This document shows, piece after piece, positions 1 through 64,000 of a stretch of DNA of 64,000 nucleotides. The stretch covers positions 1,116,001 to 1,180,000 of the forward strand of contig OZ287078.1 of the NCBI GenBank assembly GCA_965645245.1, given 5' to 3'. Source of the stretch: Massalongia carnosa (lineage: Eukaryota). The notes beneath the pieces are model-generated. The model did not search any database, was not told the DNA's origin, and saw only the letters and a list, made by a program, of their open reading frames with translations. Made by a program: the position numbers and the translations under genes. Numbering within the stretch: the stretch's first letter is position 1; each line of letters opens with the position of its first letter.

Positions 1-229
1 CCTCCCAAATTTATACATTTTCGGGCTTTTTTCTCGTTCTCGAGTTCTCGATGATACAGAATACATGCAAATACATACTTATAAGCTATGAACAGTAAAA
101 CTATATCGGCTAGTCCACCCTACATGTCTAGATGGATGGATATTTCTGGCATAGGAAGAGAGTTAAAAGAGAAGAAAGGAGAGAACGAGAGAGAAAGAGA
201 ACTTCTGTTAGGTGGGCGATACAAGCATG

Positions 230-1250
230 ATTTTTACATGAGGGGATATGCTTTGCAGAGCGAGAGTTTGTATTTGGAAGGAAGTTGATGGTGGGGAGTT
301 TGGGGGAGGGGTGGGCAGTTGAGCCGCTGAACCAGATGAATTTTGAGGGTAACCGAGATTATGTATTCTCTTTGTTTGTGACAGCCATGTGACCAGAAAA
401 AGTCGGGAATTATAATGGGGAGCTTGAGAGAGGTGGACTGCGCCTCTCTTGCTGCTCTTACGGGAGAATTATGAACGTGGTGTTACGAGCGAACTTGGTC
501 CTCCCTGGGGTTTATCCCCGATTTGTATGTACGAGGATGGCTCTAGTTTGGACCGGGGTCAACATCCGGCTGTCCCCGGTCTGCAAACTCCCTTATAACG
601 AAGAGTATGGTGGGCCTCAGCGGGGGTTTCTGTGGCCTTCAACCACGTATTTCAACCATCGGATCTTGCTGTTGCGCTGTAGAAGCCGCTTCTCTTCAAG
701 GAAGCTTTTGAATGATCCTGCCTTCGGATTGTTATTAAAGCGGGTGGAAGACGGAGGAACCCAGTCATTCTCTCCTTCATGCTCCCGAAGCTTGCGTGCT
801 GATGGGTAGATTGTTGGTGGGAAAACGAAATTGCCTATAAGGCCCCGTTCGGTAACCTCCTTATTGTCAATAAGGAGCCTCCTTCTTGAAAAGATGGAAC
901 CTCCTTATAATGAAAAAGGCCTTCCGTTCGGTTCGGCCTCCTCCTTATTATTTAAGGAGTCTCCTTCGCGGCAAGTTCTATAATTGGTATATTGCAAAGG
1001 GTCTGCAGGGATTGTTGCAGGGGCCAAAGGAGGTGGTCGCGAGGTCCTTTTTTTATTAAGGAGGGTTCTATTTGCCTGTATTCGACGATTGTATGTCTTT
1101 TAAATATGGAACAATACTTGCAGCGACGATCGCAAACAGCGACGGTTATCAATTTAATCTTGATGAGAATTGTTCCTAATCTAATTCTGACTACTCAGCA
1201 TGAGTCGAATAGAGGCAAAGAATATACGACGAGTTTACTTACTTGTCAAT
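230..1250 (-). pseudogene. Decayed, probably RIP-mutated coding-like relic of unknown origin
   Basis: All three minus-strand frames are broken by stops, many of them TAA. Recurrent ATAAGGAGG words could be mutated GAYGAGGAGG acidic codons. There is an imperfect ~80-bp internal duplication and an intron-like GTAAGT...CAAG at ~1243-1159. No family recognised. Confidence 0.3.
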
Positions 1251-1368
1251 AGCTTCTTATTGTAGCCGCGAATAAGACGCTATAAACGCACGGACATCAG
1301 CTTATTCAGGGGTGCAAAAAGGAGCAGTCTTAATGTTATCGAACGACCCTAAAGAGTTTCGGTTATTT

Positions 1369-3100
1369 TTATAGCGATTTCTCCAACACTTTTGCCTTCT
1401 TTTTAGTCCCTAGGTTCCTCCACCGCATGTACACAATCCAAACCCCAACAGTAGTAATCGTGAGCAAGCCGCTGACAGCAAAGTATACCCACCATAAATG
1501 TGAGACAACGTTCTCAGCGTTAGCGTCGAAGTTGAAGATCCCTGCACTGAATATGGCCTGCCGGATATCAGTAAATTTATATCTGTGGAAAATAACTGTA
1601 AAGAGGACATACAGCTACAAACGTCCCGGGGAGAAACACCAACGTTAGGATAGAGACGGTTTTCATGGCTAGACTGTCGCGTTTCGCAGCTGCGGCAATT
1701 TTCTTGGAATCTTTGGCTATAGAAATGTTGGCTTGATTGTCTCGTTGGGAAATCATGCTGTATATCTGCAATAAATCAGTAGGTTACTTTAGCAAAAAGA
1801 TAACCTATCATTCACCACGTTGATCTGTGACTGCACCCGTCGTTGCAACGACTGAGCCTGGTATCTTCGCATATCGGATGCGTTGAGCAGGTAGTCGATA
1901 CTTTCTGACAAACCGTTCTGCACGTCCTCTCCAATGGGTTCACACCCTCTATTGGTGCGAACTAATTCAAGCTTGACAAGTGTCTCCTTTATAAACTTTC
2001 CCAGAGCCATGTCAAAATTAGTGACATTGTCCAAAAAGATAAGGTTCGTATTGCAATGATGCAAAGATTTAATCAGGCGTTCGAAATTTATCTCGGCTTG
2101 ATCGGAGATATTTCTTAATTGTAGGGACGTCATTCCCGTTTGGCCTTCCATGTGAACAACTTGGTCATCGCTGTGCGCTCGTTCTACTTCACAGGCATTG
2201 CCAAACTCTTCGAAGATAATAATCAAAAATGCCAGTGGGTTCTCGTGAACTAATTGTCGACGCTCATGTAGTCGTTCTATGAGACGGGACATCATCACTC
2301 TTTGATCCCAATGATCTCTAAGGAAAATAAGCCCTATAGAAGAGCAATCAAGAATGTTTATCCGCATAACAAGAGAGAAGTTACAGATAGCGGAGTATGG
2401 TGGTTGGATAATAACAGCTGTTCAAATGTCAGCCCTTGAGAATGTTCGTTTCGGCAGCAGCGAAGATATTGAACTCACATAAAAAGGAAGGCCTGGGTTT
2501 GTTCCCTATTTTCTCGTAACCAAGAAACGAAGAGAATGTGCCATTGCTTGATAGAATTATTTCCGCGAATATTCTTGGAAAGCCACAGCCACTTATAACT
2601 TGCTTGAAAAAACTTTTCCCAACGTTTAGCAAGACTCGACCGCTGCCATTAGCAGATCCTATACTTATCGCCATTTTTAGCCGTGTCACATTTTGATACC
2701 TACTCTGTCTAAAATATAGCCAAATTGGACATACATAAGCCTAAAATTCGCTTTGACTCCTTCGGATGTATTCAAGTTCTCGGTCAGTGGTGCTACGCAG
2801 GTGGAAAACTGATTGGTAAATCTTCCATCGATTAAATACTATAGGGGAGATTGAGCATACCACGTCAGGCAATGAATCTTTGAGATCAGCGTCTGAACTC
2901 CATTCAAGACTCCCGGCTTCTAAAGGGTTGACATGGTAAGCATGCAAGTCTTTTGAACAAAGACAAAGCCGCAGTATGAAGATGTAGTTATAAAATGGAG
3001 TACCTCTTCTCGCCTGATTTGAATCATAATAATAAAACCGTGGATTATCATCGTCGAAAGAAAGGCTGTCTAAAGCCTTGGTATAAGAAGAATCATCCAT
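1369..3100 (-). CDS. CorA/Mg2+-transporter-like fungal membrane protein (multi-exon)
   Basis: ORF pieces 2741-3100, 2429-2689, 1789-2367 and 1577-1771 join through GT-AG introns. The C-terminus SQRDNQANISIAKDS..AAKRDSLAMKTVSILTLVFLPGTFVA|AIFSAGIFNF...WWVYFAVSGLLT is the typical two-helix tail of fungal CorA-like proteins. Stop TAA at 1369-1371. Confidence 0.75.
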
Positions 3101-3531
3101 ATTCAGCTCAAGTTGCTATGCTTAAAACTCGTTCTTGAACACTCTACGTATTTCGTGGACAACCAGACCCCAGGTACTAAGTAGCTAATGGGACAAGATC
3201 ATATATTTCTTGCAAAAATAAATGTGGGGATATCGGCACAAACAATATGACTCAAAACAAGAACACTACTTCTTATTAGAAAAAATAACTGGTCCCATCA
3301 AACATATCAAGTTGATCTTCATGAGATGAACGACTCCGGAAACAAACGTGGGAACCTTCTAAATATGAATCACGTGGAGATCCGTTGATTACCTAACATC
3401 GTCTTTATCCTTAATGATTCTAAACACCCATTGGACTTTACCAAGACTCATGGTTGAAAATGCCTGCCTTACTAAATTTGCGGCTTTGATTAGCTATGGG
3501 CAGAAGAATTGCTCTTCCTGGGACGACACAA

Positions 3532-5100
3532 ATGTCTAGAGTAACAGTTGTCCAGGCGCTGCTATGCCTTTCCATCGCTGGCCATGTTGCAGCCCATGAG
3601 CATCACTCAGATGACATACCAGAGGGAGAGGGCATATCTGCTGAACCCATTGCATGCATTCCTCTCAATCAGCTATAAACCAAGACCCTAACTCTAAATA
3701 CAGGATTCTACATTATGGATCCATATTGCGCTGCAGATATTCTCTTTCGGCCTTATATTTCCTACCGGCATGGTTCTTGGAGTATGGCTTCTCCATTAGA
3801 GACTCAGCTATTCGCTGATAGATTTGCTGCTAGATTGTCCGTTCTCGGTGGCATGTTCCTCTCCAAACTCTTGGCGTTGCAATCGCCTTAGTAGGCTATT
3901 TCCTCGGCCATGCACACGGTGGCCGTCAGTTCGCCCCTAATGTGCACTCCGGATTTGCCTTCACTCTTATGGCCATCCTCGCCGTTCAAGCTGTATTCGG
4001 CATCTACCTGAAACTTCACCTGCAAAAGGGCATTCATGCCCGACTACATCGATATACGGTGATAGCGCATGGAGTTGTTGGGAAAGCCTTGCCAGTAGTA
4101 AGCTGGGTGCAGATGCTCTTTGGAGGCATCACAGCCTTGGGGTTCTGTAGAGACGACCACCTAGGCCAATGCCTGGCGCATTTTATAATGGGAAGCGCAT
4201 TCATAGGCTACGGGATCATCCTTACAATCATTTTGCTGGTTGGTCAAGTCTGGCTCAAACGCACCGGCCGGAGCCAAGAATTTTTCGATAGCTGGCTCAT
4301 TGCTGCTTGGGGATGTGTGAACACTTTCACAGAGCACCGCTGGGGAAGCCCATGGGTCAAGAATGACCTGCAACACACAAGTATGGGCATTGTGTGGTGG
4401 TGCGCAGGACTGCTGGGGGTGTGGCAATCGAGGAAAAGGGATGGCCGACCGAAGCGCAATCTCATCCCGGGCATCGTCATTTTGATCACCGGGTGGGCCA
4501 TGAGTGCGCATCCGCAGGGGCTGGAATTGAGCACGAAGGTTCACAGCGTGTTTGGATACACGCTCATGGCAGCTGGAGCTGCGCGGATCATCGAGATTGC
4601 CTTTGTTCTTCGGGACCGTAACTCGGTGTCAGCAATTGACGGGGAAGAGACAAATAGCTGGCAATATCTGACCCCTTTTGTAAGTCCATTTGCATTTCTC
4701 TGTCGTTATAAAACTACTTTAAAGTTGCAAAATTTCCCGGCTGCAAGCTAACAGTTCTACTTGCCAGCTTTTGTACACCTCCGGCATAATCTTTATCTCT
4801 GCCACAGAAGAGCAAATGGCCTTACTCGCCACCGCGCACGTCTCGCATGTCTCATATATCCTCCTCCTCTACAGCCTATCTTTCCTTCTCTTTTTATTTG
4901 TCTCTCTACTCCTGCATCTATATGCCACACATACCTTCCCTCCTGCTGAACTAAAATCCGCAAATGGCTCCCTTGGAGAGAGAGGCGTCACCGGACATGC
5001 AGGAGTAATGGCGAGAGACGCGGAAGAGTTTGAGTTGGAAGGCTTGATTAGTGACGATGAAGAGGAAACTTTGGGAAAGGTAAATGGAAGGGTTGGGTAA
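3532..5100 (+). CDS. YTP1: YTP1-like polytopic membrane protein (DUF2427/Ytp1 domains)
   Basis: Signal peptide followed by HEHH, then EPI|DSTLWIHI, RSRWHVPLQ, GFCRDDHLGQCLAHFIMGSAF and EHRWG...DLQHTSMG. Introns at 3652-3703 (GC-AG), ~3782-3833 and ~4700-4768. An alternative in-frame ATG lies at 3496. Confidence 0.85.
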
Positions 5101-5563
5101 GCTGGATTTGGGAGACTTGGATTGGGAAAGGGAAGCTGGGAGTTTTTGTAATCTAGCCTGAAAGGAATACATACCTAGCTATCTACTTGATAGGCTTGGT
5201 TTACTTTGAATCTCTGCTATATCTCAAAGTACAGTGTGGCTTTGACTGTAAAACGATTAGTTAGAGAAATAGTGCAATTGATGACAAACTAGCGTGTCAG
5301 CAGCCCTAATTATTAGCACTCACGCACTCAACTTCCACACTAACCAAATCAGGCTTAATATCAGCTTTAGAGTTGCTAACAATACCTAATAATAAAAGTC
5401 ATCAAGACTGATCTGGTTAGTCTAGAAGGGAGATGCTAATTCACTGATATTATCTAATTCCGATCTCAGCTGCCGCAGCTGTCTGACTTGGCTTGATCAG
5501 TCTAGAAATATATTCCTTGCCAAATCTCCTACCTTAAAGAACCGTAGAGCAGTAGATTTCATA

Positions 5564-6610
5564 ATGCCTCGCGCCGAGGTAGGCTCTACCAAGTACCTCA
5601 ACAATAAGCTAAAATCGAAGGGTTTACAAAGGCTTCGATGGTATTGCCAGGTAGTTCCAGTTACCTTCTTCATTCACTATCGTAACTAATCCTTTCCTCA
5701 GGTCTGTGAGAAGCAAACGCGAGATGAGAATGGTTTCAAGTGTCACACCCAATCGGAATCACACGTGCGGCAAATGCTACTGGTTGGCGAGGACCCTCGT
5801 AAGCACATTTCGGATTACAGCAACCAGTTCCAGCGCGACTTCCTCCAACTCCTCAGAACTTCTCATGGCGAAAAAAATATGCATATGAACCACTTCTACC
5901 AAGAATACATTTCTAACAAGGAACATATACATATGAACTCAACACGGTGGCCATCTCTGACTGAATTTGCAAAACACTTGGGAAGGGAAGGTCTATGCCG
6001 GGTAGAGGACAATGAAAAAGGACTGCATATTTCCTGGATAGATAACAGTCCAGAGGCTTTGAGGAGACAGGATGCTATTCGGAAGAAGGAGAGGCAGGAC
6101 AAAGGAGATGAAGAGAGGGAACAAAGGCTGATAAAAGAGCAAATTGAGAGGGCAGAACTGGATGCCGAAGAAAAGGCGAATGATAGTGAAGATGATCAAT
6201 TAAGAGCGCTGAAGAGGGAGGAAGGTGAGAAAATCACGCTAAACTTTGGCAACAAACAGAAAGAGGCCAAGAACGCCGTGACCCCTGTCTCATCTACTGA
6301 TGAAGACACCGGTGGTGGTGAATCAACGGGAATGGAGGATGGATTGTTAATTTCACCCTTAGCAGCCATGACGAAAACCTCATCCGAGAAGGTATCCTTA
6401 AAAATAGGCATCAGTAACAAGCCAAAGAACGTGTTCGCTGGAAGAACAAAAAATAATGCATTTGGGATAGTTAAGACAAAATTAAAGGAGGCGCCTAAGA
6501 AACCCATGAGCGAGGCAGAGAGGATTATGAGGGAGGAGATAGATCGAAAGCGGGTACGGGAAGCAAATGGGTTTGTTGGTGTGGGTTCGAAGCGGCAAAA
6601 AGTCTCGTAA
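5564..6610 (+). CDS. RTS2: KIN17/Rts2 zinc-finger DNA/RNA-binding protein
   Basis: MPRAEVGSTK...KSKGLQRLRWYCQ|VCEKQTRDENGFKCHTQSESH C2H2 finger, and HIHMNSTRWPSLTEF of the Kin17 middle domain. One intron at 5651-5701. Confidence 0.92.
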
Positions 6611-6972
6611 AATATGATTGATCTTTGGACATGGAATATGGATGGGTTGGGACTTGAAGCGTGAGAAAGTTTAACAGAAAGCGTCAACAACTCATGACGT
6701 GACACGACTTTTTAAATGCTCTATGACTAGGACAAACTGAGGAGACGATTAATGTCATTTGAATGACAATATATCTGCAATAGTGTATATAACACTTCGT
6801 CATACGTGTCAGAAATGCCGATTAATTGGCGCATTTAATCAGCCCTACAGCTCTAATTTATTTTATCAAGCTGCCACGAAGCATTTTTATTTCCTCCCAG
6901 CTTCTTTTAACGGAACAACAAAACTTGATAGCAATTCATCACATACCATTCTCTTCACTTCTGTATCGTAAT

Positions 6973-8275
6973 ATGGACGACTTCTGGGCAGCTCCTCCAG
7001 TTTCGAGGTTCGTCTTGATGCCTTTTGCTCGCCAACTCTTACAAGCTGCTTTCTCTGATGCTGATGAATAGGACTTTGACAGCTTTGACGCTCTCGACTT
7101 CAGTTTTGGTATACGGTGGCCTTCTTGATGGCTCTCGAGTTGTTTTCTATCTACCTTGGATTTTGAAGTTTCCAATGCCTGAAATATGGCGTTTGGTTAC
7201 CCCGTTCTGGATCACAGGGTCTGGCCTTGGTATTTTATTTGACACCTATTTCTGTAAGTCTCCGATTAATTATCTATGACATATGATGGTAATGGCCATC
7301 AGTATGGACTTACTCAAGTGCCCTGGAGAAGGAATCTCCCCGCTTTGGTCGACCGGGGGATTATTTCACTTACATCAACTTTCTTGGAGCCATAATTTTG
7401 GTAAGTGTAATGATACTCTCTATCTGGCTCTCCTTTCTGTGAAGCATGCCATCATTATGCTTAGTTTCTCTTGTGTTGAGTTACACCTCGCATTATCTGC
7501 CCGCCCAGTCATGCTCTAGCTGAAGCGGTTCCTGGAGACGAGGAAGATCGCCCTTGCATTTCACGTAGGTCCGTCATTCGCAATCAATCCAAAGGGCTTA
7601 CGTGAGGTGTGGGCATGGTGGAAGTGCAATTTGAGAATAAACCTGCGCGATCTTCGGATATTTGTGTATGGTGGTTGGCATTTCCTACAGACCGTCATCT
7701 CATATCAGTTTGTTCCGTGTTGGCTTGCTTCCTAACAGTCTGCCCTACGATCAGGCTAACCATTTCAACAGTTAACAGCTGGTGGTATTCTCCAATCCAG
7801 GGTGCTTTTATCAGGTAACTTCATCTTTGTGTTGTACACAATCCTTGCGCTGACCATTTCAGCACTGATTCTGGGTTTGGCATATACATATTCACAAGAT
7901 AACAAGAACAAAAAGGTTTCGTTTTTTATAATCACTTTTAATGCAATGTGGCTACCATGGGCCATGATGTTGATGACGTTTATAATGGCTGGGCCTGGAG
8001 CAGCTATGGCTCAAGCAACTGGGCTTGTCGCAGCACATCTCTACGACTTCCTTACGCGCCTGTACCCAACCTTTCGGGGTGGAAGAAACTATGTTTCAAC
8101 CCCAAGGTTTGTGCTGCGCTGGTTTGGCGGAGATCGTCCTAACATCCAGTCAAGAGGATATGGGGCTGCGTTCAGGCCTGCGGCTCAACAGCCAGCTCAG
8201 GCAACAACCAGTGGATTTAGTGGTTTTTCGAGTGCTTGGAGCAGGGGTCAAGGGCGACGACTAGGAGGAGACTGA
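6973..8275 (+). CDS. Derlin (Der1/Dfm1 family ERAD membrane protein)
   Basis: MDDFWAAPPVSR, EIWRLVTPF, GLVAAHLYDFL and a C-terminal SHP-like box RGQGRRLGGD. Four introns: ~7008-7071, 7254-7302, 7401-7771 and 7815-7862. Confidence 0.9.
7470..7771 (+). ncRNA. Candidate structured intronic RNA (snoRNA-like) in derlin intron 3
   Basis: The intron is 371 nt, while most introns here are 45-70 nt. A 17-bp helix pairs 7556-7572 with 7594-7610, and another pairs 7491-7504 with 7608-7620. There is a UUCG-capped hairpin at ~7650-7659 and an H-box-like AGAATA at 7634-7639. Ends and identity are uncertain. Confidence 0.5.
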
Positions 8276-8514
8276 ATAGCTGTATATTTATAGAATCCAC
8301 GCTTCATGTTCGATTAGCTATGTTTTTCACCATTACGGAATAGATAATGTCTAAAAAGTAAATGAAATGAATTTGCCTGCAGACACTCAAATACGCACTA
8401 GACCTAAAAGATTAAGTTTTCACACAAAATTTCTAGGACGAAGACGCGAGCTCCACATGCAAATATACACTCATTACCCTGATCATTGCGATTGCGTATT
8501 AAAACAAAGCCACG

Positions 8515-10127
8515 ATGGCTATGGTAGTCGCAAAAGGGGAGGAAGAATACCTCATCAAACCGGAAGCTAGTACTCCAGCTGTTAATACAAGTGACTGGCC
8601 GCTGCTCTTAAAAAACTACAATCAACTGCTTGTCCGCACTGGACATTTCACTCCTATACCCGTGGGATGCACGCCTCTAAAACGTGATCTCAAATCATAT
8701 ATTAGTTCTGGTGTTATTAATCTTGATAAACCCTCAAATCCTTCGAGCCATGAGGTGGTAGCATGGGTAAAGCGCATGCTGAGGTATGTACAGCGGGACT
8801 TTATGTTCATCAAGTACTGAAGCTAAGTGTGAGAAGGATCGAGAAAACAGGGCATAGCGGAACACTCGATCCAAAAGTTACCGGTTGCCTCATCGTCTGC
8901 CTTGATCGTGCTACTCGTCTTGTCAAGTCTCAACAGGGTGCAGGAAAGGAATACGTCTGCGTAATACGCCTGCATGATAAGCTACCTGGCGGGGAAGCTC
9001 AGCTTGCGCGAGCTCTGGAGACACTTACCGGGGCGCTTTTCCAGCGGCCGCCTCTCATTTCTGCTGTCAAGAGGCAACTACGAATACGAACAATCCATGA
9101 AAGTAAGCTCTATGAATTTGACAATGACAGGCATCTTGGCGTCTTCTGGGTGAGTTGTGAAGCGGGAACGTATATTCGAACATTATGTGTACATCTAGGG
9201 CTTTTGTTAGGCGTGGGAGCACACATGCAAGAGTTGCGGAGAGTTAGAAGTGGAGCAATGGACGAGAAGGATGGCATGGTGACCTTGCATGATGTTCTCG
9301 ATGCGCAATGGATGCAGGATAATACGAGGGACGAGTCATATTTACGGAAAGTCATTCGGCCGCTAGAGAGTCTATTAACAACGTACAAAAGAATTGTGGT
9401 TAAGGACAGTGCTGTCAATGCTGTATGTTATGGAGCAAAACTCATGATACCTGGACTACTCAGATATGGTAAGTTGTTCTTAAACATATCATAGCCCTTC
9501 AAGTCTGAACTTCTCTAGAATCCGGCATTGAAGTTCATGAAGAGGTGGTTCTTATGACTACTAAAGGCGAGGCAATAGCCTTGGGCATAGCGCAAATGTC
9601 AACAGTGGAGTTATCGTCCTGCGACCATGGTGTAGTTGCCAAGGTCAAGAGATGCATCATGGAGCGGGATTTATATCCAAGACGATGGGGTCTAGGCCCT
9701 GTTGCGTTAGAAAAGAAGAAGATGAAGTCTGACGGCAAACTCGACGTAAGTCTCGAACTATTTATCCCTGTCAATATATTTTCAATGCTGACCTCTGAAG
9801 AAATACGGGAGAGTAAATGAAGCAACTCCAGCCAAGTGGCAGAAGGAGTACACGGACTTTACTGCACCCTTAGAGAATGGTGTAGCACCACCTTCAGCAA
9901 AGTCTCTAGAACAACCACCCACATCAAATCCTGAGCCTACCAAGGATAACGCGCAAGGATCCTTGCCCAAAGCAGTCGATTCACAGGCGCAAAAAGAAGA
10001 TGGGGATTCAAAGAAGCGGAAAAGGCATGAAGGCGAAACGGCGGAAGAGAAAACAGAACGCAAGAAGAAGAAGAAAGAGAGAAAGGAGAAAAAGAAGTCG
10101 AAAAAGGGGGATTCCGACAGCGAGTGA
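8515..10127 (+). CDS. CBF5: H/ACA snoRNP pseudouridine synthase Cbf5/dyskerin
   Basis: [19 protein letters not shown], the catalytic [14 protein letters not shown] motif, a PUA domain and a lysine-rich tail. Introns at ~8784-8836, 9469-9518 and 9746-9800. Confidence 0.97.
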
Positions 10128-10683
10128 ACAAACCATTGAGGAGGAATTATTGAAGGCGTTGCCAGCTGTACTGTAGCTTGAAACTCCTACATGCGAGGAT
10201 GTGAAGATACCCTGAGGGATTGGCTAGTATCTTGTGCGTAAAGTCTTAGGATCAGTTGGGTTTCGATCGCCCTGAAATTACGGGGAATTTCGAATTCTTT
10301 GGTGTTTAAATATAACCTTTACACGTGAATGCAAGGCCAAACAGGATATATACCCTCTCGTGACTGCCCCCAAGCATCCTTCATAAGCAAACATTGAATA
10401 TATGAGCTCTTTTTGTTGACAACGTTTTTGTCAAGGTGCCGATAGGGGGTAGAAAAGGGAGAGAAAAAGCGGCAATCCGGCGGATGGCAGTTTCTCCGTT
10501 CTGATTCCCCGCCATGCTGCATCACATGCGTGTACATATTAATTATCGGGGCAGCATCTAGGACTACACTTTTGGTGACTATAGTTTTAGACCTCTCAAT
10601 CCTTAAGCAGGACGACTTAAGATACGAGCTCTATTTAAGCTTCAAGTGTTACTACACCCTTCAAACTGTACAAGCTCCAGGAC

Positions 10684-12062
10684 ATGGCAGAGCTAACAAC
10701 AACAAAGCTCAATGCAGAGAGCCACCTACTCCTTGTAAGTTTCCTATCTTGGCAACAGAAGGTATGGCGTTAATTCAGGAGATCTACTATTAGGACCAAC
10801 CCCTTCTCCGCCTCCCTCATGAACTTGCCCGCAAAAATTTCAAGACTGCTCAAAGATATGTAGAACGGGAACGAGATGTCATTCTCTCAGCACTCAAGTC
10901 CGCAGCTAATGCTTCGCTTGCCGGGAAAAACGCAGCCCAGACTGTATCTTCCCTCAATAACATGATACATCGTATGCAAGGCCTAAAGCGAAAGTTGGAA
11001 ACCCTGCACGGAGAAGAAAAGATGCTGCATCAGCACTCGAGGAAGCGGTTGGAACATCTTCAAGACCTTTATGAGATTCCGAGCCTCGCAGATTTTAAGT
11101 ATGACCAGTGGTCGAAGATTCGGCTAAACAGGTTGCTGGTGGACTACTTGTTGAGAAGCGGCTACGGGGAAAGTGCACGGACGTTGGCACGGGAAAAGGA
11201 CATTGAGAATTTGGTCGACTTAGACGTCTTTGTGCAATGTCATCAAATCGAAGAAAGCTTGCGAAGAAAAAGTACACAGGAATGTTTGGCGTGGTGTGCG
11301 GAGCACCGGCCGATGATGAAAAAGACTAGCGTGATGTTTCTCCCAATTGTATAAATATGGTGCAGGATACTGACAGTTAGGGGTTGCAGAACAATCTGGA
11401 ATTCGAGTTGCGGCTGCAACAATACATTGAGCTTCGCCGCAATGGAGAGCTCCTGGAGGCAAGGCAGCATGCCCGAAAGTACATAGCACCACATACAGAG
11501 ACACATTTCACGGAAATACACAGAGCAGCAGGCCTACTTGCGTACTCTCCACATACGCAGGTAGAACCATACAAGGTATATTACTTCCCTTCACTCAACG
11601 TTTCAAGAAAGTCCATTCGCTCAATAGCTGCAGACTATGTACTCGCAGTCTCGATGGAATTTTCTTGCCGGCCTCTTCGTGCGGACTCATCATGAGCTTT
11701 TTTCGCTTCCCGCAAAACCGCTTCTACATATTGCTCTTTCCGCAGGCCTTTCGGCATTGAAGACCCCTGCCTGTCATTCCAAATACGCAAGCAGCAGTTC
11801 CAATGCAAGGTCCTCCACAACTTCAGTCTGCCCGATTTGCTCCGTGGAACTTAATGAGCTCGCACGTGACCTGCCGTATGCCCATCATACCAAGAGCCAT
11901 GTCGAGAACGATCCAGTAATGTTGCCAAACGGTAGAGTGTACGGGCGAGACCGGCTGCTGCAGATGAGCGCAAAACTCGATCTTGGAGCCGGTCACATTA
12001 GAGACCCAACCACCGGCGTGGTCTATGAGACAGACGAGATGCGCAAGGTGTATATTTCATGA
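10684..12062 (+). CDS. FYV10: GID/CTLH E3 ligase subunit Fyv10/Gid9 (MAEA)
   Basis: LDQPLLRLPHELARKNFK, the LisH motif RLNRLLVDYLLRSGY, CTLH/CRA LEFELRLQQYIEL, and a degenerate RING ALSAGLSALKTPAC...CPICS...LPYAHH. Three introns. Confidence 0.93.
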
Positions 12063-12163
12063 TTTTCCAACCGAGTATTATTGTTTCGTTGAACACAGCG
12101 GCTTAGCGATGGCGTCGAGATCAAGGCGGTTATATTATGTTTGACCATGTCCATCGCTCTCAG

Positions 12164-13135
12164 TCAACCATCGTCTTCATTCTCACTATCCTCCCTCTCT
12201 CTCTGACATCTGCTCGGTATCTGCAACTCTTCTCCATCTTTGATTTCGAATATATATGTTCTCGCAGCCCTTTCCTCGCCCTTCCAGCCTCCATCTCCTT
12301 TGATATTTCCAACTGTCCTAGCATGCTCGTACCCAGGATATACACCTGACTGAAACCTGAAGCTCATACCTACTTTAAGTCCGACATGTCTTGATAGATC
12401 CCGCACATTCCACAGTTCGTACGGCTCACCCTCGAACAAAGTAAGGATTATCGATCCTGAAGGCGCAAGCAAAGGAGCTGCGGACTTGAAGAACCCTACA
12501 AGCAGTTCTACACACAAGTCTCGATCAGTCTCTCTTGTATCCTCTAGCGGATGGTGTAATTCTCTTATATTCGAAAACTCCGTTAGGAAACATCGCGCAC
12601 AACCTACCTTGATTATGTCGTACTTGTCTGTTCACGTCCTTTGTCAATCCGCCTACATGTGGAAAGTTGAAAACTATACGATCAAACCCCCTCACCCTTC
12701 TCATTTCTTTTCCCCCACCGCCGGGCTTACCGAGCTTTGTCGCATCGACGCCATACAGCACTTTTGTATCATCTTCGGCTTCGAGGGCAGCGATGTGCGC
12801 GGCTGCTTGGGGGTATTTTTCCAATAGAGCAGATTGGCTGTCCAAACACGTCGCTACCAAGAACGTGCAGGCATGGTGCTCCAGGAGGGAGTGTGAGAAG
12901 GAGAAATTCCCTGTAGAGACACCAGAGACGTATATTAGCTAGATTTCAAAGCTTATCGACAGAGCGGAGCCATGCGCTAACCTTCGCCAACTAGGAGGAT
13001 GCGGTTAGAGGGATCGAAGGGTATGCTTGCGGGGGTTGGCAAGTTGTGTTTATTATTTGGAACGGAAGTTAGTGCAGATTTGGAATAAGGTCGCGAAGAG
13101 TGGTGTTGTACTCTATGTTTCTTTGCTTTCCCCAT
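12164..13135 (-). CDS. BMT5: 25S rRNA uridine-N3 methyltransferase Bmt5-like (DUF2431)
   Basis: RILLVGE|GNFSFS, YGVDATKL, FDRIVFNFPHVGG, RQVRHNQ|ELLVGFF and YPGYEHART. ATG at 13135, two introns. Confidence 0.88.
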
Positions 13136-13388
13136 TGGAGGGAATATGGGAAGTATTTGGGGTAGAGAAGGACTAGATTTTTATTTTTGGACGGGCACTT
13201 GGGAAAAGTTGAAGAAATGACTGCCGGCGGTAAAAGGTTTTGCCGAACCAATGTTGTTGAGTCAATCCCGAGGTACTCTGTAATAAAAGCTTTTTGACTC
13301 ATTGTTTCTTACTGCATTATAAATTACACTTGTTCAGCGTAAGACGGTTCCAACACAGTTACTTAAACCTCTCATTCCTTCCTCAGAA

Positions 13389-14039
13389 ATGATTTTCCGC
13401 CCATCAATAATGTCTTTACCTTCATCTCACGTTGTCCGAGAAACCATCATCTCTAAAGTCCCGGTGCTGATCGCCTCACTTGGGAACCCTCCACCAACCT
13501 ACAGCAACACCTTTCACTCCGCCGGCCATACCCTCCTCTCCTCCCTCCTATCAGCCCTTAACCACCCCCCCCTCACCCGCTCCCGTACGCTCAGCAACGG
13601 CCTCGTCTCTGCCGGACCTGCCTTCACGCTGTGGCAATCCCCCTCGCTCATGAACGTTAGCGGGCCGCCCCTCGCCGCGGCCTGGCTCTCTTTCCTCCGT
13701 GGCCTGCCCTCAGACGAGGAGCGCAAGGCTGCGCGCCTGGTCGTGCTGCACGATGAGCTGGAAAGCCCGCTGGGGCGTATCAAGGTCAAGGTCGGGGGGA
13801 GCGTAAAGGGGCATAACGGGCTCAAGAGCTGCGTGAAGGCGCTTGGGACTAAGGGGTTCGTGAGGGTGGGAGTGGGCATCGGGAGACCCGAAAGCAGGGA
13901 GCCTGCCGATGTGAGCAGGTATGTGTTGAGGAGGATGAGGGCGAATGAATTGGAAGTTGTGACGGGCGGAGTAGGGGAGGTGGTAGCTTTGCTGGATGAG
14001 CTGAGTGAGGGTGCGGGCGAGAGGAAGAGCGTGTATTAA
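13389..14039 (+). CDS. PTH1: Peptidyl-tRNA hydrolase (Pth1 type, probably mitochondrial)
   Basis: LIASLGNP, SLMNVSG, LVVLHDELE, GHNGLKS and RVGVGIGRP motifs. Confidence 0.92.
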   Translation: MIFRPSIMSLPSSHVVRETIISKVPVLIASLGNPPPTYSNTFHSAGHTLLSSLLSALNHPPLTRSRTLSNGLVSAGPAFTLWQSPSLMNVSGPPLAAAWLSFLRGLPSDEERKAARLVVLHDELESPLGRIKVKVGGSVKGHNGLKSCVKALGTKGFVRVGVGIGRPESREPADVSRYVLRRMRANELEVVTGGVGEVVALLDELSEGAGERKSVY

Positions 14040-14510
14040 GATTCTTGGGAAGGGGGTTTATGAGGACCTTGAACTCGGCGAAACCGTCTTCAGGCAACGG
14101 ATTTAGGAAGATAGTATCCTCACCCATGATCGAGGCCCAAGCCGATATTCTAGGTACGTAAGAACCTTTATTTCTCAGTTTTACACTTTCATGGCGCTTT
14201 AGCATCAATCCGCCCTTCCCCAAAACCGCTTTTTCCATTTTCGCCATACGTAATATCCTCACCCCCCCCCCCCCCCTAACTGACCTTTCCCATTTCCAGC
14301 TCCCATCAGGGGCCCTAAAGCAAGCAGAACGTGCCCCGCGCAACCACGCCCCAAAGCCACATTTTGCTGCGAATATGGATACCTATGTATCCATCCCCCA
14401 AAACGGAAGTCATCACCGTACTATGCAAATCCCGGGTCTCCCTCCCTGCCCCCTTCTTCTTTTCTCTCTCTCTAGCTACTTTAGCAAACCCCAACTCTTT
14501 CGGAATCCAT

Positions 14511-14554
14511 TCCATCCATCCATCCATCCATCCATCCATCCATCCATCCATCCA
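14511..14554. repeat. (TCCA)11 microsatellite
   Basis: Perfect tetranucleotide run read directly. Confidence 0.95.
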
Positions 14555-14633
14555 CCGACCCAGAGACACAGATGGACGGACGAATCCCGTTTACTTGGTT
14601 CTACAGGAAGCTTTTGTGGGTGTGTATGTATGT

Positions 14634-14655
14634 GAGAGAGAGAGAGAGAGAGAGA
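14634..14655. repeat. (GA)11 microsatellite; a short (CCAGCT)n run follows at ~14715-14737
   Basis: Read directly. Confidence 0.9.
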
Positions 14656-15402
14656 CGTTTCTCGGAATTGGGATTTGGTTATGCATTCCATGTAGGAAAA
14701 CGACCCGGCCAATTCCAGCTCCAGCTCCAGCTCCAGCCTCTCCTTCCCTATCACCACCGGGTTATGCGTGGATTTGGCCATGCGAGTCGCTGCCGAACAT
14801 TGCGTTCTGTACGTAGGTGCGAGATAGGGGGTGCGCGGATGTGTGTGGGCTTGTTTACCTTACTTGTATGTAGGTAGGGAGGTGGGGACGTATGTGTGTG
14901 CGTGCGTGCATAGTAGAAAGAGAAAGAGAGGCATAAGAGTGCCACATCACATCTCATTGTTAATGCGGGCCAAGTTCCCCCTACTTCCCTCTGCCTCCTT
15001 CTCTACCTATCTAATTATCTACCTCCCTCCATCCCTGCTTACCTACCTCTGCCCATCCTAGCCTCAACTAAGGGAAAGAGGACCCTCCCTTTTCCCCCGG
15101 GCCAATCAGCCAGCCAGTAGCATCATTACAGCTTAAACCCCAACCGATACCTATCTCTCTCTCCCCATCCACCTCCCCGTATACCTTCCTTATGGCCATG
15201 GCCATGGCCAGCGGCAGCCAAAAAGGGGGAAAGGAGCAGGAAACCAAATCTTAGCAAGATTTATGCATGTATGTACGTGAATCGAGGAGATGGGTATCTC
15301 CGTCGAAGACTCCTCCTTTCTCCCTAGAACTCCTTCCCAGCAAAGAGCTCCGATGATGGCTTAATTCGAAAAGAAAAAGAAGAAAAAAGCCAAACAGGGC
15401 CC

Positions 15403-17099
15403 CTATGGCTGCACGAGTTTCTCTACCGTTTCGAGGAGGATATCGGCTAGAAGCGGGCAAAAAGAGTTAGTCAGCGTCGACCGAACGAAGAGTTTCTATC
15501 AATCGTCTTGCGTCTTTCCTTCCTTCCTCCGTTGCAAGCTTTATTTTCGCTTCCGCAGGAAAAAAGAGAGAGACCGTTAAGGGGAAAAAAGGTCGGAACT
15601 GGAACGGAAAAGAACTCACCATGCCTCTTCCCAAACACCAACATCGGCCTCAACCGCACCGCCCTCTCCCCGCTACCACCAATATTCACCCCCAACTCCT
15701 TCGCCCGCCGCACCAACTCATCCCGCCGCGGACTATCCCATGCGATAAATGTACCCTTACCTCTCAAATTGATAATCTCCCCTGGAAACCGTTCCGCGAG
15801 CGCCTCCAGCCCACGATGTAGATGCTCGCCTACGACGCGCGTGTGCTGCACCAAGTTAAGCCGCTCGATCTCGTGGATGATGGCGCGGAAGAGAATGGCT
15901 CGCGCGGGGTCCCCGAGCCAGGTGTTGAACTGGCGGTACGGTTTCGTGGGGCGCAGCAAGGGGTTGCCGTAGTACCAGCCTGCGGCTTGGGCTTTTTTGG
16001 AGAACGTGACCATGTCAGGCGGGTCTTGGAGATCCCAATGCTCATGGGCCCAGAAGGCACCTGTGGCGCCGATGCCGGTTTGGACCTCGTCGACGATCAG
16101 CAGGACGTGGTAGCGGCGCGTGAGAGCGCGCAGGCTACGGAAAAAGGCGGGGGACGCGTGGTTGTCGCCGCCTTCTGATTGAATAGGCTCGACGATAACG
16201 GCGGCGACGGGATGGGGAAAGGTCTTGATCAGACGCTCCGTTTCCGCGAGGCAGCGGGTTTCCTCGTCGGCGTTCTCGCGCGCGTGGCTGGTGAGGGGAT
16301 ATTGAAGATGGGGAAAGGGGGCTTGGGGCCAGTTGAAGGCAGGGATGTCAAGCTTGTGGATCGGCTTGCTACGCGTGGTGGAGAGGGAGCCAAAGAGACG
16401 GCCGTGAAAGGCGGAGCGGAAACTGAGGATTGAGAGGTCTGGGGAGCCGGGCGGTGCGTTGTTCATCGCACTAGCAACCTCTTCCGGGGTGAAATCCACG
16501 TCCTCACCACGCTCTTGCCGCCGCCGATACATGAACGCGGCTTTAAAAGCTGTTTCGACCGCATCAGACCCCGTCGTCGCGGTAAACACTTGGTTCAGCC
16601 CTTTCGGCGCGACTTTGAGCAGCCCCGTCCGCAAGATCTCAGCCCAGTCGTGCTGCGGGAAATTCCCCAGCGCGGGACGATTGACGAGCGCGCTCGCCAT
16701 CTCAGGGGACGAAGCAGCAGCCAGCAGCGCGGGGTTATTGTAGCCAAGCGCGATGGAGGCGATTTGCGCGTATACGTCCAGTAGCAGGTTACCATCAACG
16801 TCCGCAATGTAATTTCCCACGCTGTCATTATAATTAGCGAGCAAGCTTACGCTGCGCGTGTCAAAGACCCCGTCAAGATCTTGGATGGCCTTCTGGCCGA
16901 GGGGGCCGGGAATTGCGGTTAGGACCCGAGGGATTTCAGGTTCATTGGTGAAGAAGGTCTGATCCATGGTCCAGGAATCGGGTAGCAACCTGGCTCCTAG
17001 GCTGGATGCTAGTCTCGTGGCAGCGGTGATGATGAGTTGAGAATTGGGTAATCGGGCCCTAGGTCGAAGGCGCAACGGAATTCGTAGCAATGAGGTCAT
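15403..17099 (-). CDS. UGA1: 4-aminobutyrate (GABA) aminotransferase with a likely mitochondrial presequence
   Basis: LDVYAQIASIALGYN, AFHGRLFGSLSTTRSK, IVEPIQSEGGD, DEVQTG and VTFSKK (PLP lysine). The N-terminus MTSLLRIPLRLRPRAR is Arg-rich. Intron 15447-15619; last exon ADILLETVEKLVQP*. Confidence 0.95.
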
Positions 17100-17560
17100 G
17101 ACTGAAGGAGACGAAGGCAGTTGAACGAAAGATCGAAGGAGCTTGTAGAGGCAATGTAGTCGTCCTTTGATGGAGGTTGTGTTTGTGTGGCCAAAGGGAG
17201 TCAGGACGAGCGAAGGGAGGGTAAAGTGGGGGAGAGGGTTTCCAGCTACGTCAAAACCGTGCGTCATTGTGCATTAGGTAATCATCCTTTGCACCACACG
17301 CTTGGTTCGTGTAAACATTTTACATGCACAGCTGACGTGCCAAGAGTGATAAGGCTGATTCTAGTATCAAGAGGGGCAAGTACATCCACGCCTCTGGCTT
17401 GCGCTCAGAGGCTACACAAGGCTCCAGGTTATGAGATTGCTGATAACATGCTTCGACTAATGATTAGATCGAGATAAATGCCGGCAAAGCAGCAGAAAAT
17501 GCTGTGACCTAGGTCGAATTATGTAATCATATGTGGCATGGTTGGGTGGGTGGTGAACGC

Positions 17561-20500
17561 TTAAGAAGCATTGCGCACTTGCAGCTGCTGAACCCGCTCC
17601 AAGTGAATTCCCGCATACGATGAATCTTGGTGCTCGGTCGGTTCACTTTCCGACTCATTCGGTGTCATGTCGGACGCCTCGAATACGGAGGGGCTTTGGG
17701 TGTTGTCAGAGTTCGATCGTACGTGGCTGCGAAATGGCTCGGTGATGGTAAAGACCATGGGAGGCGGTGCTGGATCAATCTCCATTACCGGCGAGCCTCT
17801 TAGCAAGGTAGGTTCGTTCGTCAGATCATAGCCATGTCCATCAGGTTCAGCATCCTTCATCAATCGATCCAATGAGGTGGCCGGGTCAGAGAGCGTTCCT
17901 TCCAGAGGCGGGGGTGGCGGTGGAGGCGGCGGAGGTGGTGGTGTCTCGGATCTCATTCGCTTGCTGGGTGTACCGTCCTCATCGTCTACTTTCGTCCCGG
18001 TGCTATCGTGCGAACCCTCTCGCTTCCGTTTTAGCCCGTCGCCGTAGGTAATCTGGTCCGTCGGGGTATCAGGCGTAGCCGAACCGCACTTCTCCTTCTC
18101 AACCTCGTCCTCTAAGAGGTCCATTCCGGGCTCCTCATCACTCTCATCCTCCTTCTTGACATCTAGATTGGCGGCTTCTTTACTGGGATCAGCACCCATT
18201 CCATTCTTCTCTTTTCGCTCCGCCTTCTTCTTTTCGTGATCTCTTCGCTTAGTGGCCGCTTTATCAAAGTACTCCTTCACATGTTGCTTAACTTGCTTCT
18301 CCTTTCGGGAAGTAATGCGTGTGGGGTCGTCAACGCGATGATTCTTGTAATCCGAGTTGACAAGTTTCTTCGAGATCTGTCACGGGGTTAAACTTCTTCA
18401 CTCTATTTCATCTGTTTGCTCCGGCTCACTTACTTCCTTTGCAAACCGTTTGAGGTCATCTTTTGGAAGCTTGGTCTTGAACTTGGCCATCACGTATTTC
18501 ACATGAGGAGACAACTTGAATGGATAAGCCCTCCTGACCCGAGCTTTGCAGCATAGGAATGCTTACCGTGTTTTCATAAAGCTTCTTCTGCTTTTCCTCG
18601 CTCATGGACCGCCATTTCTCTTTTCCATCGTTTTTGCCAGTCTTCCCTTCATTCGCACCAAGAAGGGGTGTAGCGGAGCCAGATGCCTTGTCTTTTGGTT
18701 CGTAAGGCTTTCCCTTGGTAATTGAGTTGATGATATCCTCCAAGGCTTGGTTCGTGGAGACAGGTCTAGGAGGTGGTGGTGGCTGTGCGGCTGGCATCGT
18801 TGGTCGTGTCCACGTTGTTTGGCCAGTGGCGCTGTAGTAGTAAGTACTCCCACCCGAAGTTGCAGGAAACCATCCTGGAGGTAGGCCATTGTTGAACGGC
18901 CTTGGTCGATAAGGAGGCCGTGGGCCAGTGTAGAATGCAGCATTTCGCTGGGGCACATTGGTACGAGGACCGCTCGGCGCTGCTGGGCCTCGTGGGGCGT
19001 CAATTGATCGAGATCGGGAGCGAGATTTTGCCGGAGACGGTGATTTGGAACGTCCCTTGCGCTCCTCGCGCCCAGACTCTCGTCGCCCAAAATGATCTGG
19101 CTTGTCTGAGGCAGCGGGGTTAAGTGGATCTCGCTTCTTTCGGGGAATCCGATAGGCTACCTCAAGGGTGCTCCATACCTTCAACAAGGCAATGGCTTGC
19201 GATTCAACTCGCTCGTCCTCACAATCCTTCAAACTTTCAACGGTTGATTCTATATTGGAGTCGCTGATCTTGTTTCGAGTCAGGCGGGGGAACTGGCTGA
19301 GAATATCCAAGATTTGCAGGACGACGTTAAAATCTTCTTTCCAAAGGGCAAGTGCCGATCTCAGGATTTGATAGCCATGCATTTTAACCACCCGGTTGCG
19401 GACCCGTTCATCATCACAACGCTGTATACGCCCAAGTAGCTTGACGGCGATCCATTTTTCTTTGCACTGATTAAGAGTGGCCATGACTTTGGTGACACCA
19501 TCCTCATCCAGCAACTTGGGCTGCACATTGTTGACGTATTCTTCATCATCTTCACCCACCTTCTTCTTCCGAGGCTTCTTCGCGACAGCGGTGTCCCAAC
19601 CATCCCCATCGTCAATACCCAGCGCTTCAATCGTGGTGTTGGACAACTTTGTAGCGCGTTCCGTTTGAGTTTTTCCGCCGATAAACCCTGTGCAATTAAG
19701 TTCGCTGCAGTAGCATGGCTGTGGGTCGGCCCCATACCGGTCAACATTGTAGTTGAAGACCAGTTCTTCGCCTGCTTTGATTTTGCGCTCGGCAAATATA
19801 CCCATGCGGAGTTTATCGCCCACCACCCACTTGTCCACATAACAGTTTGGGTTGCAGGAGTGATTGCAGAATCTGCCTAAGTTACCCTTTTTAGTTGCAT
19901 CGACAAATTCGCCTTTGCTAAGAGACATGAAATAGAAATGTTTGATGCCTTCTTCATCATATTGAATCATACGTCGACGAAAATGGCCCTCGTTAATGAC
20001 TTCACCAACATATTCATAGATGAAATCATTGGCATGTAAATCAACGTCAGCTCGTAAACCATAGCCCTTTTTCGCTGTTTTGATAACGGTGACATTAGCA
20101 TACTGCTGTTGCTGAAAGCGTTGGTTTTGGCAGTCTGCCCCACAACCGCAGTCGCCGATGCACTCCATCTTGGTCGCACGATTGATGCAGTCCGAGTCGT
20201 CGCCACACGCCATATTGGCTTTGATTGAGCTGTCTAGACAAACATATCAGCAGAAATCCTATGTACAGTGTGAGAGTAAATGCCCCAAGCCTTACCCCAT
20301 TCCTCCGAGCAGTCGCACTCCATTGCGTGCTCCGTAGAGCCAATGGACTTTGATGCGTAAATGCATGCCGAAATTACTTGAAAGGATTCTTTGGCCTCCT
20401 CTGTCTTGTCTGCATACGAGTCGAATAGTTGAGCAGGTTGAGCTACAGATTTCTGGGAGGGAGCGCGAGCAAGCTTAGGTGGATGACCGGGCTCCAATTT

Positions 20501-20758
20501 CACGACAGCCTCGGCGCTGGTTTTTTTTTCATAATTTTCTTTCATTGTGTCGGACGATCGTGAAGTCCTCTCGGACTTCACGGGTGATCGTGTCGTAGAG
20601 TTCGAGCGGGACGGTCTTGGTGAGTTGGCTTCATCCTGAACCTGATCTGTCTGTATCCTTCCCGCAGCGTCCTGGGAGGAAATCCCATTTTTTAGTGTCA
20701 TTGCCTTCATCCTAGCATTGACTAATGTAGATTTCTGTAACTTCTCCCTATCCTCCAT
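17561..20758 (-). CDS. SET2: Histone H3K36 methyltransferase Set2
   Basis: AWS cysteines, SET domain ([26 protein letters not shown]), post-SET CYC...C, WW domain (LPPGW...TTWTRP) and SRI region. Three introns. The ATG at 20758 is inferred. Confidence 0.96.
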
Positions 20759-22457
20759 TACAGTAGGGCCTATACTAGTAGCAGGAAAAGCGTGGTGTAG
20801 GAGTTGGAAATGATGATTTACAGACGGAGGTGAATTTAGCGATAGATGAGCCCGCCCAGGCACATGCTGCTGGCACCCAATCAACGTCACCCTACACCGA
20901 AAATGGTTTCCACCACTGGAGATCTTTTGATTGACCGACTTCGCGACTCGTGATTTTGCAGGTCTCCACCCGCTGCCGCCGTCTATCACAGGGTTGGGGG
21001 AAAGGCGTGGATGGAGTTGGTGGGTAGATGGAAGAGGTTGGAAAATAGGGTTCGAACGAGGGTCATCAAAAGGCGCGCAACTGGCAACAGAGTAAAGAGT
21101 GAAGTGGAAGCTGCAAAAGAAGATCTGAAAAGACAAAACGTCTCCTTGGGCTCTTTGATATCTTGATATGGGTCCCAGTCCTCTTTCTAAATATTTTCAT
21201 ATACCCACGAATCCAAGTCACTCAAGCGCGAAGTTCTCAGCGATGGCCCGAAGTCACACGACCACGCCTGTGTTTTTGAGTCAAGTCTCTATTGCTTGGG
21301 CCATTTGTAGGTAGGTTGGACAGACAGTAGAGCAAGATGGTTTAGAGACCTATGCGGATTAGGATTGCGGCTTCGCCAGCCAAGTAAGCAATTCGGCCGG
21401 CAAGTGCCGCACTAAGCATCACAAATGAAGCCTGAAAGACATGTGTTATATTCGCCTTTGACATTCTAAAATACAGGAACACCGCTGAACAGGATGATGG
21501 ATAGGTCCGCACTGCGCTGGTTGCTTTGAGGAAAATTCGCAGATTTATGAGACAAAATAGACAGCTTCCACATGCTCTGCCGGGACAAATTGGCGACCTA
21601 TAAGCCCTGGACGCTTCGCACATTCAATCTACCTTATGTAGGTTTCTTTTTCTTCATTGTCCAAACCAAATCGAAGTTTTTTAAATTGCCAAAACTGCCC
21701 ACAATCCCGTTAAGATAAGGTTTGGAAAACATGTAGATGACGGGCAGAAACATCCTTCCGTATTCTGTAATAAATGCAGTGGGCTCTGTACTTCTGTTGG
21801 TAGGTACCTACCAACCTAGGCGCCATACAAACCAGCAACATACGTCAGTTCCCTGTAAACAGCACTCGCATCCCCATACTTATACGACCAGGAGTCAGAT
21901 AGGCAGTTGCTTACCCTACCCCCTTAGATAGTACCTGGGAAGTAATATTTCGTAGAAAATCGACGTGGCATATATGATGTGTTCCCAGGGGACTGGACGA
22001 CCGAGTTCTTGTAACCAAAGGATGAGATGGGTTTACAGGGCGCCGACGGTCGACTCGCAAGTACAAAAGATGCAGTTATCCCCGGTGGTCGCGCGTCGCA
22101 ACCTATTTTCCATCACCCTTCCATTTGCACCGAAGAAGCAGAATCACCCTACGGTCAATCCTTCTGCTATCTTGCGTGCTCGGTAATATTTGTGTTTCCT
22201 TTGCCCAAGGTCCGCTCTCCGCGGCTTTTCGCTGGTAAGGATGCTGCGTTGCATTGATCCAGGTTAAGACGGCAGACGGGTGGTGGGAACAGGGGATGGG
22301 GACGGTCTCTGATTCGTCAGCGTGATGGACCAATAGCATGCCGTATGGGTATTGCAAGGTCCAGGTATCGATGGTAAAGTGGCCCTACGGATAGGCCCTA
22401 CTGATATGATTAGGGCTCACGGTACGATCGCCATTCAGGAGAGACGTTGAGGATGGG

Positions 22458-22582
22458 CGTGTGTGCGTGTGTGTGCGTGTGTGTGCGTGTGGGTGTGTGT
22501 GTGTTTGTGTGTGTGTGCGCGCGTGTCACCATTGCCATTGCCATTGCCATCACCATCGCCATCACCATCACCATCACTATCG
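22458..22582. repeat. Compound microsatellite: imperfect (GT)n followed by (CCATTG/CCATCA)n
   Basis: Read directly. It generates several spurious low-complexity ORFs. Confidence 0.9.
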
Positions 22583-23058
22583 CTATTCACACATCGCCAT
22601 CCAGCGTACATTCCCATATCAGGTACAAAGTACTCGGTCGGTACTCTGTACAGCGAAGGGAAGCTGTGGTGGGTGATGTGGAAGATCAGTCCTCCCCCCT
22701 GTCTGGCTGCTGTACGTGTCCCCGAAATGCAGGAGAAACTCGTTTGTCGGAAGTATTTTAAACATTAAAGGGGATTTTAGTTGACGATGATCCAGGTTCT
22801 TTTCTAAAACCGTTCCGACGGCGGATATTATCTCGTACAGACGCATGATCAGAACCCACATATCATACATATCATACATACCTCCTACGCACGGCGGCAC
22901 TTTACGATACCGGGACTGCGTACATAACAGATTGAGTTCCCAAAAGTTTTGCATCTGCAAGTCCCCAAAGTCGTGTGTCTGACCTTATCCTGCCTTGCCT
23001 TGCCTTGCATTGCATTTCTGCATCTCCCTTAGGGAAAAAGCTTGAGATTAAGTTCCCA

Positions 23059-23100
23059 ATTATCCCCATTATCCCCATTATCCCCATTATTCCCATTATT
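23059..23100. repeat. (ATTATCCCC)~4.5 nonamer tandem repeat
   Basis: Read directly. Confidence 0.85.
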
Positions 23101-23488
23101 CATTAATATTTGCTCGTTCATACTTTTTGCACGTTTAATCATCGATAATAATAAAATGATCTTCTCCCCATGCCCTCATTTCAACCAAATACCGTCCGTC
23201 GAGATAAAAAAATAATTAAATAGCCACGCACCTCCTCCCTTCTCGTTCAGTCGCCTGTTGCTCTCCCATCCCCCACCTTCTCATGACTTCTGTTCACCAA
23301 CGCTTAACGTGCACATGATCACATCACTCCTTTGTCACGCCTTTCCTAACGCGTTTCGTTCCACCGCACCTGGTTGTGTGTTGGACCTCACTGCCGCAAG
23401 CTACCGTTAATTGAATAACCGTCACTGTTACTTGATTCTCCATTCCACGTCCCCGCAGGCTCAACTCGGGAGGCCTGTCCGCGGTGAC

Positions 23489-24718
23489 ATGTCGTCCTTT
23501 CCTGACCAGCCGTTCGACGAGCGTGAACAAGTAAGTCACTTTCTTGAGCTTACGTGACGGCATGAGTCTGCTAGCCCTCCAGATAAGCCATGGACCACGA
23601 AGCTAACGGTGTGATGTTTAACAGCGTTATTTTCTTGCTGAAATTATCAAAGACTTACCAATTGCTCCCTTGGACCTTGTCACAATTATTAAGCAGGTTG
23701 GCATTCAGCCGAGGTGGACGGAGATTGCCTTGCCCAATGGTATGGAGCTGTCTCCTTTGTCCTTGAATCCTCCCTGAATCGAAGAGCGCCTGACTCAAAT
23801 GTTTTGGATGTTGACAGACTCATTGCCACCGGTGACGTGTACAGCCTGCTGATGGAATCTCAACTTTTAGGTCGCTCGGTATCCGCTTGTCAGAAGGCCT
23901 TTGAGCATCTCCTCTCGCGTTCGTCAACCGGCTATCCCATCTCATACCGGCCTGTGGAACCTCCCGAGCCAAAGGCATCACCCCCGAAGCCGAAAAAGCG
24001 TCCCTTTCGCAGTGGTCCCAGCGGTCCTGGTGGCGATGGGGTAATGGCGGTAGACCGGATAATCCAGCCGCGCATCACGGAATTCTCCTCTGTCAATGAG
24101 CCGTACAGTTCTCCTCACCCACCGCCACCACCTGTGGTTGCAGGTGAGCCGCCGAGGAAGAAACGTGGGCGTCCGAGTAAAGCGGAACACGAGCTACGGC
24201 TGGCTGAATACGCTGCACGAGGAGAACCTTATCCCGCGCCAAGGAAGACCAAAACCCCAAGGCAATCTGTCGAAGGATATGCGCCGACAGCTGTAATGTT
24301 CACGGCCGGGGGGCCGGAGATCGCCGAGGGTCCACCGGTTGCGACACCGACCACGATGGAAGTTGGGGAGGCAGGCATCAATTCTCCGGGGAAGCGGCGT
24401 GCGCAACCGGCGGGCGTAGAAACAGGGGCCAGGAACGTCGCGCACGAAGTTGGCGCATCGGGGGCAGATTCAACACAGCATGCACATGAATACGTGGCGA
24501 GGAGCGAAACCAACACACCTGCCGACCGCAGCGCCAGAACCACTTTACCAGAGGCTCGTCCCGGGGAGCTTGGTTACCAGGGAAATCTAATAGCTCAGAT
24601 GCAGGAGCATGCGACACGCGTGGAACCTGACCCCAGGAGAGGAATGGAGACCTCGCAGTCACGACATACTCCAGAGCACCGGGTTTGGGAAGCCTACCAA
24701 CCTCCCACTACAACCTGA
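23489..24718 (+). CDS. Fungal hypothetical nuclear protein with an AT-hook
   Basis: Spliced as MSSFPDQPFDEREQ|RYFLAEIIK...PRWTEIALPNG|RSVSACQKAF, with introns 23531-23624 and 23740-23870. Contains the AT-hook KKRGRPSK and a Pro-rich body. Confidence 0.75.
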
Positions 24719-25407
24719 TCGTTCGGTGGAAAGGAACAGGAGAGAAATCTTAGGTGTGACGACGATTTCATGATACAATGCACACACGGCCAATACGTGG
24801 GTGGATACAGTCCTGTACTTCCGAGCGTTCTTACAATATGCCTTTCACGCCTTTTAAGGAATTGATGATCGTTCAGCATGCGACGGTCATTCTAACATTT
24901 CTGTATTACTAATTGAGATATTTTCTTTCCATATCCGGCACATCCGTGGCTTGGATCTTCTCGATTTCTTGTCGACACTTCGTTGTGTCGACAATTGGGC
25001 TAGCCAAACTGTTTTTTTGGGCTGCTCATTCACGATGTACACCAGCTTTAGCTACAATCCCCATGACACGATGGGGGCTTTCAGACAGCCCTTCTATACC
25101 AAAATTTCCCTTTGTCCTCAAATCCTCTTCTCGTGCCCCTGGCACAATGTACCTTAATGGCAGAACAAGAATATTTCCTCGTTCATGTGTATAGAAGATA
25201 CCCTTGGTGAACATTGTGCACTTTCCTAATAACTTCTTGCAGCCATCTCACCATCCGCATGTCCGCGTCTTCTCCCCATGCTCAATACGGGAATCTGCAG
25301 GCTGGGGGAGGAGGCCATGATATTCGTTCTCGCGCATATAAACCACCTGACCGGGGCATAAATAGATAGGTAGATAGATACCTAGGACCTTTTACGTGTG
25401 TCTCTCC

Positions 25408-25409
<2 letters not shown>

Positions 25410-25467
<58 letters not shown>
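25410..25467. repeat. (GT)29 microsatellite
   Basis: Perfect dinucleotide run read directly. Confidence 0.95.
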
Positions 25468-25470
<3 letters not shown>

Positions 25471-26097
25471 CGTGTGTATGTGTATATGTATGCATGTATA
25501 CCCCACGTAGTTATTTCCCAGCGGCTGCCCACTTACCTACCCTCTTTACCGTGAACGATTGTCGTTCGTTCTCCGGAAAACATCCCTCCAATAGAAACCT
25601 CCCCCCTTCCCCTATCTATATATAGCATGGATTTTTAAGTTACCTACTTCTTTTACTCGCTGCCGGATATCCACGTGGTTGCCCGACCAATCACCACCTT
25701 TGCCTTACGGTTCCCTCGCTGGCCAATGGAGGGCAGAGGGAGGAAAAGGGAAACGAGGAGTTCTCCTTTTTTTTTGCTGACGTAATGGAATTAGGGTAGT
25801 CCATGGCATGGCATAGGTAGGTGGGTAATGTATGTGGAAGGTAGCTAGAATTCTGGGGAAAGGGAGTCGGGTCAATAGATATCTTTTGCCTGCCTGGCTG
25901 CCTGGGGGGTATATTCTCTATCCACATATCCTCCTCCTCCTTTCCTCGAACAAGAGAAAAACAAACCCCCGCATGCATACACACACGCGCGCACGCCCCT
26001 ACACACCAACCCAACCAACGCCATGGAAATATGCCTACGCTCATCAAAACCAAGCCGGAAAAAAAATATGAGAAACCAAACTGTCGGCTCATCACCG

Positions 26098-26800
26098 TTA
26101 GGCTTCTAGCTCGTCGGCGGAACCGTCGCGCCTATACTTGGAATTAGGATGCTGATATATTGTTTTTTGTTTGATGGGGGGTGGAAGAGAGTGAAGGATG
26201 GATGGGGCCGGACGCACGGGATGTATCTTCCGCCGGCGTCTTCGATGTTTTGGCGCGCTTCGTCGGGGAGCTAGATTTTTTTGGTAAGGTGTAAGTTAGC
26301 TAATTTTTATTGTTTCTCTTCTGTTTTTCTGCCAAGCTCTTTGAGACTATAGAATGCTCCCCTTCTTAAATCCGTCCGGCCCTCTCCCTCTCCCAATGAT
26401 CCATCGCCTACAGCAACGACCCGAAAGAATGAAACCACTCACCAAGCCCACAACCTTAACCGCGTACACACCGGGCACGTACCCGTCCAGCCTCTGCCAC
26501 TTCGCCACCCAGCTCTTCGCCGGGTCCAACATCGTGATCAAGCCCTCGAAGACTTGCGATGTGCATTCCAAAACCGTGTCCGGATGATTGGCCAGGTCGA
26601 TGATGCTTTCGCAGTTGGGGCAACCGTCACGGATGAAACGCTGGTTTTGAGGAAGAGAACATGAGGTTAGAACTGCGGGCAAACACGGAGGGGTAGGTTT
26701 GAAAGGGGGGGAAGCGCACAGATTGGGTTTGGACGATGGAGCAGATCATGCAGGCGCGCAGGTGGCGCATTTGGTTTCCGGGAACGAAGTTGGAAGACAT
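26098..26800 (-). CDS. SPT4: Transcription elongation factor Spt4
   Basis: [11 protein letters not shown]...GCPNC zinc ribbon, [18 protein letters not shown] and YAVKVVG. Exons at ~26800-26720, 26640-26443, 26270-26218 and 26131-26098. Confidence 0.95.
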
Positions 26801-27152
26801 GATGATGATGATGGAATGGTTGATGAGCGACGTTTGGAGAGAAGTCGGAGTTGAAGAGAAATCGGGTTTGAAGAACAATTGGTTGGTGGAGGGAGGGTCT
26901 TCAAAGAAGTGTTGATTGTCAGATGCTTAGATGCTGAAATAGGACTAGTTTAGGTAGGTTAGCTAACTAGTTAGACAGATCCGCGGTCTTGCAGAATCTA
27001 CCTTAGGGCCATTAAAAGGTTTCTCATATGTAACTTATCTGAAATAGTTCCATGAATCATCAAGTTATCTTCTCCTATGAAAAGCACAAGTAAGAATTGG
27101 AACCGTAAGATTCTTCTACGTATAGAAATATTCTAAGACCGACGATTGGATT

Positions 27153-28801
27153 ATGCCTTCTAAACAAGAAGAAGCTATAGCGTTGAAACAGAAAGGCAAC
27201 GCCGCGTTCGCAAGTCATGATTGGTTAAAAGCTATTGATTTCTATACGCAAGCCATAGAAAAGAATGACCAGGATCCTTCATTCTACTGCAATCGAGCCC
27301 AGGTAGGTTTAGATGCCATGTGCGATTTTTTCTTGAAACTCGGGCTGACTATGACTCCCGCAGGCCAATATAAAACTAGAATCTTATGGGTATGCCGTCG
27401 CCGATGCGACCAAAGCGATTGAACTAGATGAATCATATGTCAAAGTAGATGCCGTCCCGAGTACAGTTGCATGATTGTATTTGACAGCAGAAAATAGGCA
27501 TATTATCGACGAGCGGTTGCCAACACCGCCATTCTTAACTCCCGGGAAGCGTTGAAAGACTTCAAGACTGTGGTGAAAAAGGAGCCGAGCAACAAAGATG
27601 CGAAGCTTAAACTCGCCGAATGCGAGAAGATTGTTCGGCGGGTGGAGTTTCTAAGAGCGATCGAGGTTGGCGATCCACCGTCTGCGTTCGAAGGCCTTGA
27701 TATAGACTCAATCACAGTGGATGCGACGTATGATGGCGTGAAGCTTGAGAACAGCATGACGCAAGAATTTATAGACGATATGATCACGCGATTTAAGAAT
27801 GGGAAGCAACTCCATCGGAAATATGTTTATCAGATCATTTCCGCCGTGCGAAATATTGTCTACGATGAACCAACTATGGTGGAAATGGAGGTTGCGAAAG
27901 GACATGAATTGACAGTGTGTGGCGATACGCATGGACAATTTTACGATTTGCTGGAGATTTTCAGACTCAATGGATTTCCCACCGCATCGCACTACTATCT
28001 CTTTAACGGCGATTTCGTAGACCGAGGCTCTTGGTCAACGGAGATTGCGTTACTTCTCTACGCGTACAAATGGCTATTTCCCAACGCATTTTTCCTGAAT
28101 CGTGGCAATCATGAGACGGACGACATGAACCGAGTCTATGGATTTGAAGGCGAATGCAAGGCCAAGTACACCGAGCGTGTGTTCAAGCTCTTCTCCGAGT
28201 CATTTTCTGCATTACCCCTGGCAACTTTGATTGGCAAGAAATATTTCGTCCTCCATGGGGGCCTATTCTCCGACGACAAGGTTTCGCTAGACGATATCCG
28301 GAAGTTGAACAGACATCAACAGAGACAGCCAGGCCAGCAAGGATTGATGATGGAGATGCTCTGGACTGATCCGCAGACCATGCCCGGCCGAGGACCCAGC
28401 AAACGAGGTGTCGGTCTACAGTTTGGCCCCGATGTCACTAAACGATTCTGCGAGTCCAATGGGTTGGAAGCGATCATTCGAAGCCACGAGGTACGAATGG
28501 AAGGTTATGAGGTTGAGCATGACGGAAAATGCATCACCGGCAAGTATTGCAATTCTCCCAAGCTCTGCACTTCTAACATTCTTTAGTCTTTTCCGCGCCT
28601 AAGTATTGCGATGCTACCGAGAATAAAGGCGCATACATCAACATCGGCTCTGAGCTTAAGCTTAGCTTCCATAAATTCGATGCGGTTCCTCACCCTGATA
28701 TCAAGCCAATGGTAACGGTCCTAGATCTTCCATTAGCCATCCCACACTAACCATATATCCTCTAGGCCTATGCGCAGAACTCCCTCACGTCCATGATGTA
28801 A
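27153..28801 (+). CDS. PPT1: TPR-containing Ser/Thr protein phosphatase 5
   Basis: N-terminal TPRs and PPP motifs GDTHG, GDFVDRG and [15 protein letters not shown] spans a GC-AG intron at 28540-28586. C-terminus [19 protein letters not shown]. Confidence 0.96.
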
Positions 28802-29089
28802 ATCTTCGTCCGCTTTGAACTTTGGCCGCCGGGCCATTTGAAAATCTTTGCCACTTAGCGATATCTTTGGAATCGAGAGGGCGTTTTGTCGGGCATATCC
28901 AGGAGTTTGGCACATGTGCCCTTGTTGGAGGGAACTCCGATCGCGCCTGCAAAGATCTTGTATCAAATAAGCCTTGTCGCAACATAATACAGAAGATCCT
29001 TTTCGCTTCAAATATTCCTTTCTGTAGTCACTCACGGCTTCCCCGCCATTCGGCTTCTACCACCGAAACCGCCGACCTAACCAACTCCT

Positions 29090-29464
29090 CTAATCCTCAA
29101 AAACCTCCCTCCCCCCTCCCGCAACTACACTCCCCAACCAATCGCCCCTCCCCACCACCCTCCATCCTACAGCCCCGCCCGTACCACCGCCCACCCACCC
29201 CGTCACCGCGCTCACCACCGCCCCGCCATCCTCCCTCGGCACCCTCACCCACGCGTCCGGCCCCTCCACTTTCAAAAAGTCGATCGGGATCGCGGTGCCC
29301 GTCACACCGAGGAATTGCTGCAGCGCCGAGGTGAGGTAAGTGCGCGCGGTCAGGATATCGAGAGCGAGCACGCTGGATGAGAGGAGGTTCAGATGGAGGT
29401 ATGTGAAGGGGGGGTTGCGGATTGTGAGGGTTTGGTGGGGAGTTGGAGGGTTGGTGGTGGGCAT
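29090..29464 (-). CDS. POP8: RNase P/MRP subunit Pop8-like protein
   Basis: YLHL...LDILTARTYLTSALQQFLGVTGTAIPIDFLK...WVRVPRED matches the filamentous-fungal Pop8 pattern. Confidence 0.75.
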   Translation of the reverse strand: MPTTNPPTPHQTLTIRNPPFTYLHLNLLSSSVLALDILTARTYLTSALQQFLGVTGTAIPIDFLKVEGPDAWVRVPREDGGAVVSAVTGWVGGGTGGAVGWRVVGRGDWLGSVVAGGGREVFED

Positions 29465-29644
29465 TTTTCATTTATTTCAGTTGGCATAGGTGAAGGGTGC
29501 GGAAATTGATTAGATAAGATGTTTTAACTCAGTTAGGCTGCCTATAGAAGTCGCTTTCTTTCATTAACACCACTTTCCTTAAAGACTCCAACTCCAGATA
29601 TTTCTCAATCCTGAGGCCTATATCAAATTTTTTTTTTTAAAAAC

Positions 29645-31093
29645 ATGGCTTCAATGTCGACCTCGCAGGTGCTTACCAAACGGTCTCTAGACTCGTCTCT
29701 TATGCCCCCGCCACCAGCCCCCAAACGGATAAAGCGCCCCGCAAAAGTCATAGATGAGGATAGCTACACTGACGTCCTCTCGCATATTATCGCCCGAGAC
29801 TTTTTCCCTGGCCTTGTCGAAACAGAATCAAAACAAGACTACCTTGATGCGCTAGACTCGCAGGATCACGAATGGATCGCCGCGGCTGGGAGAAAACTTA
29901 CTGAAGTCATGACACCAGGCCCGGACGGGAGAAGACATCGTGGCAGACGAGGAACAAGCATGACGCCCATGTCGAGTCTCTATGGCAGGGCTGGAGGAGC
30001 AACGCCCATAGCGTGGCAAGGCGACACCCCAATGTCTGTTACGTCCACCACCTCTATCGAGACCGCGACTACGTTCGCCAAACCGGAGGTAGATACCAAC
30101 ATGAGCCTCAGCGCCTTCCAAGCAAAGTATACAAGTGAAGACAACGAGAGCTTCTACAAGCTTCTCGACAAGCAAAATCTTAAGAAAGCCGAGAAATATG
30201 CCTGGATGCGCGCCGGAAACAACAAAATTCTCGCCCCACGGCAAGTCGCCCACCGGAAGCGCCTGCTCGCCGCTCGGCAAGCTTCCAACGACAACCTTGA
30301 CAACGAAGATAAAGAGCTTCTATGTATCGAACCCCCAGACAACCGGCCCGCAATGCCCGATGCTTGGCCCTCCCGCCCTGAAAACCCTCTCATGTTCGAC
30401 CCCTCCAGTTCTATCGAAGAAACCTCCACCCCATCTGTCCACCAACACGCAGAAAACACTTCTCGCGCCCCACCGAAAGCCGTCGTCTATGACAACACCC
30501 GCCTCTATCCCCCTCCCACATCCACCGCCTCCATTTCATACACTTCCACATCTCCGCCTCCATCCCCCTCACTCTCTGCCGTTCAGGCCGCCCTCTCTCG
30601 CCGCGCCCCTCCCTCCTCAATGAACGGCCCCTCCACCCCCCGTGTAGCAGGCTACTCCTTCGTCGATCCTTCTCCGCCTCCCACCCCTATCAACCCTGGC
30701 CTGGACCCTCTCCCCTGGCCCTCCTCGGCCTCCCTCCTCGGCAGCGGCGACGCGACTCCCAACCCTTTCAATATACGCGAGGCGGGACGCAGAGAAGCGC
30801 TGCATCTCCGTATGGTGGATAAACTGGCGCGGGGAAAGCGCGCTGGTGGGAGAAAGGATGCGTTGCTGGGAGGCGGATGTGAGAATAACAGCGGCAATAG
30901 CACCGGCGTTCCCAAGTTCGCGAGCAGTCCGCGCATCGTTCATAGCGGTGGTTTAACGCCCGCGGGACGGAAGCTGGCGGGGAGGGTTGGCGTGTTGACG
31001 CCTGCGGGGGGGAGGCTAGGCATGGGCATGGGAACGGGGACGGAAAAGGCCACTTCCGGGTTGAGGGAAGGTTGGACGGTGAAGGGAAGCTAG
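29645..31093 (+). CDS. ESS2: Splicing factor ESS-2/DGCR14 (Es2/Bis1 family)
   Basis: VIDEDSY...HIIARDFFPGL, MSLSAFQAKYTSEDNESF and TPRVAGYSFV. Intronless, 482 aa. Confidence 0.9.
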   Translation: MASMSTSQVLTKRSLDSSLMPPPPAPKRIKRPAKVIDEDSYTDVLSHIIARDFFPGLVETESKQDYLDALDSQDHEWIAAAGRKLTEVMTPGPDGRRHRGRRGTSMTPMSSLYGRAGGATPIAWQGDTPMSVTSTTSIETATTFAKPEVDTNMSLSAFQAKYTSEDNESFYKLLDKQNLKKAEKYAWMRAGNNKILAPRQVAHRKRLLAARQASNDNLDNEDKELLCIEPPDNRPAMPDAWPSRPENPLMFDPSSSIEETSTPSVHQHAENTSRAPPKAVVYDNTRLYPPPTSTASISYTSTSPPPSPSLSAVQAALSRRAPPSSMNGPSTPRVAGYSFVDPSPPPTPINPGLDPLPWPSSASLLGSGDATPNPFNIREAGRREALHLRMVDKLARGKRAGGRKDALLGGGCENNSGNSTGVPKFASSPRIVHSGGLTPAGRKLAGRVGVLTPAGGRLGMGMGTGTEKATSGLREGWTVKGS

Positions 31094-31675
31094 CTCAACG
31101 GGGAGGGTTTTATCGATCGTTTGTGTGGCATTTGAAAAGAAAAGACTAAGGGAAAATGACGGAGTGTATGCATCCTTGTTAATACCTATACAAAACAAGC
31201 ACGAGACATTTCGTCATGATAACATCTTCCAACTGACTGACCATCTAATCGATCGAAACCTGGACTCGGCGATATTCTCCCTTTCTTCCCCTGTACCCCC
31301 CCGATACACTTCAGTGTCTTGTAATCTTCCCATGTGCATACGAGCGTGTATGACAGACCGAACGAACGAACGTCGATTCAGCATAAGATAAATTAAAAAA
31401 CTCTACAGCTCAAGTAAGCAAGCCAAACTAACGTTAAAAATAGACAGAAAACGCTATAAGTTCATTCCTTCGTTCGGTTCTCTCTTTCTCCGCTCCTCCT
31501 CCGCTCCTCCCGATTGCGTATTAGATAGAGAGAGAAACCATCCCCACCCTGTTTCCTTAACTCACAGTTTTCACCTTTGAAAACGCCACGCCCAACCCAC
31601 CAGCACGCCCGCCTGCCCAAAAAAGTACCGGATGGGTTGCTAAGAATACCTACTCGTGATGATGATGACGGATGT

Positions 31676-33701
31676 CTAGACCCAGAGTATCCAGCATAAC
31701 GCCCAAACCCCACTGATAATCATTGCGTTTAAGGCGTTGCTAGTAACCCAAATCCTTCCAGCAGCGCTCTTTTTCCACAAAACCGTCGGATCGTTGCACG
31801 TTATATCTAAAGGCCCCTCACCCCCAGCCCTCGTCCCATAGCTCCATTTCAGCCGGTAATCCGCCGGGCATGCAAATCCAAGGGCGGCGGGACAGCTCTG
31901 CACAAGTCGATAGCACACGTCAGTGCAGGGCAAGACTTCCTTCCAGGGGCCCGGCACAATGGTCGATTCAATCAGAGGCGTGCGCGAGGAGAGGTTGGCA
32001 TTTATGAAAAGCTGTTCATTATTAGCGTTTCCCATAACGGACATAGTGCCATTTGTAAAGCTTTGATTCAGGCTACGCGGCTGCAACCAGTGCAAGGTGC
32101 TTGATACGTCGTGACAGCGGGGAATTGTAACGGCGCAGAGCCAGGCCCTGTAATCCCGGGCGCAGTCGCTGCAGTTGCGGGCCAAGGAGTATTGTGCTGA
32201 AGGAGTGGTCTCGCACGGGATTTGTTGGAGGGAAAAGTTGAAAGGTTGGTAGAGGGCGCGGGCAGACGTGTCATAGAGGGTGGCAAGAGCGGCGCGGTCG
32301 GGAAAGGTGTTAGGGTTGGACGGGACGGCATAGGCGGTGTCCGTACAAAACGAAAGGTTATAGATTATTGCACAATTATTTTCTGCCAAAAGTAGGGAGT
32401 TAGGGGAACGGTCGATCGTTTAGGGGTTGGACAAAGGGGGTGAAGGGCATACCGGATTTGGTTGTGAAACTTATAGCTTTAAATACCGTACCACCGCCTT
32501 TCACAACGCCACCAGCCACTCCAGTGGAGTTTCCGTCAATTGCCATCAATGCATTGTAGGTGGTGTTAGCTTTTAGCCCTTTCACGTAAAAGTACTGCTT
32601 TGGTGTGCCTCCACTTGAGCTTGTCATGCTGGTTTCGACATTGGCTGTGTTCTCGTTCAGGAAATTCCCAAGGATCTCAGCGTGCTGCCTAAGAGCACAG
32701 GTTGAGTTTTCTATCCCCCGAACTGTAGGATTGTCCTGGTTAAACACAAAAATACTATAAGGAGGTCGCGCGTTCATTAAATGCTTCCATTCATCAGTAG
32801 ACGAGTCCGTCAATGCTGAAAAGTTATGAGATGCAAGCAAGGTTGAATTACTGTCACTATCGAGGAAAGTTAGGCTAACGTTGCCACCATATGAAGTATA
32901 CGGTGCATCAATTGAGACTGTGAGCTGATAGTTGTAGACACCGGTAAAGTCTGGACTCTCGTCCGCGAGTACTGTGAAGAAAACATCTCCGCTCGCCTCA
33001 AAGCTTGTATTGCCAAACCCTCCATTCATTGTGAAAAGGATTTCGGTTGTTGTCCTGTTAGGATGTGGATTGTTTGATGACTTGGAAATATAGAGTTGTA
33101 AAGGGGGTGGTGCGCCTCCACTATTGTTTGATTTATTCGGAGAGGGCTGTTGGCAGATGCTCAGAGTGATATACAAAGTTCGATTGTTCTTTCCATCAAC
33201 CTGCCTCTTGGAGTAGTCACGCGACTCATCGGCCTTGGCTTCGCCATTCCTTATTGGTTTTTCACCTAGACCCCGGGTGGTCAGACTAAGTGGTAGCACT
33301 GAAGGGATGGGGGATTGAGGGCCCCAAAGTGTATCGTTTCGGAGTTTCCAATACTGTGGATCCCCCCCGGAAATATTTGAGATTTTTGGAACATTGTTTA
33401 CCAAGAGGTTTGGTTCGGGCGGCACCCTGCCTATGATGCTTCGTAGCAGCCCAGCAAATGTCGGCTCGTACGACTGTTGTTCCTCTTCCGGCATCAACTC
33501 CAGCATCCGGAAATGATCTTGCTGCTGACCCAAGGCCAGCGGCCGCGGATGGTTATGATCCTCATAAGCTATCGAGTCTGCATCAAGGGCATAGATGAGA
33601 TATTTGTTTGAAGATATTAAAAAGAAAAGCGTAAGAATAAGCGTTAAAGATGTTTTTCTTGCGAATCGGAACGGAAGACGTGAGACGAAAGATAGTTGCA
33701 T
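31676..33701 (-). CDS. MID1: Stretch-activated Ca2+ channel component Mid1
   Basis: N-terminal hydrophobic segment and many N-glycosylation sequons. The Cys-rich C-terminus reads NCAIIYNLSFC..AYAVP, QQIPC...YSLARNCSDC..YRAWLCAVTIPRC, EVLPC..VCYRLVQSCPAALGFACP. One intron at ~32383-32452. Confidence 0.93.
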
Positions 33702-34150
33702 CGAAGACTAACGGAGAGCAAGCCAGCTTGCCCCTGATATTGGCCAGCTATACGATGAAGAATAGTAGAATCAAGCCTTGAAACAAGAGGAGATGTCTTT
33801 GGGGCCGTGGAGCGCTCTCTTTAAGCTAGAGATGACAAGACTGTTGTAAAGAGACCACTCCTGGATATAATGACAGAGCAGGTCAATAAGTACATAAAAC
33901 GGCTGATTAAAATTTCAGCCCTAGAGGAAAACAGGATGATCATGGAGCATAAATATCAATCATGCCGCTCAGAGTGAAGATGAAGAGGCTATTTTGCCCG
34001 CTGCGGCGGACGGTGCGGCACTTCCCGACCGCATTACAGAATTGATGCAAGTCATCGTCGTCATCGTCGTGCCATTGGAAAAGGCTGACATATTTTCATA
34101 ATATAGGTTTGTTACAGAACCTTTGATTAGCTCCGACCGAATGCCTCCAA

Positions 34151-36909
34151 ATGGCGGGGAAACGCCTTCTCGATGCTGCCGTCGTTCTCAAGGCTTCTCG
34201 TGCAATTGTGTCAAAACACATTGCGCTCCGACAACAGCAACTAGACACCTATACTAAGACCTCATCTCTAATAAACAATATAAAAAGCCGTACAGATCGA
34301 GTTACGATCACAGTACGAACCGCCGAGGGGATTGCAGAACAATTAGGTCAGAGCTCGGGAAACAGTGCACCAGGACAAAGCACTCGTGTGCCAACCCAAG
34401 ATAGTGTCGGTGGAGGAAAAAAGCAGAGAAACGATGAACTGGACGTTGAGCAGGATCATTTTTACGAAAATTCAAGGGTGAATACAACCGCACAACCACC
34501 TCCTAAAAAGGAGCTATATGTACAACAAGAAAAAGCTAAGAGATATGCCTTGCCTGATGGATCCATACCTCCAGTATATTCTCATATCGATGTATCAAAG
34601 CGGGATCTAGATAATTTCTTCGAAAGAAGAACCAAACCCAGTCAAGGTCAGATAGGAGAGAGAAAAGAGGGTGAGCCCGGTGATTTGGAGCCTACTTCAT
34701 CTACTAGGACCAGTATTCCAAACCCCATAGAAAGAAACAAACCCCCACCTGCTGACCATGCACGTCAATTGCAGCGTAATGCAGAAAGAGAGATTCCTTC
34801 CCTTTCTGAGGAGCCTCCAAATGAGACGGTATCAACACTTGTGGACTGTTCTTCTAATGATCAAGTAATGAACCTTTCCGCTGACCTAAATCACGACGTT
34901 CTTTACGCCCCTCCTTTGAAAGCGACTCGGGTCTTCTCATCGCTCTCAAGGGTTAAACTCCCTAATGCGACAAAAGATGAGCAGAAAGAGAATTTAGAAG
35001 ACCCTGACAAACGACTCAATCAGGATGTATACTACTCTGCCGCACCGACGGACACAGTTTCACTAGTTCCAGAAATACAGGTTATGCCAGAAGAGGAAGA
35101 GCCTCCTGGTGATACGTTCAGCGAGTTGTTCCATAGTCCCCGAGTGTCTAAGTTGCTTCAAGCCAAACAGAAGCAAAAGAAGCCTGCAAAAAATCTAGAA
35201 CCTCATATAGTGCAGGATATGTCAGCAAAGCAGAGCAAACTGCCACAAGAAAAAGACCAAGAATCGCTCAAAATCCGGCCAATTGGGCAAAACACCCCAA
35301 AACTTTCGGAATCTTCAAAACCGGGTGGACAGTCAGGTGTATCCAAGAAGGTTGAAACTGAAGACGTTAAGAGGCTTGCAGAAGACATGATGCAAAATTC
35401 TGCAAACGGGTCCTCTATAGAGCCTAGGGTACGCGCTGTGGCCATTCACTCTATGGAATATTAACTGATAAACTAACAGTGATCCCGTAGATTTCTGTAA
35501 ATCTTAGATCAAGCCCTCCAAAAGCTCCTTATGAAATGCATGAATCTCGGGTACCGTCGTCACGATTTGGTAGACTCTGGCAATACGGAGGTTTGGCTAC
35601 ATCCATGGCCTTTGGTGCCGTTGGTGAGAGCTTTCGTCGTGCTACTGGGGGTAGTGCTACTGTTAGTGGATCTTTGATGCTCAGTGCAGGCAACATGGAA
35701 AGACTGGTTACCAAACTCTCCAAGATGAGAGGTGCAGCTCTCAAGCTGGGCCAAATGATGAGTTTTCAAGGTTTGCCTTTTTCTGACCCACTGTTCTTGC
35801 TTGACTAACCCCCTTTAGACTCAAAAATGCTTCCTGCACCGATTCATGATGTCCTCCAGCGCGTCCAAGACAGTGCTGACTATATGCCCGCATCACAACG
35901 TAACACGGTCCTTGCAAACAACCTTGGTTCAGATTGGCGAGCCCTTTTTTCAAGCTTTGATGAGAAGCCCATTGCAGCTGCCTCAATCGGCCAGGTCCAT
36001 GGTGCTGTACTCAAGTCTACTGGTAAGAGAGTGGCAATCAAAGTGCAATATCCAGGTGTGGCAGATTCCATCGACTCCGATCTAAGCAATCTTGCCATTC
36101 TCCTTACAGCTTCGCGGCTTTTGCCCAAAGGGTTATACCTTGATAAAACCATTGCCAATGCACGCAAAGAGCTTGCATGGGAATGCGATTACGTCAGAGA
36201 GGCAGAAAGTGGCAAACGGTTCCAGCGTCTTCTCCACGACGAAGGTGACACATTCGTTGTCCCTTCAATCATGGATGAGGCCTCTGGCCCCCAAGTTCTG
36301 ACCATGGAAATGATGGAAGGCATTGGTGTTACTAAAACCCAGGGCTTCACTCAGGACCAGAAGGATTGGATTGGTAGCCAAATCCTCCGGCTATGCCTAC
36401 GGGAAATCATTGAGTTTAAATTCATGCAGACGGACCCTAACTGGACAAATTTCCTTTTCAACGCCACCACGAAGAAGCTCGAACTTCTTGACTTTGGCGC
36501 CTCCCGCGAGTTCCCGGATAAGTTCATTCAACCCTACATCCAGATCCTCCTCGGCGCGTCCCGCAACGATCGGAACGCCTGCCGCGATCTTTCCATCCAG
36601 CTGGGCTACCTCACCGGCCACGAATCCCAGGCGATGCTGAACGCACACATCGAGTCTATCCTCACGCTCGCAGAGCCCTTTGGGGATGGTTCCCCCGAGG
36701 TATACGATTTTCGAGATCAGACTATCACAGATAGGATCAGGGGGCTTATTCCGCTCATGGTGAGAGAGAGGTTGGCGCCACCGCCGGAGGAGACATACAG
36801 TATGCATCGAAAGCTGAGTGGGGCTTTCTTGCTGTGTGCGAAACTAGGGAGTAGGGTAAGGTGTAGAGAGATGTTTGCCAAAGCTATGCAGACTACTGGA
36901 TTGGCTTGA
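34151..36909 (+). CDS. COQ8: Atypical kinase Coq8/Abc1 (ubiquinone biosynthesis)
   Basis: SRVPSSRFGRL, the KxGQ motif RGAALKLGQ, AAASIGQVH, VAIKVQYPGV, MQTDPNWTNF and LDFGA. Long low-complexity first exon, two introns. Confidence 0.95.
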
Positions 36910-37060
36910 TAGGTGTATAATGTAAACTTTTGGCATCATGTTACACTCCTATCGAAATAGAACTAGCAACATAACATGAATGTCGCTTCATAACCTCCCG
37001 AAGGATGCGTCATCCCCCATTCCATTTCCTTCCCCCAAGCCAATCCCTGCAATCCTTAGG

Positions 37061-38218
37061 CTACGAGTTAAAAATCCTAGAGTAAAGCACCTCGTGCCTA
37101 CCCACCCAAAGATCCATGGCTGGAACCCCCTGCCCGGCCTCCTCCACCCCCTTTCCCAAACCTCCCCCCTCCTCTGTCTCTCCTTTGTCTTCATCTTCAT
37201 CATCCTCTTCTTCCCCTTCCCCCTCCACCTTCCCCAACCCCGCCACCACCCTCCCAATCTCCCCCCCCAACCACTCCCCCCCCAACCACGCCTGCGCCTG
37301 ATACCCGCCCCACCGGCCCGCCCGCACCCCCGCGCTAAGCACCGCCTTAGCGTGATTGAGCAGGAACACATACGCCGCCTCGCGCGCGCCGAGGCCCAGA
37401 CAGCGCGTCAGCGCCCCCCACAGCGGCGGGAAGTGCCCGTTGGCTGATCCCAGCGAGGCGAAGTGGACTTCTTCTTCTACTTCTTCTTCGTCTTTTCGTC
37501 GTCGTCCTGCTTCTCCGATTTCGGGGGATGGAAAGAACGATGAAGGGGAGGACAGAGAGCGCAGCGCCCGCGAGAATTCTTCTAGTGCGAGGGAGGCCTC
37601 TTTGTCCCTTCGCCCTCCTCCTCGTCCTGTTTCCCCCCCATCCCCAGCACGACCTCCTGTAGACCCCCCTCTAAACGCCCTCTCCCACAGCGTGAGCAGC
37701 GCCCGGCCCTGCGCCACAGAAGCCCGTCTCGTTACGGGACAGAGCGTGCTCGCGTCCAGGGCCGCGTCAAGCTGGCGGAGGAGGCGTGGGCGGGCGTGCG
37801 CGCGTAGGAGGTAGGGCAGGGTTTGCGTAGTGAGGGCGTGGAGGGAGAGGGCGAGGAAATGGGGCGGTGGGGAGTGGGGATGGGGTGGGTGGTTTGGGAG
37901 GGCGGTTTTGGGGAGAGGGGAAGAGGGGAAGGAGGAAGGGGAGGGTTGATGGGCGAGGTAGGATTCTAGGCCGGAGGAAAATGCGAAAGAGCCGAGGGGG
38001 AGGGCGGAGTCGGAGAGGAGAAGGAGGGCGTGGGAGGGGGTGGGGATTGGGTTTGGAGGTGGATGTGGGGGTGGGGGTGGAGGTGGAGGTTGGGATACGG
38101 TTGATGGTGGTGGGGAGAGGATCGAGAGGCGGGTGCGGGCGGCGAAGAGGAGGGATTCGAGATGGACGACTTCGGTGGCGAGTGCTTCGGCGTCGGTTAT
38201 CTGGTTATTTTGGGGCAT
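37061..38218 (-). CDS. ureF: Urease accessory protein UreF
   Basis: LLLLSDSALPLGSFAFSSGLESY, RRASVAQGRALL and a terminal GRHEVLYSRIFNS. Confidence 0.93.
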   Translation of the reverse strand: MPQNNQITDAEALATEVVHLESLLFAARTRLSILSPPPSTVSQPPPPPPPPHPPPNPIPTPSHALLLLSDSALPLGSFAFSSGLESYLAHQPSPSSFPSSPLPKTALPNHPPHPHSPPPHFLALSLHALTTQTLPYLLRAHARPRLLRQLDAALDASTLCPVTRRASVAQGRALLTLWERAFRGGSTGGRAGDGGETGRGGGRRDKEASLALEEFSRALRSLSSPSSFFPSPEIGEAGRRRKDEEEVEEEVHFASLGSANGHFPPLWGALTRCLGLGAREAAYVFLLNHAKAVLSAGVRAGRWGGYQAQAWLGGEWLGGEIGRVVAGLGKVEGEGEEEDDEDEDKGETEEGGGLGKGVEEAGQGVPAMDLWVGRHEVLYSRIFNS

Positions 38219-38460
38219 TCTGTATTGGTCGGGAAGTACAATTGAAGGGGTTGTGGAATAATTGGGATTTTAGTGGTGTGGTAGCTTGGTAGAAACTGCA
38301 TTACAATCATGATATACTCTGTTTTTCTGTCCGTCTCCTAGAGATACCTAAAGTCGGCTCCTAGGATCCTCACGGCTGGATGTAGGATACCTATGTCCGG
38401 TTCTTCTAAGAGTAGTTTCCATCCCTCTCCGCTGGGCATAAAATATCGTAAATAATCCCC

Positions 38461-39716
38461 TCACAAAGTCTCCTTCAGCTGCGCCTTCTGCGCCGGCGTC
38501 AGGCTCGCCGGGAACTTCACTTTAACCTCCACAATCAAGTCTCCCCGCTCATTCGGCTTCTTGCTCTTCGGCATGCCCAACTGCGGGAAGCTCTCCTTGT
38601 ACCCCGGAGCTGTGGGGCCGCCGCCGGATATGGGCAATTGCTTGCCGTCTATGGTGGTAATCGTGCGTTTCCAGCCTGTGAGCGCCTCCTTGAGCTCGAG
38701 TTCAATGAAGGCGCGCAGGTTGTCATCTTCGCGTTTGAATAACGGGTGTTCTTTCTAGGTAGACGGTGGTGTTAGCATGGGCCTGAACAATCTCACTGGA
38801 GGAACCTACCTCGGTGATTATGAAATGCAGGTCTTGTGTGCCACCCTCCTCTTGATCCCCTACCCCCTTGAACTTGATCTTCGTTCCAGCCTTGTATCCA
38901 GGCCGAATATCCATATCTAGTATCTTGTCCTCCACCTTCCGTTTGTTGGTCCCGTTATCAAATGTCTTCCGTTTGATCTTCATCCTCTTGTGCGTCCCCT
39001 TGAATAGCTCCTCCAAAGTGACCGGCAACGGCCTCTCCACAGTCGTTACCTCTGGGGTCGGTTCCCGTCGACGACGCATCCCCGCCCCCCCATCAGCACC
39101 CCCAAAGCCTCGGCCCCTACTGCCTCCCGCAAAATTTGCGAACACATCATCATCATCCCCCATTCCCGCACCTCCTTGCTTGAAGAATTCGGCAAAAATG
39201 CTTTCGGGATTGCTGAAATTAAATCCGCCGTCACCGCCACCACCGGTCGAGAAGTGAAAAGTTCGCCCGCCTCCAGGCATTCCACCCATGCCTCCGAATC
39301 CACCAGGCATACCTCCCTCAAAAGGCATGGCCCCAGGTCCAGCTCCTCCTCCGCCACTTGGTGGAGCCTCGGCGCCGCCTCGAAGCAGGAATTCCAATCC
39401 ATATTGATCGTAAACTTTTCGCTTTTCTGGGTCGGAAAGGATCTCGTAGGCTTGGGATACCTCTATTGGAGAATTAGCTAGATTGTACTAGATAACGTAA
39501 GTGAAGGGGGCGCGCCTTTGAATTTCTCGGATGTATTGGGTTTGTCTCTATTTTTATCCGGGTGATATTTTAAGGCTGCTTTCCTAAGGGAGAGTTCGTT
39601 AGCAAATATGAAGGTTCTGAGGGATCCATAGCTTACCGATAAGCCTTCTTAATCTCATCCTGAGTGGAATCCGGCTTGATGCTCAGGGCATCGTATAACT
39701 TTGTTTCTGCCACCAT
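38461..39716 (-). CDS. SIS1: Type II Hsp40/DnaJ chaperone (Sis1/Psi1)
   Basis: MVAETKLYDAL, a J-domain with HPDK, a G/F- and G/M-rich linker, ERPLPVTLEEL and GTKIKF. Three introns, including GC-AG 39515-39463. Confidence 0.93.
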
Positions 39717-40132
39717 CTTGGATGGGATGCAATTATACCAAACAAGAAGATCAGACCTCCGGACCACGAACTGAGGGTCCACGTCGGGACCGATGAGGTC
39801 AAGGTTATTTGCTTAACAGCTACAGCGTTATAGATTGACTTATTGGGGGTCCAAAAATGAGGGAGCCGTTGTTGCCAACGGTTTGCTAAAGGTTTATATG
39901 GGCCTGGCTCTGAATTTGGTTGGTCTTGGAAGTTGGAAAGATTGAGAGGAGCTATATCGGCGAATGGATGCAGTCATGGAAAGATATCCAATGAAAGCGA
40001 GTCAGATCGCACCGTCCGTTTCAAACACTAATCATTCGAGCTTCTCCATTCTAGTGAATTTGGGAAGGGACGTCGTGGATTGCGAAGCAACATGCGAAAC
40101 TGTGACGTTGACCCGTGAACGCAGAGCCTCGT

Positions 40133-40152
40133 GGAAAGTTCCAGAAACTTCG
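40133..40152. promoter_or_regulatory. Perfect four-unit heat-shock element (Hsf1 site) upstream of SIS1
   Basis: gGAAagTTCcaGAAacTTCg is four alternating nGAAn units, ~420 bp upstream of the SIS1 ATG. A TATA-like TATAAA on the minus strand lies at ~39893-39898. Confidence 0.85.
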
Positions 40153-40463
40153 GTCTCGACGGGAATTTAGGCATCATAAGGATGTTTCTTGACGAGCGCG
40201 TGCATATGAATCAGGTGAATTAATCAAGAGGTCTCAACAACATCTAGACGATCAACACAGCCAGGCAACTCTTATTAGATGTGGCGCAGTATTAGAAAGT
40301 TCAGGGGGTTAGGGGATGGATTGAGTTGGGGATGACTACGTTTCGCAACCGGTAGAGTGCAGAGTGCAGTCAAAGTACGCATACCCAATACTTATTTTTA
40401 TACTATGGTACGCCCATACTTGGTTGGAGCATAAGGAATACGGTGTGCCTGTATTCATAAGCT

Positions 40464-42076
40464 TCATTTGGCAACAATAGATACCACATCCTCGTCGGCA
40501 ACAATGTGACTCAATCCAACTCTTTGGGGAACATGCCTAGCACTCGCTCCCCAAACCAATGCGTACTTGAAGGTCTCCTTCAGCGTGCGGTGAACCTGAT
40601 CGCAAACATCCTCTATTGTCGAGTTTTTCCGCACGATTAGCGCTTCGCTAAAATCAGGATCTACTCCCTTCCTGTAATAATAATGGGGATAATAAGTCAA
40701 TTCCTGTGCTGAACAAGAATGTCCGGTGAAAGGACGGGGAGAATTCGGAGAAATTACCGTTTGGTATATATCCTCATCAATTGCAGTTCCTGCCAGCACC
40801 GCTCCACCACGTCAGGAATTCCGAGATCCAGCTCGCAGCTCATGACGATTGTGTTAGGCTCTCGCGCCAATTTATCGAGGAAATCAAGTGAGACGGAGTC
40901 GATTTTGTTATATACATATAGACTAGAGTTCAGGATTAGTGACTCTCCATGGCACGGTTGGATTGATACGGACCACTTTATATATTTTCTGTGATCTTTC
41001 ATGATAACGTCGATAAAATCGTCTACGGTTGCTACCAACCTTAATAAGGATTCAGCTTCAGGAGAAGGTTCATACCATTTTCGTCTCGAACAAGCACCTC
41101 ACAATTCAACATCTTGTAATCCCGTAGGATATTGTATAGCATTTTCTCGTCGATGTTCTTAGGGGGTGATTGAAATGTGATTTTCATACCGCCGGCTTTC
41201 TTAGCTTTCAGGTAGATATTCCTGTAATAATGGGCAGTATTAGCAATTACTCCTAATAGAACGAGATCAAGAATATTATACGGAGGTTCTCGATTTAATC
41301 GTATCCCCACAGCCTCAAGCTCCCCTTCCAAAAGAGCTCGCTGTTCGGCTCTCTTCGTTGCATCAAGAATCATCAGAACCAGATCACTTGTCTGCGTTTA
41401 CTTTATGAGCGATTGTTTACAGACAAAGCAATCAATCGTACCTTGGCTGCTGAAATGACCTGTCTCCCTCTTCCCTTACCCTCCGAAGCGCCTTCAATAA
41501 TTCCCGGCAAATCAAGAACCTGAATTTCCGCACCTCCATACTCAAGAACACCCGGAATAGCTGTGAGCGTTGTGAATGAGTATGCTGCAACTTCACTCTT
41601 CGTCTTCGTTATCTTCGACAGGAATGTCGATTTGCCAACGGAGGGAAAGCCAACAAGTGCGATACGTGCATCTCCACTTTTGCTAACGTCAAATCCAGCG
41701 CCGCCGCTTGAACCAGCGCCAGGCCCAGGCTCAAGTAGCTGTGCTCGGAGTCGGGCAAGCTTGCTGAAATGATATTTAACATAGAAGACAAGAAAATCGG
41801 GTTTCTTTGAATGGGGAGGGTACCCTTTTAGTAATCCCAGATGATATTCTTCTAACCATCAATGATGAACCATATCATGTTCCAAATGGATCATACCGGT
41901 GGCCTTATTTTCTGATATTCGTCAGCTAACATTTCCGAAGAACATGCGCTTGGCTGAGGCAGCTTACTCTGCGTCCTCCGCATTTCTTCCTCAATGCTTG
42001 TCAGCTTAGCATAACCGCAAAATTAAGCCAGGAAAGACGTCGCATACTCCTTGATCTTGTCCGTGATGTTCACCAT
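40464..42076 (-). CDS. RBG2: DRG-family GTPase Rbg2/DRG2
   Basis: [37 protein letters not shown]1 [24 protein letters not shown] and a TGS tail. About nine short introns, with micro-exons at the 5' end. Confidence 0.93.
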
Positions 42077-42412
42077 GATGAAACTTGCTTTGTAAAAAAT
42101 CACAAATAGTCCAGAAAATGGTTTTTGGTATTAGTGACACCAAGTCTTTCAGTGTTTTGTCAGAACTGAGGCCTTCGCTGAAACATTCAACTTACAATTA
42201 TAATTTTCAGATTTGATTTGCACTAACAAAACATGCTTCTGGACAACAGCGTACGAAGTATCAGTTCAACGCTCCGACGAGTAGATGAAGAACAAATATC
42301 GAGGTCTCGTGATCGGATTTTAAATATCTTTACCGAAAAGGGCTAACTAAGAGTCAGTCAGGCGTGGGATTTCCTCCCATTCTCCCACTCTACAATTCTA
42401 CATAACTACACA

Positions 42413-43696
42413 ATGGCCGAAGTCGAAACTCCAACTCAACCCATTATGCCTTCTACAATCCTCCGCTCTCCCTCACCTGCTGCATCACCACAATCCCAAG
42501 ATCCAGAATACAGCACCTCACTTACAGTTACCAACAACATGACCTCCCTTCTCCCCGCCTCCAACACAGACTCCAGCATCTCACCTCCTCGAAAAACCAA
42601 AAAAATCCTCCGTCTCAAACGTCGCCCGGCTCGCCCCCAAGTCGACCCCTCCACTATGAAATCTGAACCACCCCCCCAGACCGGCACAATCTTCAACATC
42701 TGGTACAATAAATGGTCCGGCGGCGACCGAGAAGACAAATACTTATCCAAAACGGCGGCCACAGGTCGCTGTAATATTGCTACCGACTCCGGTTACACGC
42801 GCGCCGATAAAGTTCCTGGCTCTTATTTCTGCCTCTTCTTCGCCAAGGGACTGTGTCCCCGCGGCCATGAGTGCGAGTATTTGCACCGCCTACCAGGCCT
42901 GCACGACCTCTTCAACCCGAACGTTGATTGCTTTGGCCGCGACAAACATAGTGACTACCGTGACGACATGGGTGGCGTGGGTAGCTTTATGCGGCAGAAC
43001 CGTACGCTGTACGTTGGCCGCATCCACGTTACGGATGACATCGAAGAGGTAGTGGCGCGTCACTTCGCCGAATGGGGTCAAGTTGACCGTACGCGTGTGC
43101 TGACTGCCCGTGGCGTCGCCTTCGTCACCTACACCAATGAAGCCAACAGCCAGTTTGCCAAAGAGGCCATGGCCCACCAGGCGCTCGACCACAACGAGGT
43201 ACTGAACGTGCGCTGGGCCACGGTCGATCCCAACCCTATGGCGCAGAAGCGCGAGGCGCGCAAAATCGAGGAGCAGGCTGCCGAAGCAGTGCGGCGAGCG
43301 CTGCCGGAGGATTTCGTCCGTGAGATTGAGGGGAGAGATCCCGACGCGAAGCGCAGGAAGCGGATCGAAGGCAGCTTTGGTCTACAAGGGTACGAGGCTC
43401 CGGATGAGATCTGGTACGCGAGATCTCGAGCCATCGCCGGTGCAGACGGGCAGGCGCGGAGTGATGCGGAAGGAGCAGAGAATGCAGAGCAGAGATGTCT
43501 CCTAGAAGACAGGAAAGCCCCGCTTCAGGAAAATAACATGGACGAGACCGGTGGGATCTTGTCCGCCTCGACGTTAGAGGCGCTACGGGCCCATGCGGAG
43601 CGAAGTCAAGGGAAATCCATATTCTCGACCGCGCCCCCTGTGGCGCCACCAAGTGGTCCGTTGGTGGGTTATGGGAGCGATGATGAGAGTGATTGA
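42413..43696 (+). CDS. CWC2: Pre-mRNA splicing factor Cwc2 (CCCH finger + RRM)
   Basis: PPQTGTIFNIWYNKWSGG, FCLFFAKGLC...CEYLH, the RRM motif RTLYVG, and FAKEAMAHQ...LNVRWA. The start could be a downstream ATG. Confidence 0.95.
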   Translation: MAEVETPTQPIMPSTILRSPSPAASPQSQDPEYSTSLTVTNNMTSLLPASNTDSSISPPRKTKKILRLKRRPARPQVDPSTMKSEPPPQTGTIFNIWYNKWSGGDREDKYLSKTAATGRCNIATDSGYTRADKVPGSYFCLFFAKGLCPRGHECEYLHRLPGLHDLFNPNVDCFGRDKHSDYRDDMGGVGSFMRQNRTLYVGRIHVTDDIEEVVARHFAEWGQVDRTRVLTARGVAFVTYTNEANSQFAKEAMAHQALDHNEVLNVRWATVDPNPMAQKREARKIEEQAAEAVRRALPEDFVREIEGRDPDAKRRKRIEGSFGLQGYEAPDEIWYARSRAIAGADGQARSDAEGAENAEQRCLLEDRKAPLQENNMDETGGILSASTLEALRAHAERSQGKSIFSTAPPVAPPSGPLVGYGSDDESD

Positions 43697-44527
43697 GTGG
43701 GGGATGCTTTAGTTTGAGGGGGGGCGTCCAAAGGGCTATAAGTTAGAAGAAGCTTATACTTATAGGGCCGCGGGTAATTTGGGCTCTATTAGATACCGAC
43801 ATTTCGAGGAGACGGAGGGAGTCACCAGCATGAAGCCCAGCCAGTCCAAGGCTTCTGATCTACAGTCTCTAGAGCCGCAACATAACTACGCTGAAACCCT
43901 TTCAAAGCAAGGAAGCATTAATTGAAAGAAAAATTCCGTTTTCGTTGCATTACATTTCTCTCCGTTACATCTAGCAGCTTGATAACTTCCTCCATCGGCA
44001 ACAGCTCTTCCCCTGAGGAAGCGTTACATTCTTTGAAAACTTAGTCTTTAGGGCTATAAAAAGGATTGCCATAAGATTTTCAGATAGGCCAGTCGCCCCC
44101 TTCGCGAGCGGATGATGTTTGGTTGTGCCTAGTTTGTAACTGAATTTGGAGAAAGAAAAAAATAGAAATTTGTATGACGCTTGAGATCCCACTCTCGCAA
44201 GGGCAATTGCTTGATAGTGCCATTGTGTCTGATAGATTCTGTTGCCTATGCTTAGTGCTTGACCATGAGGCTCGGCCAGAATTCGAAAAAGCGAGACCGC
44301 CTGATGGAGAATATGAAGACATCAAGAAATAATGAGCTTCACACGAGCCGAACGTACTAGTACATGCAAAAAGCCGAAGAAAGATAGGGGTTATCTTAAC
44401 ATATCTGCCGCTATCCCGAGAAACACGCCGCAAAATATGGGGGTATCTCACCAAGGCGGCTAACCGCGTGAGCCTAACCAACGCCTGTGACGAAAATAAG
44501 TTTGATCCTCCAATCAAGCAAAGTATC

Positions 44528-47500
44528 CTATGGTCCCGAGCTGAGATCATACACGATGCAGTTCTTGGTGCGAAAGTTGTAAATGAATGCAGTGTTCGCG
44601 CCTGGTTGCACATCCCTCGACATTTCTTTTAAGAGCTGGTGGACTTGCCCGAGATACTGGCGTTCGTTAGGAGGCGCATTATGGACGAATCTTTTCCAGC
44701 TGTCTGCATCGGCCAGACGTGTCGCGCGAATACCTTCAAATATTTCGTCTTTAGTCTCGATGGCCGCGATCATAGGGGCGTCGAGACAAGCGCGAACGAG
44801 CTTTTGCATTTGAGACTGTGCTGCAGAAGTATTAGCCAATGAACGCTTCGGAGCTAAAATGTGTCCTGGCCTTACCTTCTTCAACGATGGTCTTGCGGTT
44901 GACCTTCTTGCCCTTGGTCAGCGACATCAGAACTCGTACATCGGCTTCTCGATTGCTGGACTGGTTGATCGGGTCCTGTTGGCTCGAGTGGCGGATTAGT
45001 TTGGATTTCTCGTGATTGCGGCCGCCTAAACGTTCGCGGTCACGAATTTCACTACGCATCCATCCGAGAAGCTCAGACTTCCTCAGTTCCGTTTCATCTT
45101 TGCGGAAAAGATTTTTGACTTTCAATGTACCATCATTTTTAATCAAAATTACCCAAGTATAAATTTCTTTGGCATCCTTAGCTAGGCCCTGAATAGAACC
45201 TTCATCAGGATTAATGTCTAATCCAACCTCAGCGCTGACGCCAATGGACCATAGCTCGGTTGCAATCTTTGTGCCCGCAGTGAAAAGGAGATCGGAGTCA
45301 AATCCATCGATGAGTACGTCGCATCGTCTGGAGGCCCAGAAGTCATCGCTCTCATTCTCAAGAGGCTTCTTGGACTTGAGAGTCGTAATGACCTTTTGGT
45401 GGTAACGAACCATGGATGCACAAAGCCCCTGCCAGTTCATACCAAACCCTACGGCATATCGATTTCCCAGCCTCGGGTTGTTCCGAAAGTGTCGGATAAG
45501 CCTGTCGTAGCGACCCCCAGCGGCGAAGATATCTCGCTCTTTCTTATCATATATGCACTGAAAGAGGAATGCTCCTCGATAAAACTTCTCATTGAAGCTG
45601 CTCAGTGGATTAAGATAGATCTTGCGTTTAATCTTTAGGTGCACAAGGCATGCACTTAATTTTTCCATGTGGGCAAATGCCAGTTCGAGCTTTGCGGTGT
45701 TGGGTAGTATGGACCGAAGCCGTGAGATCGCTTCTTCAAAAGTGTCACGGAAATCAAAGCGCTGCAACTCTGCCAAAGAAGTAGCAGCCACCTTGAGCGG
45801 TGGAGCTCGAAGATTGTGTTTCAGTTTTGCCCATGTCCAATCGTTGAAATGTAGTTTACTCAGCTCATCCTTAACTGCTGGCCTCTTGAATTTGTCTATT
45901 TGACAGAACTTCATGATAGCGTCAATTATCAACGAATGGTTAACATGATAGCACAACAGAAGCCCTCCTAAGCTGGGGATCCCGTCGACTACTTCATCAA
46001 CGATTTTGATAATTTCTGCTTCCTGTGCCGCATGGCGAACTCGGGTGTAAGAGACAAGATCGAAATCTACTTCACCGATGATCTTGGGAGGATCTCCTGT
46101 AGGTGAATCACGGAATACATCCCCAAAGGTGTAAGATTTTCGCGCTGGATGAGCATCATATGCAACATATTTTGCGTGGGGTAAGGTAAGGTCGAATGGT
46201 GCCATCATCTTTTTGTTATCACGGCGTAGTAATTTGAACGCAGCATTCTTGTAGTTTGAATAAAACTTCGAATAAGGGTGCACAAGGGGTCCCGGGAGGT
46301 CAACAGCTCCGTGACGTTGAAAGACGGACGCGATCTTGGCTTTGACCAGCTTTTGCACCTGCCACTCTTCTTGTGAGTACTGAGGTTTGGCAATGTCGAA
46401 GGCAAGCTCTTCCAAGATGCGTGCTGGATCTGACTCTGATTCCTCTGATTCTGACTCATTCCAACTCGTGTCTTTTGCACTCAGATTTTGAGTCGTCAAG
46501 TCTGTGTCGTTCTGGTTTGGTTCCTTATCTTCAGGGTCATCATCATCTTCGTCCTCAAATATCGCTTTGAGGAGATCAAAACGTAAAAGCGATTTGGGGT
46601 TCCTAAGATTACGAAGCATTGCTTTGATAGACTCATCCTCGGACTGTGCTGGTATGCGACCACTTGAAAGGAGCTCAGAGCTGCTTGGCCGCTCCGAAGA
46701 CTGGTGCTTGATCAGCGATAGTATTATGGCGCCTTGCGTCGATTTCTCCGAAGCTTCGAATGAACGAGGCAAGGTATGGCCTTCCTTACGTATTTTGGCC
46801 AGATTGTGGGCGCGTTCCATGCCTGTCTCCATTGAAAAACACATCTCAAAGAAAATGATTCCTAGTGAATACATCTAATCAACAAGTACAAGTTAGCGAT
46901 GATAAGGAAATCATGTATGGAGGCTTACGTCTGCCTTCTCATTGTACTTCCCCTTACCTGCGGATCTAACTTCCGGTGCAACATAGAAGGCGGTCCCAAC
47001 ACTCTTTGTGAAGCTTGCGTATGCGTCCTTTCCCCCCTTCGTCTTTGTGGCTGCTTGGTCACCGGGTCTTGCAAGCCCAAAATCACCGATTCGAACATCA
47101 TTCTGATGATCAATGAAAATGTTTTCCGGCTTCAGATCACGATGAACAACAGAAGATTCATGTATGTGCATTAGACCGTAGAGAATCTGACGAAATAACC
47201 TCCAGGACTCCTCAGGATTTGAAGGAAGACCATTACGAATAACATCCCGCAGGGTCTATCAAGATTGATGTCAGCAACGAATAAACGTAGCAAAGATGGA
47301 ACCTGCCTGTCTCTCGCAGTATTGCATTTGAATGTAAAGAATAGTATTGGCTTCTGCCTCATGAGAGCTGGGTTTCCTCCGCCTCGGGCGAGCCATAGCA
47401 GCATCGACATCTTCGTCTGCATCGTCTTCGGTCTCTTCGTCGCTTCCCTGATCAGTCTCATCCATGCTATCATCGCCCTCTACCCCGTCCTCCCCATCAA

Positions 47501-49836
47501 GTATCACTTGCGAGTCCGGGCCGCCTTCCTCGTCAGAATACCCAAAAATAATCTCCGGATGATCTCCTCCTATGAAGTCTAACCCTCCTGAACTCTTCGT
47601 GAAGAGACCATCAGGATCTCCATTAGTGAGCGAGAGCGAGCTTCGACTTGAAGATGAAGAGAGCGCGCTACCTTGTCGCAATGATCCGTCATTTTCGGTC
47701 CAGGCCGTGAAATAGCGCACGACATTCGGATGGTTGAGCAAGGACAGCATGACTATCTCGCTAAGAACATTTGAGAGTGCGGAAGCGGAGTTCTGTGTTA
47801 TTTTCTTGATGGCATAAATCCTATTCTCCAATTTATGTCTTGCTTTAACCACTTCCCCGAAGCCACCACGCCCTAATCGTCCAATTTCATCAAAATCATT
47901 CAGGTACCTTGAAGTGTTCAAGGGCTTGGCTAAAGAATCACGCCGAGGGTGTATGGTCAAAGATGTCGAAAGACGGTGCAGGGTTTTCTCCGAAGTCAAC
48001 CGCGGCGTTGTCGGTTCTCGAAATACAGGGTCCTCGGTTCGTAGGAACTCGAATAATTTGAGATCAAATGCTGACTTCCTCTTCTTGTAGTCAGAAACGA
48101 AGGTCTGCTCAAAGAAGTCGTCAAGGGACCGTGAGATGTCTCGAGAAGCCAGTACTGCTTTGGGAGATGCGTTATATTTTTGAATCGTTACGCCAAAGAT
48201 CATTTGCAACAGAGCCACGCCCAAGTCCCAAATATCCGTGGCTGCAATCGGTTTAGTCTGGGGGCTATTAATTACTTCAGGCGCACTCCAATGGACTGAT
48301 TCTGCGCCCGAGTAGTTCCAGCTCGTGTGGTTTTTGATCGAATGAAGGCTATGTTGGTATCCTCCATCTGACAATTTGACGATCGTGTTACCCGTTTCAG
48401 CCACCTCAAGCAAGATATTGCCCAGGTGTACTTTTGCATGAACTATCCCATTCTGATGATAGAAGTCAAGGCCTTCGAGAAGCTGCAGGGCCCAGGCCCG
48501 GGTGACTTCGATGTTCAAGATTCCAATGATATCAAGAAGCTCTATTACAGAGCCCTTTTCAGCTAAATTGCTAAGAATACTAATGTCCCACCCTACGCTC
48601 AGTGATTCTTCATTCAGGGGAGATCTCTCAATATTGAAATTGAGGGGTTTCACGATATGAGCGTGAGGCGGCAAGTGCTTGAGCACATCCAAGCTTGACT
48701 CGATGTCTTGGATTTGTTTTTTCGTAGCGTCTTCGTCTTCTAAAACAGTAACATAGCATTCTTTAAGGACCAAATATGGAGCAGATCCTACTCTTGTCCC
48801 CCATGGATGCACGGTAAAAATCTTGGTGATCGGGCCTTCCCGAAAATCCACCCTCTGATGTACAGTGTGGAAAGTAGTTGGTATGCCATTGGCATTCTTG
48901 ATCGTAATAGGCTGATCAAACTGTAGACCACCCGGTACAGGCTCCTCCACCTTGAATGGATCCGCAGGCGCTGACTGCTTGTTCTGTCGGTTAGCCATAC
49001 GGATTTTCTCCTGCTCTAACATATGCGCTATCATGCGATGCTCTTCATCCTCAACTTCCTTTTGGGTTAATTGCTTTTCCTCCGCAACCTGCTTCGCTCT
49101 TTGGCTCAGGGCTTCCTCGTGGAGAGCACGTTCTTGGTGTAAATTTGGTATTTGATCACGGTCAACCTCTGAAATGCTGTGTTCTATAGCAACGGGCTTT
49201 GCGGTCTGATCGAGAATATCTTGTAAAGCAGTGGCAAGCTCAAATATCATTTCAGTACCCAGCAAATTCTTGGGATTATCTCTCAGCACTTGTTCAGCAG
49301 CTTGTCTCGTCTGAGTAGAGAGCCCAATGTTAAAGCTAAGCGATAGTCTAGGGAGAGTCTTGGGGTATGTAGAGGGCAAGGAAACAGCAAGCGTCAGCGC
49401 TTCAGTATTCTTGTCATCAAGAGTTGATCTAAACCCGAGCCTAAAAGCACGATCGACGGTTTTCTTGACGTAATAGAAATGTGTTAGCCAGACTCGAAAG
49501 GCACGAAACCGCATCTATGCATGCTAGTCTCTGGGAAGTAAGACGAAGGAATGTATTATGAAACGCTATGGAAAGGACGACAAGTGGAGTGTGGCACCCT
49601 TTTCAAAATGAGCGACGCAGGCAAACAACCATTTCATTTGGTTCATAATGATATCGGAACCTTCTAGAGGCTTAAGGACTACAGGTGTGTGAATGAGTGG
49701 TATTTGAAGCATTATAACCTACATTCCAAGCCCCAGTTTTGACTTCTTCTTCTTCAAAATCATCCATGTAAATGGACCGTAGAGCTTCCATTTCATCACG
49801 CTGAATTTCAGCATAATTTGTTGTTAGTGACGCCAT
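44528..49836 (-). CDS. GCN2: eIF2-alpha kinase Gcn2/Cpc3
   Basis: RWD domain (EMEALRSIY; YPKTLP), pseudokinase, kinase (GRGGFGEV, YAIKKI, HRDLKPEN, DFG, YVAPE), HisRS-like domain (AAGGRYDRL) and C-terminal domain. Introns 49722-49464, 47306-47256 (GC-AG), ~46930-46875 and ~44876-44822. Confidence 0.96.
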
Positions 49837-52344
49837 GTCGATGGCTGATGTTAGCTTAGTGGCAGAGAAACTCGGCAAATGTAAAGACTTGTCACAGCAG
49901 CCGAAGCTGCAGTGACTGAAGACGAAGACAACGTATAATTTACTTTAAGGCAAGGTATACCTGTATGTAATAAAACGGCTTTAATGTTGTTTGATTTCTA
50001 GATGTTACTGTGTGTATCTGTTCCGCAAGTCTCAAAACGGTAAGCGTAGCCCTAAAACCAAATTTACGCGAGCGGCAAGCGTCTACAAAAAGTAACACAT
50101 AGCATTAGCAGTCCACGTTCGGCGGCTAATATGTCATGTGCTGAATAAGGCTTAAGTAGCTCTCTAAATAAAATCGGCCGTTTGACTTACCGACGTGTAA
50201 ATCTGATTGAATGAAACTTATATCACAAGTCGATCTTGGTGCTGTGTTGTTCTCCAACGCATGAGAGAAAACATGAGATTCAAATAGCAGACCTGGAGAT
50301 AGAAGAGTAGATGGCCATTTCTACGAGCCAGAAAACCTGAAGTTCTTCAGCGGTACACGCACTGATATTGATTACTACGGTAAGAGTAATCATCAGCTTC
50401 ATGATTGTCACAGGCCAGCCTAGGCGTCCCCTAGACCTTTAGTTATAAGTAGTAGTATAAGTCCATAGTTTTCCAACTGTGGATTGTGCCTTTTGGCCCG
50501 CTGATTGGAGTGGTCAAACCTATACCGTCCGCTCCCGTTACAATGATGAACGTTCGACTTCTGTGTATCATAAGAGCTACTTCTGTGAATTAATTCATCG
50601 ACAATAGTTTCTATTTTTGAGTCCATGAGATTTATTTCAGTTATGGATTTAGTTTTTTTATCACAAAGATAAAGCACGTACTTCAATATAGTCAAGCCTT
50701 TTTGAGTCGATTATTCACATGATCCATTTCAACAATCATTCGGTTTGACGAGGCTCGGGTAGCCTTATCCGCAGAGTCTTAATTTTCTACTTCTTATTGA
50801 CTATCAGATGTCATGCCCAAAAAGACGATACTTGATGTAAGTGGGAAATCAGCCTATTGAAACTTCTTCAAGTGATATCATGCTCACTTGTAGCTTAGTC
50901 CTGCTGTCATCTTGAAAATATTTTATCTATCGCCTCAATCTCATCCATGACGAGGGCCTGTAAACATTGATGATGGGCCACTTCCCATAGCTGCAGCATG
51001 CCCACCATGAGCCACCCGCCATAAGCCACCCAAATAACCACAATGGCTGTCCGCCATACCACCATCATGGGCCACCTGCTATGAGCCACCTATCATACTA
51101 GCAGCCATTCGCCGTACTAACAGCATGTCCACCTCAACCACCCTGGGCCACCCGTCATGCCAGTAGCATGTCCACTCGTGAGGTTCGATTCCTAGGCTGT
51201 TGTAATGTGCAAAGTCACCCGGCTGATGCCTAGTAAAGTGTTCAGAGTCACATGGTACCGCATTGGGATTAGTGCGTTGGTAAGAACATTAGGCAACACA
51301 TAACGACCTCGAGAAGCACCACAAAACTTCTATGAACATTCCCATCGAGTCATAAATTGGATATGAGTCAATCACCAATCTTAGATTTCTAGGAAGCAGG
51401 AAGGTGAGTCATAGGGAGAACGGTTTTCGGCATGTTTTTCTATCTATATAAACACGGTCCTTAGATAGGTAGATAGAAAGATCAATCGTTTCAAAAGTGA
51501 GCTTTTTACTATGCCAGCAGAGCTTCAATTTCAATATAGGCTACCGTAGATGTACAGGGGGTCGCCGAGCGACGAGATGAGGCGAATCGTGATAGCATGG
51601 GAAGAGAATAAGACCGACGGACCGTGACGGACAGGTGAAGATACCAGAGCCGGAAGGGAAAAGAAGGATTAGGGTTAGTGTGGCACAGGTGAAGTCAGTG
51701 ATGGATTAATCTGTACATTCCTAATGTGCTCGAATGTCAAGTGGAAGCCATCTCGGTGGCCATGCCATACCCACATTTCTCCCCAAAACGAACGACTAAA
51801 AACGGCAGGCAAAAGATCACAACTGGTGGACATCGATCATGATAGCCACGGTTCCGTTGGGGCATATATCATGGTTCTATTTGGCGGGTTATCCAATCTG
51901 GAGGAGTACAGTCGTTGCAATTAGCCTAGGATGTCATTCAGCTCGCACATAGAGGAGCACAATGCAAGATGCATTGCAAATATTGCAGTGGAGCTGTAGC
52001 GTTAAATCAAGGAATGGGCGAAGAACGGAAACTTCAAACATGGCTTACTAGACTTCCCTTATATCTCTCTAGTGCTCCTTTCCGTCAGAAAAAGGGCTGT
52101 GTGCTGTCTATGTAACGAGCACGAGAAATCCAGTACGGGTGAAGGAAAGAAAGAAAGAAAGAAAGAAAAAGAGAACATGAATCGATGATATAGTCAGGTT
52201 TTTCTCGTTATTCTACATGAAGCCTTTGTTTATCTTGCTTGAAACTTGCTGTGTATAGCCCCTTCCTTAGTCTTTGATCTTATATCATTATTCCCAGTGT
52301 TTCTTCAAATCGTTCTCTGTGTCCTGCACATCGACTGAAGAGTA

Positions 52345-53401
52345 TTAAAAATCAGCGACATTCCGAGTTGCTTGTGATTTGATTAGGACCTCATTCATCT
52401 CGTGCAACGAGATATGAATGCTTATGGAGGACAAGATTTGATAGTTCTCTGTCGAATAACCTCTCAAAATGCAATCGACGCGAAATGAGAAAGCATGAGA
52501 TTTAATCCTCTTCCTAGGCCAACTATGCCGTCAGGATATCGAAAGACCGTGTCAATTTAGAAATCCGTATGAGACAAGACAAGAATTCAAATAAACTTAC
52601 CTCCTCGCGGCTACGTTGTGCAACAAAGGATCCATTCAGAACTGCAATCCATACTATCATCACAGAACAGCCCTTGTGAAGCTTTTCCTCTCCGCGGCCT
52701 TTTGAATTGAGCATGAAACCAACGACGATGGAGATACCACCGACTGAATCAGAAATAAATTCCTCGTTATGTCCTCCAAGCTGTCATATAACTGACTCTT
52801 CGCAAAGGCTTCAGCGTTGGAAGATGAAGAGGTTATATTGAATTAGCCATTGGCATTGTGTGTAGTGGGATTTTATGAGCGTAGAGTCCTCGGAGAATCT
52901 GCATCAGAGGTTGAGAACTCTTTCGGCTCATAGCAAGGATCCTTTGACTGAGTCTAATCGAACGATGCGGTACCCAAAGCTATAATGTTTGATGCAAACG
53001 TCCTCTGTAATTCCATCTCGACCGACATCAATTGCTCATTGATTTTGCCCACAATCTGATGAAGAAAGATTTCATGTTCCAAAGAAATCGACATGATCTG
53101 TAGTTGCTGCTTCGCGGAGTCCTAATTGTAACTACATGTTGTTAGCAGTACTCAAAAAGATCTGTGATTTCAGAACCAACTGTAGCTTATCGTATGCATA
53201 ACCGTGCGATGAGTGTTTCGGGTTTGCAAGAATATCCCATGCACGTTTATACTCTCGCACCCCTATGAAGAATATTGAATTCTTTCGCTCTAGTTGACCG
53301 TGCTTCCTGCGAACAATTCGATCCAGAAACTCATTAGCGGTGAGAATACGAGGAAGTCTATCATTCATGTCAGAATCATGCTTATCTGAAGAATCTGACA
53401 T
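52345..53401 (-). pseudogene. Disrupted fungal gene, resembling Uma2/PD-(D/E)XK-like hypothetical proteins
   Basis: Exon 1 is intact (MSDSSDKH...YDKLQL) and is followed by an intron. The sequence then reads YN*DSAKQQLQIMSISLEHEIFLHQI...FD*, KSQLYDSLEDITRNLF, a frameshift, then SVGGISIVVGF. A second GTAAGT intron lies at ~52599. Several stops and frameshifts. The family assignment is a recalled pattern only. Confidence 0.5.
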
Positions 53402-54405
53402 GATAATGTCTTCGAGAATGATGAGGAAGACACAGAACATGAGAAAGCGAGATAGAACCTCACGAGCAGAATAGTTGCAGTGAAGGAAGGAAAGATGCTC
53501 TGTACAGGATCCAGTATAATAAAAATCTACAATAATACTTATGTTATGTCCGCGAGACCTCTTATCGCCGATATGTGTGAAAAGTATATCGGCGAAAGCC
53601 GGACATAACAATTTCGATTTTGCGGAATAAACAACTATCACGCTGGCACGCTGGCAACCCTTGTCAGGAATAAAGATATTCCGCATACAGTTTGAGCGGA
53701 TGGTTGCAGATAAGTGAAAACAAACCCACCTGGCCAGCGCTTGATAGCGCTAACAGGAATCGAACCTATTAAGTATGATAATAAATGAATTTGGCTCACT
53801 ATTGATGGGTAAGAGAATATGCTAGTTTCTTTAGCCATCTCGCTGCTGAGATGTTGCCTTTTCCGAAGAAACAGCTACAGAAATTAAAAACGTGGGGTCT
53901 GGGATGTTAGCTATGATAGGAACTGAATTCGGTGATCTGAATATAGTACTTTGTGGGAGTGAGATTAGATATCGGACTAGTTCTTGATGCAAAATATCTG
54001 AATGTGTCATCTTGACTTCTTTTGAGATGAGACTGAAAGGATTGAGTAGAATTCTGACTGAGTAAACTTGGACAATTATGACCTGATATTTGCACTGATA
54101 CTTTAATAAACGACGTCTGCTATCAGGGCTTTTTTCTCGATCGCATCGTGGTCGTCAAAAAACATGGGGGCCAGTACGACGACAGGCCGAAAGGGCTAGT
54201 TTCATTAAGGTTAGCTACTTAAGGAAGCTGCGTTCCCGTCTTCTGGGCGCCTTTTTTGGGCACCATATACCTAACTTACCTAATCAATTCTGGAAAGAGT
54301 ATAGAGTAAACAAACACGACTTTCTTTAGCAGTCTATGAAGGATACTATCTATGTTCATGGCTACTCCTAGCAATTGAATACTGGAAAGCTTTAAAGCCA
54401 TTACC

Positions 54406-56636
54406 ATGCTCGGCTGGCTTACAGGCTCCTCGCGCCCTGCTGATTTGCGAGATATGCGTAAGGATGGTATGCATACTTCCCGTCGCTGAAATTGCCTGTT
54501 CTTACCTCGCTCTACGTAGAAGATGATGGACAAACGTACTTTGAGGAACCCCCAGAGACACCTGCGCCTCTATTCGCAATTCGAGCTTTCAAAGCTGCGC
54601 TTTTTGGAACCCCACATACTGACCAGGACATACCTCAACCCACTGCACCTTACATGGCGCCCAAGCAGAAAGCTAGGGATCAGGAGTCTTCCCCTCGCGT
54701 GGTGCCTGTGAAAACTCCTAAGCTTCAGCACAAAGTGGATGAGGAAAATAATCCCAAGGCGCGCATGGGGTCGTTGATCTCACCTGCAAAAGGCATACTT
54801 GTGACACCTGGCACTGTAACGACCCGTCGAAAGAATGTGTCATTTGGCGGCCTGGCATTGAACAACGAGGCACCCACCCAAGATTTCAAAAAGCTTCAAA
54901 GATTTGATCTAGCATCAAGTTCGAGCACCTACGATCAAACAGGCGAGGAATCCTTGGTTGAGGCAAAACACATTCAAACAAATCTTACAAAGGCCTTGTA
55001 TAAAGCAAGAATCAGCTCATTAAATGAGCCATTGAACCAAAATGAGGCGGCGAAAACTTCACATGGTAATAGCAACTCTAACAAGTCAAACGAAACCTTT
55101 AACGCCAAGCCCAAAAGCCAAGATGACGTTACTGATCTCACCGCTGATACTACTATTGATCTTAATCAACCTTTCTCCAGGTCTGGACAACACTGGAAAG
55201 CTGAATTTGAGCGATATCACAAGAAGTCTCACCGCGAAATGAAGAAGATTATTAAGCAAGGGCAAAATGTCAAGTCGTTTGCCGCCAAGAAAGATTCGGA
55301 AGCTTCAGAATTAGGCGAAAAACTACGTCGGGAATTATCCAAAGTTGCTACCATGGAGGCTAAGGTCTCTAAATTAGCAGCTCAGCTGGGTAATACCCGT
55401 GTGCAGGACTCGGAGAGTGTGAATCAAGCGAAATTAGTTGACGATCTGGCCAAACAAACAGCTTTAGCAGTTCGATACAAGCAGAAAGCGGATCGGTACA
55501 GACTTGCTCTCCTCAAGAAAACTGCAGCTGTTGCTCTAGCTGAGAACGGCGTGGATACAACCCCCCCAAGGAGTATATCAATACATTCCCAACATGATTT
55601 CGAGGTGGTCCAGCCGAGACTTCTACTACAAGCTGAGCTCGACAAGGTTCAAGAACGCGTAAAGCTTGCCGAAGACAAGGCTCGTAGTCTTGAGAGTGAG
55701 AATATGATCCTAAAAAACAGCCTAGCAAAGCTGAGAGCAGAAGCATCAAGCTATGAGATGAAGCGTCTGGCACGCGAGGAAGCTTCAAAGGAGAAAGAAG
55801 CAGGCATTTTTGCTGTGAAAGAACATTGCGAAGCCCTACTCTCCCAAACAAAACCCGAATACCTAATTTTGAAGAAACAATCAGGCTTGCAGAACGTATC
55901 TCCAGACAAAGTCCAGAATAAAGAAGAAGAGGTCTCGATAACGCAAAGAGAATTCAAGGGGGGCGAGTCACAAGCTATAACGACAGGCCCAGATATTAAT
56001 GTTCCGATGAAGGATTTACCATTTAAGAATGTTCTGAGATCGAAGACGCAACAATCTCATATAGACATCTGGACCCTAAGCGCAAGGCCAGAAGGGTTGA
56101 ATGACACCCTAGTCATAAACCGACGTGCTCCTACCCACGTATCTGAGCTCGGACCTAAAGAAATCACAAACGTGCTCAAGGAACTCGACCAGAACTCGGT
56201 GCCAAAGCAAAGTCCCGACAAAAATTTACCCTCATACTCAACTCCCCCAATTAGGCTTTTCGACAGCCAGCCAAAACAGAACTACCCAACTGATAGTAGC
56301 TTAATAAAGAAAGACCTTCCCCAGAACCTGAACTCCGCAAAACGACCTCTTAGCCTCAATTCCCACCCCGTGCAACCCGCCGCCGCAAAACGGACCCAAG
56401 ACTGTCACACTACTATCTCCTCTCCCCGCCCGTCAATGCTGAGTTTCCCTCCCACCCCCCTCGCCTCTACCATCACAACATCCTCTACATCCAACCAACC
56501 TACTGTGAAACATTTACCCGCCACTTCCCGCACAAGCACCGCTGTAGATGGCGGCGCGAGACGGCATACTTCGCTACCAGCGGAGCGGGTCGCGGCCGCA
56601 AGGGCAAGGTTGAGGGAGAAAGCCGTGAAAAGATAG
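54406..56636 (+). CDS. Cut12-domain (spindle pole body-associated) coiled-coil protein
   Basis: MLGWLTG first exon, intron ~54467-54519. Motifs PETPAPLFAIRAFKAALFGTP, KGILVTPGT..RRKNVSF and TIDLNQPFSRSGQHWKAEFERYH, followed by coiled coils. Confidence 0.8.
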
Positions 56637-57560
56637 GAGAGCTGAGGGAGGGGAAGGGGTGGTGGCGAGGCGGGAGGGGGGTTTTGGTGGAGGAGGAAGA
56701 AGGGTAAGTGAAGCGCGGGTAAGGAAGCGAACAAAAGTGGCGTTATTTATCATTATTTGTGAATTGGGAGTATGAGAATGCACAAGTTGGGGAGCTTGTT
56801 AGGGAGCTACAGCTGATGACTCGTGGAGGCGTTTTTGTAATGGGAGCTTGCGGTGCTAAAAGGATATTTCAATCATCACTTGGGATTAAGGGGGGAGACA
56901 ATTTCTCACATGGCATTGTATTCATTCATGCAAGGCAGTCACAATGTTCCCGTGGGGGACGAGAAAAGGGAAAGGGGAAAAGGGCAAATTGGGATTGGAC
57001 TATTTCTTGGCGCTTTAGTACCTAACTACTTATGTACCTTACCCTAGGTAGGTATTGTATTGCCTTCGCCACCTGTAGAATCAATGCGAAATCCGTAATG
57101 CCCGCCTTCTTACTGATCTACTACTTTAGAACCCCACCCTCCCCCGTCCTCCCAGTCCTACTCCCATCCAGCCATTAAAACCAAAGCCCACGAAAAGCAA
57201 GCCATTATATCGATTCCTTCCTTCCATCCTAGCACATTACGCACAGAAAAAAGAACCCCCTTCCCGAAATCCGCTTTACAGATGAAAAACGCCATTGCGA
57301 GAAACTTGATTTGAGGAAAATCAAGCCCAGGCTCCACCAGCCGTCCAGCCTTTGAGATTCTTTAAGGCACAACGCCGACAGAAACACCGGTGTCGCTATG
57401 CCGCAAAGAAAGTTATCGTTTGAAAGAGCAGAGATTTTGGGTGTGGGTTAGGTAGTGACTGAGTCAATGGAAAGGTACGGGTAACGAGAAGCGAGATGAA
57501 GCTTCGCTAAGCTTGAGTGGCGATGCTTTAGAGCTCATGCAGGTGGTCCTCGTCGTCGTT

Positions 57561-58393
57561 TTACTCATCCTCGTTTTCCGTGTCGGGCATCTCGTCATCC
57601 TCCTCATTATCGCTCTCCCGGTCCGGTAACCCGTCGTCCTCCTCATCCTCAATTTCCGCATCAGTATCACTGCCACCAAACTCAGCTTCGCCGTCACTAT
57701 CAATCCAGAATTCATGATCGTCGTCCCTATCAATTTTCCGTATGCTGATCGGCTCGTGGGTTGGCATCACATATCCCGTAGGGATATCTTTCCTCGAGAT
57801 CTCTACGGCCTCCTTGACAAGAGCCTTGTATTTCTCTGGGTTTTTGCGGAGCATCACGCCCGCGTCGACGTTGGCGGGGGAGGAGCATTCGGCGTCATCG
57901 AGGAGGGAAATGATGGATAAGAGGACGGATTCAACGCGCTGAGCTGGTGACCAGCGCTCCGCAGCCGTTTCGCCTGACATCTCGTCCTCACCAGGGGCGT
58001 GCAGGATGGAGATGCAGAGCTTGCCGTCCTTGTAAATATTTGGATGGTAGAGAGGCCGACGGAACTGAAATTCTGTAGATTTGACGCTTTGTTAGTTAAG
58101 ATCCGGGGGGGGGTGGGGGGTGAGTGTCTCTTTAAGGGATTACCAGGTGGAGCGTAAGGGTAGTTTTTGGGGAATTTCATGTTGGCTTCAAAGTAGCCGC
58201 CGTAATACAAGGAATCGGGGTTGATGATGATGAGGGCAATGTTCCAGTCGAAGACATTGTCTTCACTCAACTTTGTAACAATTTAGTTGTGACAGTCCTT
58301 TTCAAAGGTCGTCAAACATGTGCTTACCTCCACGTTGACCCATCTCTCTTGGGACAGTGCCTTGTACTCGTTCATGAGAATACGTTCCGCCAT
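57561..58393 (-). CDS. CDC34: Ubiquitin-conjugating enzyme E2, Cdc34/Ubc3-like
   Basis: MAERILMNEY, YHPNIYKDGKLCISILH (catalytic Cys), acidic loop PGEDEMSGE, ERWSPAQRVES, SPANVDA and an acidic tail. Two introns. Confidence 0.85.
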
Positions 58394-58949
58394 GCTTGAG
58401 AATGCGAGGGGGAGGAGCAACGAGGTAGATTGTGAAGTGACTTTGAAATGACGGGCTGATTAAGTTGTGCCTGCTTGTTTTATTCTAATCGCTTGTTTGT
58501 AGGATTTTGAGTTTATAGTAGGGAGAATTCAAGATGCCATGATATGATTCAACATTGACGTGGTCAGAGAAAGAGGCGGTCTCCCAAGCATCAGAAGATC
58601 ATAAGATCATAATTTGAAGTTGTCAGTCATAGGAAAGATGGTAATAGCCCGTGACAAGCGATGGCTGCTGACTGATGGTTGATGACTGATGAGGCCAAGC
58701 TTCATGGCTAAGATATCCGCCCACATTGATTCACGTTACTCTGTGCTGGGCATGGACCCACCGAGGCTCGAAATAGATAACGTTCCGGAGTACGGAGTAC
58801 GGGAGTACGTAACTACACGTATGTGGGGTGGTGGGGTGGTTGGTTAGTGTTACTTTGTCCATTCGGGCTGACGAACTAGCTCCCGCCCTCCGCATACACT
58901 TTACCGCTCGCTAAGCTTCCCACCTCTTCAAATGGATCAAGCGTACGGA

Positions 58950-60720
58950 GTACTCCGTAAGAGGTACTAGGTCCTGGGCTCTCGCATTTCTCTTTTCTTC
59001 CACCTTCTCACTCCTCCAACATTCCTCCATATTTCTTGCTTCCTTTCTCCTAAAATCAAACTTGAGACATTTGACTTCGAGCATTGGAGCCACCTAGTGG
59101 CTAATTAGTATGCTTATTGCAGTAGCGGTCTCCTACACCATCAAAGTATCTAGCTAGATGTATCATTGAAAGGTTGGGATTAGCCATTAGCTTGAAGCTG
59201 CTAACCCTAGCTGCTAACCCTACTAAATCGTCGACGAAAGGCTCAATCACCTTCTTACATCCTCCTATGAGCTTATCGAAACTTTACTCGTTCGCTACAA
59301 TTGTTAGCTACGAATAGGTAAACACCTAGCGGTCTCACCAAGTCCTTCAAGACGCCAATGACATAGCCGACCAATAATTCAAACTTTATAGGATTTGTTC
59401 TTGGTGCTTAAGTACTTGTTATGGAAGATTTGAAATTAATTCTGAAAAAGAAACATAAAATTACAGAAAAGAGCGAATCTTTATATTTCTTGTATTGGAT
59501 GTTTGTAGACCAAAAAGTCTGCCGCTCGCTTTCCCGTAGTTGAGTTTGCTGTTTGCCTGTCATTCTCTTATCTGCTATATTAGGGTCTGCATTTGCAAGG
59601 GCTTTCGGGTCTCGATCGCATATTTTTTCATATCTTTAAGGTTTACTCTACGTTTCGTAGGTTACCCTTGTTATCTTTGAACAGAATTGACATGTCGCTG
59701 GTGCGGTAACTCTAGGTGGTCTCGTTAGCATAACCTACGCATTTCTCTGAAGCTGCCGTGTCCCGCCATGTTACCTCGCTCTGCAGGTGGAAAATAAAAT
59801 CACTGTGACGAACTAATTAATATTATGGATCGGTTCCAAGAACTTCTCTGCAACTCAAGGAGCCAGCATACCTGCTAGGTTCCGCATCATCTCTTTATGG
59901 AGGGAAAGCCTTTGGGCTATACCTTGATCCTCATGCTGCTCTCCGCCAGTGGTAAGATCTGCACTTTCTAACCCCTGGGTATCGTATGGTAGCTATTTTT
60001 CTAATCAGTAACCCCGAAAGAGGGTTATAAGGTACCCGCCGCATGGAGGTTTGGGTTTCAACGTTTGGTAGTAACGAATAATTATCGAAATGAATCAGAA
60101 TCAATATTTCGATGATTTTGTTTTTAATTCATGATCAAGTTGCATTGACCGAATGTATTTTCGACGGACTGGCATCCTTGAAGGTGGAGCAAGGCGCTGT
60201 ATCAGGGAGGTAGAGTAACGATTCAATGTACATATATAATTTTGCGTTAGAAAAGGCTGTTTGCCAAAGGCAGAGCGATGACGGACGAGGAACGGCAAAT
60301 AAGCTGGGAGTAGGCAAGTGGCCACCTCCGCAGCTGCTGTAAAAGAACGCCACTCAACAATAATATTACTCTTGTCTTATTCGAATATTCACTTCTATGT
60401 CTATACTGTGAACAGAGTGGATTACGGAAGTTCTGCGGCAAGCGGCGATGGATCCCTGCGGTTGATCATGACTGCATCAACCTTTTTAGCGGAGGACCAA
60501 ATTCTAAGAGCTCAAAAGTCCTCACTCATCGCTTATGTACAACACTCCATGTTTACTATCGCATTTTGACAAGGCTCTTGGAGTTAGAGCAGTTCTGGAA
60601 TTGCGTTAGTGTGCATCGTTACTTCAACTTCGTACCGTAACGCCTTACCTTGGTTAATCCTCATGTCAGAGCTAAAATAAGAGAAGAGCAGGCTCTTCCA
60701 CCTATTTTGTCGCCATGAGG
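58950..60720 (+). ncRNA. TER1: Putative telomerase RNA (TER/TR); ends approximate
   Basis: The ~2.4-kb gap has no credible ORF. It contains, in order: template-like CTAACCCTA (59201-59209 and 59214-59222); crossing helices plus a U-rich tract (59623-59628) and an A-rich tract GGAAAATAAAAT (59789-59800); a three-way junction at 60500-60602 with a P6.1-like hairpin GGCT-CTTGG-AGTT; and an Sm-like ATTTTG at 60704-60709. Confidence 0.75.
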
Positions 60721-60776
60721 ATGGCTCGCGACCTTGTGTGACGAGCTGTCAGTTTACATAAACACTGAATAGCGCT

Positions 60777-63700
60777 ATGGCAGAGCCAGGCCAGGAAGAA
60801 ATCCTGTTCTTTGCAGATTCAACTACGGTGTCAAAAGTTGAAGCTGTAAAGTGGCTAAAGGTTGCATCCCCAATGTGTAGCTACTGGCCGTAGCGCTAAT
60901 GGAGTGTTGCTCTTCCAGGCTCATAACAATGATTTCTCAACTGCCATAAATGCCTACTTGAATGACCCAAACTCGCTAGTAGGTTTCCTTGATTGACGCG
61001 CTGCATACGGTCCCTCACGCGGACTGACTATGAAACCAGCCCTATGTTGATCATACTTGGAACGAGGGCCCGTTTCACTCGGATAAGACAGACAATGGCC
61101 AGGAAGGTCAAAACCGAAGCAGTGAGGACCCTTGGGAAGACCTGGAGGGTGGGAGCCCTCACCCAAGGTAATGCTGGGCATCTTACGGACAGAATGCTGA
61201 TACCTAAAAACACTCGATAGCTTTCACCGTTCATTCACATGATACGCTAGGCCCGGAGGTGTTTGTCACCAGCAGCGCCCCCTCAAGGCCACCATCTCGA
61301 ATCAGCATACGAGCTGGGGCATCACCAGATCCTGTGGTAGGTTAGTACCTTCAGTGTAGCATGGAATATACGGATAATGCCTGATCCAAATCACCAGGAC
61401 CGCCAAAACAGTTCACCCTCGCTGAGCAAGAACAGAGGCAGATAGAAATGGCAGTAGCAAATAGCATGAATCATGAAAATCCGGGTCAGACGAGTGGTGT
61501 CATTGATGTTTCCAACCCTTATTTTGGCCCTGCACAGCGGGACAACTACGATATTAGTAACTGGGCCATGGCTACCACAGGCTCCCATACACAGGAGATT
61601 CTGCTTAACCCGGAGCCGACGGATCGCAAGCGTGAGCCCAATACGCCTGCTTTCCTCAAACCGACCCCACAAGTATATCAGCTATCGGCACTGATCAAAA
61701 TTCTACACGCCATCCCTCTATCACGAGAAGCACTGTTATGTAGAACAAACGTGTTGGCCGACTATGGCCATGATAGCGAGTGGTGGGATGGTACGCCGAT
61801 CAAAGTTCTTAAAGTGGTCGATTTGACAGAAGGGAGTCACTATAACGACCGGATCGAAGTCATTCACGAAAGCCAACGCTTGGTGGCGTTTCTTGACGAA
61901 ACAGATCGAGCATATGGGAGTACAGAAGTACTAGCAAATCTAGTGTGCATCCAGGCACGGGGGCAGGGTTCAATTGTTGCGACTTATTTAGAGGAATGGC
62001 GAAAGGCTTTGAACCCTACGGCAACTGGCCCTCCTTTTTCGGATATCTTTTTATCAATTGGAAAAAAGACAATCCTTGACGAAGCGGAAGCCGCCGCGGA
62101 ACATCCGTTTCAATTTCTGGAGCTACGGATCGATGAAGAGCTTGCTGACCGAGGGCAGACACTCTACGAAGCTATCGATGACCATTTATGGGCTGGTCAG
62201 ACCGAGAGCAGCGAGGAGCACGTATACCTTGAGAAAGTTGCAGATGTGCTTGTTATCGAGGCTAAACGGGTGAAAGAATCTGACTCAGGACTTGGCATAA
62301 GGATTCCAGCTGTGTGGTACTCTGATCGCTACTTGCAGTCATCGATGAAGGAAGCAAAGGAGATGCTCGTGGGAAAAGCTACTGTTCAGAAAGAAATTGA
62401 GTGCATTGAAGAAGCAAAGTCCAAGGTAGCAAAAATTCGAACTTCAACTACTGAACCACCGATAGCAGATGGCACCCAGTTGGTGAAATCGGTGACTGCC
62501 TATTTCCAAAGGTTGGCATCAAGCAAATATGCCAACGATGAGTTACAGGAAACACCAGGGATCAGCGCTATTTCCCAGCAACACAGTAGATACAGCATTA
62601 TTGCTAACGAACTCAAGGCCCTAACGGAAAGGATTGCGCAGAAGCTTAAAGGTGGGGTTCATTCGTTCTAGTGTGTTGAGCTCCGCTGATCAACGACAGA
62701 ATTCGATGAATCCAAGGAACTAGCCCGTGAAAAGCTGGAAAAACTCTCAAAACTTTATTCCAAGCCATCAGATGACGTAGATGCGCCCCCCCATCACAAG
62801 TACACCCTTCGAGGAGTATGCAGCCTCTCGCATACCATGTATGTGCTGGAAAGGACCAAACCCGATGTTGACAACGATAGCCTTAGCTCCGAAGCGAAGG
62901 ACTGGCAATGGTGGAAAATCAGCTACCAAGGCACGGATTCAAAACCTGTTTCGCGCTCTGTGAGTCTGCTACTTCTTGCTTATATTTCTAGTTTCCTTTA
63001 CGCATGCAATATTCAAGGATTGGTTTCCATGGCTGTGGTATCAACGTCATTGCTGATACCAAAATGTAGAAAGTCCGTGAGATCGAGGTCTTGAAAGCCG
63101 CGAAAGATGAATCCAAGACGGCGTTGTTCGTCTACGCAAGCGAGCTTGCAGTCTCGTACGCTGTCGAAGATATGCCAACGCCGCTGCGAGTATGCTGCTA
63201 GCATATTATACATCAGGCCTGTAGAAATCGCTGACCCAACCGTAGAACTTTGTCGGAGCGGATAACTTAAGCTTTGCCGCCGAGCTGGAGAGATCCATGG
63301 AGCCCAAACCTCTTACGCCCACGAAACGCAAGGCCGATGACATCGACAGCGACGACCTGAGTTCGAAGTTCTATAGATCTTCCCCACAACGGAAGGAAAG
63401 CGGGATGCAGCAGCAATCCAGTCGGCCCCAGGACCCCACTTTGCCGGCCTACATCCCTTGGGAATCCGGGCCCTTTGTCCCCTTCTCGCCAACCCGAAGT
63501 CCCACTCACGATATTGATAAAAACCTAGGTGGCAGCTACGATAATGTGATCCCCATCAGCCTTCGGACTCCCAGCCCCGCTCAAGATGCATTCTCCACCA
63601 ACATGCTCGATTCTGACGATAGAAACCCGAGTGGACAACAAGAAATGATGGATCGAGGTGGCCGCATCGCGCTCCCAACGGGAGTGGGAATTGGAATGGC

Positions 63701-63824
63701 AATGGCCAACAAAGGTTATTCCTTGGGCAGCTACGTACCTGAGCTCACGATGGATGACCGAGACGATGACGAGGAAATGGAGGACAGCAAGCATGTGGAA
63801 TTTGCGGATGAGGGCCCGAGATGA
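60777..63824 (+). CDS. UBA-like/ubiquitin-interaction-motif protein (possibly Rup1-like)
   Basis: The N-terminus is UBA-like (EILFFADST...AVKWLK|AHNND...AINAY). It is followed by a UIM-like EQEQRQIEMAVANSM, RKREPNTPAFLKP, ILHAIPLSREALL, HKYTLRGV and WQWWKISY. Several GT-AG introns; stop at 63824. Confidence 0.8.
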
Positions 63825-64000
63825 TGATCCATGAGACAGCGGTCGAGTCCCGGGCTAGTTACAGCTACGTTTGTTCGGGGTTTTGTAACGGGCAGTTGTG
63901 GAGAATTCAATAAGTCTCACTTCTCGGCCTTTTTACTGCGAGAAGCTACTCTAGGGTTTAGGTAGGAGGGGAGTGTAGAATGGGTGTTACTCGATAAAAG

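Follow-up and report, generated by a model that had tools for sequence, protein, structure and literature searches.

The closest described counterparts of the element reported here are three box H/ACA snoRNAs, namely yeast snR43, S. pombe snR100 and vertebrate ACA9 (SNORA9). Yeast snR43 is an independent gene, ACA9 is a plain two-hairpin RNA, and the S. pombe entry AJ632018 is presumably snR100. In a fungal snoRNAome paper, AJ632018 (family HACA_9) is stated to be a match to snR43, with conservation that extends beyond Taphrinomycotina. Table passages of two papers list 25S-Psi966 and 5.8S-Psi73 as the targets of snR43 (PMC8307265, PMC5699541), and one table on chicken assigns the 5' hairpin of ACA9 to the snR43-equivalent site and its 3' hairpin to the snR33-equivalent site, yeast Psi1042 (PMC2653536). 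The literature that we searched contained no paper tying derlin (Der1) to the role of a snoRNA host, and a Neurospora survey mentioned neither snR43 nor derlin; the supplements of the fungal snoRNAome paper may list the family in Pezizomycotina. Here, we describe an element on the plus strand of a 64-kb stretch of DNA (the whole stretch analysed, "the window" hereafter) that lies at 7483-7692, inside the third intron of a derlin gene (Table 1), and is very probably an intron-encoded box H/ACA snoRNA gene, corresponding in filamentous fungi to the snR43 of yeast and the snR100 of S. pombe. We describe it as a homolog and functional equivalent of snR43 rather than as a member of the family as Rfam defines it.

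Table 1. Positions of the snoRNA element, its parts, its host gene and the neighboring gene in the window
Feature	Position	Strand	Details
Der1-like (derlin) host gene	6973..8275	+	exons 6973-7008, 7073-7253, 7303-7400, 7772-7814, 7863-8275
Derlin intron 3, snoRNA host	7401..7771	+	371 nt, GT...AG; flanks of the snoRNA 82 nt (5') and 79 nt (3')
Predicted mature box H/ACA snoRNA, snR43/snR100 family	7483..7692	+	~210 nt; ends inferred from the start of homology and from the ACA box + 3 nt
Hairpin 1, pseudouridylation pocket	7486..7543	+	basal stem 7486-7490/7539-7543; 5' guide strand 7491-7500; upper stem 7501-7528; 3' guide strand 7529-7538
H box, AGAUCG	7545..7550	+	G replaces consensus A at the last position; from alignment with orthologs
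Hairpin 2 (middle), holding the 17-bp helix	7553..7613	+	loop 7573-7593; UCAUUCGC (7574-7581) complementary to LSU 999-1006
Hairpin 3	7620..7685	+	basal stem 7620-7627/7678-7685; 5' pocket strand 7628-7640; upper stem 7641-7672, UUCG-containing apical loop; 3' pocket strand 7673-7677
ACA box	7687..7689	+	within conserved CCUACA; from alignment with orthologs
CTAAC, likely branch point	7756..7760	+	11 nt upstream of the 3' splice site of intron 3; overlaps AACCAT
CBF5 (H/ACA pseudouridine synthase), neighbor of derlin	8515..9479	+	5' part only; start codon 8515; Pfam TruB_N, TruB_C_2, PUA

Homologs and family assignment

A scan of metagenomes found the same element at 18 loci, 16 of which gave derlin matches by tblastn. 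Derlin exons flank the element on both sides at nine loci, with the element placed after residue ~105-107, and the same derlin intron holds it at every locus that has enough flanking sequence; hence, the pairing of an snR43-type RNA with a derlin intron persists while the host protein itself diverges to just 35-61% identity. It is important to note that the search pattern fixed ACACCTCG and GAGGAAGATYRCC, so the conservation of these two words is by construction and more divergent relatives fall outside the sample. A covariance model built from 13 orthologs, with the window left out, gave a single match in the 64-kb window, which was full length (7479-7697; 164.2 bits, E = 4.2e-41), whereas in the controls it matched none of 43 unrelated loci that fit the search pattern and all five of the held-out family loci (5/5).

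Rfam, searched with the window at the gathering threshold and with 6900-8400 and 7470-7700 at E <= 10, returned no relevant match, snR43 included. The sole match there was a meaningless 16.8-bit one, of TeloSII_ncR45 on the 17-bp helix of the middle hairpin. Among the orthologs, the Rfam model of snR43 (RF01256; gathering score 60) aligned over its full length (1-207 of 207) at sub-threshold scores, with 27 bits (E = 0.042) for the ortholog L109 and 21.9 bits for L016, and that of snR100 (RF01449; gathering score 80) aligned at 16-21.5 bits, also sub-threshold, in four orthologs (L093, L019, L022 and L102). The orthologs share with Rfam snR43 and snR100 a colinear series of blocks, i.e., UCUGCC, GUUC, the GAGAAGAU hinge and the 3' box. 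The element adds an unannotated snoRNA that the Rfam thresholds overlook here as well as in no fewer than 13 further sequences from fungi.

Architecture of the element

The H box reads AGAUUA in 10 of the 14 aligned sequences, AGAUCA in two and AGAUCG in the remaining two, which are the window and L109; it is canonical in 12/14, with the search pattern having admitted only A or G at position 6. The H box corresponds to AGAUAA in the hinge of the snR43 consensus from Rfam, and the hexamer of the window fits ANANNA at five of six positions. The ACA box is ACA in 13 of the 14 sequences (AUA in L109), with the 3' pocket strand beginning 14 nt ahead of it, and UUCGC in the middle hairpin is identical throughout the alignment. 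The upper stem of hairpin 3 was derived from single-sequence folds.

The non-consensus H box of the window, which has lost its last conserved A, and the blindness of the Rfam snR43 model to this copy could both be taken to mean that we are looking at a snR43-type descendant that is decaying or already inactive in this genome. We consider this improbable, since guide strands, ACA box and the three hairpins have all stayed intact, the 164 bits of the window lie inside the range of 160-192 bits that full-length, held-out orthologs reach with the same covariance model, and the same G in the H box of a second lineage (L109) implies that the variant has persisted.

The first-pass annotation had already pointed to several parts of this structure, although the anatomy that it proposed was largely wrong. 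Its 17 contiguous pairs (7556-7572/7594-7610) are present, with 12 Watson-Crick and five G-U pairs (each wobble reads G-U on the plus strand) and three more pairs extending the helix to 7553/7613, and they constitute the conserved middle hairpin of the family; its side hairpin and UUCG loop both occur in the minimum-free-energy fold. The AGAATA at 7634-7639 that it had read as an H box exists but sits in the 5' strand of the hairpin 3 pocket, and the ACA triplets at 7735 and 7768 are likewise real but are not the ACA box. The annotation had also likened two words to the m1 and m2 motifs of snR30/U17, which in that RNA face each other across the internal loop of the 3' hairpin. Both words are found, yet neither falls in the internal loop of the 3' hairpin here: the m1-like ATTTCCTA (7680-7687) is made up of the 3' strand of the basal stem and the first base of the ACA box, and the m2-like AACCAT (7758-7763) overlaps the branch-point-like CTAAC, outside the RNA. 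The fungal branch-point consensus is CTRAY. Rfam at E <= 10 gave no snR30/U17 match in 6900-8400 or in the orthologs, and the proposed link to that RNA found no support.

Predicted rRNA targets

Targets were scanned without preselecting sites, using LSU 1-2130 and 5.8S sequences from contaminant contigs (the four LSU contigs were confirmed as LSU_rRNA_eukarya). For the 5' pocket, the top-ranked site was UCCCUCAGGA[U]AGCAGAAGC in all eight lineages (8/8), and its target U corresponds to position 966 in yeast numbering, as checked on a Saccharomyces-like LSU contig. Pairing around U966 amounts to 5+6 bp, and the pairing base lies 15 nt upstream of the H box. The top score leads the runner-up only narrowly (10.5-12 vs. 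8-10), and hence we assign U966 because it matches the known snR43 site. The same pocket also fits 5.8S U73, more weakly (5-6+3 bp). Judging from this complementarity, the snoRNA probably guides the formation of pseudouridine in large-subunit rRNA at U966.

For the 3' pocket, the best candidate target is LSU U1039. Placing the pocket on U1042 was rejected as non-canonical, as the target would then lie 19 nt from the ACA box and the guide would be distant from the upper stem. An attempted mapping of the chicken sites 1699/1701 onto U1039/U1042 showed that the spacing differs among taxa. A scan with the sarcin-ricin motif for the 3' part of LSU recovered archaeal 23S, with no overlap with fungal LSU. 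For filamentous fungi, the resulting predictions of rRNA modification are LSU U966, 5.8S U73 and, possibly, U1039.

The loop of the middle hairpin was also compared with rRNA, and its best Watson-Crick match in LSU 1-2113 is one and the same segment, 994-1007, in 14 of 14 orthologs. The register of the loop differs by clade with complementarity kept, that is, the loop matches 999-1006/7 in one clade and 994-1003 plus 997-1004 in the other. Unrelated rRNA-like contigs likewise yield chance runs of 6-9 nt of this type, and the two clades count as two independent observations; two SSU-like contigs (L253 and L248), which are AT-rich and of unconfirmed fungal origin, served solely as a chance control.

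Host gene and conservation of the intron

The spliced reading frame of the derlin gene is open over 257 codons, with the junction of exons 2 and 3 set by eye to 7253/7303; exon 5 matches Pfam DER1 (PF04511, E = 5.5e-16), and exon 2 alone gives no Pfam match. The first-pass annotation had correctly singled out intron 3 as oversized, its three remaining introns being 64, 49 and 48 nt long for this gene, and its anomalous length is accounted for by the enclosed RNA gene, for which room is needed. The neighboring gene is CBF5, and derlin adjoins CBF5 in several lineages; this adjacency may reflect linkage that was inherited and not a functional tie.

Between the snoRNA segment and its orthologs, identity is 67-78%, compared to 32-44% for shuffled controls, whereas exon 3 and both flanks of intron 3 stay within ~1.5 SD of their shuffled controls, the flanks being without clear conservation. 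Through this segment, the intron clearly exceeds its neighbors in conservation, contrary to one of the two conditions under which the first-pass annotation would have abandoned an RNA. These data also bear on the idea of a conserved structure that works chiefly in cis, on the derlin pre-mRNA (e.g., on splicing or on host expression), with no stable trans-acting RNA being made. Such a role would fit with distant fungi having kept the element in one particular intron of one host gene, as well as with a 13-bp helix that, in the fold, pairs the 5' splice site with 7450-7462. A purely cis-acting element, however, would need neither the layout of hairpin, H box, hairpins and ACA box nor box-to-pocket distances of 14-16 nt, and it would leave unexplained both the bipartite fit to the snR43 target known from the literature and the homology to snR43/snR100; the flanks by the splice sites, moreover, lack conservation. 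We regard a purely cis-acting role as very unlikely. Between the two options that the first-pass annotation had offered, an intron-encoded H/ACA-like RNA or a cis-regulatory structure, the evidence favors the former, based on the conserved and covarying architecture with its H and ACA boxes, the homology to snR43/snR100, the shared intron and the complementarity to a known target.

Folding and covariation

Taken alone, the window shows structure that exceeds chance only weakly. The fold of the whole of intron 3 has z = -0.93, with 18 of 100 shuffles folding equally well (z = +0.62 on the minus strand), and the sub-region 7485-7645 has z = -2.73, equaled by 2 of 200 shuffles. Non-repeat local stems of 16-18 bp (allowing G-U) occur elsewhere in the window as well, e.g., at 55509-55573 and at 24040-24132 on the minus strand. 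It is by comparing sequences, rather than from this one alone, that the structure gains its significance.

Across the alignment, the three-hairpin model comprises 39 pairs, which are 87.5% paired as opposed to 37-43% for slid controls; 19 of the 39 pairs change on both sides, a number reached by 0 of 500 shuffles. This alignment was the kind of comparison called for in the first-pass annotation, and it bore out the proposed RNA. Changes on both sides affect 3/8 pairs of the upper stem of hairpin 1, 12/19 pairs of hairpin 2 and 4/7 pairs of the basal stem of hairpin 3; the basal stem of hairpin 1 is invariant, partly since the search pattern fixed those bases. The helix that the first-pass annotation had drawn as enclosing the 17-bp stem does appear in the minimum-free-energy fold, but it fails in the alignment, where it is 76.9% paired but has only two covarying pairs out of 18, a result matched by 469 of 500 shuffles. 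A long-range pairing proposed by RNAalifold (columns 19-22 with 202-205) joins two invariant guide strands and was judged to be an artefact of the conserved guides.

That the element could be an ordinary long intron with a chance hairpin, or a mobile insertion (an introner-like element or MITE), as the unremarkable whole-intron fold, the stems of like length elsewhere in the window and the low-depth contigs from two runs that match 7494-7538 with different flanks might suggest, has next to no probability and is, within the reach of these data, refuted already, given that the other copies occupy the orthologous position in the derlin genes of other fungi rather than being scattered, that the 64-kb window holds no second copy, that covariation is strong, and that the low-depth contigs have loose ends matching ortholog types from the metagenomes (e.g., one record matches the L006 type). 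Introner-like elements are known as oversized, structured introns that spread through different genes of a genome in many near-identical copies; the element here differs in being single copy in the window, positionally orthologous across distant fungi and conserved only in its central 210 nt. One of the sequencing runs (X4) yielded identical low-depth pieces that include an unspliced edge of intron 4, and thus behaves as DNA; contigs of three further runs (X1-X3) match the window identically and may be its source. The contigs show no splice joints and are silent on expression.

Other identities were considered and rejected as well. By eye, there is no C box as in C/D box snoRNAs; Rfam matched no TPP riboswitch on either strand; and ARAGORN found no tRNA. 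A coding exon inside the intron has a stop-free frame from 7483 to ~7600 on its side, but the copies differ by indels of 1-2 nt, and a MITE with ACACCTC/GAGGTGT ends lacks a target-site duplication and is contradicted by orthology.

Model and implications

Under the model that we favor, namely a functional snR43-type guide RNA, transcription of the derlin pre-mRNA would carry the snoRNA, exonuclease trimming of the spliced intron would free it, and the Cbf5, Nop10, Nhp2 and Gar1 proteins would shield it. The pocket of the 5' hairpin would then pair on both sides of LSU U966, ~15-16 nt upstream of the H box, and, as its complementarity suggests, this would lead to isomerisation of the uridine to pseudouridine.

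It is conceivable, albeit tentative and in our view rather doubtful, that the RNA may contact LSU domain II at three points, i.e., through the 5' pocket at U966, through the loop of the middle hairpin at 994-1007 as a third antisense element, and through the 3' pocket at U1039. If so, the three contacts would clamp ~75 nt of pre-rRNA and the RNA would be a folding chaperone or a coordinated double guide, with a pseudouridine predicted at the equivalent of U1039, a position unlisted for yeast; the loop would represent a possible accessory rRNA-pairing element in an H/ACA snoRNA. The usual guide of the U1039 region, snR33, is reported in a passage of one paper as not found in Pezizomycotina (PMC5824354).

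Comparison with known systems

The element resembles snR43 in its three-hairpin layout, with two orthologs aligning colinearly and over the full length, in a 5' pocket where UCUGCC and GUUC adjoin the upper stem, in an H box of the AGAUNA type in the hinge, and in its predicted targets, LSU U966 and 5.8S U73, which are the published targets of snR43. It differs from snR43 in the strands of the 3' pocket, which are unlike the Rfam consensus, and in that the copy here is hosted by a derlin intron. With S. pombe snR100, the first hairpin can be aligned (basal stem, CUUUCUGCC, GUUCUGGUGA and the AGAUUA H box), although the 5' hairpin alone aligns. Its likeness to snR30/U17 is that both are box H/ACA RNAs. 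The likeness to vertebrate ACA9 comes from the table of sites rather than from sequence: the 5' pocket fits U966, the 3' pocket falls near 1042 (at U1039), and both RNAs are intron-encoded. In contrast to ACA9, the predicted 3' site is U1039 instead of 1042, and its pairing leaves 2-3 guide bases by the upper stem unpaired.

A predicted snoRNA in an oversized derlin intron

The element in intron 3 of the Der1-family (derlin) gene is a predicted intron-encoded box H/ACA snoRNA of the snR43 type (named for its yeast counterpart), which would explain both the size of the intron (371 nt vs. 64, 49 and 48 nt for the other introns of the gene) and the long helix within it, the features from which the first-pass annotation had proposed an H/ACA-like RNA. 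That proposal is now backed by the orthologous position of the intron in other fungi, covariation, a match to an independently built covariance model, and snR43-type alignments of the relatives, as described below. The host gene was identified by a Pfam DER1 match in exon 5 (E 5.5e-16), while exon 2 searched alone against Pfam gave no match, and we found no report in the literature searched tying derlin or Der1 to a snoRNA host role.

Without comparison, the intron by itself is not exceptional. The 17 contiguous pairs between 7556-7572 and 7594-7610 do exist (12 Watson-Crick and five G-U), every wobble being G-U when read on the transcribed strand; the opposite strand would have A-C mismatches at these places. 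The whole-intron fold, nonetheless, has a z of -0.93 (18/100 shuffles equally good) vs. +0.62 for the minus strand, the core at 7485-7645 reaches -2.73 (2/200 shuffles), and non-repeat stems of 16-18 bp are also present at other places in the window. For instance, a non-repetitive 18-bp stem (G-U allowed, 29-nt loop) at 55509-55573 on the minus strand matches the intron helix in length. Repeats yield further stems: a long (GT)n microsatellite degrading to GTAT-type repeats (25407-25501) dominates the plus-strand stem scan, and low-complexity ATGG tetranucleotide repeats opposite a TCCGTCCATC-type stretch (14511-14585) produce what look like 18-bp stems on the minus strand. The Rfam scan suggested earlier returned no match for the intron element, either across the window at the gathering threshold or over 6900-8400 at E <= 10. 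Upstream of the predicted snoRNA, the intron fold also contains a helix of about 13 bp between the 5' splice-site bases (7402-7414) and 7450-7462, a stretch without clear conservation in the orthologs.

Coordinates of the host gene, its neighbor and the predicted snoRNA (hairpins and boxes from the three-hairpin model)
Feature	Position	Strand	Remark
Der1-family host gene	6973-8275	+	five exons: 6973-7008, 7073-7253, 7303-7400, 7772-7814, 7863-8275; exon 2/3 junction (7253/7303) set by eye
Derlin intron 3	7401-7771	+	
Hairpin 1, basal stem	7486-7490 / 7539-7543	+	
Hairpin 1, 5' guide strand	7491-7500	+	
Hairpin 1, upper stem	7501-7528	+	
Hairpin 1, 3' guide strand	7529-7538	+	
H box	7545-7550	+	AGAUCG
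Hairpin 2 (middle)	7553-7613	+	loop 7573-7593
Hairpin 3, basal stem	7620-7627 / 7678-7685	+	
Hairpin 3, 5' pocket strand	7628-7640	+	
Hairpin 3, upper stem	7641-7672	+	
Hairpin 3, 3' pocket strand	7673-7677	+	
ACA box	7687-7689	+	
snoRNA 3' end, predicted	7692	+	
CTAAC, branch-point-like motif	7756-7760	+	
CBF5	8515-9479 (examined)	+	downstream of derlin, tandem; Pfam TruB_N, TruB_C_2, PUA

Conservation of the element in distant fungi

Contigs of four sequencing runs (X1-X4) were aligned to 6400-9100, and three low-depth contigs from X1 and X3 (depth 2-3; main genome 419-879) matched the window only at 7494-7538, their loose ends sharing ACACCTCG upstream and GAGGAAGATYRCC downstream and diverging beyond these. 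These contigs carry different versions of this snoRNA, one with loose ends identical to the ortholog type of locus L006, and trace material from other fungi seems to be present in the two runs. No second copy of the element was found within the 64-kb window.

A metagenome collection scanned for ACACCTCG and GAGGAAGATYRCC spaced 44-52 bases apart gave at least 120 loci. About 100 of the matches listed (L002, L004 and L005 among them) were chance pattern matches to an unrelated conserved high-GC coding stretch, mostly with 71 bases between motif ends and found on many soil metagenome contigs. At least 18 loci are genuinely related to 7483-7557 and beyond (L006, L016, L019, L022, L029, L033, L039, L064, L069, L075, L084, L087, L089, L092, L093, L102, L109 and L110), four of which duplicate another locus across the compared part. 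The search pattern fixed 8 + 13 bases, so the invariance of these bases is by construction, and relatives differing there fall outside the sample.

A tblastn search with the spliced derlin protein of the window found derlin in 16 of these 18 loci (35-61% identity, very short terminal hits left out), with no hit at E <= 0.01 in L019, which equals L022 over their shared part, or in L102. Derlin exons flank the element on both sides in nine loci, with gaps of about 275-465 nt between the exon matches, and the element always follows derlin residue ~105-107; therefore, it occupies the orthologous intron in distant fungi. Identity to the orthologs was 67-78% for the snoRNA segment (shuffled control 32-44%, SD 14-17), 50-69% for exon 3 (control 50-55%) and 47-72% for the intron flanks (control 34-57%). 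That is, at the DNA level the snoRNA element is the only clearly conserved part of the region.

A covarying three-hairpin structure

Alignment of the window's copy with 13 orthologs, a covariation check that the first-pass annotation had itself named, supported a three-hairpin model of 39 pairs, 87.5% paired (slid controls 37-43%), in which 19/39 pairs change on both sides and none of 500 shuffles reaches any of four measures. Such pairs make up 12/19 in the middle hairpin, 4/7 in the basal stem of hairpin 3 and 3/8 in the upper stem of hairpin 1; the basal stem of hairpin 1 has none, being invariant and largely fixed by the search pattern. The H box reads AGAUUA in 10/14 sequences, AGAUCA in 2/14 and AGAUCG in 2/14 (the window and L109), the window thus departing from the ANANNA consensus at the last position, and the terminal box is ACA in 13/14 (AUA in L109).

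Other readings of the same bases fared less well. A previously proposed enclosing helix (7487-7506 x 7611-7635 in the fold of the core) is 76.9% paired, yet only 2/18 pairs covary and 469/500 shuffles equal it; with so little covariation and a conflict with hairpins 1 and 3, it is unsupported. The remaining proposed elements can each be placed in the layout: the UUCG loop forms the apex of hairpin 3, the "side hairpin" comprises the H box together with the 3' half of hairpin 1, and the H-box-like AGAATA belongs to the 5' strand of the hairpin 3 pocket. The likeness to snR30/U17 is likewise unsupported, the m1-like ATTTCCTA consisting of the basal stem and the first A of the ACA box and the m2-like AACCAT overlapping the branch-point-like CTAAC.

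A covariance model built on this structure from the 13 orthologs, with the window left out, found exactly one match in the 64 kb (7479-7697, plus strand, full length, 164.2 bits, E 4.2e-41), recovered 5/5 held-out family loci and matched none of 43 unrelated pattern-matching loci.

Candidate rRNA targets

The rRNA sequences came from eukaryotic rDNA contaminant contigs in bacterial assemblies, found via the LR5 primer site and the ITS3 primer; four of these contigs were confirmed as LSU_rRNA_eukarya (Rfam). Short contigs matching eukaryotic LSU, 5.8S or SSU primer sites (L121-L290) represent contamination in many bacterial and archaeal assemblies. Every U of LSU 1-2130 and of 5.8S was scanned, with no sites picked beforehand, and UCCCUCAGGA[U]AGCAGAAGC ranked first for the hairpin 1 pocket in 8/8 lineages, pairing 5+6 bp (7+6 bp in L093), by a narrow margin (scores 10.5-12 vs. 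8-10 for the runners-up). This U is position 966 on the Saccharomyces-like contig L153, numbered from GUUUGACC, where 10/10 tabulated yeast pseudouridine positions tried were U; the guide base pairing beside it sits 15 nt upstream of the H box. The reported targets of snR43 are 25S-Psi966 and 5.8S-Psi73 (PMC8307265, PMC5699541), and on 5.8S U73 the pocket pairs 5-6+3 bp.

The best candidate for hairpin 3 in the rRNA scanned is GACCUU(A/G)ACC[U]AUUCUCAAAC, i.e., LSU U1039 (7-8 + 5-6 bp, first paired base 14 nt before the ACA box). This pairing requires 2-3 unpaired guide bases beside the upper stem, fits 5/8 lineages (absent in L075, L016 and L019) and has small margins in L064 and L069. Nearby yeast Psi1042 is guided by snR33. 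In chicken, a published table has ACA9 covering two sites, the snR43-equivalent one through its 5' hairpin and the snR33-equivalent one through its 3' hairpin (PMC2653536). The fungal snoRNAome paper reports failing to find snR33 in Pezizomycotina (PMC5824354). For these reasons, a double guide, with hairpin 1 directed at U966 and hairpin 3 at U1039, would be an attractive, albeit unproven, reading.

In the loop of the middle hairpin, UUCGC is invariant, and the longest Watson-Crick complement, sought throughout LSU 1-2113, falls in one segment, 994-1007, between U966 and U1039, in 14/14 orthologs. The pairing spans 7-9 bp at 999-1005/7 in most sequences, 10 bp at 994-1003 in L016, and 8 bp at 997-1004 in L019 and L102; in one clade the complementarity lost its 5' extension and gained a 3' one. 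Since chance complementary runs of 6-9 nt were also seen on unrelated contigs and only two clades are independent, we offer loop pairing with LSU 994-1007 solely as a hypothesis, and a rather doubtful one.

CBF5 linkage and relation to known snoRNAs

The neighboring gene is CBF5, as first noted, on the basis of its Pfam domains. CBF5 also adjoins the host gene in L006, L033 and L064, but upstream and divergent, and was not found within the 2.5-kb flanks of L075, L069 and L016/L039; the linkage therefore recurs, though in rearranged form, and inherited synteny accounts for it as well as function does.

The snR43 family is already known in fungi. According to the fungal snoRNAome paper (PMC5824354), snR43 is matched by S. 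pombe entry AJ632018 (family HACA_9), whose conservation extends beyond Taphrinomycotina. The part of a Neurospora survey available to us lists two intron-encoded among 20 H/ACA snoRNAs and contains no mention of snR43 or derlin. The window's own copy gave no Rfam snR43 match even with the search narrowed to 231 bases. Among 14 related loci scanned at E <= 10, L109 aligned with snR43 over its full length (1-207 of 207; 27 bits, E 0.042), as did L016 (21.9 bits, E 0.76), and L093, L019, L022 and L102 matched its S. pombe relative snR100 (16-21.5 bits), all far below the gathering scores (60 and 80, respectively). These alignments are colinear and have in common CAC..CUC, UCUGCC, GUUC, the GAGAAGAU hinge, a long middle hairpin, GGUGG and a terminal AUA/ACA box.
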